IMG/VR virus record: IMGVR_UViG_2529292909_000013 | Location: 1 to 21,728 of that record | Reading direction: 5' to 3' (one strand) | DNA length: 21,728 bases | From: a virus | Lineage: Duplodnaviria > Heunggongvirae > Uroviricota > Caudoviricetes | Shown here: piece by piece, positions 1 through 21,728 of the stretch | How positions within the stretch are numbered: position 1 is the first letter of the stretch | Layout of the letters: each line of letters opens with the position of its first letter | Made by a program: the position numbers and the translations under genes | Notes under the pieces: model-generated | What the model was told of the DNA's origin: nothing | Databases searched by the model: none | What the model saw: the letters and a program-made list of their open reading frames with translations, nothing else

Positions 1-402
1 CTACTGGTTACGTTTCTTTAGTGCCAGCATGTTCTCGAAGGCTTCCTCGTAGAGCTTGTTTAGTCCACGTAGCTGGTTAAGGAGTTTGGCTTTTTCTGAC
101 GCAGGTAGAATCTCGAAGAGGTTAAGTAACTCTGCCTGTTCTTCATTGACCAGCCTCCATCCTTTGCCTGAAAAGTTATCATCATAAGTATCTGATGATC
201 TTACATAATTCATTAAGTCTTTAAGGTCTTCTCGAATGTCCTCTGGTTTTACCTTTAACAGAGCCGCAAATTTTAGCGCAGCGTCGGTATTTACCGGTAT
301 CTTGCCGTTCAGATACTGGCTAACGGTGCCTTGAGATTCGAATCCCAACAACTCAGCCGCCAGCTCTTGAGTCAGCTTCAGCTCTTTTTTCTTGCATTCC
401 AT
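1..402 (-). CDS. Prophage repressor, XRE-family HTH (DicA/CI-like, no S24 peptidase domain)
   Basis: 133-aa minus-strand ORF filling 1..402 with stop at 1..3. N-terminal HTH-like segment (LTQELAAELLGFESQGTVSQYLNGK) and C-terminal part resembling DicA-type repressors. Divergent from a Cro-like gene, as in lambdoid immunity regions. Confidence 0.65.
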   Translation of the reverse strand: MECKKKELKLTQELAAELLGFESQGTVSQYLNGKIPVNTDAALKFAALLKVKPEDIREDLKDLMNYVRSSDTYDDNFSGKGWRLVNEEQAELLNLFEILPASEKAKLLNQLRGLNKLYEEAFENMLALKKRNQ

Positions 403-488
403 GCGGCTTTTAAATTCTTGCTCGCTTCTGGAGTTGCAATCACTTCGCGTGTTTTTTCATACATAGAGTTTATTTGTTTTACCAATAT

Positions 489-535
489 TATCAAAGATAG
501 TCTGGCTATTGATCTTTAAAATTAGCGGGGCTAAT
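489..535. promoter_or_regulatory. Candidate operator palindromes in the divergent repressor/cro intergenic region
   Basis: Perfect inverted repeat ATTAGC-GGG-GCTAAT at 521..535 and TATC-AAA-GATA at 489..499, lying between the divergently transcribed repressor and cro-like genes. Confidence 0.3.
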
Positions 536-561
536 ATTTGCTCGAGGCATAACGTAGAAGG

Positions 562-843
562 TTGGCTATGAACTTAAGAGACTATTTAAAAGAGAAACAT
601 ATCACCCAGCTACAGTTTGGGAAGCTAACGGGTTTATCTCAGGTGCATGTAAGTCGAGTGCTGGGGGGCTATGAAAGATTCAGCCCTGAAAAAGCATTAC
701 GTGTTGCTGAAGTAACGAATTTCGAGGTTACACCTCATGAACTCCGGCCTGATATTTACCCGAATCCAACCGACGGCTTACCTGTTGGATTCAAGGCTAA
801 CACACCAAATGCATCGGAGTTGATTCATGAAAATCAGGCATGA
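562..843 (+). CDS. Cro-like HTH regulator (YdaS-like)
   Basis: 93-aa ORF divergent from the repressor. HTH-like segment (LQFGKLTGLSQVHVSRVL) and the HELRPDIYP motif that I recall from YdaS-family Cro-like proteins of Rac-type prophages. Confidence 0.55.
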   Translation: MAMNLRDYLKEKHITQLQFGKLTGLSQVHVSRVLGGYERFSPEKALRVAEVTNFEVTPHELRPDIYPNPTDGLPVGFKANTPNASELIHENQA

Positions 844-1252
844 GCACATCCGCATGGCGATGAATGCCTGGGCGCATCCGGACGGTGAAAAAGTTCCGGC
901 AGCTGAAATAACCCGGGCTTATTTTGAGCTTGGTATGACGTTCCCGGAATTATATGACGACAGCCATCCGGAAGCCCTGGCTCGCAATACCCAGAAAATT
1001 TTCCGCTGGGTGGAGAAAGACACTCCTGATGCGGTTAAAAAAATTCAGGCGTTGTTACCAGCGATCGAAAAAGCAATGCCGCCTCTGCTGGTGGCCCGAA
1101 TGCGCAGCCACAGTTCAGCTTATTTTCGGGAGCTGGTGGAGACGCGGGAACGACTGGTGAGAGACGCTGATGATTTTGTCGCAGTGGCGATCGCTGGTTT
1201 CAACCAGATGAATCGTGGTGGCCCTGCAGGAAATATTGTGGCTGTGCATTGA
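827..1252 (+). CDS. YdaT-like protein (CII position of immunity region)
   Basis: 141-aa ORF overlapping the end of the cro-like gene by 17 nt; position and size match YdaT-like proteins that follow ydaS in lambdoid prophages. Start codon uncertain (alternative Met at 854). Confidence 0.45.
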   Translation: MKIRHEHIRMAMNAWAHPDGEKVPAAEITRAYFELGMTFPELYDDSHPEALARNTQKIFRWVEKDTPDAVKKIQALLPAIEKAMPPLLVARMRSHSSAYFRELVETRERLVRDADDFVAVAIAGFNQMNRGGPAGNIVAVH

Positions 1253-1317
1253 CTCGCAATATTCATACCGGATCACTTCCGGCAATTTGTGAGTAAAAAG
1301 ATTCGGTATCAGAAGAG

Positions 1318-1797
1318 GTGAGTATGGCTAACGCCTGGCTCAGATTATGGCATGACATGCCAAATGACCCTAAGTGGCGAACAATTGCCAGGGTGTCAGG
1401 GCAGCCAATTGCAACAGTGATGGCAGTGTATATCCACCTTCTGGTGAGCGCGTCACGAAATGTCACGACATGTCACGGCGTGTCACTACGTGGTCACATT
1501 GATGTCACGACGGAAGATTTAGCAAGTGCGCTTGATGTGACGGAAGAAGTAATTGATTCAATTTTACAGGCAATGCAGGGGCGGGTACTTGATGGAGATT
1601 TAATCACCGGATGGGAAAAACGCCAGGTACTGAAAGAGGACAATGGCAACGTTTCACAAACCGCGAAATCCCCGGCAGAGCGCAAGAGAGCGCAGCGCGA
1701 GAGGGAAAAATTACGAAAACAGAATGAGGGGTGTCACGACGAGTCACGCATATGTCACGACGAGTCACGACAGATAAAGATACAGATAAAGAATTAA
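1318..1797 (+). CDS. Replication initiator, phage replisome-organizer N-terminal domain (O-like); reading frame terminates inside a repeat region
   Basis: GAGGTG Shine-Dalgarno before ATG 1318. N-terminus WLRLWHDMPNDPKWRTIARVSG...AVYIHLL fits the phage replisome organizer N-terminal signature. Carries in-gene direct repeats; frame 1 ends at 1797 shortly after the 21-bp tandem repeat. Confidence 0.55.
   Translation: MSMANAWLRLWHDMPNDPKWRTIARVSGQPIATVMAVYIHLLVSASRNVTTCHGVSLRGHIDVTTEDLASALDVTEEVIDSILQAMQGRVLDGDLITGWEKRQVLKEDNGNVSQTAKSPAERKRAQREREKLRKQNEGCHDESRICHDESRQIKIQIKN
1451..1510. repeat. Six phased direct repeats with GTCAC core at about 10-bp spacing (candidate iterons/origin)
   Basis: cGTCACgaaa tGTCACgaca tGTCACggcg tGTCACtacg tgGTCACatt gatGTCACga read directly; helical-period spacing inside the initiator gene, analogous to lambda ori iterons inside O. 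Confidence 0.5.
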
Positions 1798-2354
1798 ACC
1801 CCACACATAACGCGCACGTGCGCGAGAGTGCTCCGACCAGTGAGTCGAGTGGTACGCCGTTGCAGGCAGCAGAACCTGCATCCCTGGATGGACTGAGCGA
1901 ACCCATCGGGAAATTTCCGATGGTCGATGACTGGCATCCGTCGCCGGATTTTCGACGACGGGCTGCGTTGTGGGGGATGGCTTTGCCGGAGCCGGAATTT
2001 ACACCTGCTGAACTTGCCGCTTTCCGGGACTACTGGGCAGCGGAGGGGAAAGTTTTCACGCAGGTTCAGTGGGAGCAGAAATTCGCCCGTCACGTAAATC
2101 ACGTCAGGGCGCAGGTTAAGCCAGTCAGCAAGGGGGTAAACCATGCAGCAGCACCAGGTGGCACCGCATCACGGGCAGTTCAGGAAATTCGGGCAGCACG
2201 TGAGCAGTGGGAACGTGAAAACGGATTTATCAGCGACGGAAACGGTCTGGAAGCTGTGGGAACTCATGGGGGAGGTTTATTCGAACCGCTGGACCCAGAA
2301 GAACGGGGCCGCACCTTCGAAGCTCTGGATTGCACAGATTGGCGCGATGACTGA
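1731..2354 (+). CDS. Distal part of the replication initiator in a shifted frame (frameshifted gene or separate ORF)
   Basis: Frame-3 ORF opens right after a TGA at 1725..1727 with a GTG at 1731, inside the tandem repeat, and runs to TGA 2352..2354, which overlaps ATG 2347 of the next gene (ATGACTGA coupling). No canonical start or RBS seen. Confidence 0.4.
   Translation: MSRRVTHMSRRVTTDKDTDKELNPTHNAHVRESAPTSESSGTPLQAAEPASLDGLSEPIGKFPMVDDWHPSPDFRRRAALWGMALPEPEFTPAELAAFRDYWAAEGKVFTQVQWEQKFARHVNHVRAQVKPVSKGVNHAAAPGGTASRAVQEIRAAREQWERENGFISDGNGLEAVGTHGGGLFEPLDPEERGRTFEALDCTDWRDD
1732..1773. repeat. Two tandem 21-bp direct repeats (TGTCACGACGAGTCACG core)
   Basis: Copy 1 at 1732..1752 and copy 2 at 1753..1773 share a 17-nt identical core; same GTCAC motif as the upstream iteron cluster. 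The frame switch between the two parts of the replication gene maps here. Confidence 0.5.
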
Positions 2355-2808
2355 GCAGCAAATCCGACAGGTCTGCCGCCAGTGCATGGACCGCTGCCGG
2401 GCGGGTGAAACATGGCCTCCGGACCTGGCTGAGTTTGTGGCACTGATTTCGGAAAGCGGAGCCAATCCATTCGGTCTGACGGTGGATGCTGTGATGGAGG
2501 AGTACCGCCGCTGGCGCAATGAGTCCTGGCGATATGACGGAAGTGATAAGTACCCGTGGCCTCAGCCTGTGCTGTATCACATTTGCCTTGAGATGCGTTC
2601 AAAGGGGATTGAGCGCCAGATGACCGAAGGGGAATTAAAACGGCTTGCAGAACGGCAGCTGACGAAATGGGCAAAGCATGTTAGTAACGGCCTGAGCGTT
2701 CCGCCAGTCCGGCGACAACTGGCGGCACCCAAACGCCCGTCGGGGCCAACGCCAATTGAGCTGCTGAAACAGGAATATGAGCGCCGGAAAGCGGCTGGGT
2801 TTGTTTGA
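2347..2808 (+). CDS. Replication protein P-like (helicase loader family)
   Basis: C-terminal region (WPPDLAEFVAL...YPWPQPVLYHICLEMR...ELKRLAERQL) aligns by eye with lambda P as I recall it. The frame is open from 2143, so the true start may be 2143, 2266 or 2347. Confidence 0.5.
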   Translation: MTEQQIRQVCRQCMDRCRAGETWPPDLAEFVALISESGANPFGLTVDAVMEEYRRWRNESWRYDGSDKYPWPQPVLYHICLEMRSKGIERQMTEGELKRLAERQLTKWAKHVSNGLSVPPVRRQLAAPKRPSGPTPIELLKQEYERRKAAGFV

Positions 2809-2840
2809 GTTGAGAAGTAATTTTTACCGGGAGGAAATTT

Positions 2841-3602
2841 ATGGAGACTGTTTTTGACGCACTGAAAGCGATGGGAAAAGCCACGTCGGTAGAGCTGGCT
2901 GCGCGACTTGATATCAGTCGTGAAGAAGTGCTGAACGAACTATGGGAACTGAAAAAGGCTGGTTTCGTTGATAAAAGCGCGTACACCTGGCGTGTGGCTG
3001 ATAACAACGTTCAGCAGGAACAGCCAGCGCAGGCAGAACTGCCGGAAGAAACCACCACAGCAACAGTAGCGAAAATCTCAGAGTGCGATTTAACCGCAAC
3101 GATTGAACAACGCGGATCACAAACGGCGGATGAACTGGCTACGTTTTTCGGCATCACATCACGCAAAGTGGCTTCAAAGCTGGCAATGGCAATCAGTAAA
3201 GGTCGTCTGATTCGCGTTAATCAGGACGGTAAATTTCGTTACTGCATACCGGGCGCTGATTTACCGGCAGAGCCGGAAGCTGCATCCGTAGCGGAAACGG
3301 ATGGTAAAGCCTTTCCTCAGCCAGCAGGTGCTGCGTTACCAGTCCGGGACGCAGCAACACAGGAAGAAATTAAAACAGAAACTGTGGCGGACATTGTGCA
3401 GCCGTTGCCATCGTTTACCGAAACGCAAGCAGATGAGCTGATTTTTCCGTCCCTTCGCAGGGCAAACCTGGCGCTGCGCAGGGCGAAAAGTGATGTTCAG
3501 AAGTGGGAGCGAGTCTGCGCCGCGCTGCGGGAGCTGAACAAGCACCGGGATATTGTTCGACAGATTACTGATTCTTCCCGCCGTGTTGTATCGGAAAAGT
3601 GA
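2841..3602 (+). CDS. Hypothetical prophage protein with two winged-helix-like segments
   Basis: 253-aa ORF with GGGAGG RBS upstream; two HTH-like stretches ([20 protein letters not shown] and [20 protein letters not shown]) separated by an acidic/proline linker. Confidence 0.5.
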
Positions 3603-3617
3603 TTGCCGGAGGCGCTT

Positions 3618-4040
3618 ATGGCAAAAGCATTTACACAAGAAGAGCGGGAAAAAATTAAAGGGCAGGTTGTTGAACTCGTACGCCAGAGTGGGCGCGAGAC
3701 GTTACGACAACTGGAAACTAAAACTGGGGCAACAAGATATCTGATGAGCGTTCTGGCCAGAGAGCTGGTTGCCAGTGGCGATGTATACAACTCTGGTTAC
3801 GGGTTATTCCCGTCTGAACAGGCGCGTAAGGACTGGCAAAATGCCCGTAAAAAGCTCTCAAGGGCAAAGCCGAAGAAACCATCTGCGGTTGATCCGGACC
3901 TTATCTGGTCGTTACCAGACGGCGAAATACGCCGCTACGACAGGCGTCAAAACATAATCTGTCGCGAGTGCTGGAAGAGTGAAGCTATGCAGCGTGTACT
4001 GGCTTTCTATCAGGGGAATTTTCAGAAGGTGCTGTTGTGA
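3618..4040 (+). CDS. Hypothetical protein
   Basis: ATG at 3618 preceded by GGAGG; 140 aa; basic central region; no recognisable family. Confidence 0.45.
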   Translation: MAKAFTQEEREKIKGQVVELVRQSGRETLRQLETKTGATRYLMSVLARELVASGDVYNSGYGLFPSEQARKDWQNARKKLSRAKPKKPSAVDPDLIWSLPDGEIRRYDRRQNIICRECWKSEAMQRVLAFYQGNFQKVLL

Positions 4041-4151
4041 GCCAAATTAACAATCGGAACTTCGTGAAGAGAAAGAGAAAGCATAATCCAAATCTGAATA
4101 ATTAAGTTCAGCACTGTAAATAAAATTTAATCCTTAACTGGAGGTATATCT

Positions 4152-4364
4152 ATGTCAAATACACAGAAAATTATTAACACTGAAAAATATAACGAGTGGG
4201 TGAAAAAATTCTCTGAACAGATTTTTAAAATTACTGGCGACGAGAATGTGGCAAAAAATGAATTAGAACCGTGGACACCTGAAGGAAACGCACCAAATTA
4301 TTGCTGGTGGGAGGTTGATCCGGTTGATGCTGCAAATGAAGCCATGAGTTACCACAACGATTAA
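4152..4364 (+). CDS. Hypothetical small acidic protein (A+T-rich island)
   Basis: 70-aa ORF with GGAGG RBS; A+T-rich compared with flanking DNA. Confidence 0.45.
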   Translation: MSNTQKIINTEKYNEWVKKFSEQIFKITGDENVAKNELEPWTPEGNAPNYCWWEVDPVDAANEAMSYHND

Positions 4365-4396
4365 TGTCGGGAGGCCGCCCGAAAGGGCGGTAAGAA

Positions 4397-4615
4397 ATGA
4401 CTACATTATTCAGAAAAGAATATCCGCAAAAAAGTAGAGCGACAGAATTTTTGTTTCTCATTCTGTTTATCGTATTGATGATACCGATATCCCCTCTAAT
4501 TGTTGTCTGGGCAATCGGGAAAATAATTGAGCCAGTTACTGAATTGTATACCGACGTTGTATGGGCGTCGTTCAACACACTGCACAATAAAATTAATCCG
4601 TATAAGGAAAACTGA
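4397..4615 (+). CDS. Hypothetical small membrane protein
   Basis: 72 aa with a long hydrophobic stretch (FLFLILFIVLMIPISPLIVVWAIG). Preceded by a GC stem with GAAA tetraloop (ggccgcccGAAAgggcgg, about 4371..4389) that has no T-tract. Confidence 0.4.
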   Translation: MTTLFRKEYPQKSRATEFLFLILFIVLMIPISPLIVVWAIGKIIEPVTELYTDVVWASFNTLHNKINPYKEN

Positions 4616-4616
4616 T

Positions 4617-4880
4617 ATGGCAACTTTGACAAAAAAAGAACGGGCATGGTTGAACGAATTACAGGAAGTTCTTGATCGCTGTCCATCACCGAAAAAAATT
4701 GGCTTTTACACCATTGGCGATAAAAGCATTTACCTGTATGACCTACGCCGCATGGATGAAATCATGGAGGCTCTTGATAATCGTTCGTCGATGGATTGGT
4801 GTGTTGCTGTTCATGATATGAATGCAGGGTTTGATGAAAAGATTTTGTTCCCCTCATCAGTTGAAAGCACTGCGGGTTAA
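4617..4880 (+). CDS. Hypothetical protein
   Basis: ATG 4617 two nt after the stop of the preceding ORF; 87 aa. Confidence 0.45.
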   Translation: MATLTKKERAWLNELQEVLDRCPSPKKIGFYTIGDKSIYLYDLRRMDEIMEALDNRSSMDWCVAVHDMNAGFDEKILFPSSVESTAG

Positions 4881-4890
4881 GGAGTAACAC

Positions 4891-5058
4891 ATGACCACTA
4901 TTACCAAAGAACGTATTGAATTGTTCATTAAAAACCCGCTTGAAAACGGGCTTACCCGTGGTGAACAAATGGAACTGGCACGGATTGCGCTGGCATCGCT
5001 GGAAGCAGAGCCGGTTGTGTTCTGGTTTGAAAAATATCAAGAAGGGGCTACGGCATGA
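4891..5058 (+). CDS. Hypothetical small protein (55 aa)
   Basis: AAGGAG RBS before ATG 4891; stop overlaps the next start (ATGA at 5055..5058); shares the motif IAL-SL-AEP with the next ORF. Below the 60-aa cutoff of the supplied track. Confidence 0.35.
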
Positions 5059-5399
5059 CGACTTTTACCAGAGAGCAGTTAATAGCTCACGCAGAGGAGA
5101 CTATTGAAGCACAGAGACTGTGCATACCGGGCACAATCGACCATGACATCATCCGCACATATAAGATGGATATTGCTGTTCTGGAAATCGCACTGGTATC
5201 GCTGGCAGCAGAGCCAGCCGGTAAATTGCATGAATACAAACCAGTGGGATATCAGCGTCTGGTCGATGAGTTAACCATGCTGGTAAAGCAGTTAACCTGG
5301 CAACTGAGGAAAGCGAAGCCAGACTGCAAATTACCGGATAAGGCGATGAGTTATCTGGAGCGGAACGGACTGATAAGCGTGGAGGATATTTTACGATGA
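5055..5399 (+). CDS. Hypothetical protein
   Basis: 114 aa; translationally coupled on both sides (ATGA overlaps at 5055 and 5396). Confidence 0.45.
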
Positions 5400-5479
5400 C
5401 TTGGCCTGAAGCATTAACAACGGTAGGAATTGCGATGGCGGTGGCGCTGGTGGTGTATTCGATTTGCCGCTGGGGATAA
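5396..5479 (+). CDS. Possible 27-aa hydrophobic peptide
   Basis: ATG 5396 overlaps the stop of the upstream ORF; GGAGG at 5381..5385; product [27 protein letters not shown] is a single predicted transmembrane helix. Confidence 0.25.
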
Positions 5480-5690
5480 AAACGGTTTGCGGGAAAAGGA
5501 GAGTTAAGTAGAATTGCAGCGGGTGCTTGAGGCTATCTGTCTCAGGCATGAACACCAAAAGGCAGATAGAGAAAAGCCCCAGTTAACATTACGCGTCCGG
5601 CAAGACGCTTAACATTAATCTGAGGCCATATCTATGCTCTACACACGTAGGTTAGCCTCTTACGTGCCGAAAGGCAAGGAGAAGCAGGCT

Positions 5691-5846
5691 ATGAAGCAGC
5701 AAAAGGCGATGCTAATCGCCCTGATCGTCATCTGTTTAACCGTCATAGTGACGGCACTGGTAACGAGGAAAGACCTCTGCGAGGTACGAATCCGAACCGG
5801 CCAGACGGAGGTCGCTGTCTTCACAGCTTACGAACCTGAGGAGTAA
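5691..5846 (+). CDS. hokD: Hok/Gef-family type I toxin (HokD/RelF-like)
   Basis: 51-aa product MKQQKAMLIALIVICLTVIVTALVTRKDLCEVRIRTGQTEVAVFTAYEPEE matches Hok-family membrane toxins as I recall them; AAGGAG RBS at 5676..5681; in-frame upstream ATG at 5634 could be the mok-like start. Confidence 0.85.
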   Translation: MKQQKAMLIALIVICLTVIVTALVTRKDLCEVRIRTGQTEVAVFTAYEPEE

Positions 5847-5914
5847 GAGACCGGGCGGGGGAGAAATCCCTCGCCACCTCTGATGTGTCAGGCATCCTCA
5901 ACGCACCCGCACTT

Positions 5915-5945
5915 AACCCGCTTCGGCGGGTTTTTGTTTTTATTT
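5915..5945 (+). terminator. Intrinsic terminator after hok
   Basis: Hairpin aacccgc-ttcg-gcgggtt followed by TTTTGTTTTT. Confidence 0.6.
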
Positions 5946-6065
5946 TCAACGCGTTTGAAGTTTTAGATGGTGCCGGAATAGAATCAAAAATACTTAAGTA
6001 GCGCGCAGGGAGAAGAGGGATGGACCCCGAAGGGGAAGAGCTATTTATCTGGAAGGATTCTGAAG

Positions 6066-6239
6066 ATGAAAATCGAAGAATTACGTGAAATTTTTAGTGA
6101 AGATGGCCTCTATGCTGTGCGCGTTGAGAATGGGGGTATTACCTACACAGCGTTAATTCCTGATGATCATGTAGTGTTATCTGTTGAGGCATTCATTGAA
6201 TACTTGGAAAGACTCGGTTTCAAGGTAGTTCGGGAATAA
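6066..6239 (+). CDS. Hypothetical small protein (57 aa)
   Basis: ATG 6066 with GGAAGG RBS; MKIEELREIFSEDGLYAVRVENGGITYTALIPDDHVVLSVEAFIEYLERLGFKVVRE; below the ORF-track size cutoff. Confidence 0.4.
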   Translation: MKIEELREIFSEDGLYAVRVENGGITYTALIPDDHVVLSVEAFIEYLERLGFKVVRE

Positions 6240-6292
6240 GTTATAATACGTGAGCCAGCCTGAACAACTGGCAACCTGCAGCGCCATTGGAG

Positions 6293-6571
6293 ATGACAAT
6301 GGCGCATAATTTCAAATTTCGCAATTCTGATTCTGCCTTTGCCAGCAGGCACGGGTGGCGTTCTCACGCATTCAAATATGACTGGTATCAGCACGATCCC
6401 TGTACTGAAGAACAGGCCGAATGGCTGATTCATAACTACCGCAGACGCGGATACGAGATTAAGAAAGCCCTCACCCTCGATTATCGTCACTGGATAATCT
6501 ACGTCAGACTCCCTTATTCCGAACGCCCACCGCGTCCGTCCCGCACATTCCAGCAACGCATCTGGAGGTAA
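6293..6571 (+). CDS. Hypothetical protein
   Basis: Open frame 6287..6571; ATG at 6293 or 6299 preceded by GGAG; ends 1 nt before the next gene. Confidence 0.45.
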   Translation: MTMAHNFKFRNSDSAFASRHGWRSHAFKYDWYQHDPCTEEQAEWLIHNYRRRGYEIKKALTLDYRHWIIYVRLPYSERPPRPSRTFQQRIWR

Positions 6572-6572
6572 C

Positions 6573-7628
6573 GTGCGGGTATTACTTCGACCTGTTCTGG
6601 TACCGGAACTCGGGCTGGTGATCGTTAAGCCGGGCCGTGAATCCATGCCGGTATTCCACAATACCCGGGTACTGGTGGAGCCGGAACCGAAAAGCATGCG
6701 TAATCTGCCGTCCGGGGTTGTTCCTGCCGTTCGCCAGCCGCTGGTGGAAGACAAAACATTGCTGCCGTTTTTCAGTAACGCACGGGTGATTCGTGCTGCT
6801 GGTGGTGCTGGCGCATTGTCTGACTGGTTACTGCGCCATGTTAAATCCTGCCAGTGGCCACACGGCGATTATCACCACAGTGAAACCGTCATTCACCGTT
6901 ATGGTACCGGCGCAATGGTGTTGTGCTGGCACTGCGACAACCAGCTGCGCGACCAGACCTCCGAATCACTCGGGCAACTTGCTCACCAAAACCTGTCTGC
7001 ATGGATGATTGACGTCATACGCCATGCAATGAATGGCTCGCAGGAACGGGAATTATCGCTGGCTGAATTATCCTGGTGGGCGGTCCGCAATCAGGTGGCG
7101 GACGTGCTACCGGAAGCGGTATTACGTCGTTCGCTGGGGTTGCGTGCGGAAAAAATCCGCTCAATGTACCGTGAAAGCGACATCGTACCGGGAGAGCAGA
7201 CCGCCACCAGCATACTGAAGCAGCGCACAAAAAATCTTGCGCCGCTGCCTCACGCCCACCAGCAAAACCCGCCACAGGAAAAGACGGTGGTCAGCATTGC
7301 CGTTGATCCGGAGTCACCGGCTCAGTATCTCCAGCGCCAGAAATCACAACGGGAAGAGATGCCTGTATACACGCGTTGGGTAAAAACGCAGAAATGCATG
7401 ACGTGTGGCAATCAGGCAGATGATCCGCATCACATCATTGGTCATGGACTGGGAGGGATGGGAACAAAGGCTGATGATTTGTTTGTTATTCCGCTGTGCC
7501 GTAAATGCCATAGCGAACTACACGCCGGGGTAAAAGATTTTGAAGAAAAACACGGCAGCCAGCTGTTGTTGCTGATTCGTTTTTTAATGCACGCGAGAAA
7601 TTCGGGTGTTCTGAAGTGGAAAGCATAA
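6573..7628 (+). CDS. DUF968-family prophage protein with C-terminal HNH-like zinc-binding motif (YdfU-like)
   Basis: GTG start with GGAGG RBS; 351 aa; C-terminus carries CMTCG...DPHHIIGHGLGGMGTKADD...IPLCRKCHSELH (Cys/His HNH-like pattern). Sits immediately upstream of rusA, as in Qin/DLP12-type prophages. Confidence 0.65.
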   Translation: MRVLLRPVLVPELGLVIVKPGRESMPVFHNTRVLVEPEPKSMRNLPSGVVPAVRQPLVEDKTLLPFFSNARVIRAAGGAGALSDWLLRHVKSCQWPHGDYHHSETVIHRYGTGAMVLCWHCDNQLRDQTSESLGQLAHQNLSAWMIDVIRHAMNGSQERELSLAELSWWAVRNQVADVLPEAVLRRSLGLRAEKIRSMYRESDIVPGEQTATSILKQRTKNLAPLPHAHQQNPPQEKTVVSIAVDPESPAQYLQRQKSQREEMPVYTRWVKTQKCMTCGNQADDPHHIIGHGLGGMGTKADDLFVIPLCRKCHSELHAGVKDFEEKHGSQLLLLIRFLMHARNSGVLKWKA

Positions 7629-7994
7629 ATGACTGAACGCATAGAATTTGTTTTGCCTTACCCGCCAACGGTGAACACTTACTGGCGACGTCGTGGCAGC
7701 ACATATTTTGTATCAAAAGTCGGTGAGCGTTATCGCCGTGATGTGGCGCTTATTGTTCGCCAGCAGCAACTGAAATTAAACCTGTCCGGAAGGCCGGCAA
7801 TAGAAATTATTGCAGAGCCACCGGATAAGCGCCGTCGTGACCTGGACAATATCCTGAAGGCACCACTGGATGCACTGACGCATGCGGGGCTGCTCATAGA
7901 CGACGAGCAGTTTGATGAAATTAATATTGTGCGCGGTCAGCTTGTTCCTGGTGGGCGGTTGGGGATAAAAATCACAGAACTGGAGTACGCATGA
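7629..7994 (+). CDS. rusA: RusA Holliday-junction resolvase
   Basis: 121-aa product with the RusA hallmark pattern (LPYPPTVNTYWRRRG, DKRRRDLDNILKAPLDALTHAGLLIDD, GGRLGIKITE). Confidence 0.85.
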   Translation: MTERIEFVLPYPPTVNTYWRRRGSTYFVSKVGERYRRDVALIVRQQQLKLNLSGRPAIEIIAEPPDKRRRDLDNILKAPLDALTHAGLLIDDEQFDEINIVRGQLVPGGRLGIKITELEYA

Positions 7995-8680
7995 ATAACC
8001 AGTATTTACAGTTTGTTCGTGAGCAGCTCATTATCGCCACCGCCGATTTGAGTGGGGCAACAAAAGGTCAGCTTGAAGCCTGGCAGGAGAATGCCATGTT
8101 TGATACAGGGCGTTACAGACGTAAAAAAATCCGGTACCGCGATAAGGTCACTGGAAAAATGGTAACGCTGGATAATCCACCGATCCCGGGAAAGCAATCG
8201 CTGGCGAAAGGTTCATCAATTGCCCTAGTCAGTCCGGTTGAGTTTTCGACATCATCATGGCGACGCGCCGTTCTGTCTCTTGAAGAGCATCAGAAGGCGT
8301 GGGTACTGTGGGTATACAGTGAAAATCCGAGTTGGGATTATCAGGTGGTCATTGCGAAATGGGCGTGGGATAAGTTTCAGGTGCATTTTGGCACCAGAAA
8401 AATTACAGGGAAAACGCTTGAGCGTCTGAAGAAATTAATCTGGCTGGCGGCGCAGGATGTCAGGGGGAGGATTACTGGGTGTGACGTCTACCAGCGACAG
8501 GAACTTGCCAGACTGTGTGGAGTTAAGTCAGACAACTGGAGCCACAATTATGCGCACTACTGGCGTGATATGTGCGACATTTTTAAGAACCTCGACAACG
8601 AATCTTTGATTTATACCATGAAAACAAGATCGCAACAAAAAGCGACCTTTTCGCGGCGGGTTATTGCAAAAGTCAATTAA
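7991..8680 (+). CDS. Late-gene antiterminator Q-like protein
   Basis: ATGA start/stop overlap with rusA; 229 aa; canonical Q position directly after the nin/rusA genes and before the late region. Family assignment rests on position and size, not on a recognised motif. Confidence 0.5.
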   Translation: MNNQYLQFVREQLIIATADLSGATKGQLEAWQENAMFDTGRYRRKKIRYRDKVTGKMVTLDNPPIPGKQSLAKGSSIALVSPVEFSTSSWRRAVLSLEEHQKAWVLWVYSENPSWDYQVVIAKWAWDKFQVHFGTRKITGKTLERLKKLIWLAAQDVRGRITGCDVYQRQELARLCGVKSDNWSHNYAHYWRDMCDIFKNLDNESLIYTMKTRSQQKATFSRRVIAKVN

Positions 8681-8952
8681 ATCGCGTACATTTCGTGTAA
8701 ATCTGATATTTTGCTGATTTTGTACACGATGGCAAACTAAACAAAGCCTGCTGCTGAGCGGGCTATCTTTTGTCGTAAGTTGAGCGAAAGACCATCGATT
8801 TTACCTTGCTAAAACTATTCTGCTATTGCCGAGTTACCCTTTAGGTAATACACTCATCTTATAAAAGAAAGTGGTTGTTAGCCACATAGGTTAGGATGTG
8901 CGCATACTTTGTTTGTGTGCTTTTTGTGTTTTATCTGTTAACGGAGGGGAGC

Positions 8953-9180
8953 ATGCCGAAATATCTAACACTTGCCGCTCGCGCGATCCTCTCACCTGAG
9001 AAGATCATCAAAAAAATTGCAGATATAGCTTCCATGTGTGATGGAAAAGAAGCTAAGCATGAAAGTGACAAGTTTTTCATTGATAGTAATGGTTCGATGG
9101 TTTTGAATCGCAACAACGCTGATGTGCAAAAGGCTTTCGCAGCCAATATTAAGGGATTGAGTACTAAGAAGAAGGGTTAG
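8953..9180 (+). CDS. Small lysine-rich soluble protein, first gene of an A+T-rich two-gene cassette (unknown family)
   Basis: ATG 8953 with strong GGAGGGG RBS; 75 aa; no hydrophobic segment; region is A+T-rich by eye compared with flanking phage genes. Confidence 0.5.
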   Translation: MPKYLTLAARAILSPEKIIKKIADIASMCDGKEAKHESDKFFIDSNGSMVLNRNNADVQKAFAANIKGLSTKKKG

Positions 9181-9186
9181 TCTTCT

Positions 9187-9984
9187 ATGTGGGCTGCGCT
9201 GATTGTTATTGTTTTAGTTTGTGGTTATCACTATACCAACTGCCATTTGCCGTCACGATACCGTCAAAGCAAAGCGATCGGTTGGAATGCATACTTTGAT
9301 GTTGCACTGAAAGGTGGTGAGTTTCTCATAAGTGGTATTCTTATCGCTGCCTTATTGGTTGTTGTTCTGTACGCTGGAATGTCACTTTGGAACATTCCAG
9401 CGTACTTGTTTGGTTGGTACGCTCCCTTTACTTTCGCCCATGACTTTCTCAAAATGCGAGTGTTTGGGTTGAGCATGTTCCCTGCTATGTCGATAGCTTT
9501 CACTATTATTGTAAGTATCGGGAAGGCATCAGAGGCAACCAAAAACCATAAAGACCCACAAAAGCGCAAGGCTATTTTTGAAGAAATTGCGGCTCATAGT
9601 GCCGTGGAAAATATCCTTCTTGAATCAGTTGAGCGTGGATTGTTATTGTTGGTTACACTGAAGTCTCGCAAGGTCTATGTGGGGATGATTGATGAGGCAC
9701 GTTTCAATCAGTTAGATACTAACACATTGGTGCTAATCCCTTTTATGTCCGGGTACAGAGATAAAGATACTCTGACTTTTTGTGTTGAGCATAATTATGT
9801 GGACTACTACCTTAGTCAGGGTATCACATTAACTTCTGAGCCATTGTCAGTTTATCAGTTTAGGCATGTGTTGCCCTTCGATCAGATCGAATCTTTTTCG
9901 CTGTTTAATGTTGAAACATTCGAGACTTTCAAGGCAGGTATTGAAGGGAAGAAGGCCACTGAAGTACAGAATCAAACAAGTTAA
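9187..9984 (+). CDS. Multi-pass membrane protein with about 150-aa C-terminal soluble domain (unknown family)
   Basis: Starts 6 nt after the upstream stop; 265 aa; hydrophobic segments at roughly residues 2-14, 45-75 and 92-112, then a charged soluble domain; followed by an intrinsic terminator. Confidence 0.55.
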   Translation: MWAALIVIVLVCGYHYTNCHLPSRYRQSKAIGWNAYFDVALKGGEFLISGILIAALLVVVLYAGMSLWNIPAYLFGWYAPFTFAHDFLKMRVFGLSMFPAMSIAFTIIVSIGKASEATKNHKDPQKRKAIFEEIAAHSAVENILLESVERGLLLLVTLKSRKVYVGMIDEARFNQLDTNTLVLIPFMSGYRDKDTLTFCVEHNYVDYYLSQGITLTSEPLSVYQFRHVLPFDQIESFSLFNVETFETFKAGIEGKKATEVQNQTS

Positions 9985-10003
9985 GGTTGTTACCTCATTA
10001 ATT

Positions 10004-10030
10004 AAACCCGCCATTGAGCGGGTTTTTTGA
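10004..10030 (+). terminator. Intrinsic terminator after the two-gene cassette
   Basis: aaacccgc-cattgag-gcgggtttttt hairpin plus T-tract. Confidence 0.6.
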
Positions 10031-10146
10031 TGCCCGAAGTGCGGTACATTAAACGCGCTGGTAGTTATTAATATCGGTCTTTCAGCTTGCTGGCTTTTTC
10101 GACAAGAGTTATTGGTATGTCACGTTAACCAGAAAAGGGAAAAGGC

Positions 10147-10344
10147 ATGCTAAAACAGCAGGATATGACCGAAACTGCCAGAGTGGTGTTTAATGAATTA
10201 AGCGTCACCGAACCGGCGACCGTCGGGGAAATTGCGCAGAATACTTACCTTTCACGCGAACGTTGCCAGTTAATACTGACCCAGCTTGTTATGGCGGGTC
10301 TGGCAGATTATCAGTTCGGTTGTTACAGACGCCTTCCTCAGTGA
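10147..10344 (+). CDS. Hypothetical small winged-helix-like protein
   Basis: 65-aa ORF with AG-rich region before the ATG; HTH-like stretch PATVGEIAQNTYLSRERCQLILTQL. Confidence 0.35.
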   Translation: MLKQQDMTETARVVFNELSVTEPATVGEIAQNTYLSRERCQLILTQLVMAGLADYQFGCYRRLPQ

Positions 10345-10494
10345 AGGCTTTTTTATTTGTGGTAATGGGCGGCTGGTGGGTGTTAGCGGCACCTGCCAGC
10401 CATCTGCTCATGCGTTGGGGTCACAAGCAAACCTCAGGCCCATCTGCTTTGCGCAAAAGCGGTATGAGCCTATCAGAGAAGTGCTTATTGATCT

Positions 10495-11544
10495 ATGGCT
10501 AATACTGTAAAAATATCCAGTTGTGAGTTAATCAACGCTGATTGCCTGGAATTTATCCAGACCTTACCGGAAAACTCTGTCGATCTTATAGTCACAGACC
10601 CGCCATACTTTAAAGTGAAACCCGAGGGCTGGGATAACCAGTGGAAGGGCGACGATGATTACCTGAAGTGGCTGGACCAGTGTCTGGCGCAGTTCTGGCG
10701 GGTGCTGAAACCTGTCGGAAGTCTTTACCTGTTCTGTGGTCATCGCCTGGCATCTGATATCGAAATCATGATGCGTGAACGCTTCAGTGTGCTGAACCAT
10801 ATTATCTGGGCGAAGCCGTCCGGACGCTGGAACGGATGCAACAAGGAAAGCCTGCGGGCGTATTTCCCCGCCACAGAGCGCATTCTGTTCGCGGAACATT
10901 ATCAGGGGCCGTATCGTCCGAAAGATGCCGGGTATGCGGCGAAGGGCAGTGCACTGAAACAGCATGTGATGGCCCCGCTGATTTCTTACTTTCGTGATGC
11001 GCGCGCGGCCCTGGGGATAACGGCAAAACAGATTGCAGATGCCACAGGAAAGAAAAACATGGTGTCGCACTGGTTCAGTGCCAGTCAGTGGCAGCTACCG
11101 AACGAAAGCGATTATCTGAAATTACAGTCGCTGTTTGCCCGGGTGGCAGAAGAGAAACATCAGCGCGGTGAACTGGAAAAGCCCCACCACCAGCTGGTGG
11201 ATACGTATACGTCACTGAACCGGCAGTATGTGGAGCTGCAGAGTGAATATAAGCATCTGCGGCGGTATTTTGGTGTGACGGCGCAGGTGCCGTACACGGA
11301 TGTGTGGACACATAAACCGGTGCAGTTCTATCCCGGGAAACATCCGTGCGAAAAACCGGCAGAAATGCTGCAGCAGATAATCAGCGCAAGTAGCCGTCCT
11401 GGTGATCTGGTTGCGGATTTTTTCATGGGGTCGGGTTCAACGGTAAAAGCGGCGATGGCACTGGGGCGTCGTGCGATTGGTGTTGAGCTGGAGACCGGAC
11501 GTTTTGAGCAGACAGTCAGGGAAGTTCAGGATTTAATCGTTTGA
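10495..11544 (+). CDS. DNA methyltransferase (beta-class amino-methyltransferase, N6-adenine or N4-cytosine)
   Basis: 349 aa with the catalytic motif DPPY (IVTDPPYF) near the N-terminus and an FxGxG-type AdoMet motif (FFMGSGST) near the C-terminus. No adjacent restriction endonuclease gene. Confidence 0.8.
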   Translation: MANTVKISSCELINADCLEFIQTLPENSVDLIVTDPPYFKVKPEGWDNQWKGDDDYLKWLDQCLAQFWRVLKPVGSLYLFCGHRLASDIEIMMRERFSVLNHIIWAKPSGRWNGCNKESLRAYFPATERILFAEHYQGPYRPKDAGYAAKGSALKQHVMAPLISYFRDARAALGITAKQIADATGKKNMVSHWFSASQWQLPNESDYLKLQSLFARVAEEKHQRGELEKPHHQLVDTYTSLNRQYVELQSEYKHLRRYFGVTAQVPYTDVWTHKPVQFYPGKHPCEKPAEMLQQIISASSRPGDLVADFFMGSGSTVKAAMALGRRAIGVELETGRFEQTVREVQDLIV

Positions 11545-11593
11545 AACGGATGAGATTGCAGAATTAATTACGCACCATTATTATTCTGCTCCC

Positions 11594-11669
11594 GGCCCTT
11601 TAGCTCAGTGGTGAGAGCGAGCGACTCATAATCGCCAGGTCGCTGGTTCAAATCCAGCAAGGGCCACCA
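11594..11669 (+). tRNA. ileZ: tRNA with CAT anticodon (Ile2/Met type)
   Basis: Cloverleaf folded by hand: acceptor GGCCCTT/AAGGGCC, anticodon loop cTCATaa, T-loop TTCAAAT, 3' CCA encoded. Symbol follows Stx-phage naming. Confidence 0.75.
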
Positions 11670-11676
11670 TCACATA

Positions 11677-11753
11677 CCGCCATTAGCTCATCAGGAAAGA
11701 GCGCCAGCCTTCGAAGCTGGTTGCGCGGAGTTCGGGTCCCCGAAGGCGGTCCA
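11677..11753 (+). tRNA. argN: tRNA-Arg (TCG anticodon), slightly non-canonical
   Basis: Anticodon stem CCAGC/GCTGG with loop cTTCGaa; T-loop TTCGGGT; one mismatch each in acceptor and T stems; CCA encoded. Confidence 0.55.
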
Positions 11754-11766
11754 TTATCTGTATCCT

Positions 11767-11843
11767 GCGTTGTTAGCTCAGCCGGACAGAGCAATTGCCT
11801 TCTAAGCAATCGGTCACTGGTTCGAATCCAGTACAACGCGCCA
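11767..11843 (+). tRNA. argO: tRNA-Arg (TCT anticodon)
   Basis: Acceptor GCGTTGT/ACAACGC, anticodon loop cTTCTaa, T-loop TTCGAAT, CCA encoded. Confidence 0.8.
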
Positions 11844-11855
11844 CACTTATTTTCC

Positions 11856-11882
11856 CTGGCTCGCTTTTGCGGGCTTTTTTTT
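11856..11882 (+). terminator. Putative intrinsic terminator after the tRNA cluster
   Basis: gctcgc-tttt-gcgggc hairpin (one G-U pair) followed by TTTTTTTT. Confidence 0.45.
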
Positions 11883-11887
11883 AAATG

Positions 11888-12105
11888 TCTCACAATTCAG
11901 GCGGTTGACTGTTGTCTGGTTTGCGGGGAGTTTGTTAAAAGAAACTGGCATGGTGAATCCCCCTGTGCGGAGGGGCAATCAGCGAGTAGGTATATGGGAT
12001 AATCGCGGATTCAGGTGCTGGTACTGAATTCACCGGGAGGCACCCGGCACCATGCAATGGCACATAGCGCCACTCTCCAGCCCCTCTCCGGAGGGGCTTT
12101 TCTGT
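11888..12105 (+). repeat. Copy A of a tandemly duplicated module of about 220-235 bp (TTGAC hexamer, two hairpins, intrinsic terminator)
   Basis: Shares with copy B, in the same order: CTCACAATTCAG, TTGAC(T/A), hairpin CCCCCTG(T/A)GCGGAGGGG, hairpin CACCGGGAGGCACCCGGCACCATG, terminator CCCCTCTCCGGAGGGG + T-run. Confidence 0.6.
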
Positions 12106-12355
12106 GCCGGATACATCACAGTTTCTGGAACCTTAGGTACTACAGTATCAGTCAGGGTGCTATATTTTCAGATGTGATGAAAGCCTGTCAGCAGGCAGGG
12201 CGTATCGGAAATGACCCAGTAGAGAAAACGTTGACTCAGATACCGGTGCTGAGTTACCGGGAAACCGGCATCACATGACCGCTATCCTTCCAGGCCCATC
12301 CGCTCCGGTGGGCCTTTTTACTGCAGAAAACAGGTTCCCCGTTAAATGCTATGTT

Positions 12356-12590
12356 GCTCACAATTCAGTAAGTTGACAGTTGCCTGTCAGACTGGGCATT
12401 TGTTAAAAAAATTTCGCATGGTGAATCCCCCTGAGCGGAGGGGCGACTGGTGACGGTATAATCTCTGATTATCAAAACGAGAATGACGCGGGTTTAGTGG
12501 CACCGGGCTGAACTCACCGGGAGGCACCCGGCACCATGTGCATGATGATACAGATACGCGGCTTTAGCCCCTCTCCGGAGGGGTTTTCTT
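12356..12590 (+). repeat. Copy B of the same module
   Basis: See copy A. A further intrinsic terminator (ggcccatccgctccggtgggcc + T-run, about 12293..12320) lies between the copies. Confidence 0.6.
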
Positions 12591-12818
12591 GTGGGCAAAA
12601 AAAGCCCGCGCTGGGAGACGCGGGCGGCAAGGAATAAACAATAAAACGTGAAGTAATATTTCAGCTGGCGAATAATATCCGACAGTAATCACTCTGCGCA
12701 ATAGCGCGGCCTTTTTCGTATTGCGGGCTGTTGTCTCTCTTCTGCCATTGTCCTGTAACTTCCGGACTTCAGCCCGCTCCTCATTTTACTCACAATATTA
12801 TCCCGGCCGGGAGGATTC

Positions 12819-14195
12819 ATGGCATTTAAACACTATGATGTTGTCAGGGCGGCGTCGCCGTCAGATCTTGCGGAAAAGCTGACACATAAACTGAAAGAGG
12901 GCTGGCAGCCGTTTGGTAGTCCGGTGGCCATAACCCCTTATACCCTGATGCAGGCGATTGCAGCAGAAGGTGATGTGGTCGTCAGTGGTGCAACTGAGCC
13001 GGAGTGGTACTACGTCATCGTACTGGCCGGGCAGTCCAATGCCATGGCTTACGGTGAAGGGCTTCCGCTTCCGGATTCATACGATGCGCCCCATCCGCGC
13101 ATTAAGCAACTGGCCCGTCGTAACACAGTGACTCCCGGTGGTGAAGTATGCGTATTTAACGACATCATTCCTGCTGACCATTGTCTGCATGATGTTCAGG
13201 ATATGAGTACGATTAACCATCCCCGGGCTGACCTGAGCAAAGGGCAGTACGGCTGTGTCGGACAGGGCTTACATATTGCCAAAAAACTGCTTCCGTATAT
13301 CCCTAATAATGCGGGGATCCTGCTGGTACCATGCTGTCGTGGTGGTTCGGCATTCACCCAGGGCGCGGAGGGGACATTCAGTGCGGACACGGGGGCCAGC
13401 CAGGATTCGGCACGCTGGGGTGTGGGTAAACCGTTATATCAGGATCTGCTTTTCCGCACGAAGGCAGCATTGCAGAAAAACCCGAAAAACGTTTTGCTGG
13501 CGATATGCTGGATGCAGGGGGAATTCGATATGACGAATGCCAGTTACGCCCAGCAGCCAGCAGCATTTCTTGCAATGGTACAGCAGTTCCGTGCTGACCT
13601 TGCCGGGCTGGCGGCGCAGTGCCATGGCGGCAGTGCTGCAGTTGTACCGTGGATTTGTGGCGACACGACGTATTACTGGAAAAACACATACGGCACACAG
13701 TATGACTCCGTCTACGGCGCGTACAAAAACAGGGAGAGCGACAACGTTTTCTTTGTGCCGTTCATGACCGACGGTAACGGCAACAACACGCCCACCAACT
13801 TACCGGCAGAAGACCCGGATATTGCTGATGCAGGTTATTACGGCGCGCAATCCCGTAGTAATGGTAATTGGGTATCGTCAAATCGTCCGACACATTTCAG
13901 TTCATGGGCGCGCAGGGGCATTATTTCGGATCGCCTGGCAACCGCTATTCTGAACGCAGTTGGTCGAACCAGCGCCTTCATCAGCGGTACCGCACCGGAG
14001 ATTAAACCCTCGCCCGGCGGCGACACGCCATCGGGGCCGTCTGATGGTGACACATCCGTTCGTACAGTCTCCCTGCTGCCGACAGCCGGAGAGGCTGCTG
14101 CGCAGGGCTGGACCATCACCGGCGGCAGTGTTGCGCTGGAAGATGGTGTGTTTAAGGTTACCGCGTTAACGGAGCGCGGCGTTGTCCCCTCATAG
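12819..14195 (+). CDS. Prophage NanS-p-like esterase (sialate O-acetylesterase family)
   Basis: 458-aa ORF with GGGAGG RBS; resembles the nanS-p/yjhS-like gene found downstream of the tRNA/stx region in Stx-type lambdoid phages; contains the VIVLAGQSNAMAYGE segment and a Gly/Ser/Asp-rich C-terminal tail. Confidence 0.6.
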   Translation: MAFKHYDVVRAASPSDLAEKLTHKLKEGWQPFGSPVAITPYTLMQAIAAEGDVVVSGATEPEWYYVIVLAGQSNAMAYGEGLPLPDSYDAPHPRIKQLARRNTVTPGGEVCVFNDIIPADHCLHDVQDMSTINHPRADLSKGQYGCVGQGLHIAKKLLPYIPNNAGILLVPCCRGGSAFTQGAEGTFSADTGASQDSARWGVGKPLYQDLLFRTKAALQKNPKNVLLAICWMQGEFDMTNASYAQQPAAFLAMVQQFRADLAGLAAQCHGGSAAVVPWICGDTTYYWKNTYGTQYDSVYGAYKNRESDNVFFVPFMTDGNGNNTPTNLPAEDPDIADAGYYGAQSRSNGNWVSSNRPTHFSSWARRGIISDRLATAILNAVGRTSAFISGTAPEIKPSPGGDTPSGPSDGDTSVRTVSLLPTAGEAAAQGWTITGGSVALEDGVFKVTALTERGVVPS

Positions 14196-14658
14196 TCGCC
14201 TGTCCGGTGCGATGGTGGAAGAAGCCGGATGTTTATCACTATTAATTGATGACACAGAAATGGATTCATTGAATTTCAGCACGTTTTTGTATTCGTGTTA
14301 TTGAACATCTGTTTATTTACTTTTAACATATTGATAATAAAAAGAGCTGTAAATCTTTAGATGAGTCGATTTTGTCCGGGGAAGTTCAAATGGATTTTAT
14401 GCTGACGGTTTCTGGTGTGGTTATCCTGTCCATTGCTTATACTGCAGATAAATATGGCTGCCATTTGTTATCACGTATTGGCGCTTATTGTTCGTTGATG
14501 CTGATTTTCTCGTCGCTTTTTTGAGTAAGTTATATTAATTATAACAAATAATTTTCTGTGTTATTTTCAGGCTATCCCGTCAGAGGGGAAGCCTGTACTG
14601 CCAGGGAGCGAATGGAAAACTGATGTGTCCGGTAACTGCGTGTTCTGTGAACACCATG

Positions 14659-14844
14659 TTACTTAATTATGTAATTCATACCCGAACTCTCTGTTGACAG
14701 CCTTCTTCTGCAGGCTTCAATAACCCACGCTGAAAAGTTTCCTGAACCTTTCAGATCAAGAGCGATGTTAATTTGTTCAATCATCTGGTTTGGAAATCGG
14801 ATGTTGCGGGTTGTTGTTCTGCGCGTTCTGTTCTTTGATGACAT
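14659..14844 (-). CDS. Small ribbon-helix-helix-like protein (DUF3950/YlcI-like)
   Basis: 61-aa minus-strand ORF; strand-helix-helix pattern RNIRFPNQMIEQINIALDL...FSAWVIEACRRRL typical of RHH DNA-binding proteins; sits just upstream of cos/Nu1. Confidence 0.45.
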   Translation of the reverse strand: MSSKNRTRRTTTRNIRFPNQMIEQINIALDLKGSGNFSAWVIEACRRRLSTESSGMNYIIK

Positions 14845-15019
14845 AATGTTTCCCCATATTCAGTGTTGCTGATTTGTATTATCAGAAGTTGCTTTTACGT
14901 TAATTTGACGCAGATCAATTAATACGATACCTGCGTCATAATTGATTATTTCTCGTGGTTTGATGGCGTACACACATGTTGTGATAAACCTTATATAGAT
15001 GATAATCATTATCATTTCG

Positions 15020-15230
15020 TGGGTCCTTTCCGGCGATCCGACCGGTTACGGGGCGGCGACCTCGCGGTTTTTCACTATTTATGAAAATTTTTCAGGGAAA
15101 ATCGTGTCGGTACTTCTCGAATATAACTTTTTGTTTTTTTTAATATTGCATCCGTAAAGGTCCGACATGAAAGTGTCCGAAAATGCCTTTTTCTGGCGTT
15201 TTCATGTCGGGCCTTGTATTTGATAATGGG
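15020..15230 (+). other. Lambda-like cos site (cosQ-cosN-cosB)
   Basis: GGGCGGCGACCTCGCGGTTTTTCACTATTTATGAAAATTTT at 15051.. is near-identical to the lambda left end (12-nt cohesive end GGGCGGCGACCT). The preceding GGGTCCTTTCCGGCGATCCGACCGGTTACG matches the lambda right end. Inverted repeats GTCCGACATGAAA / TTTCATGTCGGG (about 15165..15215) look like cosB R-sites. Confidence 0.75.
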
Positions 15231-15238
15231 TTGTTTTC

Positions 15239-15787
15239 ATGAAGGTTAATAAAAAGAGGCTTGCCGAAATTTTCAACGTGGACCCGCGGACGATTGAACG
15301 CTGGCAGTCTCAGGGACTCCCTTGCGCCTCCAAAGGTAGTAAGGGCATTGAATCTGTATTTGATACTGCCATGGTAATTCAGTGGTATGCGCAGAGGGAA
15401 ACTGATATCGAAAACGAAAAGCTCCGCAAAGAACTGGACGATTTGCGTGCGGCAGCGGAGTCAGATTTACAACCCGGCACCATTGACTATGAACGCTACC
15501 GGCTCACAAAAGCGCAGGCAGATGCGCAGGAACTGAAAAATGCCCGTGAAGACGGAGTAGTGCTGGAAACTGAACTGTTTACCTTCATTCTGCAACGTGT
15601 GGCACAGGAGATTTCGGGGATACTTGTGCGTGTGCCGTTGACATTACAGCGTAAATATCCGGACATTTCACCATCACACCTTGATGTGGTGAAAACTGAA
15701 ATCGCGAAAGCCTCCAATGTTTCAGCTAAGGCCGGTGAAAACGTGGGCGGGTGGATCGATGATTTCAGACGCGCAGAAGGCAGCTAA
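15239..15787 (+). CDS. Terminase small subunit Nu1
   Basis: 182-aa product closely similar to lambda Nu1 ([62 protein letters not shown]). Confidence 0.9.
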
Positions 15788-16967
15788 TGCAGCCGGTGCG
15801 ATAGCAACAGGGCTTTTATCTCTCATTATTCCTGTTCCACTGACGACAGTTCAGTGGGCCAATAAACATTATTACCTTCCTAAAGAGTCGTCTTATACCC
15901 CGGGGCGGTGGGAAACACTGCCGTTTCAGGTTGGCATCATGAACTGTATGGGCAACGATTTGATTCGCACTGTTAACCTGATTAAATCTGCCCGTGTTGG
16001 TTATACAAAGATGTTGCTGGGAGTGGAGGCTTATTTTATTGAGCATAAATCACGCAACAGCCTTCTTTTTCAGCCCACGGACTCAGCTGCTGAAGATTTT
16101 ATGAAATCTCATGTTGAGCCAACGATAAGGGAGGTTCCTGCGTTGCTGGAGCTGGCTCCATGGTTCGGAAGAAAACACCGCGATAATACGCTCACCCTGA
16201 AGCGTTTTTCCTCCGGTGTGGGTTTCTGGTGTCTGGGGGGAGCGGCAGCAAAAAACTACCGTGAAAAATCCGTGGATGTGGTCTGTTATGACGAGCTTTC
16301 CTCGTTCGAACCGGATGTTGAAAAAGAGGGTTCGCCAACCCTGCTGGGGGATAAACGTATTGAGGGCTCTGTATGGCCCAAATCCATTCGCGGCTCGACG
16401 CCTAAAATCAAAGGCTCCTGCCAGATCGAAAAAGCCGCTAACGAGTCGGCACACTTCATGCGTTTTTATGTGCCCTGTCCGCACTGTGGGGAGGAGCAGT
16501 ATCTGAAATTTGGCGATGAGTCCACGCCTTTTGGGCTTAAATGGGAGAAGGACAGCCCCGAAAGCGTTTTCTACCTCTGTGAGCATCATGGCTGCGTGAT
16601 CCATCAGTCTGAACTGGACCAGAGTAACGGGCGGTGGATCTGTGAAAACACGGGCATGTGGACCCGTGACGGTCTGACGTTTTTCAGCGCTGCGGGTAAT
16701 GAAATTCCGCCGCCGCGCTCCATCACTTTCCATATCTGGACGGCGTACAGTCCGTTCACCACCTGGGTACAGATTGTCTATGACTGGCTGGATGCACTGA
16801 AAGATCCCAACGGCCTGAAAACCTTTGTGAACACCACGCTGGGCGAGACCTGGGAAGAGGCTGTGGGCGAAAAACTCGATCACCAGGTACTGATGGATAA
16901 GGTTGTGCGTTACACGGCGGCGGTGCCTGCCCGGGTGCCCTCGTGGACTCGTCGCCTGACGCACTGA
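15759..16967 (+). pseudogene. Terminase large subunit (gpA) N-terminal fragment, truncated after about 400 codons
   Basis: From ATG 15759 the product tracks lambda gpA (ANKHYYLPKESSY..GRWETLPFQ, CPHCGEEQYLKFGD, TTLGETWEEAVGEK) up to about ...YTAAVPARV, then diverges and stops at 16967; lambda gpA is about 641 aa. Confidence 0.85.
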
Positions 16968-18235
16968 ATACGCTGAACGAGCTGGCTGCGGCGTTGGGCA
17001 ACGACCCGAATTTTGCGACCACCATGACTAACGCGCTTGCGGGTAAGCAACCGAAAGATGCCACCCTGACGGCGCTGGCCGGGCTTGCTACTGCGGCAGA
17101 CAAGTTTCCGTATTTTACGGGGAATGATGTTGCCAGTCTGGCAACCCTGACAAAAGTTGGGCGGGATATTCTTGCGAAATCGACCGTTGCCGCCGTTATC
17201 GAATACCTCGGTTTACAGGAAACGGTAAACAAGGCTGGTAACGCCGTTCAGCGTTCCGGCGATAAAATGACCGGAGAACTGAAAATTGGCACGGTGAATG
17301 CGCTGCGAATTTTCAATGATGCCTTCGGTCTTATTTTCCGTCGTTCAGAAGATTTTCTTCATTTCATTCCGACGGCTGAAGGACAAGGCGAAAACGGTGA
17401 TATCGGCCCATTAAGGCCATTCGCTATAAATCTGAGAACAGGTGCTATATCTGTCAGCCACGGGGCCAAAATTGATGGTGGGCTGGCGCTTGGTACAGAT
17501 AACGCACTGGGCGGTAATTCCATTACTCTCGGAGATAACGACACTGGTATTAAACAGGGCGGCGACGGTGTCCTTTTATTCTATTCAAATGGACAACTGG
17601 CATTTGGGCTTCAACCCGCATCTGCTGATTTTTATAAGCGGGTTGCATATATTCATCAGGGAATAATTCCTGATGGAAGTGGCGCATTTGCAGACCAGTT
17701 GAATAATGCCACCGCGCCTTTTGTTCAGACGCAGTTTGCCTGGAATCCCACTCCTGGTGGTCATTACGTGCCGATAGTTAAGGGCTTGTCCATTCGCAAT
17801 GGACAGGGCTATCCCGGCGCGGTCAGCTTTGGGTATTTACTGACAGAACAGTATGGATTTCCGGTTCCATGTATTCATATGCGTGGCGATGGCGGTAATG
17901 ATGCTTTATGGCAGTTTAACCCGAACCATAAATCCTTTATTTCACCGGGTGCTCTTATTGCGGGTGGCGTCCGTTATAACACCGATGGAAATATATTTGG
18001 TGGGTGCTGGGGGTCAAACTTAAATGATTACCTGAATAGTTCTTTTATCAGAAATGTGCGTCTGGGAGGCAGACGTTCTGACACATTATATCGCGGAGGA
18101 CTTTGCGAACCAGGTAATGGTCATGTGACAACAGGATTGCAAATTATTGGTGAGGTTGATGGAGATGACTGGATGGTGTCACGACCACTACAAAAATACA
18201 TTTCTGGTAACTGGTATAACGTTGAACAGGCATAG
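16943..18235 (+). CDS. stf: Side tail fibre protein, 3' portion (constant-region end plus variable segment Sv); 5' part missing
   Basis: Contains the conserved DALNTLNELAAALGNDPNFATTMTNALAGKQPKDATLTALAGL...AAVIEYLGL block of lambdoid Stf proteins and a C-terminal receptor-binding-like domain. No upstream shaft/N-terminal region; begins at the junction with truncated gpA. Confidence 0.75.
   Translation: MDSSPDALNTLNELAAALGNDPNFATTMTNALAGKQPKDATLTALAGLATAADKFPYFTGNDVASLATLTKVGRDILAKSTVAAVIEYLGLQETVNKAGNAVQRSGDKMTGELKIGTVNALRIFNDAFGLIFRRSEDFLHFIPTAEGQGENGDIGPLRPFAINLRTGAISVSHGAKIDGGLALGTDNALGGNSITLGDNDTGIKQGGDGVLLFYSNGQLAFGLQPASADFYKRVAYIHQGIIPDGSGAFADQLNNATAPFVQTQFAWNPTPGGHYVPIVKGLSIRNGQGYPGAVSFGYLLTEQYGFPVPCIHMRGDGGNDALWQFNPNHKSFISPGALIAGGVRYNTDGNIFGGCWGSNLNDYLNSSFIRNVRLGGRRSDTLYRGGLCEPGNGHVTTGLQIIGEVDGDDWMVSRPLQKYISGNWYNVEQA
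17196..17221 (+). other. Left crossover site (ix/gix-like) for Pin/Gin-family DNA invertase
   Basis: TTATCGAATACCTCGGTTTACAGGAA is 22/26 identical to the reverse complement of the site at 20275..20300 and resembles Mu gix. Lies in the EYLGL codons at the constant/variable junction of stf. Confidence 0.65.
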
Positions 18236-18250
18236 CCATCAGGAGAATAT

Positions 18251-18778
18251 ATGCAACATCTGAAAAATATTACCGCCGGAAACCCCAAAACCATTGAGCA
18301 GTATCAGCTTACGAAAAAAGCTGGCGTTATCTGGCTATATACAGAAGACGGTAAAAACTGGTATGACGAATTAAAAAACTTTCAGGATGATACTTTAAAA
18401 ATAGCTTATGACCAGAAGGGGATTATTCGTTGTATTGAGAAAGACGTATCAATGCTTAACCCTGACGGGTTAAGTGTTGTTGAGTTACCGAATATAACAG
18501 CCAACCGTCGCGCCGATATCTCGGGAAACTGGAAGTTTCTGGATGGTAAAGTAGTAAAGCGGGAATATACAAAACAGGAACTGCAACAGCAGGCAGAGTT
18601 ACAAAAAGCCGCTTTGCTTTCCGAAGCGGAGTCTGTGATTCAACCGCTGGAACGTGCTGTCAGACTGAATATGGCAACTGATGAGGAACGCACACGACTG
18701 GAATCATGGGAACGCTACAGCGTTATGGTCAGCCGTGTGGATACTGCAAAGCCTGAATGGCCACAGAAACCAGAATAA
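18251..18778 (+). CDS. tfa: Tail fibre assembly protein (Tfa)
   Basis: 175 aa; typical Tfa N-terminus ([28 protein letters not shown]) and C-terminus ([12 protein letters not shown]...RVDT...PEWP). Confidence 0.85.
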
Positions 18779-18787
18779 CAACAAATT

Positions 18788-18810
18788 AAGGCCCGTACGG
18801 GCCTTTTCTT
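18788..18810. terminator. Intrinsic terminator between the convergent tfa genes
   Basis: aggcccgtacgggcct hairpin followed by TTTTCTT; could serve both strands. Confidence 0.5.
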
Positions 18811-18911
18811 ATTCTGGTGGTTCCGGGAATGTTACAGGAAGAACCGAGGTATCAGTTGTCTCAACCTGTTGCACGTATCGCATCCAGTTCATCAGTTGCT
18901 GTCTGTCTGAA

Positions 18912-19340
18912 TCAGTGATAATCCCCAAAGTAAGCTGTGTTTGCCAGAACTGCGTTTTTCTCTGGCCTGCTGTAATAATATTTTTTCTGGTTTTCCGTCT
19001 GTAGGCGCAACTCTTCTTCGGTATATACACGTTTAATGACTGCGCCATCTTTAAACATCCATTTACCTGAGTCGTCAGCACGCCGGTTGGCGGTAATATC
19101 AGGAATCTCAACGACGCTATAACCTTCAGGGTTAAGTGTGGAGGCATCTTTGGTTATGGCAACAATAATATTATTTTCATCGTAAACAATCTTTATGGTG
19201 TCTGGCTGAAATTTTTTCACTTCCTCATACCAGTTTTTTCCGTCCTCAGAGTAAAGCCAGATAACTCCGTGTTTCTTTGTTAACTCATACTGTTCCAGTG
19301 TTTTAGCATTACCCGCTTTTATGTTCTTTAAGTGCATCAT
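18912..19340 (-). CDS. tfa: Alternative tail fibre assembly protein (Tfa') in inverted orientation
   Basis: 142 aa on the minus strand; N-terminus parallel to Tfa ([28 protein letters not shown]); start lies 2 nt downstream of the stf' stop on the minus strand. Confidence 0.8.
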
Positions 19341-19341
19341 A

Positions 19342-20292
19342 TTAAACGCTCGCTACATTATACCAGGTGCCATTTATATACTTTTGAACGGGTCTGTAAT
19401 AAACGCCCGCTATATTATCGGCAGAGTTAGACCCTGTATCCTGAACATTAATACCAGACAATACATGACCTGAAGGGCACTGGAAATTCCATGTTTGCCA
19501 GTTGTTCACTCCATAATATTGCTGTGAACCAAGTCGAACATCTTTCACATAACGGGAATCAAAGTTACCGTAATCCGAGGGGTTAACACGCCCTGTAATA
19601 TTTATGGTTTTATTACTTTGAATGCTTCCGGAGACAAAGCGCATAACATGGACGTTATTAGCATAAACATCCAGATTACCATCGCCATTTTGTTTAAAGC
19701 CCGTGTCATTATCACCCAATACAATCGAATTACCGCCAAGAGCACTGGATGTTCCGATACCCAGTGCACCATTCAGTTGACCACCAGATAACGGCAGTGC
19801 ACCAACATCTCCTGCTGAAGGTTTTCTGGTGGTGGTGTAAAATTCGGACCAGTCGGCTTCAAAACCATAACCATCACGGGCTGAACGATAAAAAATACCG
19901 CCATTTTTATAATTAATCCGAAACTGAACTGCAGGACAACTTCCTTCTCCCATATAAAAATGAATAATTAACGTTGATGCACCACTAATAGTTGCGTTAT
20001 AGGCTCCGCTACTCCAGTTCCATCCAACTGCTTTATCATTCGCAACGGTGCTTCCTGTTTTCCCTAAGGCAAACGCACCAACATGACTTGCTTTTAATGT
20101 GATATCGGAGGAACCATCAAAAGCCACATTGCTTATTTTCCTGGCAGTTTTTAATTTTGCAGCTGTAGAAGCATTGCCGGATAGTTCACCAGAAAGGCCA
20201 CCGCTGAATGTTTGTCGATTAGTCCAGGTATTCGCTGTACTGAGTAACGGTATTTTCTCCCCGCTTGTGCCGAGTTCTCGTAAACCGAGGTT
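19342..20292 (-). CDS. stf: Alternative tail fibre variable segment (Sv'), promoterless/startless, inside the invertible segment
   Basis: Minus-strand frame is open from 20292 (translated by hand: [32 protein letters not shown]...), beginning exactly in the LGL codons at the right crossover site; would be fused to the constant stf region after inversion. Confidence 0.7.
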
Positions 20293-20300
20293 TTAGATAA
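20275..20300 (+). other. Right crossover site (ix/gix-like)
   Basis: TTCTCGTAAACCGAGGTTTTAGATAA closely resembles the Mu gix site and lies just upstream of the pin reading frame. Confidence 0.65.
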
Positions 20301-20354
20301 TGGCGGTTTCTGGCCTGCATGGCATGATTTGTGCTTTTGGACGGGAGATTCAGC

Positions 20355-20537
20355 GTGCTGATTGGCTATGTAAGGGTATCAACAAATGACCAGAATACAG
20401 ATCTGCAACGAAACGCTCTTGTTTGTGCAGGATATGAACAAATATTTGAAGATAAATTAAGCGGAACAAGGACAGGCCGACCTGGATTAAAACGTGCTTT
20501 AAAGCGCCTTCAAAAAGGTGACGCACTGGTTGTCTGA
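20355..20537 (+). pseudogene. pin: Pin/Gin-family serine DNA invertase, N-terminal 60 codons followed by decayed frame
   Basis: GTG start; (M)LIGYVRVSTNDQNTDLQRNAL...LKRALKRLQKGD matches the Pin N-terminus including the catalytic-Ser region; stops at 20535..20537 where Pin has Trp. Downstream reading still resembles Pin (K-L-D...L...HL) but with further stops, then ends at a tfa fragment. Confidence 0.8.
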
Positions 20538-20600
20538 AAACTGGACTGACTGGTTCACTGTATGCGGCATCTTGTCGTGCTGGTGGTGGAAGCCTAGAAA

Positions 20601-20681
20601 AAGTATCGGGTGTTACTGAACCGTGTTGATACATCAACTGCACCTGATATTGAGTGGCCTACGAACCCTGTCAGGGAGTAA
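20601..20681 (+). pseudogene. Tail fibre assembly gene 3' fragment (duplicate of 21648..21728)
   Basis: Encodes ...[23 protein letters not shown]-stop, nearly identical at DNA level to the 3' end of the tfa fragment at the window end. Confidence 0.6.
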
Positions 20682-20707
20682 TCATTGGGATTATGCCGCA
20701 GCACGTC

Positions 20708-21319
20708 TTAAGCAAGAACGTGCTGCGGTTGGATGCTATTTTTCCCTGAAGCGGAAAACATTACTACAGTACCTTGAACCTTGGTTTTAACATTCTCGAA
20801 ATGCTCTGAGAGTATATGTGTTAAGCCTTCTTCGGAATCTTTTGTGTTTGAAAAGATGCCTTTCTGATTGTAAATGCGCATCAGTTTTTGACCGAAGCTA
20901 TTGTGCACAACTCCATCGCCAAGAATTGTGGCTCCGTATAGAGTTCCATCGTCAGTTAAGGCCTGCGCCGCATTGCGTATTACACAGCTTTTTGTAGATA
21001 TATTTCCAGGCAGGCAGTGAAGAAGGTAAAACATGGAAATGGAATCAAATTGACCATGTAACGCCGCGGGATAAGGTTCAAAAACATCATGGCTAATTTT
21101 ATGTTTAATTTTTGATTCCCCAGCCCTTGTAGATGCCGCGTTCAGGCTAGCTTCGTTCAAATCCATTAAAGATATCAGACTACTCTCAGGTACGTGAGTA
21201 AGGTAAAACCCAGTTCCAACACCAATATCCAGATGGTTGTTACCTACATGTTCCAGAAAGTGTGGAAGAAGGTGTTCCTTTGTAGGACATCCCCATGCAA
21301 GCCGATTTGATACTCCCAA
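20708..21319 (-). CDS. Class I SAM-dependent methyltransferase (YbcY-like), probably 5'-truncated
   Basis: 203 aa with the AdoMet-binding glycine motif LDIGVGTGFY; no ATG at the N-terminus (frame is open upstream to a stop at about 21362 with only TTG/CTT candidates), suggesting a remnant like ybcY of DLP12. Confidence 0.6.
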   Translation of the reverse strand: MGVSNRLAWGCPTKEHLLPHFLEHVGNNHLDIGVGTGFYLTHVPESSLISLMDLNEASLNAASTRAGESKIKHKISHDVFEPYPAALHGQFDSISMFYLLHCLPGNISTKSCVIRNAAQALTDDGTLYGATILGDGVVHNSFGQKLMRIYNQKGIFSNTKDSEEGLTHILSEHFENVKTKVQGTVVMFSASGKNSIQPQHVLA

Positions 21320-21458
21320 AACCCACCAGTCATAAAGCTTTAGGGTAAGTGGTGTGTAAATTTTAGCCCCATCATCTGTGTTTTTTTCATTGATTTCACC
21401 ATGTTATAGTTTTATTTGTGAATTAAATCAATTATGGCGATGAATTACAAGGGGTTAA

Positions 21459-21728
21459 ATGCTGCCGCAGCATAGCGATATTGAAATAGCCTGGTATGCT
21501 TCGATACAGCAAGAGCCGAATGGCTGGAAGACCGTCACCACACAGTTCTACATCCAGGAATTCAGTGAGTATATTGCGCCACTGCAGGATGCTGTAGATC
21601 TGGAAATCGCAACGGAGGAAGAAAGATCGTTGCTGGAGGCATGGAATAAATATCGGGTATTGTTGAATCGTGTTGATACATCAACTGTACCTGATATTGA
21701 GTGGCCTGCAAATCCTGTCAGGGAGTAA
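21459..21728 (+). CDS. Tail fibre assembly protein C-terminal fragment (TfaX-like)
   Basis: 89-aa ORF ending at the window edge; C-terminus [36 protein letters not shown] parallels the Tfa C-termini at 18251..18778 and the fragment at 20601..20681. Confidence 0.65.

Follow-up and report, generated by a model that had tools for sequence, protein, structure and literature searches.

In phage lambda, the replication origin (ori-lambda) lies inside the initiator gene, between the parts coding for DNA binding and for interaction with the loader; its iterons are about 19 bp long and dyad-symmetric, and a palindrome follows the AT-rich tract. Internal origins are also found in replisome-organizer genes (Phage_rep_org_N), such as that of SPP1 G38P, with oriL, and those of the lactococcal phage organizers, and replisome organizers bind direct repeats inside their own gene. 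In the lambda origin, the iterons are followed by the AT-rich tract (PMC7466680). The Stx phages 933W and P27 have six origin iterons compared with the four of lambda, and the added iterons keep the reading frame, adding 13 amino acids (PMC7466680). In E. coli DnaT, the C-terminal domain assembles into filaments along ssDNA, and the protein is thought to assist in the recruitment of DnaB/DnaC (PMC13377028). The Rac prophage (ydaS-ydaT-ydaU-ydaV) carries an active origin, oriJ (PMC3945230).

The locus analyzed in this study lies in a window of 21,728 nucleotides (IMG/VR record IMGVR_UViG_2529292909_000013), and very probably represents an origin-plus-initiator cassette that was inactivated when it lost one iteron, in a Rac-like lambdoid Escherichia prophage. 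It resembles lambda in having its candidate origin inside the initiator gene, between the DNA-binding and loader-interacting coding parts, in the order of iterons, AT-rich tract and palindrome, in the P-family loader (PF06992) that follows as the next gene, and in the swapping of specificity modules at the origin. Unlike lambda, its initiator is not an O homologue and has a DnaT-type C-terminal part; its iterons are 10-11-bp direct repeats with an asymmetric 6-bp core, located in two arrays about 280 bp apart on the same strand rather than in a single array; and its loader, of 153 aa, matches the Pfam P profile only in part. As in the Stx phages, iteron copy number varies within the initiator gene and protein length follows, here in the form of 21-bp variants; however, the unit here is 10 bp, so that a one-unit change destroys the frame. 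Direct repeats inside the initiator gene would also be a feature shared with the Phage_rep_org_N organizers, although the Pfam matches are below threshold here and the hosts are Proteobacteria. To our knowledge, neither a DnaT-like fusion nor the pairing with a P-like loader is a feature of the Firmicute organizer examples. With E. coli DnaT, the initiator shows clear homology in the three-helix ssDNA-binding domain at the C-terminus (PF17948), whereas the DnaT N-terminal domain is replaced by a putative sequence-specific origin-binding domain. The locus shares its gene order and its YdaS/YdaT-type early region with Rac, and its C-terminal part, P-like gene and DUF1627 gene are 89-99% identical to those of Rac-SA53. 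In contrast, the N-terminal domain is of the DUF1376 type in both K-12 YdaU and the initiator of Rac-SA53, which lack GTCACG arrays and carry a TGTTCAAACA/TGTTTGAACA inverted repeat in their place, and K-12 Rac encodes the DnaC-like YdaV instead of a P-like loader. K-12 ydaU was rejected as a homologue because of this different N-domain family.

The features of the replication region are listed below (coordinates in the window, strand, description).

562 to 1252, plus strand: gene for a YdaS-like helix-turn-helix protein in the Cro position (562-843) and YdaT-like gene in the cII position (827-1252), leading into the replication genes
1313 to 1326, plus strand: translation start of the initiator gene, with the Shine-Dalgarno sequence AAGAGG at 1313-1318 and the ATG at 1324-1326, from the sequence, PGAP and gene calls
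1324 to 2354, plus strand: initiator gene, here a pseudogene; N-terminal domain of replisome-organizer type fused to a DnaT-like C-terminal domain
1324 to 1797, plus strand: frame-1 remnant ORF of 157 aa, ending in TAA at 1795-1797
1452 to 1509, plus strand: iteron array A, six GTCAC(G) units starting at 1452, 1462, 1472, 1482, 1493 and 1504
1731 to 2354, plus strand: frame-3 remnant for the last 200 aa of the native protein, which gene callers begin at ATG 1752
1733 to 1771, plus strand: iteron array B, four GTCACG units starting at 1733, 1743, 1754 and 1764 (five units in intact alleles)
1754 to 1763, plus strand: deletion junction where one 10-bp unit is missing, from alignment to intact alleles
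1770 to 1809, plus strand: A-rich, AT-rich tract, two copies of ACAGATAAAGAT followed by AATTAAACCCCACACATAA; candidate unwinding element
1811 to 1824, no strand assigned: perfect 14-bp GC palindrome CGCGCACGTGCGCG, 3' of the AT-rich tract, seen in the sequence and as a stem in the promoter and terminator scan
1914 to 2114, plus strand: DnaT C-terminal-type ssDNA-binding domain PF17948 (Pfam 65.4 bits, cut-off 25)
2347 to 2808, plus strand: lambda-P-like helicase-loader gene, 153 aa (PF06992, phrog_109, PGAP)

The start of the initiator gene had been placed at GTG 1318, which overlaps the Shine-Dalgarno sequence. The true start is ATG 1324, five bases past AAGAGG; it is the start used by PGAP in homologues and by gene calls on six metagenome/SRA contigs. 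The reading frames described in the original prediction are present in the sequence: the frame-1 ORF (1318..1797) ends at 1797, and a frame-3 ORF runs from 1731 to 2354 and overlaps the P-like gene at ATGACTGA (2347-2354), an 8-nt overlap of the initiator stop with the loader ATG. The renewed opening of frame 1 at 2143 is a real ORF (2143..2808), but it is merely an upstream extension of the P-like gene, which starts at ATG 2347. Neither start of the frame-3 ORF has a usable Shine-Dalgarno sequence, since GTG 1731 lies 1 nt past a GAGG and ATG 1752 has none.

The intact 346-aa initiator has four parts: at its N-terminus a putative helix-turn-helix domain of replisome-organizer type, then a basic linker, a DnaT-type ssDNA-binding domain and an acidic tail. 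Its stop is translationally coupled to the lambda-P-like DnaB loader gene. The DnaT-like domain matches the PDB DnaT chains 4ou6 and 9zbt (E about 4e-20 to about 1e-20). The protein is not a DnaT orthologue, as it scores 97.4 bits against the equivalog cut-off of 201 for NF002770 and only its residues 192-278 match the profile (positions 80-166). Nor is it a homologue of lambda O, as the description "O-like" had implied: no O-family Pfam match was found at E up to 0.01, and DnaT PF17948 is the sole domain. For the N-terminal domain, no Pfam family (E up to 0.01 for the window protein) or NCBIfam family above threshold was found, and a PDB profile search revealed no solved relative. Weak matches to PF09681 (Phage_rep_org_N) occur in 8 of 21 family members (best E 0.008, below the Pfam threshold), PHROG replisome-organizer and DnaD-like families match at E 4.5e-5 to 5e-7, and PGAP names close relatives "phage replisome organizer". 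Because this domain falls below the Pfam threshold and has no solved relative, its DNA-binding role rests on weak helix-turn-helix matches and co-inheritance. An AlphaFold model built from the single sequence was of low quality (mean pLDDT 61), with residues 44-60, encoded by array A, forming a low-confidence coil. The P-like protein reaches 58.1 bits against PF06992 (cut-off 26), falls in phrog_109 ("P-like helicase loader") and is called "replication protein P" by PGAP, although its match to the Pfam P profile, which has 162 positions, is limited to positions 50-161.

Six phased GTCAC repeats of about 10 bp had been noticed inside the initiator gene; they were confirmed at 1452-1509 as array A, with spacings of 10, 10, 10, 11 and 11 bp. 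Array A codes for a variable, indel-rich loop (aa 43-62) directly N-terminal of the helix-turn-helix motif, which is also a variable loop in the family alignment. The two 21-bp tandem repeats described downstream exist, as identical 17-mers TGTCACGACGAGTCACG at 1732 and 1753, 21 bp apart, but they are really four 10/11-bp units of the array A motif, spaced by 10, 11 and 10 bp in the window. The perfect 21-bp periodicity is due to the deletion; the intact five-unit allele, which reads B1 GTCACGACGA, B2 GTCACGCATAT, B3 GTCACGACAT, B4 GTCACGACGA and B5 GTCACGACAG, differs. The clustering of GTCAC is far beyond chance: six copies fall within 60 nt, whereas 300 first-order Markov simulations of the window never gave more than 3. 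On both strands of the 21.7-kb window, 9 of the 14 GTCACG sites lie in 1452-2094. Between strains, array B alleles of 3, 4 and 5 units were found, and each of the two arrays also has in-frame variants that differ by two units, or 21 bp (P0021, P0022 and 336-aa alleles).

Comparison across genera indicates that the repeats act as DNA elements. All three reading frames are used across the 10-bp units, and third codon positions are invariant across genera at 7 of 8 sites inside the cores compared with 5 of 73 outside (Fisher p = 1.7e-6); this use of three frames and the fixed synonymous sites led to the rejection of a protein-level repeat. Both arrays occur at matching gene positions in Serratia, Rahnella, Pseudomonas, Bordetella, Acidovorax, Aquitalea and others, and the core motif switches jointly in the two arrays (GTCACG, GTAACG(C) or CGAACGC). 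Across 19 loci, adjacent units are spaced by 10 bp in 83 cases and by 11 bp in 27, plus six other gaps, in array A. The N-terminal domain is all that the distant GTCAC loci have in common, and Rac-SA53 has a different N-terminal domain and no GTCAC, although its YdaS-like, P-like and DUF1627 genes and the C-terminal part of its initiator are shared with the window locus. YdaS, YdaT and DUF1627 were rejected as array binders, being absent from most distant GTCAC loci and present in the array-less Rac-SA53. On this comparative evidence, which strongly supports the original prediction of a candidate origin, the arrays are probably a replication origin and the N-terminal domain is their likely binder. 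Literature searches revealed no description of this replicon type, nor of binding or origin activity. Array A has no AT-rich tract beside it, and may be part of the origin, an auxiliary site or an autoregulatory site. It lies inside the coding region of the N-terminal domain, which by itself accounts for part of the linkage between the two.

The GTCACG cores are one helical turn apart, with array A in a sequence-tolerant loop of the N-terminal domain and array B in the interdomain linker. In the proposed mechanism, the N-terminal domain would bind both arrays head-to-tail, along a single face of the DNA, the AT-rich tract beside array B would melt, and the C-terminal part together with the P-like protein would bring in DnaB. 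An A-rich, GATAAA-type tract and then the GC palindrome complete the layout on the 3' side of array B. The lowest GC of the gene (0.325 in 1760-1799) is found in this tract. Across loci of 34-69% GC, those of 60-69% GC included, the AGATAAAGATAAA tract always lies 3' of array B, in two of the loci in another reading frame, and in Rac-SA53 the tract is followed by a near-identical palindrome element. A DnaA-trio-like reading, in which the GATAAA tract is tied to the DnaT-like domain, was downgraded, as the tract is kept with the N-terminal domain where the C-terminal part is not DnaT-like. The AT-rich tract is the joint at which phages exchange N- and C-terminal modules. The repeat region lies where the N-terminal domain gives way to the DnaT-like C-terminal part, and is also a mosaic recombination joint. 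A promoter and terminator scan of 1-3700 gave no more sites than shuffled sequence, and Rfam revealed no RNA family in the replication region.

The original prediction left two possibilities for the switch of frames, a frameshifted initiator or a domain boundary with separately translated products, and proposed alignment to intact homologues. The alignment revealed a single continuous ORF of 1041 bp (346 aa, five array B units) in intact homologues, compared with 1031 bp in the window. Against the intact NZ_CP102488 (346-aa ORF), the 10-bp gap coincides exactly with one array B unit, GTCACGACAT or an equivalent register within the 8-bp repeat GTCACGAC. The codons downstream are put in the -1 frame, and the 157-aa product consists of 146 native residues and 11 out-of-frame ones (ESRQIKIQIKN). 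A neighboring array B unit has been lost in the finished E. coli genome NZ_CP069459, whose equivalent allele PGAP labels "frameshifted". These results support the first possibility, a frameshifted initiator. Of the other possibility, the domain boundary stands and the separate products are not supported, as no homologue has the two-ORF layout and no usable Shine-Dalgarno sequence precedes the second ORF. One unit of array B has been lost by slipped-strand deletion between the perfect 8-bp repeats; the shift after residue 146 and the stop at 1797 sever the putative DNA-binding domain from its DnaT-like partner and uncouple the P-like gene. The gene is otherwise identical to the commonest intact allele, with no other difference from L001 within 1324-2354, which indicates that the event is recent.

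The frameshifted allele is rare, with a frequency of about 1% or less. The exact intact 346-aa protein is found on at least 1000 contigs, and the exact 157-aa fragment on 6 contigs from 6 samples. None of 80 close IMG/VR viral relatives has a frameshift at array B, and 79 of them are full length; each of the distant loci has one ORF, of 246-434 aa, apart from a locus truncated where its contig ends and another that was not read because of a wrong start offset. An 86-bp array B query gave 193 near-full-length matches in complete E. coli genomes; among the 40 matches listed, the neighboring-unit deletion is the only one of the query's own length, and the other 39 are all 10 bp longer. The exact window allele was not found in 5426 complete E. 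coli genomes. The same deletion allele occurs on at least three flanking haplotypes, which could reflect recurrence or recombination, and could also point to some selective or switching role.

The rest of the window is consistent with the decaying prophage that had been suspected. The terminase large subunit is truncated and aligns only over residues 17-393 of 642, at least one further defect. Since most morphogenesis genes (head and tail) are missing as well, the frameshift appears to be ordinary prophage decay. The four-unit origin DNA is probably still usable in trans.

It is extremely unlikely that the source genome has five units and that the array was collapsed or miscalled in sequencing or assembly. 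The change does affect a short tandem repeat, in an allele absent from the complete E. coli genomes; however, the identical four-unit allele and its 157-aa product are found on six contigs from different samples and assemblers, and a different one-unit deletion is present in a finished genome. The intact array has no internal repeat longer than 17 nt (TGTCACGACGAGTCACG), and assembler k-mers normally exceed this length, so graph collapse is not expected. A functional recoding layout, with separate N- and C-terminal fragments or a -1 slip at A_AAG (1776-1779 or 1788-1791), is likewise highly improbable. A slip at either site would re-enter the native frame and alter few residues of a variable linker, and the allele does occur in several samples. 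Nevertheless, these are isolated A_AAG tetramers with no X_XXY_YYZ heptamer, the GC hairpin lies at least 19 nt downstream of them, the two possible starts of a second product (GTG 1731 and ATG 1752) have no preceding Shine-Dalgarno sequence, and the rare two-frame layout is absent from 27 of 27 distant and 79 of 80 close homologues, all of which have single ORFs.

The remaining explanations assign a function to the arrays or to their instability. If the arrays were operator-type sites for transcription or exclusion rather than an origin, the truncated N-terminal fragment could act as a trans-dominant blocker of related phages; it retains the entire putative DNA-binding domain, array A does not adjoin an AT-rich tract, and plasmid-borne lambda ori iterons can inhibit lambda-type replication (PMC3349717). 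Array B, however, has the standard layout of an origin, with phased iterons, an AT-rich tract kept against host GC and a palindrome, inside an initiator gene that adjoins a helicase-loader gene, and the truncated allele is rare with no sign of selection, which leaves this explanation quite unlikely. Very unlikely, too, is a reversible on/off switch (contingency locus) in which iteron copy number toggles the replication competence of the prophage. Such a switch would fit the two independent one-unit deletions with different junctions, the spread of one allele over at least three flanking haplotypes, the in-frame 21-bp variants in both arrays, and the arithmetic of the alignment, in which gaining a 10-bp unit or losing an 11-bp unit restores the frame. 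On the other hand, 4-5 units of 10 bp are far below known phase-variable tracts, off alleles are rare, no length heterogeneity was observed at the population level, and the window prophage cannot make particles anyway. We also give a low probability to the idea that in-frame iterons at alternating 10-/11-bp spacing form a built-in mutational switch, which would "ground" prophages recurrently and possibly reversibly and thereby give rise to the rare four-unit alleles on several backgrounds. If a switch does exist, slippage of one unit would turn replication off, a two-unit (21-bp) change, a 10-bp regain or an 11-bp loss would keep or restore the frame, and an intact origin could replicate in trans via a co-resident phage of the same specificity.

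In sum, the initiator of the window prophage is very probably dead through a recent deletion of one repeat, consistent with its missing head and tail genes. The case is ordinary, and its comparative by-product is useful. A putative origin-recognition domain, two internal iteron arrays and a GATAAA-type tract travel together as a compact portable cassette, which occurs outside the Gamma- and Betaproteobacteria as well as within them and is attached to varying C-terminal parts that recruit the helicase. The cassette explains why phage mosaic joints fall at array B and the tract and why such initiator genes are prone to frameshift through repeat slippage, and its core motif (GTCACG, GTAACG or CGAACGC) provides a sequence rule for predicting prophage origins and initiator specificity.

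The sequence features named in the original prediction, that is the two arrays, the three open frames and the coupling at ATGACTGA, are present in the window (ORFs as in its ORF listing):

1452, 1462, 1472, 1482, 1493 and 1504, plus strand: GTCAC copies of array A
1733, 1743, 1754 and 1764, plus strand: GTCACG copies of array B
1318..1797: frame-1 ORF
1731..2354: frame-3 ORF
2143..2808: second frame-1 ORF
2347-2354: ATGACTGA

Array A packs six copies into 60 nt; in 300 Markov simulations of the window, a stretch of that length never held more than three. Some details required correction. The initiator gene starts not at 1318 but at ATG 1324, five bases past AAGAGG, the start used by PGAP and by independent gene callers. 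The repetition described as 21-bp tandem repeats is real, but it consists of four units of 10/11 bp with the same motif as array A. Frame 1 is indeed open from 2143, but this is only an open stretch leading into the P-like gene, which begins at 2347. Immediately upstream of array B, in the region coding for the basic linker, a short tandem AGAGCGCA occurs twice, 10 bp apart (1677-1694), which may be chance.

A megablast search against 5426 complete E. coli genomes returned 660 records covering the region, and the best matches exceeded the query by 10 bp in length. The initiator of NZ_CP102488 is a single 1041-bp CDS (346 aa, 'DnaT-like ssDNA-binding domain-containing protein') that overlaps 'replication protein P' by 8 nt. 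When the window was aligned with the intact allele, the entire difference fell in array B, whose five intact units are, in order, GTCACGACGA, GTCACGCATAT, GTCACGACAT, GTCACGACGA and GTCACGACAG; the third is missing from the window. NZ_CP069459, whose initiator gene is labelled 'frameshifted' by PGAP, lacks the fourth unit and has an AT junction in place of the GA of the window. Since the two miss different units, a single unit was lost independently at least twice, and slippage between perfect 8-bp repeats, GTCACGAC, accounts for both. There are no further differences from the intact allele within 1324-2354, which indicates that the deletion was recent. The window product retains 146 native residues, followed by ESRQIKIQIKN. 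The proposal of a frameshifted initiator in a decaying prophage was thus right: a 10-bp unit is missing from array B, intact homologues have one CDS, and the terminase is truncated too. The alignment with intact homologues, which had been suggested as a check, revealed a single continuous ORF and placed the indel at one array-B unit. By itself, such a frameshift is an ordinary event.

The exact 157-aa fragment was found in six contigs, each from a different sample, whose flanking sequences represent at least three haplotypes; one exact intact protein alone was found in at least 1000 contigs. None of 80 close IMG/VR relatives was frameshifted at array B. With an 86-bp array-B query against complete E. 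coli genomes (193 near-full-length matches, 40 of them listed), the sole own-length match among those listed was the AT-junction allele, and the remaining 39 were all 10 bp longer. The four-unit array is unlikely to be an artefact of assembly collapse, because the longest internal repeat of intact array B is 17 nt, presumed shorter than assembler k-mers. In-frame 21-bp (two-unit) variants are known in both arrays, in the homologous initiators P0021 and P0022 and in 336-aa alleles; units alternate between 10 and 11 bp, and therefore two units equal seven codons while a single unit breaks the frame. Window positions 1324-2808 also matched phrog_21423 (157 positions), a family of N-terminal fragments resembling that of the window, so truncated alleles occur in phage records as well.

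The alternative that the two frames are separately translated found no support: every readable distant homologue is one ORF, GTG 1731 lies only one base past GAGG, and ATG 1752 lacks a Shine-Dalgarno sequence in the window. Leaky recoding is also improbable. A -1 ribosomal slip at A_AAG (1776-1779 or 1788-1791) would bring back the native frame, but the overlap zone contains no slippery heptamer, no well-placed stimulatory structure lies near these sites, and the two-frame arrangement is not conserved in homologues.

The C-terminal half of the intact protein contains a DnaT C-terminal-type ssDNA-binding domain (PF17948, 65 bits) matching PDB 4ou6 and 9zbt (E ~1e-20). The protein is nevertheless no DnaT orthologue, as it scores 97 bits where the cut-off is 201. 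No Pfam family reached threshold in the N-terminal 135 aa; weak matches there suggest an HTH (residues 57-86) and similarity to Phage_rep_org_N, and PHROGs classes the protein with replication initiation proteins. The next gene encodes a short lambda-P-family loader. Another family matched by 1324-2808, phrog_15931 (482 positions), covers the initiator together with the P-like protein, implying that in some phage records O and P form one fused ORF.

Comparative evidence indicates that the repeats are cis elements and the likely origin. Scans with the N-domain yielded 28 loci in species-representative genomes and 80 in IMG/VR. The domain is 62-74% identical in Serratia, Rahnella, Aquitalea, Pseudomonas, Bordetella, Acidovorax, Gilvimarinus, Chromobacterium and others, where GTCAC stands at gene positions 129/139/149/160, followed by three to four more units near 390-420. 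Each of the three reading frames is used across the 10-bp units, and in 16 GTCAC-type genes third codon positions are invariant at 7/8 sites within cores versus 5/73 outside (Fisher p = 1.7e-6). In relatives without GTCAC, one alternative motif occupies both arrays. Pantoea and Enterobacter have GTAACG, Marinobacter and Sphingomonas have GTAACGC, and a Pseudomonas and a Terracidiphilus MAG have CGAACGC. Array A coincides with the only part of the N-domain alignment that is hypervariable and rich in indels, a part modelled as coil (low confidence, pLDDT 61). Every GTCAC-type locus has a AGATAAAGATAAA-like tract after array B with 24-47% GC, even in loci of 60-69% GC, and at two loci it is in a different reading frame; the window tract (1770-1809) has the lowest GC of the gene, and the palindrome CGCGCACGTGCGCG (1811-1824) comes after it. 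Three-unit arrays are present in intact genes. These comparisons point to a conserved in-gene origin cassette, of modest interest. In L028 (Erwinia phyllosphaerae), GTCACG units of both arrays (gene positions 160-181 and 412-451) are partly spaced at 5 bp (GTCACGTCACGTCACG), unlike the 10-11 bp phasing elsewhere. N-domain relatives in Ventosimonas MAGs and Pantoea sp. (L033, L039, L041) have no obvious repeated core at either array position; L039 carries nine tandem AGATAA units instead.

The N-domain is the likely binder of the arrays, as argued by a double dissociation. Distant GTCAC-type loci mostly lack homologues of YdaS, YdaT, P and DUF1627 and the DnaT-like part, whereas phage Rac-SA53 has all of these at 89-99% identity, with a DUF1376-type N-domain and no GTCAC. 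In its initiator gene (L006 1441-1560), the array-B position is taken by an inverted repeat, TGTTCAAACA/TGTTTGAACA; the AT-rich tract, CCCCACACATA motif and GC palindrome that come next are almost those of the window. Different recognition modules are thus joined to a common unwinding and C-terminal module. Homology of the window to phages Evi, 689R5 and Tritos stops at 1792 and that to Rac-SA53 starts at 1772; the candidate origin is therefore a module-swap joint.

In lambda, the origin lies inside gene O, with iterons and an AT-rich tract within the initiator gene and P downstream (PMC7466680). The window resembles it in these respects, and resembles replisome organizers in having the candidate origin inside the gene. 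However, its initiator belongs to neither the lambda O nor the DnaT family, and the system differs from a lambda O-type origin in its short direct repeats, two arrays and DnaT-type domain. Our literature search found no paper describing a replicon with in-gene GTCACG arrays and a DnaT-type initiator.

Elsewhere in the prophage, the terminase large-subunit ORF (15717..16967) is truncated: its alignment to a 642-aa homologue (15807-16937) covers residues 17-393 and no more. It adjoins tail-fibre-type genes (whole region 15717-18235). The window has no portal, capsid or tail genes, so the prophage cannot make particles; the NZ_CP102488 prophage, with its intact initiator, has a complete lambda-like head and tail module. 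A tail-fibre region (17189-20545) shares 96.9% identity with Yersinia phage vB_YpM_3, in which the matching stretch carries a hin DNA invertase annotation. A tail-fibre C-terminal ORF in opposite orientation (minus strand, 19342-20127) suggests that a host-range segment can invert here; no ORF was identified as an invertase. The nin region contains a hok/sok-type toxin-antitoxin locus (5521-5696, Rfam sok antitoxin RNA, 117 bits). Three tRNA genes (Met-CAT, Arg-TCG, Arg-TCT) and then two STnc100 sRNA copies (11594-12596) precede a DUF1737 + SASA esterase gene (12819-14195), an order corresponding to the Stx-phage late-region layout; no stx genes were among the window ORFs examined.

In the proposed mechanism, N-domains would fill the phased sites along one helix face, the A-rich tract would then open, and DnaB would be brought in by the DnaT-like domains together with the P-like loader. 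The fold of the DnaT-like domains is one that assembles into filaments on ssDNA (PMC13377028). The deletion in the window cuts the binding domain off from the remainder of the protein, so initiation should fail, and the four-unit origin may still be usable where an intact same-type initiator is given in trans.

Follow-up and report, generated by a model that had tools for sequence, protein, structure and literature searches.

A candidate split ribosome-binding site within a recurrent hairpin cassette of E. coli lambdoid prophages

Genes and composition of the A+T-rich interval

The window analysed here is the whole 21,728-nt stretch of a tailed virus (Caudoviricetes) held as positions 1 to 21,728 of IMG/VR record IMGVR_UViG_2529292909_000013. 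Positions 4041-4880 contain three small plus-strand genes (Table 1). Two of them, ORF1 and ORF2, have the coordinates given by an earlier annotation made from the letters alone (hereafter the sequence-only reading), and both are annotated by RefSeq in near-identical prophages. That annotation also described an A+T-rich island around the two genes, and a windowed G+C check bears this out: G+C content is 38.9% at 4041-4880, compared to 48.1% in the whole window and 53.4% in the neighbouring replication block (1318-4040), and the interval ranks 11th lowest among 1045 windows of 840 nt. The low-G+C stretch also takes in ORF3 (4617-4880), so the island is wider than first described. Its description as a patch of small conserved accessory genes without known function is likewise supported. 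The interval is best explained as a patch of early accessory genes of the exo-xis/'ea' type that follows the replication genes within the rightward early operon of an E. coli prophage resembling Qin/Rac.

Table 1. Features of the interval between positions 4041 and 4880 of the window
Feature	Positions	Strand	Basis or remark
A+T-rich intergenic leader, 31.5% G+C	4041..4151	+	composition
ORF1, 70-aa acidic soluble protein	4152..4364	+	PHROG 4659, no Pfam family
Shine-Dalgarno-like GGGAGG	4369..4374	+	sole such sequence upstream of ORF2; last base 22 nt from ATG
Hairpin CCGCCC-GAAA-GGGCGG	4375..4390	+	extended to 4374-4391 by a G4374:U4391 wobble pair
A-rich 6-nt spacer TAAGAA	4391..4396	+	between hairpin and start codon
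ORF2, 72-aa protein with a single membrane helix	4397..4615	+	DUF4014 (PF13198), PHROG 1832
ORF3, 87-aa acidic protein	4617..4880	+	PHROG 1714, no Pfam family

The leader upstream of ORF1 was scanned, and no promoter- or terminator-like site was found in 4041-4151. Part of it (4079-4151) is homologous to a conserved leader that is found elsewhere upstream of the cassette described below, as seen by alignment with the leaders of ArgO145 and ATCC 25922. Within this homologous part lie the final ~15 nt of a different gene (…AATCCAAATCTGA) as well as the ORF1 Shine-Dalgarno GGAGG (4140-4144).

ORF1 is acidic, as had been noted (pI 4.47, or about 4.5, with 13 acidic and 6 basic residues), and is preceded by an ordinary Shine-Dalgarno 5-7 nt from its ATG. 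Among 5426 complete genomes of E. coli it turned up at 548 places. Apart from two relatives at 46-47% identity, all members of the family come from Escherichia/Shigella. AF2 predicts three helices (pLDDT 81), for which there was no PDB sequence match, no fold match and no viral fold match. The remote homology search also gave low-complexity matches to giant proteins. With low confidence, we consider ORF1 to be probably a small acidic three-helix cytoplasmic protein that binds another protein.

ORF2 matches the Pfam family DUF4014 over the full length of the model (residues 1-72 on model positions 1-72), with an E value of 3e-25 and a score of 88.8 bits, the gathering cut-off being 23.2. The strongly hydrophobic core attributed to it reaches a 19-residue Kyte-Doolittle maximum of 3.03 (LFLILFIVLMIPISPLIVV). 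From a basic N-terminus the protein runs through a single proline-kinked membrane helix to a conserved C-terminal helix whose last residues are LHNKINPYKEN; its AF2 model consists of helices 12-28 and 31-66, forming one long kinked helix (pLDDT 80), and there was no PDB sequence match. DUF4014 is present at 1704 places in 1003 of the 5426 complete E. coli genomes, and phage relatives of ORF2 include 933W L0067, epsilon15 gp46, epsilon34 gp27 and ES18 gp39. The family sits among Ead/Ea22/EaA-type early genes of the exo-xis/'ea' type. Its relatives lie between exo and xis in the leftward operon, whereas ORF2 here follows the replication genes in the rightward operon.

Two functional labels for DUF4014 circulate in databases and are treated here as unsupported, as they can be traced to no paper. 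Our literature search found no paper using the name 'DUF4014', and none with the wording of the first label, 'released from the phage upon host infection'. The second label, 'acetyltransferase inhibitor', is a mere depositor's product name from phage MG40. Searched together with epsilon15, it returned only unrelated papers among those listed, and the depositor's epsilon15 record calls gp46 hypothetical. Our low-confidence guess is that DUF4014 sits in the inner membrane as a small protein with a cytoplasmic N-terminus, is made early in lytic growth and acts on a host envelope component.

ORF3 starts 1 nt past the ORF2 stop codon. Like ORF1, it and the next two genes have an ordinary Shine-Dalgarno 4-8 nt away. 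Judged by megablast boundaries at query 562-573, ORF3 is a separate mosaic unit inside the low-G+C stretch. The reading of ORF3 as a truncated HNH endonuclease was rejected, since it has no more than its first ~10 residues in common with the HNH gene located after DUF4014 in ArgO145. A minus-strand ORF of 152 aa (4231-4689) was also discarded as spurious: it is uncalled by RefSeq, and third-position variability fits the plus-strand frame.

A hairpin cassette upstream of unrelated genes

The hairpin between ORF1 and ORF2 lies 10 nt past the ORF1 stop codon. The sequence-only reading had described a perfect 6-bp GC stem with a GAAA loop at 4371..4389; folding confirms the stem and the loop, and places them at 4375-4390. 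The predicted energy is -12.4 kcal/mol for the 16-nt form and -14.4 for the 18-nt form including the wobble pair. About 100% of the predicted ensemble has the stem formed (probability unpaired 0.00-0.01), and the mean probability of being unpaired is 0.51 for the Shine-Dalgarno, 0.79 for the spacer and 0.40 for the AUG.

In shuffles of the whole 21.7-kb window, all-G+C 6-bp hairpins occurred 0.19 times on average, with at least one in 51 of 300 shuffles, while shuffles of the A+T-rich 840 nt gave such a hairpin in 1 of 2000. One such hairpin is thus unremarkable for the whole window and remarkable for the A+T-rich interval. It is the comparative data, rather than this shuffle statistic, that indicate that the hairpin is not a product of chance. 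The window contains no second copy of the cassette within 3 mismatches. Searched with Rfam covariance models, neither 3800-5200 nor the full leader of one cassette copy (L001) gave more than chance-level matches (E >= 1), and a literature search with the hairpin sequence returned no match.

A duplex scan with the anti-Shine-Dalgarno sequence gave its best 8-mer at 4368-4375 (-10.3 kcal/mol), with none in the 4391-4396 spacer, and no other Shine-Dalgarno was found within 20 nt of the ORF2 ATG. An in-frame TAA in the spacer makes the ATG at 4397 the first possible start of ORF2. The linear distance from the Shine-Dalgarno to this ATG is 22 nt, of which the hairpin takes 16, leaving 6 nt once folded; as a yardstick for functional spacing we used 5-9 nt.

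The hairpin belongs to a cassette of ~24 nt, (C)AGGAGG-CCGCCCGAAAGGGCGG-TA, and every copy has AGGAGG or GGGAGG immediately upstream of the hairpin. In E. coli prophages this cassette precedes genes of four or more unrelated families, and its distance to the start codon is 6-11 nt throughout (scored in the 92 copies with a scorable downstream gene, out of 105 distinct copies). The spacers measure 6 nt for DUF4014, 7 nt for DUF7167, 8-9 nt for a family starting MTELTKEQL and 11 nt for a Q antiterminator-domain protein. For DUF7167, an in-frame stop in the spacer TAGTTAA, checked by eye, marks the start. In all families except one, the GGAGG just 5' of the hairpin is the sole Shine-Dalgarno; the Q-like family has a second GGAG at canonical spacing after the hairpin, so that the cassette is not needed as a Shine-Dalgarno there. 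Conversely, DUF4014 genes lacking the cassette, including that of epsilon15, have GGAG or GGGAG 6-7 nt from the ATG in 8 of 8 distinct upstream regions.

Two types of 5' flank are found, the 3' end of ORF1 and a short leader, and each is combined with DUF4014, DUF7167 and the MTELTKEQL family. Mosaic boundaries coincide exactly with the two ends of the ~24-nt block. Most copies have no gene end nearby, because the hairpin follows a non-coding leader of ~75 nt. Of 5426 E. coli genomes, 1860-2394 carry leader and cassette together, as many as 7 times in one genome; the E. coli copies number roughly 3400, and one prophage may contain several copies of the cassette. E. coli ATCC 25922, in which this region is found at 98.8% identity, has two cassette copies. 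A scan of 4.6 Mb of phage DNA on both strands for the Shine-Dalgarno-hairpin-ATG geometry returned essentially this cassette alone.

The hairpin is also the least variable part of the region, with a nucleotide diversity of 0.003 compared to 0.06-0.14 (0.063-0.143) for DUF4014 codon positions and 0.36 for the 5' flank. Among copies chosen by their 5' flank only, all six pairs are kept in 79 of 85, and the remaining 6 haplotypes break the stem; loop variants GGCA and UAAA exist. The common variants are C-to-T changes, which still pair, as G:U, in RNA of the sense strand, whereas RNA of the other strand would have A:C. Across 31 haplotypes, 96.3% of stem cells pair, and one-sided changes are found at 6 of 7 pairs, mostly wobble, with A-U at the 7th pair. 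A candidate G-C variant of this 7th pair (L145) turned out to be a chance match inside a P2-like terminase-subunit gene. No compensatory, two-sided change was found across the 31 haplotypes, and the pair statistics are not above shuffles because the element hardly varies. The case for the structure accordingly rests on thermodynamics, conservation and wobble-biased variation. That the sequence itself is nearly identical from copy to copy, and not the structure alone, could just as well stem from recent spread or from gene conversion between the copies of one genome (up to 7), or else from a protein that recognises it.

Possible roles of the hairpin

The reading that we favour, at a probability of roughly 0.55, is that the hairpin forms the core of a portable translation-initiation cassette that bridges a distant Shine-Dalgarno to the start codon, with ORF1 and ORF2 as independent mosaic units. 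The proposed order is AGGAGG, the 16-nt G+C hairpin, an A-rich spacer of 6-9 nt and the start codon. When the mRNA hairpin folds, 16 of the 22 nt between the sole Shine-Dalgarno and the ORF2 AUG would be looped out. The effective spacing would then be ~6 nt, and the 30S subunit could pair with GGAGG while the AUG is placed in the P site. As the same ~24 nt stand before many different genes, the cassette may also act as, or mark, a short homology patch for gene exchange between prophages. Its anatomy, conservation, distribution and geometry are observed directly, as is the independence of the genes; that the hairpin enhances the translation of ORF2, and what the two proteins do, is what we infer.

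The closest known analogy is found in phage T4. A review (PMC3014915) of T4 split, or 'accommodated', sites (Nivinskas et al. 1999; Malys & Nivinskas 2009) describes hairpins that cut the spacing from 22 to 5 nt at gene 38 and from 27 to 11 nt at gene 25. For both genes, according to the same review, the mechanism was demonstrated experimentally, and mutations that destabilise the stem lower translation. The arrangement here is similar in that the Shine-Dalgarno is too far from the AUG (22 nt here, compared to 22 and 27), the hairpin lies wholly in between and 6 nt are left. It is also similar in that the stem is conserved in close relatives, with an ordinary site in more distant ones. Unlike the T4 sites, the cassette is found in a temperate lambdoid prophage, is reused before at least four unrelated genes, has a GAAA loop and is known here from sequence, without compensatory covariation. 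Our literature search found no published description of a T4-type split ribosome-binding site in temperate lambdoid phages.

Several other readings were weighed against this one. The cassette could be a DNA-level recombination joint only, a conserved 'linker' for homologous or Red-type shuffling, in which case the hairpin would be incidental and ORF2 translated poorly or otherwise. Mosaic boundaries at both block edges, the combination of both 5' flanks with several 3' genes, the near-invariance of the sequence itself beyond its pairing and the sheer number of leader-cassette copies all argue in this direction, and PMC2327257 describes lambda Red as recombining diverged sequences via short identical stretches. 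Taken alone we find this unlikely, as it leaves unexplained why the block always combines a strong Shine-Dalgarno with a stable hairpin whose end lies 6-11 nt from a start codon, and why a Shine-Dalgarno of their own is lacking in the downstream genes but present at normal spacing in cassette-less DUF4014 genes. The common variants, too, preserve pairing in the sense strand alone. It is in any case compatible with the split ribosome-binding site rather than an alternative to it. Module-boundary 'linker' sequences of lambdoid phages were reportedly described by Clark et al. in 2001 for HK620 (pmid 11518522, listed in PMC2629481). The block resembles such linkers or mosaic joints as a short conserved sequence at a gene boundary with different flanking genes on both sides, and differs from them in its anatomy of Shine-Dalgarno, hairpin and spacer and in its great abundance, as leader plus cassette are carried by roughly one third or more of the complete E. 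coli genomes. A role in mRNA stability or processing, either as a barrier to 3'-exonucleases or as a 5' stabiliser after cleavage in the A+U-rich leader, comes near the idea of the sequence-only reading, which took the hairpin for an RNA structural or processing element rather than a terminator. An RNA-level, non-terminator element is consistent with our results, while processing specific to the ORF1-ORF2 pair is unsupported, as the same cassette precedes other genes. The very stable C(GAAA)G hairpin without a T-run, its A+U-rich, RNase E-prone context and its place just after the ORF1 stop codon would suit such an element. Nevertheless we consider it distinctly unlikely: most copies follow the non-coding leader with no gene end near, and a stabiliser needs neither a fixed distance to a start codon nor an adjacent GGAGG. 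RNase III, moreover, needs about two helical turns, and a stem of 6-7 bp is far too short for it.

The hairpin might instead be an operator for a trans-acting RNA-binding protein, such as an N-like or boxB-type factor or a translational repressor, co-regulating the cassette-bearing genes as a small regulon. The stem and a mostly GNRA loop are conserved at the sequence level across many genes, several copies are possible per prophage, and there is a superficial resemblance to lambda boxB in the short G+C stem with a GAAA-type loop on an early transcript. A nut site lies close behind the early promoters and consists of boxB, a GNRA-like pentaloop on a 5-bp stem, preceded within a few nt by boxA. 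Here a tetraloop stands on a 6-7-bp stem, no boxA-like sequence is present in 4340-4374, and the hairpin lies ~3.5 kb downstream of the cro-like gene, far from early promoters, and is repeated before individual genes. A nut site was rejected on these grounds, and with the loop variants GGCA and UAAA and no candidate binding protein identified, we regard an operator of any kind as very unlikely. An intrinsic terminator or attenuator is hardly credible, in spite of the G+C-rich stem-loop and of an identical 16-mer with T-runs that resembles ordinary terminators in unrelated viral contigs. The absence of a T-tract, noted earlier, holds on both strands: after the stem, the sense strand continues with TAAGAAAT and the opposite strand with CCTCCCGA, the RNA tail is UAAGAAAU with no U run, the terminator scan does not report the hairpin, and the hairpin sits inside the ribosome-binding region, 6 nt from a start codon. 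The last reading is that ORF1 and ORF2 form a two-gene accessory module, as the sequence-only reading had proposed: a soluble partner with a membrane effector (for example for exclusion, or a toxin with its antidote), whose expression ratio the hairpin would set. A small acidic protein does stand beside a small membrane protein, the two genes are joined in 228-401 E. coli genomes, with an unbroken junction in 228, and folding predicts weak pairing of the 3' coding sequence of ORF1 with the start region of ORF2 that could couple them. Against this, the genes assort independently. DUF4014 is found at 1704 places compared to 548 for ORF1, and in 127 phage records compared to 8. The majority of DUF4014 copies lack an upstream ORF1. 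ArgO145 has 1.1 kb between the two genes, and there the cassette after ORF1 feeds DUF7167; the nin region that holds a distant ORF1 relative has no DUF4014 gene next to it, and the short leader resembles a deletion of ORF1 that left DUF4014 intact. ORF1, ORF2, ORF3 and their neighbours gave no match to PADLOC-DB defence models at E <= 0.1, and the NCBIfam library had none for these small genes. No defence or toxin-antitoxin family was matched, and the exclusion, toxin or defence function once suggested finds no support in PADLOC, NCBIfam, PDB or fold matches. A functional pair thus appears highly improbable, and ORF1 and ORF2 are, as far as comparative data indicate, real but independent prophage accessory genes in separate mosaic units.

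Implications for lambdoid prophages

For the two proteins, the outcome is plain. They are ordinary prophage genes without an assigned function, neither core genes with a known role nor unconserved, and nothing speaks for an exclusion or toxin module.

For the cassette, we can go further, although only tentatively. It is conceivable, if doubtful, that the ~24-nt block and its A+T-rich leader of ~70 nt constitute an undescribed 'plug-in' expression element of E. coli lambdoid prophages, combining a context-independent ribosome-binding site with a homology patch for gene swaps, and perhaps also serving as a common operator that controls all cassette-bearing genes. The cassette is currently unannotated, though widespread in complete E. 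coli genomes, and gene callers that require canonical Shine-Dalgarno spacing may mis-score the starts that it precedes.

If the favoured reading is true, the T4-type split ribosome-binding site would extend to temperate lambdoid phages, where it would be reused as a movable cassette before unrelated genes. Should the hairpin indeed bridge the Shine-Dalgarno to the start codon, the cassette would amount to a naturally occurring counterpart of an insulated ribosome-binding part, and would pinpoint where accessory genes are exchanged among prophages, including Shiga-toxin phages.

ORF1 and ORF2 as separate accessory genes

The window represents the early-right region of an E. coli prophage, lambdoid and Qin/Rac-like, with the gene order cI-like repressor, cro-like, YdaT, replication genes, DUF1627, DUF977/Ren-like, ORF1-ORF3 interval, hokD, DUF968 and RusA. 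Many chromosomes of E. coli, that of ATCC 25922 among them, carry DNA 98.8-99.1% identical to it, in which RefSeq calls ORF1, ORF2 and ORF3 on the same strand. The minus-strand ORF antisense to them is absent from RefSeq, and variability by codon position agrees with the genes on the plus strand; we take it as spurious. G+C content is 38.9% at 4041-4880 compared to 53.4% in the replication block, which bears out an A+T-rich island proposed at 4100-4620, although the patch is wider and extends over ORF3 as well.

Elsewhere in the locus, the GTCACGAC-type repeats could be origin repeats resembling iterons; alternatively, the O-like gene could carry a frameshift. At the corresponding place the prophage of ATCC 25922 has another replication module. 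The HokD-type ORF lies close 3' of the patch.

Coordinates of features, and spacing of the cassette by downstream gene
Feature	Position	Strand	Remark
O-like replication gene	1318-1797 / 1731-2354		two overlapping ORFs, different frames
Tandem 10-nt GTCACGAC-type repeats	1452-1497, 1733-1771		within O-like gene
DUF977/Ren-like gene	3603-4040		intact; directly before ORF1-ORF3 interval
Same gene, ATCC 25922 prophage (L001)	L001:8578-9000		annotated pseudogene, internal stop
Leader 5' of ORF1	4079-4151
ORF1	4152-4364	+	70 aa
Minus-strand ORF	4231-4689	-	152 aa, GTG start
GGGAGG	4369-4374	+
Hairpin CCGCCC-GAAA-GGGCGG	4375-4390	+	extended by G:U pair 4374/4391
ORF2 (DUF4014)	4397-4615	+	72 aa
Junction 3' of DUF4014, window	4600-4650		ORF3 (PHROG 1714) follows
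Junction 3' of DUF4014, ArgO145	L084:2780-2840		HNH endonuclease follows
ORF3	4617-4880	+	87 aa
HokD-type type I toxin ORF (…MKQQKAMLIALIVICLTVIVTALVTRKDLCEVRIRTGQTEVAVFTAYEPEE)	5634-5846		named from ATCC 25922 annotation
Leader + cassette query, 94 nt	L001:10325-10418
Chance 23-mer CAGGAGGCCGCCCGAAAGGGCGG	L145:11454-11476		rejected
Cassette before DUF4014			spacer 6 nt
Cassette before DUF7167			spacer 7 nt
Cassette before unnamed family (MTELTKEQL)			spacer 8-9 nt
Cassette before Q antiterminator-domain protein			spacer 11 nt; own additional GGAG

ORF2 matches DUF4014 (PF13198, 88.8 bits; PHROG 1832) over its full length, and relatives occur in 127 phage records, among them 933W (L0067), VT2-Sakai, epsilon15 (gp46, 'hypothetical' in the depositor's record), epsilon34, ES18, HK225 and D6. 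The gene lies there among Ead/Ea22/EaA-type genes, and in 933W it is located between exo and xis. For the DUF4014 label 'released from the phage upon host infection', as for 'acetyltransferase inhibitor', a literature search found no source paper. A basic N-terminus is predicted, followed by a proline-kinked membrane helix and a long conserved C-terminal helix ending in LHNKINPYKEN. ORF1 belongs to PHROG 4659, found only in Escherichia and Shigella; no Pfam family matched, and a search of 1.84 billion representative proteins found only two relatives (46-47% identity). Its predicted model is a three-helix bundle (pLDDT 81), for which a structural-neighbour search returned nothing significant. 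The sequence-only reading was right that ORF1 is acidic (pI 4.47) and that ORF2 has a hydrophobic core (a single very hydrophobic segment). The defence-type role it suggested gained no support: neither protein matched defence, NCBIfam or PDB sequence profiles. ORF1 and ORF2 are both common, uncharacterised accessory genes of prophages.

The proposal that ORF1 and ORF2 form one accessory module is not supported. Megablast breaks the interval into three mosaic units, ORF1, ORF2 and ORF3. In complete E. coli genomes ORF1 occurs at 548 places (445 genomes) and DUF4014 at 1704 (1003 genomes); the ORF1-hairpin-DUF4014 junction is unbroken in 228 genomes and the whole 860 nt is covered in 401. ORF1 is present in only 8 phage records, lies 1.1 kb from DUF4014 in phage ArgO145 (gp16 and gp12), and has a distant relative in a nin region without DUF4014. 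The gene 3' of DUF4014 also varies: 933W has L0066 there, and epsilon15 a gene for a DUF551 protein. Only the first ~10 codons, MA(T)LTKK(E/Q)RA, are common to ORF3 and the ArgO145 HNH gene, and this start is another mosaic joint, within a translation-initiation region.

A hairpin between Shine-Dalgarno sequence and start codon

The perfect 6-bp stem with GAAA loop noted at about 4371-4389 does exist, a few bases away (folding energy -12.4 to -14.4 kcal/mol). At least one all-G+C 6-bp hairpin arose in 51 of 300 shuffles of the whole window but in 1 of 2000 shuffles of the A+T-rich 840 nt; such a hairpin is therefore unremarkable for the window and very unlikely in the patch.

ATG 4397 is the ORF2 start, since an in-frame TAA lies two codons upstream. 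The anti-Shine-Dalgarno scan found no usable site in the 6-nt spacer before it. Upstream of ORF2 the sole Shine-Dalgarno-like sequence is GGGAGG, which scores -10.3 kcal/mol against the anti-Shine-Dalgarno. It stands 22 nt before the ATG, and exactly 16 of these 22 nt are taken up by the hairpin. For ORF1, ORF3 and the two following genes, an ordinary site lies 4-8 nt before the ATG. In the predicted fold the hairpin forms in essentially the whole ensemble, with the Shine-Dalgarno and spacer mostly unpaired. The same arrangement is described for T4 genes 38 and 25, where hairpins reduce the spacing from 22 to 5 nt and from 27 to 11 nt, stem-destabilising mutations lower translation, and the stem is kept in close relatives only (PMC3014915).

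Recurrence of the cassette before unrelated genes

In DUF4014 upstream regions taken from viral contigs picked on protein similarity alone, a conserved block runs from TC(A/G)GGAGG through the hairpin up to the ATG. It follows two very different 5' flanks, the ORF1 3' end (…GATTAATGTC) and a short non-coding leader (…GGAGGGATTTCTGCACCCTCAGAACATC). For example, ArgO145 carries one copy after ORF1 that precedes DUF7167 and another after the short leader that precedes DUF4014. Every cassette-less DUF4014 region in the set has GGAG or GGGAG at 6-7 nt before the start codon.

Scanning viral contigs for the pattern yielded 105 distinct copies, counting the L145 match, since dropped because it lies by chance inside a P2-like terminase small-subunit (gpM-like) coding sequence. 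At least four unrelated gene families follow the cassette, and in the 92 copies with a scorable downstream gene the hairpin-to-start distance is 6, 7, 8-9 or 11 nt. In five contigs (L130, L124, L129, L170, L244) the downstream product, of 171 aa, combines an N-terminal motif like that of Ea22 (MEITKERLL) with a Phage_antitermQ domain (PF06530), and its gene has a GGAG of its own 7 nt before the ATG.

Two copies occur in some contigs and in the prophage of ATCC 25922. Among 5426 complete E. coli genomes, 2394 had leader-plus-cassette matches (1860 with at least 80% query coverage), at 3397 places in all and up to 7 per genome; among the matches listed, most lie over no annotated feature or just clip the downstream gene. 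Rfam gave no match. The leader 5' of ORF1 is homologous to the 5' half of the short leader; the latter therefore resembles the ORF1 arrangement minus ORF1. Leader and cassette together, ~95 nt in L001, are conserved and intergenic; the leader part also contains a further small hairpin (GAGGG…CCCUC), which overlies a GGAGG, and a palindrome rich in A+U. In PP818812.1 ('Actinobacillus phage vB_Apl-pPE4'), 11326-12584 is ~90% identical to the E. coli lambdoid region, including leader, cassette and DUF4014, and its Actinobacillus host assignment looks doubtful.

Conservation and competing explanations

The hairpin is the least variable stretch of the locus (nucleotide diversity 0.003; by codon position DUF4014 has 0.063-0.143, and the 5' flank has 0.36). 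All six pairs are kept in 79 of 85 copies picked by 5' flank alone. Recurrent C-to-T variants at stem positions 2, 4, 5, 6 and 14 read as G:U on the sense RNA, whereas the opposite strand would have A:C. At the seventh position G:U, A:U or no pair is seen, the loop may be GGCA or UAAA, and a few haplotypes break the stem. There are no two-sided compensatory changes, and pair statistics do not exceed shuffles because the element barely varies. Frequent exchange between copies could account for the near-identical sequence. Low hairpin diversity, like the ordinary sites of cassette-less DUF4014 genes, fits a split ribosome-binding site.

A terminator was considered, and the sequence-only reading's judgement against one holds: there is no T-run 3' of the hairpin and a terminator scan of the window is silent there. 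With a T-run after it, the identical 16-nt hairpin turns up in unrelated IMG/VR contigs, where it resembles ordinary intrinsic terminators. A structure serving purely for stability or processing, a protein operator, a terminator and a two-gene module each either leave the fixed Shine-Dalgarno-hairpin-AUG geometry unexplained or conflict with the distribution data. The flanks switch exactly at both block edges, so the cassette is also a mosaic joint, a role that we regard as a second property compatible with ribosome binding rather than a rival.

We consider it somewhat better than an even chance (about 0.55) that ORF2 and other genes are served by a portable ribosome-binding cassette with this hairpin as its bridging core, and that the cassette also serves as a recombination joint. 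Such a cassette would belong to an already known kind of translation signal, and it is of moderate interest because it is reused and abundant.

Follow-up and report, generated by a model that had tools for sequence, protein, structure and literature searches.

We found that positions 8774-10030 of the window, by which we mean the whole 21,728-nucleotide stretch of DNA analysed here, are a moron, a self-contained accessory cassette of two genes that moves horizontally and is here inserted in a defective, decayed lambdoid prophage of E. coli. The cassette encodes a small soluble protein and a membrane protein with an Sm-like domain, and a role in phage defence or exclusion is the best-supported reading of it. 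The support is positional: the genomic sites in which the same pair of genes recurs suggest that the cassette protects the lysogen against other phages, which is the likeliest of the readings we considered and one that we put at an even chance. We regard the cassette as a good candidate for a new phage-exclusion system.

The insert proper (~8774..10030, 1.26 kb) lies between the Q/tR' unit and a backbone made of a 65-aa gene and a methyltransferase gene. On its left and outside the insert, the antiterminator gene Q (7991..8680, + strand) was recognized by Pfam PF06323 (Phage_antiter_Q, E = 1.5e-83). The region downstream of Q (8681..8773, + strand) contains a tR'-like hairpin at 8745-8764 followed by a T-tract, a terminator-like site with a folding energy of -14.2 kcal/mol, and is part of the Q unit. 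Since prophages with a different cargo behind a related Q (84-91% identity) retain homology up to window position 8714 or 8773 and then diverge, we place the left junction of the insert at ~8773. The initial annotation had described an island at 8684-10030 in the slot after Q. The foreign island stands, but its first stretch, 8684-8773, is shared with the related-Q prophages and does not belong to it. That annotation had also put the island between Q and the methyltransferase, which needs to be corrected, as a winged-helix-like gene of 65 aa (10147..10344), itself part of the common backbone, separates the cassette from the methyltransferase.

On the right, the cassette is closed by a strong intrinsic terminator at 10004..10030 (+ strand; -15.9 kcal/mol, z = -5.3, then a T-run), just where it had been proposed. 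The common prophage backbone begins again within this terminator or immediately 3' of it, which puts the right junction at ~10002-10046, the interval in which homology to the prophages of ~2,166 E. coli genomes restarts. The copy of the cassette found in Serratia ends with the same terminator stem and an identical ATTGA loop, and terminators are also present 3' of the Proteus and Klebsiella-phage copies of the pair.

The base composition of the cassette is foreign. The proposed A+T-richness relative to the flanks was borne out, at 41% G+C versus 51-52% (0.412 in 8774-10030, 0.513 in DUF968-RusA-Q and 0.520 in the 65-aa gene plus methyltransferase), and is matched by just 1.4% of equal-sized segments of the 21.7-kb sequence. 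Likewise, the GC3 of the cassette is 0.43 versus 0.50-0.59. In prophages devoid of the cassette, Q is joined directly to the 65-aa gene. The cassette is missing from most relatives of this prophage and was detected in 14 of 5,426 complete E. coli genomes, in the same slot every time. It combines, as a moron does, presence/absence polymorphism, a distinct base composition and a terminator of its own.

The two tightly linked genes that had been proposed, 8953..9180 (75 aa) and 9187..9984 (265 aa), were both confirmed as open reading frames, both on the + strand. They are preceded by an A+T-rich non-coding leader (8774..8952, + strand; G+C 0.397), which is 95% identical to the strain 41 allele and carries a weak hairpin with a T-run at 8900-8920 (-8.7 kcal/mol, z = -2.2). 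The predicted GGAGGGG ribosome-binding site is indeed found at 8943-8949, 3 nt before the ATG of the small gene. An alternative upstream start (ATG 8896) would yield a protein of 94 aa; we favour the start at 8953 because the N-termini of homologues (MTRLFTL.., MPKLIRKL..) support it. The 75-aa product is basic and soluble, and its description as lysine-rich holds (12 lysines, pI 9.7, no transmembrane segment). It is predicted to begin with two helices, which a linker connects to a conserved beta-hairpin and a last helix, with the core DKFFIDSNGSMVLNRNNADVQKAFAANIKGL. In the AlphaFold2 model, the hairpin (41-51) and the last helix (56-71) reach a pLDDT of ~85, the remainder being low. Searches with this protein against Pfam, PADLOC and NCBIfam, as well as a tblastn search against phages, returned no match.

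The small protein accompanies the large one throughout the family. Of the 98 loci examined, 70 have a small ORF immediately before the large gene that an HMM recognizes as homologous, and 97 have an analogous small ORF there, the partner proteins measuring 60-90 aa. In the copies located after Q, in tail-gene clusters and in the P2 locus, the small gene ends 0-20 nt ahead of the large one, and the two are translationally coupled.

The 265-aa product is an inner-membrane protein with three transmembrane helices, in agreement with the multi-pass protein bearing a soluble C-terminal domain of ~150 aa anticipated by the initial annotation. Its hydrophobic helices cover residues ~1-19, 39-72 and 92-112; the N-terminus is probably outside and the soluble C-terminal half cytoplasmic. 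The helices are followed by a helical linker, an Sm/LSm/Hfq-like beta-barrel (~139-240) and a C-terminal helix. We found in this region the N-terminal helix and the five-stranded bent small barrel that define the Sm/LSm/Hfq fold, an assignment that holds at the level of the fold only: Pfam gave no match to LSM or Hfq (no Pfam hit at E <= 0.1), hhalign against Hfq gave a probability of 0.3%, and a profile search (hmmsearch) of PDB sequences gave 0 matches. Moreover, the protein differs from Sm/LSm/Hfq proteins in having three fused transmembrane helices and extra insertions. The domain may form a hexameric or heptameric ring and may bind RNA. Five basic loop residues, K159, R161, K162, R191 and K193, are invariant. 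The dN/dS values of the small and the large gene (0.06 and 0.08, respectively, each from two E. coli alleles with few substitutions) indicate that both are under purifying selection.

The initial annotation had noted no resemblance to phage structural, lysis, replication or regulatory families, and our searches agree with it. Neither protein matched Pfam or NCBIfam, while PHROGs returned only families of unknown function, among them phrog_3630. PADLOC-DB v2.0.0, whose models include Abi and superinfection-exclusion entries, gave no match at E <= 1 for either protein, and the same was true for the SEN5 and Klebsiella-phage homologues. We also considered an MscS-like channel, as these combine three transmembrane helices with an Sm-like beta domain, and discarded it, there being no match to the MS_channel profile and no structural match. 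A holin, spanin or other lysis protein is not supported either, since Pfam and PHROGs gave no lysis match and the copies in P2-like elements, in tail-gene clusters and on chromosomes are remote from lysis genes.

The family is widespread, with 2,647 clusters in Proteobacteria, Acidobacteria and Balneolaceae. The pair is located downstream of three types of Q, two of which belong to different Pfam families, in accessory sites among tail genes, in chromosomal islets and on plasmids (L039, L057). Besides the present prophage, it follows Q in Serratia and a PF03589-type Q in Atlantibacter. Within siphovirus/myovirus tail-gene clusters, it occurs in Yersinia, Proteus, Morganella, Enterobacter and one further host, the Proteus copy having the tail assembly chaperone genes on one side and the tape-measure gene on the other. 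Furthermore, at least 10 P2-like elements carry the pair independently in the gpA-portal hotspot of P2, the carriers being Salmonella SEN4/5, Klebsiella phi14.1, Erwinia, Pantoea, Dryocola, Citrobacter, Photorhabdus, Edwardsiella, Symbiopectobacterium and E. coli. In this locus it adjoins a bSEFIR/TIR gene or an AAA_13 gene, and in Klebsiella phi14.1 a terminator stands between the pair and the neighbouring bSEFIR gene. A search of phage records at the DNA level gave no match.

We detected no conserved third gene, the nearest neighbours varying by locus (TIR, AAA_13, ParDE, MFS transporters and others). Some copies have ParDE, RelE or MqsA as neighbours. Insect- and animal-associated Morganellaceae and Yersiniaceae are well represented among the retrieved homologues. 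The neighbourhoods of homologues, a survey of which had been proposed as a check, include the P2 defence hotspot and phage cargo sites; many members, especially those of Photorhabdus, Xenorhabdus, Pantoea and the distant phyla, are surrounded by chromosomal housekeeping or transporter genes with few recognizable defence neighbours.

The P2 gpA-portal locus is an experimentally established anti-phage hotspot (Rousset et al. 2022, PMC9122126), which also holds cargo unrelated to defence, partition systems and toxins among it (PMC9122126). At the P4 hotspot, a recent study picked 8 loci without known function at random, and 6 of them were protective (PMC13586616). The slot after Q, which had been presented as a site for accessory cargo, proved to be one: E. 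coli E24377A carries a PD-T4-6/Stk2-type kinase in the identical position. We favour the defence reading because the pair recurs in the P2 hotspot, after Q in three lambdoid lineages and in tail accessory sites. The proposal of a defence or exclusion module is in this way supported by position, whereas the negative PADLOC searches, the many ordinary neighbourhoods and the failure to find a promoter for expression in the lysogen count against it.

The pair could instead be an addiction or stabilization module resembling toxin-antitoxin systems, in which a membrane toxin and a small antitoxin or regulator would spread selfishly, with no dedicated anti-phage role. The layout is the classic one, with a small upstream gene translationally coupled to a larger downstream gene. 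The distribution is patchy over prophages, plasmids and chromosomal islets, the cassette has been kept intact in a decayed prophage, and the company of ParDE, RelE and MqsA is that of places where toxin-antitoxin pairs gather. However, Pfam searches at E <= 5 gave no RHH, AbrB/MazE or HTH match for the small protein, and ten diverse small partners had no antitoxin or DNA-binding match at that threshold; the large protein matches no toxin family. To our knowledge, type I and type V membrane toxins are far smaller, and none has a conserved cytoplasmic domain of 130 aa. We consider this explanation unlikely, while noting that it would overlap with abortive infection if phage infection triggered decay of the antitoxin.

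It is likewise improbable, in our judgement, that the cassette serves lysogenic conversion or host physiology, for instance through a membrane-tethered Hfq-like binder of RNA or nucleotides that alters the envelope, stress tolerance or host association. The breadth of the family (2,647 clusters), its frequent adjacency to metabolic and transport genes and the fact that RNA chaperones are the best-known proteins of the Sm/Hfq fold would fit such a role, as would the good representation of insect- and animal-associated Morganellaceae and Yersiniaceae among the homologues retrieved. Against it stand the repeated independent insertions at phage cargo hotspots dominated by anti-phage genes and a sporadic, strain-specific spread (14/5,426 E. 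coli genomes) that is unlike a core physiological function.

As for expression, we found no sigma-70 consensus promoter on the + strand of 8774-8952, a consensus scan being weak evidence either way. No promoter is conserved upstream of the different copies: the distant leaders cannot be aligned, and consensus scans of them gave no convincing site. Two terminator-like hairpins precede the cassette genes. Because the leader shows no sigma-70-like promoter and these hairpins lie before the genes, the cassette may be expressed in this prophage by Q-mediated late transcription rather than in the lysogenic state. A late function in the phage life cycle, driven from pR' and consisting in lysis timing (holin/antiholin-like) or in a membrane factor for phage DNA transactions, would suit the lack of a detected autonomous promoter, the membrane nature of the product and the location directly downstream of Q/tR' and upstream of the position of the lysis genes in related phages, but is very improbable given that the same pair resides in P2 hotspots, tail clusters, plasmids and non-phage chromosomal sites, is lacking in most of the relatives of the present prophage, matches no holin, spanin or lysis family in Pfam or PHROGs and forms an independent unit with terminators on either side.

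Returning to phage exclusion, the anatomy of the two proteins allows a working model to be proposed. The pair may protect the lysogen by exclusion or abortive infection at the cytoplasmic membrane. Six or seven Sm-like domains would join in a ring beneath the membrane, thereby gathering 18-21 transmembrane helices. The ring, through K159, R161, K162, R191 and K193, and/or the small partner would sense a cue of infection, be it a nucleic acid, a nucleotide or some protein of the phage. The transmembrane bundle would then block genome entry, or open and collapse the membrane potential. The small protein might hold the complex inactive until the cue arrives, or might itself serve as the sensor.

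A bolder version of the phage-exclusion reading, which we hold to be rather doubtful, is that the pair represents a new and widespread class of immune system (~2,600 clusters, ranging from Enterobacterales to Acidobacteria) built on a membrane-bound Sm/Hfq-like ring sensor gated by a dedicated partner of 60-90 aa. In such a class, the ring would bind infection-derived nucleic acid or nucleotide directly at the inner membrane and thereby trigger pore opening or a block of genome entry, and it would be unrelated to the defence systems described so far.

Should the cassette prove protective against phage, bacterial immunity would gain a new two-gene system of very wide distribution. It would also follow that exclusion cargo is exchanged between the stx-type slot behind Q in lambdoid prophages of E. 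coli, P2 hotspots and the accessory sites of tail modules. At 1.26 kb, the cassette is small enough for a direct test by cloning and phage challenge. Even if its role is not defence, our analysis provides a large uncharacterized family with a conserved operon, a confident fold and invariant residues.

Several known systems invite comparison. CBASS Cap15 and Pycsar-type effectors reportedly combine N-terminal transmembrane helices with a ligand-binding beta-barrel, oligomerize and disrupt the membrane (Duncan-Lowey et al. 2021). The large protein shares this architectural logic of transmembrane helices plus a small soluble beta-barrel, but the pair comes without a cyclase or other signal-generating gene, its Sm-like barrel differs from the Cap15-type barrel, and its second member is a protein of 60-90 aa. 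In the literature searched, we found no link between immunity and the combination of transmembrane helices with an Sm/Hfq-like barrel. RexAB of lambda, the AC1 2TM+1TM+TIR system and Kiwa are likewise prophage-borne modules of few genes that include a membrane component and occupy cargo hotspots. However, no RexAB or Kiwa model of PADLOC matched the cassette, which itself includes neither a TIR nor a RexA-like nor a DUF4868 partner. The large protein was also compared by BLASTP with the 2TM and 1TM components of AC1 (Rst_2TM_1TM_TIR), an identification that we rejected, as no significant alignment was obtained and the window contains no TIR gene.

Superinfection-exclusion morons of the HK97 gp15 type belong to the same positional class, being located in tail-gene clusters, and also encode an inner-membrane protein. 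HK97 gp15 is a single small membrane protein, whereas the cassette consists of two genes, one of them coding for a large cytoplasmic domain that is conserved; PHROG and Pfam searches gave no link to gp15. The 933W-type Stk/PD-T4-6 cargo of E24377A has the identical position, in that it follows the same type of Q and tR' and precedes the 65-aa gene and methyltransferase. Its proteins, a kinase and a PP2C phosphatase, are unrelated to those of the cassette, and this cargo matters here only in pointing to the slot as a home of exclusion genes.

A relative has been catalogued as "System 43" of the P2 hotspot (Table S5B, PMC9122126). Its entry gives one '2 TM' protein, found 93 times, with no annotation, no domain and no partner gene, and is absent from the table of tested or cloned systems (PMC9122126). 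It belongs to the same family as the large protein (37% identity over 252 aa, E = 5e-66) and shares with it the LKSRKVY and SGYRDKDTL motifs. In the E. coli P2-like locus L114, it is accompanied by the same small upstream partner as in the cassette, although the phage type and the slot are different. The initial annotation had called the module undescribed; searching the literature by accession, motif and keyword brought up no phenotype or characterization of the family, in keeping with that claim, but a homologue had in fact been catalogued under this number. The System 43 entry adds position and no function to our case. Conversely, a protective activity of the cassette would provide this catalogue entry with a function.

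We conclude that the cassette behind Q, the late antiterminator of this E. coli lambdoid prophage, is firmly established as a mobile, self-contained two-gene accessory unit, encoding a membrane protein whose cytoplasmic domain is Sm-like, together with its obligate small partner. Both genes proposed in the initial annotation were found on the + strand, the small one at 8953..9180 (75 aa) and the large one at 9187..9984 (265 aa). An alternative in-frame ATG at 8896 would give a small protein of 94 aa; the 75-aa reading is the right one, since homologs in other genera begin at the equivalent of 8953 (MTRLFTL.., MPKLIRKL..) and the anticipated GGAGGGG ribosome-binding site precedes it at 8943-8949. 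The small-gene stop and the large-gene ATG (9178-9189) are 6 nt apart and in frame (stop codon plus exactly two codons). This spacing is identical in the Serratia, Yersinia and Proteus copies (comparison loci L004, L007 and L010 at 7992-8003), and in the P2-like phage copies the stop overlaps the start of the large gene, which suggests that the two genes are translationally coupled. The in-frame layout also raises readthrough as a possible meaning. The allele studied here is 97.3% identical to that of E. coli strain 41, with 4 synonymous versus 1 non-synonymous substitutions in the small gene (dN/dS ~0.06) and 14 versus 4 in the large gene (dN/dS ~0.08), small counts in both cases. Since the substitutions are mostly synonymous, both genes are real and constrained.

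The initial annotation had delimited an A+T-rich island at 8684-10030. Prophages with a related Q (84-91% identity) are homologous to this one up to 8714 or 8773 and then diverge, the shared stretch taking in a tR'-like hairpin (8745-8764) plus T-tract, and homology to prophages of ~2,166 genomes restarts at 10002-10046. Therefore, the insert spans ~8774..10030, and the first 90 bases of the proposed island belong to the Q unit. The compositional claim itself holds: the G+C content of 8774-10030 is 0.412 versus 0.513 and 0.520 in the coding flanks, and across the 21.7 kb no more than 1.4% of windows of this length reach its A+T content. Folding likewise bore out the strong intrinsic terminator at 10004-10030 (+ strand; -15.9 kcal/mol, z = -5.3 versus shuffles, followed by a T-run). 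The right junction lies inside this terminator, whose stem resembles the terminator after Q in cassette-free prophages and whose ATTGA loop is also found, unchanged, in the terminator that follows the Serratia copy.

Upstream, the cassette is preceded by DUF968, RusA and a PF06323-type Q; downstream follow a 65-aa winged-helix-like gene, an N6/N4 DNA methyltransferase, three tRNAs and a sialate-esterase-like gene. The 65-aa gene (10147-10348; phrog_331 at 1.4e-37, weak TrmB/MarR matches) ends in a terminator-like hairpin and is part of the backbone common to the prophages in ~2,166 E. coli genomes. The tRNA genes (11594-11843) are called Met (CAT anticodon), Arg-TCG and Arg-TCT, and the equivalent cluster in the relatives L013 and L014 is annotated Ile/Arg/Arg. 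Cassette DNA was found in 14 of 5,426 complete E. coli genomes, in every case at the identical position and with both products annotated as hypothetical proteins. Other strains hold different cargo in the equivalent of 8774-10030. In E. coli E24377A (L105:3376-4880) we found a Ser/Thr kinase, whose PADLOC matches are PD-T4-6 (1e-34) and Stk2 (5e-28), together with a PP2C phosphatase; in APEC E14033 (L104:3365-4225) there is a DUF5677 protein with no PADLOC match. The proposal of an accessory-cargo slot after Q is thus borne out, and in E. coli this slot is a cargo-exchange hotspot, in which at least one exclusion-type gene is known to reside. The slot of the Serratia lambdoid prophage carries two accessory units, as a ParD/ParE-like toxin-antitoxin pair (L004:9054-9588) directly follows the cassette, before the methyltransferase.

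The prophage looks defective between 12819 and 18235, where the large terminase and esterase genes are both truncated. The esterase-like ORF encodes 458 aa versus 617 aa in relatives (L100), and the A+T-rich DNA that follows it (14200-15200) is poor in ORFs. The large terminase subunit breaks off after 416 aa, retaining no more than the beginning of its nuclease domain, and leads into a 430-aa ORF without family and then into tail-fibre assembly genes. We saw no lysis genes (holin, endolysin) in this prophage. An intact, constrained cassette in a seemingly defective prophage is compatible with a benefit to the host but does not prove it. A second A+T-rich stretch lies in the early region (3800-5050; G+C 0.39-0.43) and contains a 152-aa ORF without Pfam match (4231-4689, - strand); its equivalent in the related genome L001 holds two hypothetical minus-strand genes and an IS1, and this stretch may be another cargo insertion.

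An exhaustive HMM search over representative 50%-identity clusters placed 2,647 of them in the large-protein family at E <= 1e-3 and 1,482 at E <= 1e-10, with members mostly of 240-290 aa among the best 150 of the 2,647. The species-level genome matches extend over Enterobacterales, Vibrio, Shewanella, Aeromonas, Psychrobacter, Pseudomonas, Legionella, several Beta- and Alphaproteobacteria, Acidobacteria (Bryobacterales) and Balneolaceae. A profile of the C-terminal domain alone retrieved 790 proteins; the 120 listed are mostly of 250-275 aa, with a few shorter or partial, carry no Pfam domain or fused extra domain, and are called, wherever a source name is given, some form of "hypothetical" or "uncharacterised" protein. 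Some database entries (phrog_23864; P0140, P0205, P0219, P0237) contain nothing but the C-terminal Sm-like domain (~100-150 aa) and may be fragments of short contigs or true soluble stand-alone versions.

A small same-strand ORF lies just 5' of the large gene in 97 of 98 loci, usually 59-90 aa long and usually ending <= ~20 nt before the large-gene start. In 70 loci it is a significant homolog of our small protein, with the common core [DN]xxGxhxLNxxNxxVxxAhxxxIxxL (h, hydrophobic); at the 28 remotest loci, most small ORFs carry an analogous pattern of hairpin plus helix, e.g. NGYTIVDVNALLRDPKVKATIE or VVGRGTVKIDPEEV. Based on this survey, the two genes are an ancient, obligate pair. Modelled alone, the small protein is poorly predicted overall (pLDDT 68), and its conserved hairpin (41-51) and helix (56-71) reach ~85; a Pfam search with ten diverse small partners gave no convincing family match.

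For the large protein, the confident AlphaFold2 model (41 homologs in the alignment; mean pLDDT 89.4, pTM 0.73) and hydrophobicity agree with the initially described membrane protein, with three hydrophobic helices (~1-19, 39-72, 92-112) ahead of a C-terminal domain. The first helix is less certain, because Phobius gave two transmembrane helices for one homolog. Basic residues follow helices 1 and 3, so by the positive-inside rule the N-terminus is likely outside and the C-terminal half cytoplasmic. This half is modelled as a helix, a bent small barrel and a last helix. A remote-homology search with Foldseek retrieved Sm/LSm entries from the PDB (probability ~1.0) and, from BFVD, mostly uncharacterised phage proteins and one Hfq-like entry. 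Neither a Pfam search with the protein nor a profile search of PDB sequences with the family gave a match, and hhalign of the domain against Hfq gave a probability of 0.3%; the predicted domain is therefore called Sm-like at the fold level only. MscS, another protein in which three transmembrane helices accompany an Sm-like domain, is absent from the Foldseek matches. The family's most conserved positions all fall in the Sm-like domain (L158-K-S-R-K-V-Y-x-G166, P185, S188-G-Y-R191, D194, Y204, Y208), and the conserved basic loop residues would be compatible with binding of an anionic ligand.

The pair recurs at three kinds of phage cargo site. After Q, it occurs in E. coli (PF06323-type Q), in Serratia (behind NinG and a 222-aa protein) and in Atlantibacter (PF03589-type Q); because the lineages differ, these look like independent insertions at an analogous slot. 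Among tail genes, it lies between the tail assembly chaperone genes and the tape-measure gene of a Proteus siphovirus, around the tape-measure and baseplate genes of Yersinia, Proteus and Morganella myoviruses, between the baseplate and tail-fibre genes of another myovirus, and between gpK and gpI/J of an Enterobacter lambda-like prophage. The third site, flanked in P2-like phages by replication gene A and the portal gene, is the locus of P2 old and tin. Carriers there are two GenBank phage lineages (Salmonella SEN4/SEN5, Klebsiella ST15-OXA48phi14.1), seven species-level genomes and one E. coli prophage, and the neighbor is a bSEFIR/TIR gene (6.9e-103 to the PADLOC model) or an AAA_13 gene. 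This locus has been shown experimentally to be a reservoir of anti-phage systems (Rousset et al., PMC9122126). The pair and the TIR gene of the Klebsiella phage have a strong terminator (6891-6912) between them, inside the annotated 69-aa gp15 (L003:6853-7062), so gp15 may be a spurious call and the TIR gene a separate unit. The Proteus siphovirus and myovirus copies, and likewise two Serratia contexts, have several hundred leader bases and the preceding terminator in common. Since unrelated phages of one genus share these sequences, the cassette travels with its own flanks.

Because phage cargo sites of three kinds, among them an experimentally validated defense hotspot, are occupied by the pair repeatedly and independently, its most likely role would be a membrane-based protection of the host from other phages. 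This is an argument from position, and we give the reading an even chance. The defense/exclusion module initially proposed is thus partly supported; it gains from position and finds no homology to described systems, which, with no reported phenotype, holds our confidence down, as does the non-defense cargo of the P2 hotspot. So does expression: no promoter was found in the cassette leader, and two terminator-like hairpins stand ahead of the genes, so expression in this prophage may depend on Q. Just 5' of the ribosome-binding site of the small gene, a hairpin with a following T-run at 8900-8930 (GCGCATACTTTGTTTGTGTGC TTTTTGTG, -8.7 kcal/mol) might act as an attenuator or, between tR' and the cassette, as a second terminator. 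Among the alternatives, a selfish toxin-antitoxin-like pair is improbable, and a function in host physiology is about equally so. The neighborhood survey placed the pair at phage cargo sites including the P2 hotspot, and also on plasmids and in chromosomal islets amid housekeeping genes. Many family members have such unremarkable surroundings, which further lowers our confidence in anti-phage protection, and recognizable defense genes are otherwise few among the neighbors, PD-Lambda-2 adjoining one locus in the close-Enterobacterales set. A late or lysis function for the phage is very improbable, contradicted by the non-phage and non-lysis contexts. For anti-phage protection, we propose by extrapolation from Sm folds and from transmembrane-plus-barrel defense effectors that the Sm-like domains might form a ring, that the ring or the small partner would sense a ligand, and that the transmembrane bundle would then block entry or depolarize the cell.

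The initial annotation considered the module undescribed. In Rousset et al. 2022, the supplements contain the family motif once, in Table S5B, as System 43. This entry lacks a Pfam annotation, occurs 93 times in the P2 hotspot of E. coli, is noted as "2 TM", lists only one protein and is 37% identical to our large protein (E = 5e-66); it is missing from the table of cloned and tested systems (PMC9122126). Hence, a homolog was already catalogued, unannotated and outside the tested set. The accessions and motif are not mentioned in the other papers searched, DefensePredictor supplements included and those of a 2026 P2/P4 study (PMC13586616) outside the search. In that study, 6 of 8 randomly chosen P4-hotspot loci of unknown function protected against phage, and 15-32% of unknown-function P2 proteins were predicted to be antiviral, results relevant as a prior for the cassette. 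The new systems it names differ from the cassette in domain content. Altogether, the cassette belongs to a kind already known, the prophage-borne, few-gene membrane module, and brings to it an uncharacterised architecture and a very widespread family.

Follow-up and report, generated by a model that had tools for sequence, protein, structure and literature searches.

Predicted small RNA genes and a tRNA cassette at the toxin-free cargo site of a lambdoid Escherichia coli prophage

RESULTS

A three-tRNA cassette in Stx-phage order

The window analysed in this study, a single stretch of 21,728 nucleotides, carries three plus-strand tRNA genes: tRNA-Ile2 (anticodon CAU; ileZ; positions 11594-11669), tRNA-Arg (UCG; argN; 11677-11753) and tRNA-Arg (UCU; argO; 11767-11843). 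These genes had been proposed in an initial annotation, and ARAGORN and Rfam agree on them at exactly these coordinates, with Rfam tRNA scores of 72.5 bits for ileZ and 70.1 bits for argO. RefSeq (PGAP) likewise calls tRNA-Ile, tRNA-Arg and tRNA-Arg on a 100% identical stretch (locus L001). The order ileZ-argN-argO, with anticodons CAU, UCG and UCU, is that of the Stx-phage tRNA cassette, and the cassette is ~90% identical to that of Stx2 phage 933W. The gene with the CAT anticodon encodes tRNA-Ile2 and not tRNA-Met: it is identical to 933W ileZ and matches K-12 ileX at 68 of 76 positions, the stem changes between ileZ and ileX being compensated.

The middle gene had been suspected of partial degeneration on the basis of mismatches in two stems, and this suspicion holds: argN carries an A6/A mismatch in the acceptor stem and an A/C mismatch in the T stem. 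Its T-loop is also atypical (UUCGGGU, with G at position 58). Stx-phage argN alleles pair correctly at the mismatch positions, lack G58, and score 54.8-56.3 bits with Rfam versus 43.4 bits for this partly degenerate allele (gathering score 29); PGAP still calls argN in the identical L001.

Directly 5' of the cassette lies a plus-strand DNA methyltransferase gene (10495-11544; Pfam N6_N4_Mtase, E=2e-44). Stx2 phage 12E129 has the same gene 5' of its tRNAs, and 933W keeps a 3' remnant of it. A putative plus-strand tRNA promoter (TTGCAG, 17-nt spacer, TATTAT; 11556-11584) occupies a position homologous to that of the annotated promoter pT of 933W. The cassette is closed by a plus-strand intrinsic terminator (11858-11881) that was detected by a terminator scan and is homologous to the annotated terminator 5' of stx in 933W.

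Two STnc100-family sRNA genes and a diverged paralogue

The interval from 11844 to 12818 had been described as holding only repeats and terminators. The repeats correspond to two STnc100 sRNA genes, and the other terminators close element X and a minus-strand sRNA gene (see below). Both STnc100 copies are on the plus strand, and each is preceded by a copy of direct repeat D1, which comprises a lead and a putative extended -10 promoter. For copy 1 (11948-12104), the lead (CTCACAATTCAG..GTTGAC) and promoter (TTGTCT, 18-nt spacer, TGtTAAAAG) span 11889-11947, and this lead is also found 3' of stx2B in 933W. For copy 2 (12416-12592), the lead and promoter (TTGCCT, 18-nt spacer, TGtTAAAAA) span 12357-12415; this stretch and the one that follows stx2B in 933W are nearly identical. 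The proposed promoters were read by eye; belonging to the extended -10 type, they are absent from the results of a consensus promoter scan. The copy 1 promoter is suggested by analogy with PasD2, whose 5' end was estimated to be at GCAUGG (RNA-seq coverage/northern size).

Matches to Rfam family RF02076 at 11919-12109 (136.3 bits, copy 1) and 12387-12596 (161 bits, copy 2) both exceed the gathering score of 47, and a separate model, R1, yields 111.6 and 112.5 bits, respectively. Positions 11963-12100 within copy 1 are 100% identical to STnc100 of prophage PP6 in EPEC E2348/69. Copy 2 is the positional counterpart of EcOnc27/STnc100 in 933W, with which the window is collinear from 12358 to 12926. 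The minimum free energy (MFE) fold of copy 1 proceeds through P1-P2-P3-P4-P5, a linker and the terminator (z = -2.4), and that of copy 2 departs from the family consensus (z = -1.0).

Element X (12172-12320, plus strand) consists of a 5' domain (12172-12276), a linker and a terminator (12292-12315), and is preceded by a putative extended -10 promoter (TGcTATATT; 12158-12166) that is invariant in four variants of X. The Rfam STnc100 model matches positions 12148-12321 with 30.1 bits (E=1.9e-4). Because this score is under the gathering score of 47, we treat X as a diverged structural paralogue of STnc100/PasD and not as an STnc100 member. Model R1, which was built without X or PasD, is spanned in full by X with 38.3 bits (E=1.1e-6); PasD2 yields 36.1 bits, and it too is below the Rfam STnc100 gathering score. 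The MFE architecture of X is the same as that of copy 1 (z = -3.1). The four X variants, aligned with MAFFT, are 90% identical and show only one-sided changes plus one P1 mismatch; the structure is thus not supportable from these variants themselves, since there are no compensatory changes among the four. Element X is present, unannotated, in 673 of 5,426 complete E. coli genomes (~12%).

A convergent sRNA gene and a truncated nanS-p gene

A convergent sRNA gene on the minus strand (12597-12778; terminator 12625-12597, from the terminator scan) is a positional analogue of AsxR. It is identical at 102 of 104 positions (98%), including the seed and terminator, to an Hfq-bound candidate from EPEC RIL-seq (E2348C_1409.E2348C_1408.IGR; EcOnc08/21/42 group), and it lies in the same orientation upstream of the esterase gene as in PP6. 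Its 5' end was adopted from the estimate in the EPEC RIL-seq paper (PMC8550237). An Rfam search of 11800-12900 at E<=10 yields no match to AsxR (RF02703) or AgvB (RF02702), whereas 933W gives AsxR at 88 bits. Only weak matches at chance level (OmrA-B, anti-hemB and others) fall over the minus-strand element at this threshold.

A plus-strand hairpin with a T-run (12694-12715; terminator scan) lies just 5' of the nanS-p 5' UTR, in a block that is 91% identical with 933W. The nanS-p-like esterase gene expected after the tRNAs is indeed present: the plus-strand ORF at 12819-14195 has DUF1737 (Pfam, E=2.8e-16) and SASA (E=6.4e-13) domains. This gene is truncated at its 3' end; its 458 amino acids match positions 1-461 of the 634 in PHROG 143 (full length about 618-645 amino acids), and a 3.6-kb deletion relative to L001 runs from ~14162. 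Deletions have reduced the prophage as a whole to a remnant: its terminase, like nanS-p, is truncated, and lysis genes are missing. In searches with the whole window, coverage did not exceed 24% for any phage record or 60% for any complete E. coli genome. PADLOC detected no defence system among the unknown ORFs, the lone hit being a weak SWIM match (E=0.0035). PasA, which lies downstream of the esterase gene in E2348/69, was not found in the interval by eye.

A shared 5' domain with variable linkers

The three tandem RNAs share a 5' domain in which helix P1 closes the P2, P4 and P5 hairpins and P3 is hypervariable. A single-stranded linker, different in each RNA, follows this domain and leads to the terminator. 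In a family alignment that was fitted to the model, and whose pair counts therefore favour the structure, 95.5% of cells are paired and 12 of 26 pairs are changed on both sides, a result that 0 of 500 shuffles equalled; slid controls have 34-47% of cells paired.

PasD and STnc100 share common ancestry (Zhu, Shabalina and Storz 2026, bioRxiv 10.64898/2026.05.13.724894), and the estimated ends, Hfq-bound RIL-seq interactions and seed of PasD have been reported (Pearl Mizrahi et al. 2021, PMC8550237). The window RNAs resemble PasD1 and PasD2 of E2348/69 in their location directly 5' of nanS-p, their extended -10 promoter type, their 5' start (GCAUGGUGAAUCC) and their plan of 5' domain, linker and terminator. 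They differ in that PasD has no complete P5 hairpin but does have a UGUGAG seed. Assignment of the window RNAs to PasD was rejected, as this seed is missing from all three linkers and the blastn match to PasD2 extends over only 62 nt at 76%.

Because EcOnc27, which as EcOnc27/sRNA103 overlaps STnc100 (PMC12711010), binds Hfq, and because PasD is Hfq-bound (RIL-seq) with its seed in the linker, we propose a comparable role here. In a lysogen, the three tandem RNAs would most likely serve as regulators that base-pair with the help of Hfq, each with a target specificity different from the other two. Alternatively, STnc100-type RNAs might act mainly in cis for the phage, as a late-operon leader or in processing or antitermination-related functions, with trans activity secondary. 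Conservation of the four-helix 5' domain extends from Stx phages of E. coli to a Klebsiella phage, and the domain is invariably located where the late genes begin: an STnc100-type element immediately precedes the first late gene in Stx1 phages, Stx2 phages and toxin-free prophages, and lies upstream of the holin gene in the Klebsiella phage. Moreover, this domain varies far less than the linker, the presumed carrier of the seed. We nevertheless consider a mainly cis-acting role quite unlikely. Each unit has a promoter-like element and a strong terminator of its own; PasD and EcOnc27 are Hfq-bound (RIL-seq; CRAC), and many trans partners have been detected for PasD; and the number of units varies between one and three, with some interrupted by an IS element, in no obvious pattern.

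The toxin-free junction

Phage 933W has the layout tRNAs, terminator, stx2AB, STnc100, AsxR (minus strand) and nanS-p. Three further Stx2 phages share this layout; in a Stx1 phage, stx1AB, STnc100 and nanS-p are present in that order but the tRNAs are absent. A blastn alignment of the window with 933W stops at window position 11881 (933W locus 3409) and restarts at 11886 (933W locus 4745). In 933W, stx2AB separates the tRNA terminator from the STnc100 lead, so the true empty site is the ~4 nt at 11882-11885, where 933W has a 1,335-bp stx2AB cassette. The initial annotation had instead viewed the whole interval as a vacant toxin slot; this 975-bp interval is full of sRNA genes.

No AB5 toxin subunit had been recognized in the interval, and both protein and DNA searches bear this out: tblastn of the window with Stx2A/B goes no lower than E=0.06, a noise-level value, and the stx cassette of 933W gives no DNA remnant in blastn (best E 0.29). 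The window thus lacks the hallmark of an Stx-converting prophage, stxA and stxB genes flanked by the tRNA terminator on one side and the STnc100/nanS-p block on the other. The flanks nonetheless align with 933W in the same order, at 90% identity over 11443-11881 and 77% over 12358-12926, which supports the suggestion of an stx-free relative of an Stx-phage late region. Only this module resembles Stx phages; elsewhere, the window represents the remnant of a lambda-like prophage (cos/Nu1/gpA).

It had also been suggested that cargo was lost from this locus, such that stxAB was once present and the interval is what remained after cassette deletion or replacement. The homology of the flanks to Stx phages accords with such a history, as do the other deletions in this prophage, and the repeated STnc100 leads and the tRNA cassette provide homology on both sides that could mediate precise exchange. 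It is conceivable that homologous recombination replaced stx precisely. However, there is no scar and no stx-related sequence at the protein or DNA level, and the tRNA terminator cleanly abuts the STnc100 lead. A census of 5,426 complete E. coli genomes places the same toxin-free junction in 937, among them many non-STEC lineages (e.g. ATCC 11775, S88, UM146 and NU14), and the stx2-occupied junction in 551, making the toxin-free state the commoner one. The whole 1.4-kb arrangement is at least 80% covered in 340 genomes and 100% identical in at least six. Strain Res13-Lact-PEA14-20 carries the whole block at 100% identity; in ATCC 11775 the block is 98.6% identical, with X and the empty-site junction at 100%. 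We therefore judge loss of stxAB from this locus to be very unlikely. Because the tRNA terminator and STnc100 lead abut, the prophage is better described as an stx-free relative than as a vacated locus.

Evidence that the interval is not debris

Another reading is that the interval comprises non-functional debris, with decaying duplicated fragments, leftover terminators and no genes. In RefSeq, this stretch is either unannotated or carries no more than a pseudo 'hypothetical protein' fragment, the adjoining argN is decaying, and E2348/69 has one STnc100 copy that is split by an IS element. Against this, two copies score 136 and 161 bits with a curated RNA family, helices are maintained through changes on both sides, and homologues have been detected as Hfq-associated RNAs. 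Furthermore, conservation of X begins at its -10 element and continues through its terminator while the flank upstream diverges, and the STnc100-X-STnc100 triad recurs beside different neighbours. Debris is thus a highly improbable explanation. A further, highly improbable reading is that the interval encodes small proteins rather than RNAs. Mechanical ORFs exist (an 87-aa ORF at 12015-12278, and a 55-aa ORF over X in phage records) and hypothetical proteins are annotated over the homologous stretch in phage records, but the 87-aa ORF begins within copy 1 of STnc100 and continues across the terminator of that gene, and the region matches RNA covariance models with pairing preserved.

DISCUSSION

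The gene content, homologies, conserved structures and junctions observed here describe what is very probably the moron (cargo) zone of a lambdoid E. coli prophage late operon, located downstream of Q, free of toxin genes and occupied by self-contained sRNA units. The rare-codon tRNA cassette, the three tandem plus-strand sRNA genes and the convergent minus-strand sRNA gene would each be expressed from their own promoter and end at their own intrinsic terminator. Upon induction, RNA polymerase that starts just after the Q gene and is modified by Q would read through all these terminators into nanS-p and the late genes; terminator-like sites on this path include that at 8745-8764 and eight more. 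Because the prophage is a deleted remnant, such read-through would now have no lysis or morphogenesis outcome. In Stx2 phages, the stx2AB insertion separates the tRNA terminator from the first STnc100 lead.

This layout of morons and convergent sRNAs downstream of Q is already published for prophages of pathogenic E. coli: Tree et al. 2014 (PMC4104026) described convergent sRNAs at the PR' moron site in Sakai prophages, Sp5 included, and Zhu et al. 2026 extended the scheme. The window shares with 933W and Sakai Sp5 the methylase remnant, ileZ-argN-argO, the terminator, the STnc100 lead and RNA, the antisense sRNA, the hairpin and the start of nanS-p, all in the same order and orientation. Unlike these prophages, it lacks stx2AB, has an extra STnc100 copy and element X, has an antisense sRNA that is not AsxR, has a truncated nanS-p and lacks lysis genes; its lambda-like backbone also differs from that of 933W. 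As in the non-Stx lambdoid prophages of O157 Sakai (PMC4104026), a pair of predicted sRNAs, STnc100 copy 2 on the plus strand and its minus-strand neighbour, is arranged terminator to terminator ~5 nt apart, 5' of a conserved esterase ORF, although the plus-strand side in the window is a tandem of three genes. E2348/69 PP6 has Q, ileZ, a decayed argN, argO and STnc100, followed by the minus-strand sRNA and the start of the esterase gene as seen here, at 95%. However, its single STnc100 is split by ISEc13, it is without X and the second copy, and decay of its argN has gone so far that the gene is not called.

Among the elements of this region, only X may be undescribed. A bolder proposal, which we regard as unlikely, is that X represents an undescribed third branch of STnc100/PasD, that STnc100-X-STnc100 is mobile as a three-gene cassette, and that the 5' domain is the functional module while the linker is a swappable targeting add-on. 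The 5' domain might then be, for example, a protein- or polymerase-binding element that serves the phage life cycle.

These results leave the understanding of Stx phages unchanged, and the region is the ordinary toxin-free state of the Shiga-toxin phage cargo site. They do correct a misreading, in that a stretch without ORFs between genes of a prophage late region is not empty, and they identify in X an unannotated RNA gene that is missed by current Rfam thresholds and by RefSeq annotation. The exact empty-site junction, with the STnc100 lead directly following the tRNA terminator, distinguishes toxin-free prophages from those occupied by stx2 and is useful for surveillance and annotation.

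The interval between the tRNA cassette and nanS-p

An initial annotation read positions 11844–12818, between a tRNA trio and a nanS-p-like esterase gene, as a vacant toxin slot holding only repeats and terminators. That description fails, since the interval carries two STnc100-family sRNA genes (copy 1, 11948–12104, and copy 2, 12416–12592, plus strand), a further element between them (element X, 12172–12320, plus strand) and a minus-strand sRNA. Full-length plus-strand matches to Rfam STnc100 (RF02076) span 11919–12109 (copy 1, 136 bits) and 12387–12596 (copy 2, 161 bits), and these two genes are the annotated ‘repeats’ (families D1 and D3) and two of the ‘terminators’. On the minus strand, 12700–12597 is identical at 102 of 104 positions to the EPEC RIL-seq sRNA candidate E2348C_1409.E2348C_1408.IGR, which its authors related to EHEC EcOnc08/21/42 (PMC8550237). 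Its terminator (12625–12597, minus strand, terminator scan) and that of copy 2 face each other across about 5 nt. A perfect 13-nt inverted repeat (GCGGGCTTTTTTT / AAAAAAAGCCCGC, 11869–11881 and 12597–12609) joins the terminators of the tRNA cassette and the minus-strand sRNA, flanking the three plus-strand sRNA genes; this may be a chance likeness of terminators.

The esterase assignment was borne out by an ORF at 12819 with DUF1737 and SASA domains, as in nanS-p. The absence of an AB5 toxin was likewise upheld: tblastn searches of the entire window with Stx2A and Stx2B yielded no remnant of stx at the protein level (best E=0.06), and blastn of the stx cassette of Stx2 phage 933W (locus L002) yielded none at the DNA level (best E=0.29).

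An empty-site junction

In 933W, the order is methylase remnant, ileZ-argN-argO, terminator, stx2A, stx2B, STnc100 (207 bits, beginning 75 nt past stx2B), AsxR (a minus-strand sRNA), conserved hairpin and nanS-p, a layout common to three further Stx2 phages. The 1,335-bp stx2 cassette corresponds to a 4-nt gap in the window, because the 933W alignment stops at 11881 (L002 3409) and restarts at 11886 (L002 4745) for copy 1; for copy 2 it restarts at 12358 (L002 4749). The conserved sequence leading into STnc100, CTCACAATTCAG..GTTGAC, directly adjoins the tRNA terminator. This toxin-free junction, counted at a coverage of 80% or more, is carried by 937 of 5,426 complete E. coli genomes, among them O157 and O103 strains in which it lies in non-Stx prophages; the stx2-occupied junction occurs in 551. 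The whole 1.4-kb arrangement is present at ≥80% coverage in 340 genomes, many of them non-STEC (e.g. ATCC 11775, S88, UM146, NU14).

These findings bear out the original observation in part and partly support its interpretation: the region is related to the late module of Stx phages and is free of the toxin, but the interval is not vacant. The alternative reading, that cargo was lost from this locus, found no evidence. Such an arrangement has been published before.

Other loci vary around the same genes. An Stx1 phage carries Q, stx1AB, STnc100 and nanS-p without a tRNA cassette, and in a Klebsiella phage Q is followed by a moron, an STnc100-like RNA and a holin gene, in that order. The slot accepts varied cargo: iraM (minus strand; L005 1946–2281, L006 1993–2328, L011 2621–2944) lies between STnc100 genes and an esterase or holin gene, and in an Stx2k phage it directly follows stx2B and STnc100. 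The iraM product is an anti-adaptor that stabilises RpoS. In E2348/69 prophage PP6 (L004 1600–3151), ISEc13 (IS4-like) interrupts an STnc100 gene, parting the promoter and the 5' strand of helix P1 from the remainder, whose portion downstream of the insertion is 100% identical to window 11963–12100.

The tRNA cassette

ARAGORN called three tRNA genes and no others in the window, all on the plus strand: CAT (11594–11669), TCG (argN, tRNA-Arg, 11677–11753) and TCT (argO, tRNA-Arg, 11767–11843). Their Rfam scores (72.5, 43.4 and 70.1 bits) exceed the gathering score of 29 bits, and a genome 100% identical across 11500–12900 labels them tRNA-Ile, tRNA-Arg and tRNA-Arg in RefSeq, which bears out the three calls. 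The CAT gene has the same sequence as 933W ileZ and 68/76 identity to K-12 ileX (tRNA-Ile2, CAU), with compensated stem differences; tRNA-Met was thus ruled out, and the gene is identified by sequence as ileZ, tRNA-Ile2 (CAU).

The suspicion that the middle tRNA is partly degenerate proved correct. Unlike Stx-phage alleles, this argN carries A/A acceptor-stem and A/C T-stem mismatches, and its T-loop (UUCGGGU) has G in place of the expected A58. Rfam scores for argN form a decay gradient across prophages, from 54.8–56.3 bits (933W and Stx2a phage 12E129) through 45.5 (Stx2k phage) and 43.4 (window) to sub-threshold (PP6). The 12E129 argN (L008 900–976) keeps the argN body with anticodon TCT rather than TCG, so that cassette would hold two tRNA-Arg(UCU) genes. 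The codons served by the cassette (AUA, AGA/AGG, CGA/CGG) occur in window ORFs at 7.7, 4.3, 4.8, 4.5 and 8.8 per thousand, rates probably above the K-12 averages.

Element X

At a permissive threshold, Rfam also matched STnc100 to 12148–12321 (plus strand), with a score of 30.1 bits (E=1.9e-4) that falls short of the gathering score. Nine STnc100 genes, drawn from the window, four Stx phages, one Klebsiella phage and two prophages or phages that lack the toxin, supplied the 5' domains for a covariance model that excluded X and PasD. With filters off, X was matched across the entire model (12172–12276, 38.3 bits, E=1.1e-6); EPEC PasD2 scored 36.1 bits, and the X variants of three other loci scored 30.6 bits.

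The MFE folds of copy 1 and X share one architecture, in which an 8-bp helix P1 closes a domain of hairpin P2, variable P3, 8-bp P4 and P5; P5 lies directly against the 3' strand of P1, and a terminator follows after a single-stranded linker. Between STnc100 and X, 4 of 8 P1 pairs are changed on both sides. In an alignment biased towards the model to which it was fitted, 95.5% of cells are paired and 12 of 26 pairs have both-side changes; none of 500 shuffles scored as high, and slid controls were 34–47% paired. No compensatory changes were found among X's own four variants. X occurs in 673 complete E. coli genomes and is annotated in none, and the STnc100-X-STnc100 triad also lies beside other neighbours (e.g. 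IraM, DUF3927). X is a sub-threshold paralogue of STnc100/PasD, and the sole item of the region that could be new.

Among STnc100 genes (window 11948–12592; L002, L005, L007–L010), at least four linker/terminator alleles accompany varied P3 inserts and near-invariant P1, P2, P4 and P5, which suggests recombination inside the RNA gene.

State of the prophage and late transcription

A genome that matches 10018–14162 at 98.5% has a further 3.6 kb that is deleted in the window; this stretch includes nanS-p's 3' third together with the entire lysis cassette (holin, lysozyme and spanin genes). AT-rich DNA (14162–15238, 36–41% GC) beyond this deletion reaches a lambda-type cos sequence (GGGCGGCGACCT, 15051–15062) and Nu1 (from 15239). 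The terminase large-subunit gene (15717–18235) encodes the gpA ATPase and the beginning of the nuclease domain; its match to other genomes ends at 16937, beyond which the gene passes into a tail-fibre gene's C-terminal part, so all head and tail-shaft genes are missing. The prophage is therefore a remnant and not an inducible phage. Coverage of the window never exceeds 60% in a complete genome or 24% in a phage record.

Two tail-fibre-assembly (Caudo_TAP) genes (18251–18778 and 21459–end, plus strand) enclose a gp37_C-like tail-fibre C-terminus (19342–20127, minus) and a methyltransferase gene (20708–21319, minus), and 18251–21728 looks like a tail-fibre segment that is invertible or has been rearranged. 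A hok/sok-type toxin-antitoxin locus lies at 5521–5696 (Rfam sok, 117 bits), overlapping a 70-aa ORF (5634–5846) where hokD is annotated in a related genome. Between Q and the methylase, a two-ORF low-GC insert (8896–9984, about 40–42%) ends with an A-tract/GC-stem/T-tract hairpin at about 10003–10027. The 265-aa product is hydrophobic in its N-terminal half, and PHROG 3630 (unknown function) is its sole match, Pfam and PADLOC giving none; PPompW-type phages carry the adhesin gene paa at the equivalent position.

Q (7991–8680, Pfam Phage_antiter_Q) is followed after 65 nt by a terminator-like hairpin (8745–8764). A late transcript would need to cross this and at least eight further terminator-like sites before nanS-p. 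Terminator read-through is the usual role of Q-modified polymerase, which would presumably carry transcription to nanS-p here.

Putative promoters and likely function of the RNAs

The PasD2 5' end, estimated from RNA-seq coverage and northern band size, is the G of GCAUGGUGAAUCC (PMC8550237), 7 nt after TTGACT-18-TAAAAA. In copies 1 and 2, putative promoters (TTGTCT-18-TGtTAAAAG and TTGCCT-18-TGtTAAAAA) lie as far from GCAUGG as the corresponding elements of PasD2 do, and X has TGcTATATT 5 nt upstream of P1. We infer that these are extended -10 promoters, a type that the consensus promoter scan does not report and that is absent from its output.

Sequence downstream of the Q-antiterminated PR' is a moron site; in Sp5 (EcOnc27 and AsxR, 3' of stx2B) and seven more Sakai prophages it holds convergent genes for Hfq-bound sRNAs (Tree et al., PMC4104026). 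EcOnc27/sRNA103 overlaps STnc100, and its overexpression raises fimZ and espA transcripts (PMC12711010). The EPEC sRNAs PasD1/2 are abundant, 172–173 nt long and found in Hfq-bound RIL-seq chimeras, with the seed in the linker (PMC8550237); Zhu, Shabalina and Storz assign PasD and STnc100 a common ancestry and arrival with Stx-type phages (bioRxiv 10.64898/2026.05.13.724894). Given this literature, the three tandem RNAs would most probably act through Hfq-dependent base pairing, as regulators expressed from the lysogen. The linkers of copy 1 (AAUGGCACAUAGCGCCACUCUCC), X (GACCGCUAUCCUUCC) and copy 2 (GUGCAUGAUGAUACAGAUACGCGGCUUU) differ from one another. In different phages, linker/terminator alleles are shuffled among 5' domains, and targeting specificity thus appears to evolve by module exchange.

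What the first reader, a model, noticed from the sequence alone, without database searches (positions are those of the whole stretch)
11888..12635. Tandemly duplicated module of about 220-235 bp with hairpins and intrinsic terminators (possible small-RNA or late-promoter/terminator unit)
Two copies (11888..12105 and 12356..12590) share, in order, a CTCACAATTCAG box, a TTGAC hexamer, a CCCCCTG(T/A)GCGGAGGGG hairpin, a CCGGGAGGCACCCGG hairpin and a terminator CCCCTCTCCGGAGGGG followed by a T-run. A third terminator lies between them (about 12293..12320), and a minus-strand terminator-like hairpin sits at about 12607..12635. The about 200-nt distance from the TTGAC hexamer to the terminator is what a short, highly structured transcript such as a lambda 6S-type late leader RNA would need. 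The duplication, and the divergence between copies concentrated outside the hairpins, suggest selection on RNA structure.
Basis: seen in the sequence. Interest (0 to 1): 0.5.

Follow-up and report, generated by a model that had tools for sequence, protein, structure and literature searches.

The report
Tandem prophage STnc100 small-RNA genes
The repeated module is a tandem set of three genes of a small-RNA family (STnc100) already known from lambda-like prophages, facing a fourth known small RNA on the other strand; it is a real but ordinary feature.

Summary
The two copies are full-length matches to Rfam RF02076 (STnc100): 136 and 161 bits against a threshold of 47. It keeps every helix through compensatory changes.

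The minus-strand hairpin is the 3' end of a convergent small RNA. That RNA is 97% identical to an Hfq-bound EPEC sRNA of the EcOnc08/21/42 group.

The cluster lies between tRNA ileZ-argN-argO and the nanS-p esterase gene. Stx phages carry stx at this "moron" site, and Tree et al. (2014) described convergent sRNA pairs there.

The fold is supported by covariation across 159 homologues: 16 of 26 pairs show changes on both sides. Arrays of two to four copies recur.

The lambda 6S-type late-leader reading fails. A promoter and terminator candidate sits directly after Q, 3.2 kb upstream.

Possibly new points: the unannotated middle copy, the recurrent mosaic triple array, and the conserved CTCACAATTCAG box. 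The box fits the proximal half of a CRP-like site centred at -61.5 from the inferred start. The transcription start of these units is unresolved.

Verdict: already known; low interest.

The parts
11594..11882 (+). Context: tRNA ileZ-type (CAT), argN (TCG) and argO (TCT) genes with their terminator (11858-11875 plus T-run). Homology with Stx2 prophage Sp5 runs to the end of this terminator and then breaks.
   Evidence: ARAGORN, Rfam tRNA, terminator scan, alignment with Sakai Sp5
11876..11897 (+). Copy 1: CRP-like 22-mer TTTTTTTAAATGTCTCACAATT, 10 of 16 consensus positions, centred at -61.5 from the inferred start. Its right half is part of the conserved box CTCACAATTCAG (11889-11900). Its left half is the T-run of the tRNA terminator.
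   Evidence: the geometry is inferred
11912..11941 (+). Copy 1: inferred proximal sigma-70 promoter. -35 TTGTCT 11912-11917, 18-nt spacer, extended -10 TGtTAAAAG 11933-11941.
   Evidence: In register with the PasD1/PasD2 5' ends. The simple promoter scan did not call it.
11948..12102 (+). STnc100 copy 1, about 155 nt if it starts at G11948. P1 11948-11955/12048-12055; P2 11960-11964/11971-11975; variable P3 region 11976-12006; P4 12007-12014/12024-12031; P5 12033-12037/12043-12047; 3' linker 12056-12078; terminator 12079-12098 plus U-tail.
   Evidence: Rfam RF02076 at 136.3 bits, 11919-12109; model R1 at 116.7 bits; MFE fold -66.5 kcal/mol, z = -2.4
12114..12166 (+). Middle copy, upstream region: degenerate box ATCACAGTTTCTG (12114-12126) and extended -10 TGcTATATT (12158-12166). 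Box and -10 are conserved between two middle-copy variants, while the spacer between them diverges.
12172..12320 (+). Third, divergent family member, not reported at Rfam's gathering threshold. P1 AUGUGAUG 12172-12179 / CAUCACAU 12269-12276; P2 12183-12187/12192-12196; P4 12232-12239/12249-12256; P5 12257-12260/12265-12268; linker with UAUCCUUCC; terminator 12292-12315 plus U5.
   Evidence: Rfam in E-value mode: 30.1 bits, E = 1.7e-4, full-length; R1: 55.8 bits; the MFE fold gives the same architecture, z = -3.1
12344..12365 (+). Copy 2: CRP-like 22-mer AAATGCTATGTTGCTCACAATT, 13 of 16 consensus positions. This is the single best match in the whole 21.7-kb window. It is centred at -61.5 from G12416 and contains the start of the box CTCACAATTCAG (12357-12368).
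   Evidence: family comparison
12380..12409 (+). Copy 2: inferred proximal promoter. -35 TTGCCT 12380-12385, 18-nt spacer, extended -10 TGtTAAAAA 12401-12409.
12416..12589 (+). STnc100 copy 2, about 174 nt if it starts at G12416. Structured core 12416-12539, linker 12540-12565, terminator 12566-12585 plus U-tail.
   Evidence: Rfam RF02076 at 161 bits, 12387-12596; R1 at 103 bits. Its own MFE fold differs from the family fold.
12597..12778 (-). Convergent partner sRNA of the EcOnc08/21/42 type. Terminator 12604-12625, U-tail from the A-run at 12597-12603, seed CCUUGCC (+ strand GGCAAGG, 12626-12632). Its 3' end lies about 6 nt from the 3' end of copy 2.
   Evidence: 97% identical to EPEC E2348C_1409.E2348C_1408.IGR (coordinates). 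The Sakai northern probe given can be read exactly on the + strand of the window sequence (by eye). RIL-seq partners and seed.
12819..14195 (+). Context: nanS-p-type esterase gene (DUF1737 plus SASA). This is the conserved gene downstream of the moron site.
   Evidence: Pfam; RefSeq annotation of identical loci

Best explanation
The region is a cluster of small-RNA genes in the 'moron' site of a lambdoid prophage. The site lies downstream of Q/pR' and the ileZ-argN-argO tRNA genes, and upstream of nanS-p. Stx phages carry stx there.

Three head-to-tail genes of the STnc100 family lie on the + strand (Rfam RF02076; sisters of PasD1/PasD2 = EcOnc13; the same family as EcOnc27 = sRNA103 downstream of stx2B). 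Each appears to have its own promoter and its own intrinsic terminator.

Each RNA folds into a conserved scaffold. An 8-bp closing helix (P1) encloses hairpins P2, P4 and P5 and a hypervariable insert (P3). A variable single-stranded 3' linker and a terminator hairpin with a U-tail follow.

A fourth sRNA, of the EcOnc08/21/42 type, is transcribed convergently and ends a few bases from copy 2.

Inferred mechanism, by homology and not shown here:
- The RNAs are made in the lysogen.
- They bind Hfq through the terminator and U-tail.
- They act in trans by base pairing through their variable single-stranded parts. In PasD the seed lies in the 3' linker. The three paralogues would therefore have different target sets.
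- Their terminators also block read-through into nanS-p and beyond until Q-modified polymerase overrides them.
For: Shown here:
- Rfam hits of 136 and 161 bits against a threshold of 47. The third copy scores 30.1 bits, E = 1.7e-4, against Rfam and 55.8 bits against my model.
- PasD1/PasD2 of E2348/69 align to the copies over the promoter and scaffold.
- On a MAFFT alignment, 91.9% of cells pair against about 45% in the slid controls, and 7 of 8 P4 pairs change on both sides.
- On the model-fitted alignment, 97.7% of cells pair and 16 of 26 pairs are compensatory: P1 5/8, P2 3/5, P4 8/8.
- Copy 1 and the middle copy fold on their own into the same architecture.
- Independent promoter types all place a sigma-70 -10 in register with a start at GCAUGG. 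PasD has TTGACT-N17/18-TATTAAAAA, L165 has TTGACT-N18-TATTTT, and the middle copy has TGcTATATT.
- Among 126 STnc100-family sites in the window, the two EPEC PasD loci and 120 viral loci: 108 single, 4 double, 13 triple, 1 quadruple.
- 353 of 5426 complete E. coli genomes hold at least 80% of 11850-12830.
- The minus-strand RNA is 97% identical to the EPEC sRNA.

From papers:
- PasD1/2 were confirmed by northern blot, which also showed Hfq-dependent stability; they have RIL-seq targets and are 172-173 nt long (PMC8550237).
- EDL933 has 11 transcribed STnc100 copies, one confirmed by northern blot (PMC5331693).
- EcOnc27/sRNA103 binds Hfq. Convergent sRNA dyads lie between pR' and the lysis genes in at least eight Sakai prophages (PMC4104026, PMC7873438).
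- PasD and STnc100 share an ancestor (bioRxiv 10.64898/2026.05.13.724894).
Against: - No expression data exist for this window itself.
- The 5' end is not settled. The Sakai EcOnc27 Hfq-crosslink cluster covers -40 to +40 around GCAUGG, and its northern bands are about 235 and 247 nt. The proximal promoter predicts about 175 nt. Class-A units may therefore start near the CTCACAATTCAG box, or the longer species may be processed stx2 read-through.
- The simple promoter scan did not call the inferred promoters.
- The MFE fold of copy 2 is not the family fold.
- The U-tails are short: 4 U in copies 1 and 2.
- No direct target of any STnc100-type RNA has been demonstrated. The sRNA103 effect on espA appears to be indirect, and the mechanism for fimZ is not clear.
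- The model-fitted alignment leans towards the structure.
Confidence: 0.85

Rival explanations
1. Late-leader units. Each copy would be a pR'-type late promoter plus tR' terminator. It would make a lambda 6S-/StxS-like RNA on which Q loads.
For: The size, the strong structure and the terminators resemble 6S RNA. The region is in the late operon.
Against: - Q (PF06323) ends at 8680. A promoter-like site at 8664-8692 and a terminator at 8745-8764 lie immediately after it, which is the canonical place.
- The module is 3.2 kb downstream, after ORFs and three tRNA genes.
- The same family is found next to Q proteins of two Pfam families: PF06323 in this window and PF03589 beside PasD. It also lies downstream of stx2B.
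- Homologues are Hfq-bound RNAs made in uninduced lysogens.
Confidence: 0.03
2. Mainly cis-acting elements. The units would serve as stacked terminators or insulators, or as processing and stability elements of the late transcript. They would keep nanS-p and downstream genes silent in the lysogen. The short RNAs would be by-products.
For: - Three + strand terminators in a row, plus a convergent one, sit directly upstream of nanS-p.
- The Sakai EcOnc27 species are longer than expected from the proximal promoter, which is compatible with processed read-through.
Against: - A terminator function does not explain the covarying 100-nt scaffold.
- It does not explain the -10 elements kept in register in four promoter types.
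- It does not explain the RIL-seq target sets of the homologous PasD RNAs.
Confidence: 0.1
3. Protein-binding or decoy RNA. The conserved scaffold would be the functional part, titrating a host or phage protein. The variable parts would be neutral.
For: The scaffold (P1, P2, P5) is far more conserved than any putative seed: 93% and 85% against about 60%. The P5 sequence ACCGGGAGGCACCCGG is nearly invariant with no compensatory change (0 of 5 pairs), which suggests sequence-specific recognition.
Against: PasD has lost the 3' arm of P5 and is still an abundant Hfq-dependent sRNA with a seed and targets. No partner protein other than Hfq is known.
Confidence: 0.12
4. Protein-coding: the ORFs overlapping the module (11721-12002, 12015-12278, 11648-11893 on the minus strand) are real small genes.
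For: The ORFs exist. RefSeq annotates a partial 'hypothetical protein' pseudogene over copy 1 and a 132-aa ORF antisense to PasD1.
Against: No Pfam family matches any of them. They run across tRNA genes, terminators and RNA helices. The substitution pattern is that of paired helices.
Confidence: 0.02

Closest known systems
STnc100 (Rfam RF02076), including EcOnc27 = sRNA103 downstream of stx2B in O157:H7
   Same: Copies 1 and 2 match the full model at 136 and 161 bits. They share the scaffold, the CCCCTCTCCGGAGGGG-type terminator, the class-A upstream region with the CTCACAATTCAG box, and the position next to a convergent sRNA upstream of nanS-p.
   Different: Here there are three genes in tandem and no stx. 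The 3' linkers differ from that of EcOnc27 (AGUAUACAGAGAUUAGGCAUAUACC). The middle copy falls below Rfam's threshold.
PasD1/PasD2 of EPEC E2348/69 (= EcOnc13 in Sakai)
   Same: Homologous promoter register, P1, P2 and P4, and the same prophage neighbourhood (Q ... sRNA ... esterase or lysis genes). This is the best experimental proxy, with northern blots, Hfq dependence and RIL-seq.
   Different: PasD lacks the 3' arm of P5 and lacks the CTCACAATTCAG box. It has a different 3' tail carrying the seed UUGUGAG and a different terminator. It does not reach the Rfam threshold. Zhu et al. report that multiple PasD copies are distal rather than tandem.
Convergent sRNA dyads at the lambdoid moron site (AsxR/EcOnc27, AgvB/EcOnc06; Tree et al. 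2014)
   Same: A + strand sRNA and a minus-strand sRNA with facing 3' ends lie between the moron and the conserved downstream ORF.
   Different: The + side is expanded to three paralogues. The minus-strand partner is the EcOnc08/21/42 type, with no AsxR or AgvB Rfam match even at E <= 10. By northern blot or RNA-seq in homologues it is longer, about 180-270 nt.
Lambda 6S RNA / StxS (pR'-tR' late leader)
   Same: A short, structured, terminated transcript of the late region.
   Different: Those arise from the Q-loading promoter directly after Q. Here that position holds its own promoter and terminator candidate at 8664-8764.
Tandem paralogous sRNAs such as OmrA/OmrB or PrrF1/PrrF2 (from my own knowledge; also named)
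   Same: Adjacent duplicated sRNA genes, each with its own promoter and terminator, and partly divergent pairing regions.
   Different: Those are core-genome pairs with conserved seeds. Here the array is phage-borne, mosaic and has up to four members.

Membership tests
STnc100 (Rfam RF02076) | Covariance-model score at or above the curated gathering score (47 bits) | tested here: met
   Copy 1 scores 136.3 bits and copy 2 scores 161 bits, both over model positions 1-206. The middle copy scores 30.1 bits, E = 1.7e-4, and does not meet the threshold on its own.
STnc100 (Rfam RF02076) | Closing helix enclosing hairpins, kept by compensatory change | tested here: met
   91.9% paired against about 45% in slid controls on the MAFFT alignment. 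97.7% paired and 16 of 26 pairs compensatory on the model-fitted alignment. The P1 of the middle copy, AUGUGAUG/CAUCACAU, replaces GCAUGGUG/CACCAUGC.
STnc100 (Rfam RF02076) | Intrinsic terminator at the 3' end | tested here: met
   Terminators at 12079-12098, 12292-12315 and 12566-12585, each followed by a T-run.
STnc100 (Rfam RF02076) | Expressed, Hfq-associated RNA | not testable with these tools
   Known only for homologues: EDL933 RNA-seq and northern blot, EcOnc27 Hfq crosslinking, and PasD northern blot and RIL-seq.
PasD (EcOnc13) | 3' linker seed UUGUGAG and the GGCUGCGCAU(G/U)GCGC(G/A)GCC terminator | tested here: not met
   The alignment shows different linkers and terminators in all window copies. 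There is no TTGTGAG within the three RNAs (sequence).
PasD (EcOnc13) | Scaffold homology (P1, P2, P4) and promoter register | tested here: met
   R1 finds PasD1 and PasD2 at 49.1 bits.
Lambda 6S / StxS late leader | Transcribed from pR' immediately downstream of the Q gene and ended at tR' | tested here: not met
   Q is at 7991-8680. The candidate promoter (8664-8692) and terminator (8745-8764) lie there. The module starts at 11889.
Convergent sRNA dyad of the moron site (Tree et al. 2014) | Two sRNA genes with facing 3' ends between the moron and the conserved downstream ORF, downstream of pR' | tested here: met
   Copy 2 ends at about 12589 and the minus-strand RNA ends at about 12597. nanS-p starts at 12819. 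The flanks are shared with Sakai Sp5.
AsxR / AgvB anti-sRNAs (RF02703 / RF02702) | Match of the minus-strand partner to the family models | tested here: not met
   No hit at E <= 10 on 11840-12830. The AsxR segment of Sp5 does not align with the window.
Class I CRP-dependent promoter (hypothesis for the CTCACAATTCAG box) | 22-bp site resembling AAATGTGATCTAGATCACATTT, centred near -61.5 | tested here: inconclusive
   Copy 2 scores 13/16, the best of 21,707 positions in the window. Copy 1 scores 10/16. Family members reach 14-15/16. In 44 of 62 distinct upstream sequences the best match lies at -60.5 to -62.5. Against this: G7 of the left half-site is never present, conservation extends beyond a CRP half-site (ATTCAG), and the geometry depends on an inferred start.
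Class I CRP-dependent promoter (hypothesis for the CTCACAATTCAG box) | cAMP-CRP binding and dependence on crp/cya | not testable with these tools
   None of the papers read mentions it. Zhu et al. contains no occurrence of 'promoter' or 'CRP'.

The most novel reading that the evidence does not exclude
The most novel reading has three parts.

1. STnc100-family genes form recurrent, recombining arrays of two to four cassettes at the moron site. A covarying scaffold is kept, while the P3 insert and the 3' linker are swapped or diversified.
2. The arrays include a previously unannotated sub-family, the middle copy, which falls below Rfam's threshold.
3. The cassettes share a conserved upstream site, the CTCACAATTCAG box. 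It would be the proximal half of a CRP-like site at -61.5, which would put prophage sRNA arrays under catabolite control. Alternatively, the box is the conserved 5' end of a longer RNA. Its CUCACAA is complementary to the PasD seed UUGUGAG, so STnc100-type RNAs and PasD could titrate each other.
Probability: 0.25. Interest if true: 0.4.

Novelty: already known. Interest (0 to 1): 0.2.

Why it matters
For annotation, about 1 kb that RefSeq leaves blank or labels as a 'hypothetical protein' pseudogene can be labelled as four sRNA genes. This applies to UTI89, S88, IHE3034, the E. coli type strain and about 350 other complete genomes.

For biology, the locus shows that the sRNA dyad described at the stx site of EHEC prophages also exists in ExPEC prophages without stx. 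There it is expanded to three paralogues. The family keeps its scaffold and varies the parts that serve as seed in PasD.

If the conserved upstream box is a CRP site, or the true 5' end of the RNA, it would give a first handle on how this very abundant but functionally unassigned family is controlled.

Tried and rejected
- **Whole-species pattern scan.** I scanned genome contigs with ATGGTGAATCCNCCT. With 14 specified bases the pattern was too short. The comparison therefore rests on IMG/VR viral contigs and on E. coli and phage records.
- **RNA-RNA complementarity.** I tested the three sRNAs against the minus-strand sRNA and the nanS-p 5' region, and the upstream leaders of copies 1 and 2 against the PasD tail. 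Nothing exceeded shuffles, with z between -1.4 and +0.5 (the first attempt timed out). The 7-bp CUCACAA/UUGUGAG match is therefore only a lead.
- **Overlapping ORFs.** No Pfam family matches any of them.
- **AsxR/AgvB identity of the partner.** Rejected: no Rfam match.
- **TTGAC as -35 of a promoter with a good -10 at 17 +/- 1 nt.** No such -10 exists: the sequence there is GCATTT/CATTTG.
- **The box as a sigma-54, LexA, IHF, Cra, marbox or 434-type operator site.** I compared these by eye with consensus sequences recalled from memory. None fitted as well as CRP, and none was tested rigorously.
- **An upstream promoter with TTAAAT/TGTAAT as -10, starting at the box.** It would give RNAs of 211-230 nt here and would fit the 235/247-nt EcOnc27 bands. 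It has no -35 and its distance to the box is not conserved: copy 2 is shifted by 7 nt. I kept it as an open alternative.
- **Host of the four-copy array L129.** There is no near match in the phage collection.
Full report
**1.

The repeat finder gives three collinear blocks:
- 88 nt at 80% identity (11889-11976 and 12357-12444);
- 31 nt at 97% identity (12024-12054 and 12508-12538);
- 28 nt at 89% identity (12079-12106 and 12566-12593).

The region 11400-13000 holds ten terminator-like sites against 1.9 +/- 1.4 in shuffles. The CTCACAATTCAG box occurs only at 11889 and 12357 in the whole window. The minus-strand hairpin is at 12604-12625, slightly left of the coordinates given.

**2. What the copies are**

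A scan of the window against Rfam at curated thresholds returns two full-length matches to RF02076, STnc100. They lie at 11919-12109 (136.3 bits) and 12387-12596 (161 bits); the gathering score is 47.

With permissive thresholds a third full-length match appears between them, at 12148-12321 (30.1 bits, E = 1.7e-4). In it the closing helix GCAUGGUG/CACCAUGC is replaced by AUGUGAUG/CAUCACAU.

Folded alone, copy 1 and this middle copy adopt the same architecture. An 8-bp closing helix P1 encloses hairpin P2, a variable stretch, an 8-bp hairpin P4 and a short hairpin P5. A single-stranded linker and a terminator follow. The minimum-energy fold of copy 2 differs.

**3. Context**

The window is the late region of a lambdoid prophage:
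- RusA 7629-7994;
- Q antiterminator 7991-8680;
- two unassigned ORFs;
- DNA methylase 10495-11544;
- tRNA ileZ-type, argN and argO at 11594-11843;
- the sRNA cluster;
- a DUF1737/SASA esterase (nanS-p type) at 12819-14195;
- Nu1 and gpA terminase genes.

The 981 bases 11850-12830 are 99-100% identical in many complete E. coli genomes, among them UTI89, S88, IHE3034 and the type strain. In all, 353 of 5426 genomes hold at least 80% of the stretch. RefSeq annotates no RNA there, only a partial "hypothetical protein" pseudogene.

Compared with Stx2 prophage Sp5 of Sakai, homology runs through argO and its terminator and then breaks. Sp5 has the stx2 promoter and stx2AB there. Homology resumes at the box upstream of the STnc100 copy that follows stx2B. 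Copy 1 plus the middle copy therefore occupy the place of stx2AB.

**4. What is known about the family**

- STnc100 is among the most frequently annotated sRNAs in bacterial genomes and has no assigned function (PMC9029176).
- EDL933 has 11 transcribed copies, one confirmed by northern blot (PMC5331693).
- The copy after stx2B is the Hfq-bound EcOnc27, also called sRNA103. Its overexpression raises fimZ and espA transcripts; the espA effect appears indirect and the fimZ mechanism is not clear.
- Tree et al. described convergent sRNA pairs at this moron site in at least eight Sakai prophages.
- PasD1 and PasD2 of EPEC are 172-173 nt. Northern blots confirmed their sizes and their Hfq-dependent stability, and they have RIL-seq targets.
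- Zhu, Shabalina and Storz (2026 preprint) conclude that PasD and STnc100 share an ancestor. They state that multiple PasD copies are distal rather than tandem.

My alignment of PasD1 and PasD2 with the window copies confirms homology over the promoter, P1, P2 and P4. It also shows that PasD lacks the 3' arm of P5 and has a different 3' tail.

**5. The minus-strand hairpin**

The minus strand of 12597-12778 is 97% identical to the EPEC RIL-seq sRNA E2348C_1409.E2348C_1408.IGR, a homologue of EcOnc08/21/42. The northern probe that Tree et al. used for that group can be read as an exact + strand match in the window sequence.

The seed CCUUGCC is retained; it is encoded as GGCAAGG at 12626-12632. 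In EPEC this RNA forms chimeras with cfa, dppA, tir and others. It is not an AsxR or AgvB homologue.

**6. Comparative test of the fold**

A pattern scan of IMG/VR returned 120 loci, with 42 distinct scaffold sequences.

On a plain MAFFT alignment, the fold derived from copy 1 gave 91.9% paired cells, against 36-46% when the 3' partners are slid. Seven of eight P4 pairs changed on both sides. P1 could not vary in this set, because the search pattern fixed it.

A covariance model built from that alignment (R1) found 159 matches in the window, the two EPEC PasD loci and the 120 viral loci. These included the middle type and PasD.

On the model-fitted alignment, 97.7% of cells pair and 16 of 26 pairs show compensatory change: P1 5/8, P2 3/5, P4 8/8 and P5 0/5. 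That alignment leans towards the structure. The P1 variants AUAUGGCG/CGCCAUAU and GCGUGGUG/CACCACGC can, however, be read directly in locus L129.

**7. Arrays**

Of 126 sites, 108 hold one copy, 4 hold two, 13 hold three and one holds four. All triples have the same plan: a standard copy, a middle-type copy, then a standard copy. The flanking variants differ between triples, with scaffold lengths of 108/105/124, 109/105/108, 123/105/126 and others. This points to recombination between cassettes.

Across distinct units, mean pairwise identity by segment is:

| Segment | Mean identity |
|---|---|
| P1/P2 | 93% |
| P4/P5/P1' | 85% |
| Terminator | 83% |
| Upstream 70 nt | 73% |
| 3' linker | 61% |
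| P3 region | 59% |

The variable parts include the segment that carries the seed in PasD.

**8. Promoters and the start site (inferred)**

The 5' ends of PasD, taken from RNA-seq coverage and northern size, fall on the G of GCAUGG. In the window that corresponds to G11948 and G12416. Upstream lie TTGTCT/TTGCCT, an 18-nt spacer and an extended -10, TGtTAAAAG/A.

The middle copy has TGcTATATT in the same register. A divergent member, L165, has TTGACT-N18-TATTTT and no box at all. Four promoter types that all aim at the same start argue for that start.

Against this, the Sakai EcOnc27 crosslink cluster covers -40 to +40, and its northern bands are about 235 and 247 nt. Some transcripts therefore begin near or upstream of the box. 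They could come from an upstream start or be processed stx2 read-through. This is unresolved.

**9. The conserved box**

CTCACAATTCAG, or a close variant, lies at about -59 to -48 in nearly all class-A upstream regions, including distant ones. A degenerate form is present upstream of the middle copy.

Together with the 10 bases before it, the box resembles a CRP site centred at -61.5. Copy 2 scores 13 of 16 consensus positions, the single best of 21,707 positions in the window. Relatives reach 14-15 of 16. In 44 of 62 distinct upstream sequences the best match sits at -60.5 to -62.5.

There are weak points:
- The left half-site never has G7.
- In copy 1 the left half-site is just the T-run of the tRNA terminator.
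- Conservation extends beyond a CRP half-site.
- I noticed the geometry only after seeing the box.

I rate this at about 0.3.

**10. The late-leader reading**

A promoter-like TTGCAA-17-TACATT (8664-8692) and a terminator (8745-8764) lie directly after Q. That is where a 6S/StxS-type leader belongs. The module is not in that position.

**11. Verdict**

This is a real feature, correctly seen and correctly suspected to be small-RNA genes under selection for structure. It belongs to a family and a locus type that are already described. The additions from this work are modest:
- the array is triple;
- the middle member is a divergent, unannotated sub-type;
- such arrays recur and are mosaic;
- the upstream box is a conserved promoter-region or 5'-end element that deserves a direct test.

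Noticed in passing
window 5521-5696 (+): Full-length match to the Rfam sok antitoxin family (RF01794, 117 bits). This indicates a hok/sok-type toxin-antitoxin locus in the prophage early/nin region.
   Followed up: no
window 8664-8772 (+): Candidate pR' (TTGCAA-17-TACATT) and tR' (8745-8764 plus T-run) directly after the Q gene. This would be a late leader of about 70 nt, of the 6S/StxS type. The second-best CRP-like match of the window (12/16, but only 6/10 in the core) also lies here, at 8699-8720.
   Followed up: partly
window 12694-12709 (+): A + strand terminator-like hairpin, CTGCGCAATAGCGCGG followed by CCTTTTT, upstream of nanS-p. It is conserved in Sakai Sp5 with changes only in the loop. 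On the minus strand it would be a 5' hairpin of the convergent sRNA.
   Followed up: no
window 12819-18235: The prophage looks defective. The nanS-p ORF is 458 aa, against 618 aa in an otherwise identical locus (L001). No holin or lysozyme ORFs lie between 14195 and Nu1 (15239). The gpA ORF 15717-16967 carries only the first 81 positions of the nuclease domain, and the following ORF (16943-18235) matches no Pfam family.
   Followed up: no
L005 1338-1443 (E2348/69 prophage PP6): The STnc100 copy next to the EPEC convergent sRNA is cut at its 5' end by an ISEc13 insertion. In that strain only the minus-strand partner of the dyad is intact.
   Followed up: partly
L129 2326-3350 (IMG/VR UViG_2861053794_000003): Four tandem family members in a host that has no near match in the phage collection. 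The first two lack the usual CCCCTCTCCGGAGGGG terminator. P1 shows compensatory variants.
   Followed up: partly
window 11869-11881 and 12597-12609: A perfect 13-nt inverted repeat, GCGGGCTTTTTTT / AAAAAAAGCCCGC. It links the tRNA terminator and the minus-strand sRNA terminator and brackets the whole three-gene array. It may be chance similarity between terminators, or a recombination boundary.
   Followed up: no
window 11594-11669: ARAGORN calls this gene tRNA-Met (CAT). RefSeq annotates the identical gene as tRNA-Ile (ileZ-type, with lysidine-modified CAT).
   Followed up: no
L154, L150, L204 and others (viral loci): Hybrid units. A standard STnc100 scaffold is joined to a long U/C-rich 3' tail ending in the PasD-type terminator GGCTGCGCATGGCGCGGCC, behind a PasD-type promoter. 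This indicates modular exchange of promoter, scaffold and tail.
   Followed up: no

Follow-up and report, generated by a model that had tools for sequence, protein, structure and literature searches.

The stretch of DNA analysed here (the window, 21,728 nt; IMG/VR record IMGVR_UViG_2529292909_000013, positions 1 to 21,728) carries a lambdoid prophage. Its gene content runs from a repressor through YdaS/T, replication genes of the DnaT-like and P kinds, RusA, Q, a DNA methylase, three tRNAs, a SASA esterase and cos to the terminase genes and a tail fibre. Pfam matches were obtained for the HTH repressor, YdaT, the DnaT-like protein, lambda P, RusA, the Q antiterminator, the methylase, Nu1, GpA and Caudo_TAP. 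PADLOC gave no match for the terminase fragment, the ybcY-like methyltransferase and two ORFs following Q, and NCBIfam gave none for these two post-Q ORFs. The genes around the deletion scar described below lie in lambdoid order, and the window is colinear with the prophage of Escherichia coli 042.

The window ends about 0.5 kb short of the ompW remnant that is seen in relatives with a 99.8% identical right flank. By these right flanks, the prophage probably resides at ompW, beside the trp operon; lambda-like prophages are known to attach at this locus (PMC8112680). Besides the deletion scar described below, the prophage has at least three defects. A deletion at about 14158-14162 removed about 3.2-3.6 kb, comprising the 3' end of the esterase gene and the genes for holin, YdfR, lysozyme and Rz; in the DnaT-like replication gene, one iteron-like unit of 10 bp is missing, which shifts the frame; and the DNA invertase gene is dead.

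Terminase genes and cos site

The packaging region opens with an intact cos site of the phage 21 type at 15051-15216 (plus strand), of which 200 out of 200 nucleotides are identical to nt 1-200 of phage 21 (OL657228). It comprises the cohesive-end bases of cosN (15051-15062) and, in cosB, R3 (15100-15115), the IHF site I1 (15124-15136), R2 (15157-15172) and R1 (15200-15216); every annotated cos subsite of phage 21 is present in the window with 0 mismatches. Downstream lies the gene for the terminase small subunit (15239-15787, plus strand), the homologue of phage 21 gp1 and lambda Nu1, which is full length (182 aa) and covers profile positions 1-162 of 164 of Pfam Phage_Nu1 (E = 2.4e-81). The gene falls inside a 98.1% DNA match to phage 21.

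The gene for the large subunit (gp2/gpA', 15759-16967, plus strand) is truncated. With the start at 15759, which is the annotated start in 042 and in phage 21, its product counts 402 aa, compared to 642 codons for the intact gene in phage 21 and 042 and 641 aa for lambda gpA. Codons 1-393 (15759-16937) are native and are followed by nine out-of-frame codons derived from side tail fibre (stf) DNA; the resulting residues, PSWTRRLTH, resemble nothing and are followed by the stop codon. Residues 1-393 are 97.7% identical to phage 21 gp2 and to the terminase of the 042 prophage, and residues 15-393 are 69% identical to lambda gpA at the protein level. The initial reading of this DNA, made from the sequence without database searches, had the product follow lambda gpA over roughly 400 residues before similarity abruptly ceased. 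The homology and the abrupt loss hold, the exact retained length is 393 residues, and the type is that of phage 21 rather than of lambda proper.

The ATPase domain (GpA_ATPase, PF05876) is complete in the remnant (profile positions 2-247 of 247, E = 2.4e-57), while the nuclease domain (GpA_nuclease, PF20454) is cut, with only profile positions 3-81 of 294 present. Judged by this domain content, the ORF is a gene fragment and would not be a functional member of the GpA type. The Pfam result and the domain organisation of gpA-family terminases imply that the remnant would be unable to cut cos or to dock on a portal. A naturally short gpA, named in the sequence-only reading as an observation that would speak against a deletion, is countered by the truncation of the nuclease domain and by approximately 1,960 complete-genome records that carry the gene part at a coverage of at least 80%; among the matches listed, these are annotated as full terminase genes.

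Side tail fibre remnant and its chaperone gene

Directly after the terminase fragment lie the distal 432 codons (537-968 of 968) of a side tail fibre gene (16937-18235, plus strand), as determined by blastp and PHROGs. Read from 16937, this remnant is 99.1% identical to the corresponding part (residues 537-968) of the Stf protein of strain 4/1-1, which counts 968 aa, and it matches tail-fibre PHROGs with an E-value of 1.5e-128, which bears out the suggestion that the second ORF encodes the conserved distal part of a side tail fibre in a different frame. It is also 74% identical to residues 1-66 of lambda orf-314 over 66 residues. Codons 1-536, and with them the N-terminal tail-attachment domain ('prophage tail fiber N-terminal domain'), are deleted. 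Compared to a lambdoid Stf with its Tfa, the remnant thus retains the distal receptor-binding part and the following tfa gene, and is devoid of the N-terminal domain.

The fibre remnant has no start codon of its own. The mechanically called ORF opens at a GTG at 16943 and encodes 430 aa, corresponding to RefSeq protein WP_000378474.1, which is annotated in E. coli. Both ORFs flanking the junction are as originally described, i.e. 15717 or 15759 to 16967 and 16943 to 18235, both on the plus strand. Five bases upstream of GTG 16943 lies a GGGTG motif that resembles a weak, putative ribosome-binding site. The fibre remnant is followed by an intact tfa gene (18251-18778, plus strand), encoding a 175-aa tail fibre assembly chaperone (Pfam Caudo_TAP, E = 7.8e-35; phrog_136, E = 5.8e-77).

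Invertible segment and invertase remnant

The tip of the fibre gene lies in an invertible tail-fibre segment of the G/P/C type (17196-20300, assigned to no strand), whose ends are marked by crossover sites in inverted orientation (17196-17221 and 20275-20300). These gix/pix-like sites are part of a 32-nt inverted repeat (17190-17221 and 20275-20306) that is 84% complementary. Within the segment, the plus strand encodes the Sv-U set and the minus strand the U'-Sv' set, the latter being recognised from its ORFs and their families as an alternative tfa' (18809-19340, minus strand) and an alternative fibre tip (19344-20237, minus strand). Strain MLI114 carries the segment in the opposite orientation, and Mu-like Yersinia phages match the window at 97%, beginning at 17189.

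Next to the segment lies the remnant of a DNA invertase gene (20355-20537, plus strand), in which 60 codons are followed by a stop (phrog_8275 and phrog_125, 'DNA invertase', E = 5.4e-33). The rest of the gene was lost at an older junction near 20584, where DLP12-like sequence resumes, and relatives annotate the same 180-nt fragment. Of the features of a Gin/Pin/Cin (Din) system, the bracketing sites are therefore present, and a functional adjacent invertase of about 185-190 aa is absent.

Position and anatomy of the deletion junction

Base-by-base alignment to both parental sequences (gpA of 042, stf of E100341 and AST205, and a single intact reference, L014, described below) places the breakpoint at 16936/16937, inside the interval 16930-16945 that had been predicted. 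The terminase parent is identical as far as ...CCCGGGTG, ending at 16937, and the fibre parent is identical onward from TGCCCTCGTGG..., beginning at 16936. Both parents thus overlap at the crossover in the dinucleotide TG only. This TG, at 16936-16937, is the sole sequence common to the parents at the junction (a feature without strand), and neither filler or inserted bases, nor an IS end, nor a repeat was found at the junction in the three-way alignments and in the alignment to L014. BLAST against 5,426 complete E. coli genomes gave the same picture, as matches of the left flank all stop at 16937 and matches of the right flank all begin at 16936.

The two reading frames differ across the junction (15759 for the terminase being 0 mod 3 and 16937 for the fibre 2 mod 3), hence no fusion protein results; as the right flank is in the other frame, the terminase frame reads nine foreign codons and then TGA at 16965-16967. 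The junction lies outside any homopolymer. The 2-bp TG overlap, the clean switch from one parent to the other and the absence of a match to a crossover site at the junction are those of an illegitimate (microhomology) deletion.

An intact relative and the size of the loss

The sequence-only reading had proposed to align the flanks to an intact related prophage, and doing so defined both the breakpoint and its 2-bp TG microhomology. The reference was found by cross-matching the hit lists of both flanks, which led to E. coli PRO_A-1374-6M-A_ESBL (NZ_CM136175.1; L014), whose prophage is flanked on one side by the ompW remnant/yciE/trpA and on the other by the remaining chromosome. Window positions 14158-16937 align to L014rc 3846-6630 at 99.64%, and positions 16936-21728 align to L014rc 26643-31439 at 99.83%. 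In L014 both flanks keep their strand and order and lie 20,014 bp apart, and within 200 nt on either side of the join the window differs from L014 by only two substitutions. Other candidates were discarded as intact reference: 042 has the right terminase and a different fibre, and MLI114, O121 201805972 and 4/1-1 have the right fibre and a head module of the HK97 type. The stf gene carries the label 'incomplete' from PGAP in PRO_A and E100341; translation gives an open frame of 968 codons in PRO_A, so that the label is an annotation quirk.

The interval of 20,014 bp holds 19 complete genes, preceded by the last 750 nt of the terminase gene and followed by the first 1,608 nt of stf. The complete genes are W, portal, S49 protease/scaffold, D, E, FI, FII, Z, U, V, G, T, the tape measure gene (H), M, L, K, I, J and lom; of the two genes hit in part, that of the terminase large subunit lost codons 394-642 and that of the side tail fibre codons 1-536. 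Compared to the colinear L014, the window is missing 19 whole and two half genes, a loss that takes in all virion genes, and the lysis cassette is absent as well. The original estimate, that about 15 kb or more had gone, including portal, capsid, tail and most of the tail fibre, is borne out and refined to 20,014 bp relative to L014.

Comparison with related prophages and phage 21

Over the shared flanks, the sister prophages at ompW in E100341 and AST205 and the intact PRO_A copy are 99.3-99.8% identical to the window. E100341, AST205, EC21Z-078 and PRO_A share the ompW/yciE/trp locus, the dead invertase and the right end with the lineage of the window. Unlike PRO_A, which retains the full 20 kb, the three other sisters are defective, each with a junction of its own: gpA nt 219 is joined to lom in E100341, the 3' end of Nu1 to the N-terminal part of stf in AST205, and Nu1 nt 270 to mid-J in EC21Z-078. 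Since no sister junction can be derived from another, the deletions are independent. All of them start in Nu1/A; an endpoint hot spot was dismissed as an explanation, because the relatives had been retrieved with queries requiring both flanks close together, which is an ascertainment bias.

Phage 21 (nt 1-1887 of OL657228) aligns to window positions 15051-16937 at 98.1%, a match that runs from cos through gene 1 to nt 1,179 of gene 2. Unlike the prophage in the window, phage 21 is a complete virus without an invertible segment, and blastp shows no relation between its 686-aa side tail fibre and the fibre fragment.

The likeness to DLP12 of E. coli K-12 that had been pointed out is apt. In DLP12, with the order nohD - aaaD' - tfaD - ybcY' - tfaX, an intact Nu1 homologue and a gpA fragment (aaaD') are joined straight to tail-fibre genes and the head and tail genes are gone, as in the window. 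Moreover, the right end of DLP12 (3' end of tfaD, ybcY, tfaX) is 96.9% identical to window positions 20584-21705. DLP12 differs in that 309 nt of gpA are kept and joined to tfa rather than to stf, in that its packaging genes are only about 68-71% identical to those of the window, in its different chromosomal site and in the retention of a lysis cassette (essD, rrrD, rzpD), whereas the window has lost its own. The Qin prophage of K-12 (nohA - stfQ - tfaQ - pinQ) likewise joins a Nu1 homologue to a distal fibre fragment (stfQ, 320 aa), with tfa and the gene of a Pin invertase downstream, an order that matches the gp1 - (gp2') - 'stf - tfa - ... - pin' of the window. Qin lacks a gpA fragment, has a full-length pinQ and occupies a different site (ydfJ), and no DNA similarity to the window was found for its stf part.

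How the scar arose

Together, these data very probably reflect an internal deletion in a cryptic lambdoid prophage, by which illegitimate recombination joined a truncated gpA to the middle of stf. The ancestor would have been a lambdoid prophage at ompW with a packaging and head-tail module of the phage 21 type and an invertible tail-fibre tip like that of Mu and P1. From the junction anatomy and its 2-bp microhomology, we infer that 20,014 bp were excised by break-and-join or by replication slippage across the TG. The outcome would be a cryptic prophage that can neither be induced nor package DNA. The junction itself has no function and is a scar. Support beyond the junction comes from decay elsewhere in the prophage (the lysis deletion, the 10-bp frameshift and the dead invertase) and from scars of the same kind, with other endpoints, in the three sister prophages and in DLP12 and Qin of K-12.

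A chimeric contig linking the terminase region to the tail-fibre region would produce the same picture, and two observations could be taken to point that way. The junction was seen in no other genome or metagenome searched, with 0 occurrences in the 5,426 complete E. coli genomes (BLAST) and 0 matches of the junction 40-mer in species-representative genomes and metagenome contigs, and the window shows many homopolymer shortfalls of 1-2 nt, which suggest an error-prone early platform. The junction is, however, not within a homopolymer, the parents share 2 bp only and so offer no repeat to mislead an assembler, and the 430-aa junction ORF exists in RefSeq (WP_000378474.1). Read support, the check initially suggested against misassembly, comes from the Logan contig SRR094136_296, which was assembled from raw reads and spans the junction with 100% identity over window positions 15038-17234 (2,197 bp), although SRR094136 may be the source data of the window itself and so provides an independent assembly rather than an independent sample or isolate. 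The exact 402-aa terminase product (start 15759) is encoded on this contig; an exact look-up of the 416-aa mechanical ORF gave no match. A k-mer graph would cross a join with a 2-bp overlap only if the reads do. Because a separate raw-read assembly spans the junction at 100%, misassembly is very unlikely. The junction is rare and lineage-specific. Many fusions of gpA to tail genes had also been suspected from a 90% protein cluster of the truncated terminase with 'tail fiber' and 'tape measure' members; tblastn ruled these out, the members being plain fibre or tape-measure fragments in a heterogeneous cluster.

Alternatively, the same scar could have been reached in several steps or by recombination between two different prophages of the genome, marking the end of a deletion or inversion that involved both. 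Similar terminase and stf genes occur in several prophages of an E. coli genome (with a median of two places per genome for each flank), and rearrangements between prophages at ompW and ydfJ have been reported (PMC8112680). Such an origin is improbable. A single intact prophage matches both flanks at 99.6-99.8% identity and has them at the same chromosomal locus with order and strand preserved, and a 2-bp junction is unlike the product of homologous exchange between prophages. Nested successive or earlier smaller deletions would leave the same scar and no trace of their own. The internal deletion that had been proposed is thus upheld by the colinearity with L014, while its being a single event is the most economical history and presumably the right one, a parsimonious reading that cannot be proven from the end state. 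Tail-fibre DNA invertases of the Pin/Gin type are able to make deletions between directly oriented sites, and gix/pix-like sites border the invertible segment just downstream of the junction. We considered a deletion by such an enzyme on a pseudo-site and rejected it, its probability being close to nil: the left crossover site is 259 nt downstream of the junction, no second match to the 26-bp site was found in the window at up to three mismatches, and by inspection the parental breakpoints are unlike the site, except for a GGTTTA hexamer on the gpA side. Moreover, the 60-codon stump is common to intact relatives, so that the loss of the invertase predates the deletion.

Implications

For annotation, the 402-aa 'terminase' and the 430-aa 'hypothetical protein' WP_000378474.1 are to be read as two halves of one deletion scar, which would also mark the prophage as non-inducible. 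The junction, which none of the 5,426 complete E. coli genomes contains, offers a clean marker of its lineage that could serve in strain typing.

There is a slim chance that the remnant is not inert and interferes with, or hitch-hikes on, helpers of the phage 21 type. It has retained a perfect phage 21 cos, an intact small subunit and a large-subunit fragment with the whole ATPase domain, devoid of a complete nuclease. If so, the fragment could act on a superinfecting phage of the phage 21 type by poisoning or titrating its terminase, which would constitute a packaging-interference defence, or alternatively a helper could package the element in trans via cos, like a cos-type satellite. The independent deletions that spare cos and gp1 in the sisters would then reflect selection and not chance. 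What speaks for this reading is the set of retained parts; the clustering of endpoints is explained by the way in which the relatives were retrieved.

The internal deletion described here is ordinary prophage decay, a fresh instance of a kind long known from E. coli K-12, and its importance beyond annotation is little. With three sister deletions and one intact copy at 99.6-99.8%, it forms a small and well-resolved example of prophage decay, which shows how quickly, and how many times over, the structural module is lost within one prophage lineage.

Deletions in the lysis and head-tail modules

A second deletion junction lies at 14156-14163, where similarity to the esterase stops and post-Rz sequence begins. 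In sequence comparison, the likeness of the SASA-type esterase gene (12819-14195) to full-length relatives ends at about 14116-14162, and from 14158 onward the window is a 99% match to what other prophages carry 3' of the Rz lysis gene. The window thus lacks approximately 3.2-3.6 kb with the genes for the holin, YdfR, lysozyme and Rz. As was the case for the main junction, between the truncated terminase large subunit and the side tail fibre, no complete E. coli genome spans the junction at 14156-14163.

The prophage copies at the ompW locus of E100341, AST205 and EC21Z-078 each carry a large and different deletion in the head-tail module, and the copy in PRO_A-1374-6M-A_ESBL is intact. Three other copies with different deletions alongside an intact one show that a single prophage lineage has decayed repeatedly and independently. 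The clustering of deletion endpoints in the terminase genes Nu1/A is probably due to ascertainment bias.

The indels that separate the window from PRO_A-1374-6M-A_ESBL (99.6-99.8% identical) are all T homopolymers that are 1-2 nt shorter in the window, located at 14316, 14517, 14564, 18955, 18981, 20739 and 21381. The stretch 16936-21728 counts 4,793 nt in the window versus 4,797 in PRO_A-1374-6M-A_ESBL, E100341, AST205 and 4/1-1, a strain with an intact side tail fibre gene. These shortfalls, which look like homopolymer under-calling in the assembly of the window, make two genes seem frameshifted: the inverted tfa' (18809-19340) and, close to its 3' end, the ybcY-like methyltransferase gene (20708-21319). 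The main junction is unaffected by them.

Invertible tail-fibre segment and accessory genes

Positions 17196-20300 hold the fossil of an invertible tail-fibre segment, whose crossover sites are gix/pix-like; a remnant of its cognate invertase follows (20355-20537; 60 codons and a stop). What is left of the invertase gene breaks off at about 20584, at an older junction common to all relatives. Among strains the segment is found both ways round, as in MLI114 versus the window, and from exactly 17189 on it is 97% identical to the Mu-like Yersinia phages vB_YpM_3 and vB_YpM_23.

At about 1751, a tandem ATGTCACGAC iteron-like repeat is one unit (10 bp) shorter than in the prophage of E. coli 042, a loss that splits the DnaT-like replication gene at the lambda O position into ORFs 1318-1797 and 1731-2354. 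The 042 prophage also lacks a two-gene insert 3' of the Q antiterminator (8896-9984), possibly a moron, that encodes 94 aa (8896-9180) and 265 aa (9187-9984; phrog_3630). Neither ORF has a match in NCBIfam or PADLOC, and the Pfam scan, which covered the 265-aa ORF, gave no match. The genes for the DNA methylase and the esterase are separated by three tRNA genes carried by the prophage (11594-11843; Met/Ile2-type CAT, Arg-TCG and Arg-TCT), in the arrangement also present in the 042 prophage.

Logan contig and cos region

Logan contig SRR094136_296, assembled from raw reads, corresponds to window positions 15038-17234, its left end lying 13 nt 5' of cosN and its right end 13 nt beyond the left inversion crossover site. 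Assembly-graph branching at repeats common to other prophages could account for these ends, as could a culture containing both orientations of the invertible segment.

The cos region (15051-15250; cosN and cosB R3, I1, R2 and R1) is identical to that of phage 21 at 200/200 positions, and the small terminase gene is intact in a prophage that we infer to be unable to make particles. In principle, a phage of 21 specificity could cut or package this prophage in trans.

Follow-up and report, generated by a model that had tools for sequence, protein, structure and literature searches.

Invertible tail-fibre segments in phages and prophages

In the Gin/Hin/Cin/Pin pathway of DNA inversion, a serine invertase dimer occupies each of two 26-bp sites, the sites synapse, all four strands are cut at the central 2 bp, half of the tetramer turns by 180 degrees, and religation leaves the intervening DNA inverted. 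The described system closest to the locus considered here is prophage Phi4 of Escherichia coli ST131 strain EC958, for which Forde et al. (2014, PLoS One 9:e104400; PMC4134206) reported a 3.1-kb segment with the same crossover sites and a truncated invertase (EC958_1582), stated to be without its DNA-binding domain. PacBio data from EC958 yielded the alternative allele on a separately assembled contig, pointing to inversion within one culture, and the invertase of Phi1, a P2-like prophage, was proposed to act in trans (PMC4134206). Phi1 carries a segment of its own, 2.8 kb long with 508-bp imperfect inverted repeats, and its crossover sites are near-identical to those of Phi4 (PMC4134206). There is precedent for such trans action: PinQ of the Qin prophage inverts the P segment of e14, both being cryptic prophages, and the e14 product StfE2 is reported to block adsorption of other phages (PMC12529663).

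The window analysed here, a 21,728-nt stretch of a Caudoviricetes virus record (IMGVR_UViG_2529292909_000013), holds a stranded copy of this published ST131 switch. From position 16936 to its end it is 99.7% identical to Phi4 of EC958, with 11 substitutions and four 1-nt deletions, and the EC958 sites at 1484784..1484809 and c1487865..1487890 map to 17196-17221 and 20275-20300. The two copies are the same element, sharing identical sites, the same invertase truncation, and the downstream tfa remnants and SAM methyltransferase; in EC958, however, the cassette sits on a full 968-aa stf with complete tail genes and an IS-interrupted lom, whereas the window joins terL to stf codon 539 and has lost the lysis cassette. 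Publication of the EC958 switch in 2014 already covered the sites, the truncated invertase and inferred inversion in trans, which leaves the cassette as such with little discovery value.

Other invertible systems resemble the locus in part. The G segment of phages Mu and D108 has the same layout (Sc-Sv-U, terminators, U'-S', gix, gin), and the likeness to D108 extends to U, U' and S' lengths equal to those of the window (528, 534 and 894 nt) and to a post-inversion hybrid right site identical to gixR. Mu and D108 are, however, transposable myoviruses, whereas the element hosting the window cassette is a lambdoid prophage with a truncated invertase, and the variable fibre parts of D108 are 70-81% identical to those of the window over only part of their length. 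The P segment and pinE of e14 in E. coli K-12 likewise form a fibre-end cassette in a tail-less defective prophage that is invertible in trans by PinQ, but e14 has an intact pinE, a 1.8-kb segment and a reported defence phenotype, and none is known for the window cassette. The H-gene segment of Phi1 is 96% identical to window positions 19021-20545, which run from within tfa' through Sv' and the site into the 5' end of the invertase gene, and 95% identical in the constant Stf end, differing in its intact 199-aa invertase and its myovirus baseplate context.

The features of the locus are as follows.

15717..16967, plus strand: truncated terminase large-subunit gene (terL); homology ends at 16937, stop codon at 16965-16967
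16936..16937: deletion junction joining terL to stf codon 539; left matches end at 16937, right matches start at 16936
16943..17209, plus strand: remnant of the constant part of Stf, residues 539-629 by translation; not in the terL frame, no convincing start codon
17196..17221: left crossover site, gix-like, TTATCGAATACC-TC-GGTTTACAGGAA, core at 17208-17209; identical to Phi4_5prime (PMC4134206, Table 3)
17210..18235, plus strand: Sv, variable C-terminus of Stf (receptor-binding) as currently oriented; PHROG tail-fibre families, E = 1e-73
18251..18778, plus strand: tfa, tail-fibre assembly chaperone cognate to Sv, 175 aa, intact; Caudo_TAP, E = 8e-35
18788..18805: bidirectional hairpin terminator between the convergent tfa genes; the D108 record annotates terminators at the equivalent place, between U and U'
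18809..19340, minus strand: tfa', chaperone cognate to Sv', frameshifted; reading frames 18912-19340 and 18809-19147 match the two halves of Caudo_TAP
19342..20286, minus strand: Sv', alternative variable fibre end, open to the right site; gp37_C, and tail-fibre PHROGs at E = 1e-117
20275..20300: right crossover site, TTCTCGTAAACC-GA-GGTTTTAGATAA, core at 20287-20288; identical to Phi4_3prime (PMC4134206)
20355..20597, plus strand: remnant of a Gin-family serine invertase, 80 codons; TGA at codons 61 and 65, TAG at codon 81
20376..20439: candidate Fis-dependent recombinational enhancer, placed by inference inside the retained invertase 5' end
20584..20681, plus strand: tfa 3' remnant fused to the invertase remnant, marking the truncation; direct repeat of 21631-21728

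Crossover sites

The original prediction placed two inverted, gix-like 26-bp sites at either end of the segment, and both their coordinates (17196-17221 and 20275-20300) and their identity to one another (22/26) were reproduced. An independent repeat search of the window recovered the pair as a 32-nt inverted repeat (17190-17221 / 20275-20306) that is 84% complementary, with five mismatches and a longest perfect run between the copies of 12 bp. For the comparison with gix that had been proposed as a check, gixR was taken from the annotated phage D108 record (TTCCTGTAAACCGAGGTTTTAGATAA) and searched with up to three mismatches allowed. Exactly two matches were returned in the window, namely the two 26-bp sites on opposite strands, each with two mismatches (24/26), and none of 100 shuffled controls contained any gixR match (chance expectation 0), which rules out chance similarity. 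The central dinucleotide is the same in both sites in inverted register, TC at 17208-17209 and GA at 20287-20288. The window therefore contains the arrangement recognized by Gin, Hin, Cin and Pin: two inverted 26-bp sites built of imperfect 12-bp half-sites around a shared 2-bp core. Table 3 of PMC4134206 gives both sequences among its invertase crossover sites.

Fibre genes and their chaperones

Between the sites lie mirror-image fibre 3' ends, each with its own chaperone and both in frame with the constant part. The predicted content, Sv and tfa on the plus strand and tfa' and Sv' on the minus strand, is borne out by reading frames, Pfam and PHROGs, the PHROG tail-fibre matches of the two variable parts ranging from E = 1e-73 to 1e-117. 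Pfam returned no family for the plus-strand Stf fragment; PHROGs did match it. The Stf frame (16943-18235, plus strand) continues through the left site, reading ...VIEYLGLQETV..., and the Sv' frame reads NLGLRELG... at the right site, in agreement with the earlier observation that the minus-strand frame is open to the crossover and shares the LGL codons of the constant part (EYLGL). In ST131, the constant Stf stretch is the same in both orientations up to ...EYLGL, and Stf is intact in either one (968 aa and 941 aa, with residues 1-629 in common), Sv' forming the 3' end of the 941-aa protein in flipped genomes.

Membership of both chaperones in Caudo_TAP (PF02413) is clear, with 120 bits for tfa against a cut-off of 22, and 43 and 50 bits for the two tfa' fragments; the ST131 counterpart of tfa is annotated as tail fiber assembly protein. 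The expected tfa' gene does lie on the minus strand, but in the window two T-runs, at 18954 and 18980, are each one nucleotide shorter than in EC958 and U13A, and the resulting frameshifts split the gene into two reading frames; the ST131 tfa' is intact at 534 nt. As these frameshifts lie in homopolymers, they could reflect sequencing error, in which case the gene would be less decayed than it looks.

The invertase remnant

The gene next to the right site had been read as a pin gene carrying a stop where Trp is expected, followed by further nonsense changes. The stops are indeed present, codon 61 being TGA where intact homologues have Trp, but the gene is also truncated to 80 codons and fused to tfa sequence, and its 5' part is gin-like by DNA identity (94% to D108 gin over the 266 nt from 20280 to 20545). 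Its last codons (MRHLVVLV) may be closer to Pin than to Gin. Similarity to invertases ends at about codon 80 of 184-199, where the frame enters the tfa 3' remnant, whose ST131 counterpart is annotated as tail fiber assembly protein missing its N-terminus; this remnant and 21631-21728 form a 98-nt direct repeat with 86% identity. The Pfam Resolvase match covers only positions 2-86 of 145, and some 100-120 codons are missing, namely those for the remaining catalytic domain and for the C-terminal part with the DNA-binding domain. Compared with a small serine recombinase, which combines a Resolvase domain with a C-terminal helix-turn-helix, the window thus has codons 1-80 only and no helix-turn-helix. 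As only this stump remains, the window represents the cis part of an inversion system and not a complete one.

The 5' 190 nt of the invertase gene are kept at 94-95% identity to intact gin-type genes and, in Hin, the native enhancer lies about 100 bp from hixL (PMC3798978). Two G-N13-C motifs that are conserved in D108 gin fall in this region, at distances of 95.5 and 144.5 bp from the centre of the site, although the motif is too degenerate to count as evidence; the region is a candidate for a retained enhancer.

Inversion among near-identical copies

Copies nearly identical to that of the window occur in both orientations. When the U13A sequence is inverted in silico at the central dinucleotides, it matches U12A over 7574 nt without a mismatch; the hybrid sites agree exactly with prediction, and both strains carry the same truncated invertase. 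The exchange is perfectly conservative and confined to a 12-bp interval (ACCTCGGTTTAC) centred on the gix core. The unflipped left junction was found in 235 genomes and the locus-specific flipped right junction in about 143 complete genomes. The latter count supersedes a figure of 213 flipped genomes obtained from the left junction, which was inflated by the Phi1 cassette, whose constant end is 95% and whose Sv' is 96% identical.

Both orientations occur together in one assembly, and ST131 isolates from the same study differ in orientation while having identical sites and the same truncated invertase; with orientation varying between such isolates and within single cultures, inversion must be frequent. 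Conservative inversion at the core is thereby documented for near-identical copies rather than for the window's own strain. The segment's reading as a Gin/Pin-type invertible tail-fibre switch is supported by the sites, the architecture and the identity with ST131. The original prediction had further described the switch as probably locked unless a homologue acts in trans. Its dependence on a trans-acting enzyme stands, but the wording was too pessimistic, since copies in both orientations show that this type of switch is not locked.

Loss of the surrounding prophage genes

The fibre genes had been described as likely vestigial or co-opted in the absence of a tail, and the flanking sequence confirms that the tail genes are gone. 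The terL product retains GpA_ATPase (E = 2e-57) and, of GpA_nuclease, positions 3-81 of 294 only, and matches of E. coli 042-type prophages to the terL side end at 16937. In EC958, the two junction points are separated by the portal, tail, tape-measure, J, lom and stf 5' genes; in the window, all head and tail genes, Stf residues 1-538 and the lysis cassette have been removed, so that the Stf fragment starts at residue 539 of the 968-aa EC958 protein (translation count). None of 5,426 E. coli complete genomes contains the terL::stf junction, and an exact search of GTDB representatives (one genome per species) did not find it either; a look-up of the 416-aa terL fusion product gave no match, and in no complete E. 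coli genome does a single place account for more than 60% of the window.

The deletion left the Stf frame out of frame with terL and with no credible start or ribosome-binding site, and no plus-strand promoter-like site was found upstream of it in 16800-17200. The neighbouring methyltransferase gene is frameshifted as well. Three lineages with independent internal deletions of the prophage, the window included, all retain the cassette.

How the segment is likely to be inverted

With the local invertase dead, any inversion must come from a trans-acting homologue of the Gin family, and whether the window copy flips in its own host is decided by genes beyond the window. The P2-like prophage Phi1 encodes an intact invertase of 199 aa, which is present, 100% identical, in flipped as well as unflipped ST131 strains; its 5' end and the accompanying site are about 95% identical to the window remnant, a similarity that is lost after about codon 80. 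Site similarity and co-occurrence make the Phi1 invertase the candidate trans enzyme in ST131. In the window's host, an intact Gin-family invertase encoded elsewhere in the genome would be the catalyst: its dimers would bind both sites, synapse them, cut the cores, rotate and religate, thereby inverting 3.1 kb and exchanging Sv and tfa for Sv' and tfa' joined in frame to the constant stf. The cis elements of the window appear intact, being identical to those of copies that demonstrably invert. Having lost the tail and the Stf N-terminus, and with no evident start codon, the window copy would undergo this swap without consequence for a virion. Intact cis elements, dependence on an enzyme in trans and the lack of a virion consequence would together make the cassette a still-flippable relic, and we consider it highly probable that it is a Gin-type Phi4 cassette in a deleted lambdoid prophage, with its own invertase dead and its segment open to inversion in trans.

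The source strain might instead contain no compatible invertase, leaving the segment frozen in its present orientation and decaying. The dead local invertase, the heavy deletion of the prophage and the frameshifts in tfa' and the methyltransferase gene all suit this reading, as does the distribution of possible helpers: matches of any extent to the 3' half of a Gin/Pin-type invertase gene occur in only 58% of complete E. coli genomes, and in only 20% do they span at least 80% of that half. Yet both sites are intact and identical to those recombining in ST131, the 5' part of the invertase gene, which houses the enhancer in Gin and Hin systems, is retained at 94-95% identity, and Gin-family invertases are common in E. 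coli and cross-react, so that a frozen segment is a real possibility to which we give somewhat less than even weight. Far less can be said for RecA-dependent homologous recombination between the inverted repeats as the source of both orientations, even though a repeat is present and no working invertase gene adjoins it. RecA-mediated exchange usually needs 20-30 bp, far above the 12-bp perfect run in this 32-nt repeat with five mismatches, and an exchange that is perfectly conservative within 12 bp at the core of gix-matching sites, at the high frequency implied by same-study isolates and single cultures, led us to reject it as extremely improbable.

A host role for tail-less copies also has to be weighed. 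A truncated, orientation-dependent Stf fragment could act at the cell surface, for instance by blocking adsorption of other phages, for which e14 StfE2 is the precedent; the intact Sv and tfa frames and the persistence of the cassette in the three independently deleted lineages would fit. Against this stand the lack of a credible start, ribosome-binding site and nearby plus-strand promoter-like site, the frame mismatch with terL and the frameshifted alternative chaperone, and retention is equally explained by deletions having fallen elsewhere. We regard such a role as very unlikely, and its fuller form, in which the tail-less cassette is kept as a host-serving Stf fragment flipped by foreign invertases, for example as a receptor-masking anti-phage factor like StfE2, as slightly less likely still, although, if true, it would explain retention of the switch in the three deleted prophage versions.

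Under the preferred reading of a trans-flippable relic, the locus offers a worked example of cis inversion sites that outlive their own recombinase and stay active through the invertases of other prophages. Where sites are kept active by foreign invertases in this way, differences in orientation between genomes represent phase noise and not phylogenetic signal, and such inversion can yield spurious alternative contigs in long-read assemblies.

Architecture of the invertible fibre cassette

The fibre cassette is laid out as S-U-U'-S'-gin, like the G segment of Mu/D108, down to gene lengths of 528, 534 and 894 nt, and its crossover sites, architecture and in-frame alternative fibre ends are established.

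Features of the cassette and the adjoining invertase remnant (window coordinates)
16943-18235, plus strand: Stf frame, reading across the left site (...VAAVIEYLGLQETV...)
17196-17221: left crossover site
18251-18778, plus strand: tfa, the Stf chaperone gene (Caudo_TAP, E = 8e-35)
18788-18805: bidirectional hairpin terminator between tfa and tfa'
18809-19340, minus strand: tfa', split into two ORFs in the window
19342-20286, minus strand: alternative fibre end Sv', open as far as the right site, beginning NLGLRELG...
20275-20300: right crossover site
20355 (GTG start), plus strand: invertase frame, beyond the right site
20584-20681: tfa 3' remnant, entered by the invertase frame; direct repeat (86%) of a tfa fragment that closes the window

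The original prediction had placed stf and tfa on the plus strand and tfa' and stf' on the minus strand, with the minus-strand frame open up to the crossover, and this content is borne out; both variable parts also match tail-fibre PHROGs (E = 1e-73 to 1e-117). The split of tfa' is due to two 1-nt deletions in T-runs relative to the ST131 copies of the cassette. Single-base deletions relative to those copies lie at 18954, 18980, 20738 and 21380, each within a run of 5-7 T, and frameshift both tfa' and a class I SAM methyltransferase gene (~20708-21404, minus strand); these frameshifts may not be biological, the pattern being typical of homopolymer sequencing errors.

The two 26-bp sites proposed in inverted orientation are real. 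An unbiased repeat search of 15000-21728 recovered them within its second-longest inverted pair, with arms of 32 nt (17190-17221 and 20275-20306) that are 84% complementary, and the cores are identical at 22 of 26 positions. Their likeness to gix also holds: gixR of phage D108, taken from the annotated phage record and searched along the full window at a tolerance of up to 3 mismatches, hit exactly these two sites, on opposite strands with 2 mismatches each, while 0 of 100 shuffled sequences contained any match. Productive inversion by this invertase family requires an identical core dinucleotide in inverted register, and the central dinucleotides agree in this way (TC at 17208-17209, GA at 20287-20288).

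Decay of the local invertase

The local invertase is dead. Its 5' part retains 94% identity to D108 gin and 95% to the invertase of Phi1, a P2-like prophage of E. coli ST131 strain EC958, and three stops interrupt its frame, a TGA at codon 61, another at codon 65 and a TAG at codon 81. Likeness to the intact 199-aa Phi1 enzyme fades past codon 64 and is lost by about codon 80, the Pfam Resolvase match is limited to profile positions 2-86 of 145, and the frame runs into a tfa remnant, which together show that deletion has removed the remainder of the catalytic domain along with the C-terminal part bearing the DNA-binding domain. A stop after 60 codons followed by further nonsense changes had been predicted and is present, but the gene is truncated as well, not a full-length pseudogene.

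The two tfa 3' remnants (20584-20681 and 21631-21728) are direct repeats of 98 nt with 86% identity, and a SAM-dependent methyltransferase gene lies between them on the other strand; this arrangement suggests the loss of earlier fibre cassettes downstream of the switch.

Inversion among ST131 genomes

Predicted post-inversion junctions were built at the central dinucleotides and searched against complete E. coli genomes. The left junction of the flipped segment (opposite to the window's orientation) was found over its full length, at 99.6% identity or better, in many ST131 genomes, the locus-specific flipped right junction in 143 genomes, and the unflipped left junction in 235. Isolates from the same study differ in orientation: U12A is flipped and U13A, U14A and U15A unflipped; S3 and S4 are flipped, S2 and S5 unflipped; 2/0 and 4/0 are flipped, 4/1-1 and 4/4 unflipped. 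In-silico inversion of U13A at the core dinucleotides reproduces all 7,574 compared nt of U12A without a mismatch, the hybrid sites of U12A match prediction exactly, and both isolates carry the same truncated invertase: near-identical copies undergo conservative inversion. In one assembly the chromosome is unflipped and a 32.7-kb 'extrachromosomal' RefSeq record, NZ_CP015087.1, is flipped; this record bears chromosomal flanks (trpA and an ompW remnant) and so looks like a contig of the alternative orientation assembled from a mixed culture, not a true replicon.

Half-site differences narrow the exchange point to a 12-bp interval, ACCTCGGTTTAC. Since 12 bp is too short for RecA exchange, the exchange is site-specific and RecA-mediated inversion is rejected. 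The original reading of a real switch was correct and needs refining on two points: the invertase is truncated, and the switch type, thought probably locked unless a homologue acts in trans, is not locked, both orientations occurring among near-identical ST131 copies.

A probable invertase acting in trans

The element has been described before. Phi4, the EC958 lambdoid prophage with the same cassette, carries a 3106-bp invertible segment whose sites have exactly the sequences and coordinates seen here, a truncated invertase (EC958_1582), and an alternative allele on separately assembled PacBio contigs (Forde et al. 2014, PMC4134206); the window holds a further-decayed copy of this known element. 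An intact homologous invertase co-occurs with the switch: the 199-aa Phi1 gene is present at 100% identity in ST131 strains of either orientation, and its product, which Forde et al. proposed to act in trans on Phi4, is probably the acting enzyme. Experimental precedent for trans inversion among cryptic prophages exists in PinQ of Qin, which inverts the e14 P segment (PMC12529663). A Fis enhancer, natively spaced by about 100 bp (PMC3798978), may survive within the retained invertase 5' end, where candidate Fis motifs (20376-20390 and 20425-20439), conserved in D108, are weakly suggestive.

By this route the window's own copy could presumably still flip. That the segment is instead frozen in its source strain is a serious possibility, if somewhat the less probable one; being dependent only on genes outside the window, it is compatible with inversion in trans elsewhere. 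Inversion in the window would be inconsequential for virions, because the tail and the Stf N-terminus are missing and the remaining Stf fragment has no evident start codon. That this fragment has been co-opted for defence, in the manner of StfE2 of e14, is unsupported, and we regard it as very improbable.

Prophage of origin and deletions

The window from 16936 to its end matches, at 99.7% identity, a lambdoid prophage that sits at ompW beside trp in ST131 strains of E. coli, among them EC958 and JJ1886. In EC958 the cassette is joined to a full stf with portal-to-J tail genes upstream, whereas left of 16937 the window has a terminase large-subunit gene cut off inside its nuclease domain, a difference showing that a deletion has joined terL, in the wrong reading frame, to codon 539 of the 968 in stf (junction 16936-16937). 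This junction was found in 0 of 5,426 complete E. coli genomes and 0 GTDB representatives (one genome per species), and no record of a terL-stf fusion protein was found. A second internal deletion (12819-15239) is evident against a related E. coli 042 prophage: the nanS-like SASA esterase ORF lacks its 3' end (458 versus 617 aa), and holin, lysozyme and Rz genes are missing from the region ahead of Nu1 (15239), where the sole remaining ORF is YnfO-like (14659-14844, minus strand).

The stretch 19021-20545, which takes in Sv', the right site, part of tfa' and the 5' end of the invertase gene, is 96% identical to half of the Phi1 cassette (locus L005, 2578-4102); the Sv and tfa half is not. Sharing of one half with an unrelated P2-like prophage makes it appear that fibre-end modules have been exchanged between siphovirus-type and myovirus-type prophages.

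Other ompW/trp prophages carry independent internal deletions, from terL to lom in E100341 (locus L002, 19822-20236) and from Nu1 to J in EC21Z-078 (locus L007, 2293-4574). All independently deleted copies retain the switch, and the invertase is truncated in the same way in each; the truncation is thus older than these deletions. Three tRNA genes (11594-11843) follow the phage DNA methylase gene, with a CAU anticodon (Met per ARAGORN, Ile in the annotation of related RefSeq records), Arg-UCG and Arg-UCU, an arrangement also present in related lambdoid prophages.
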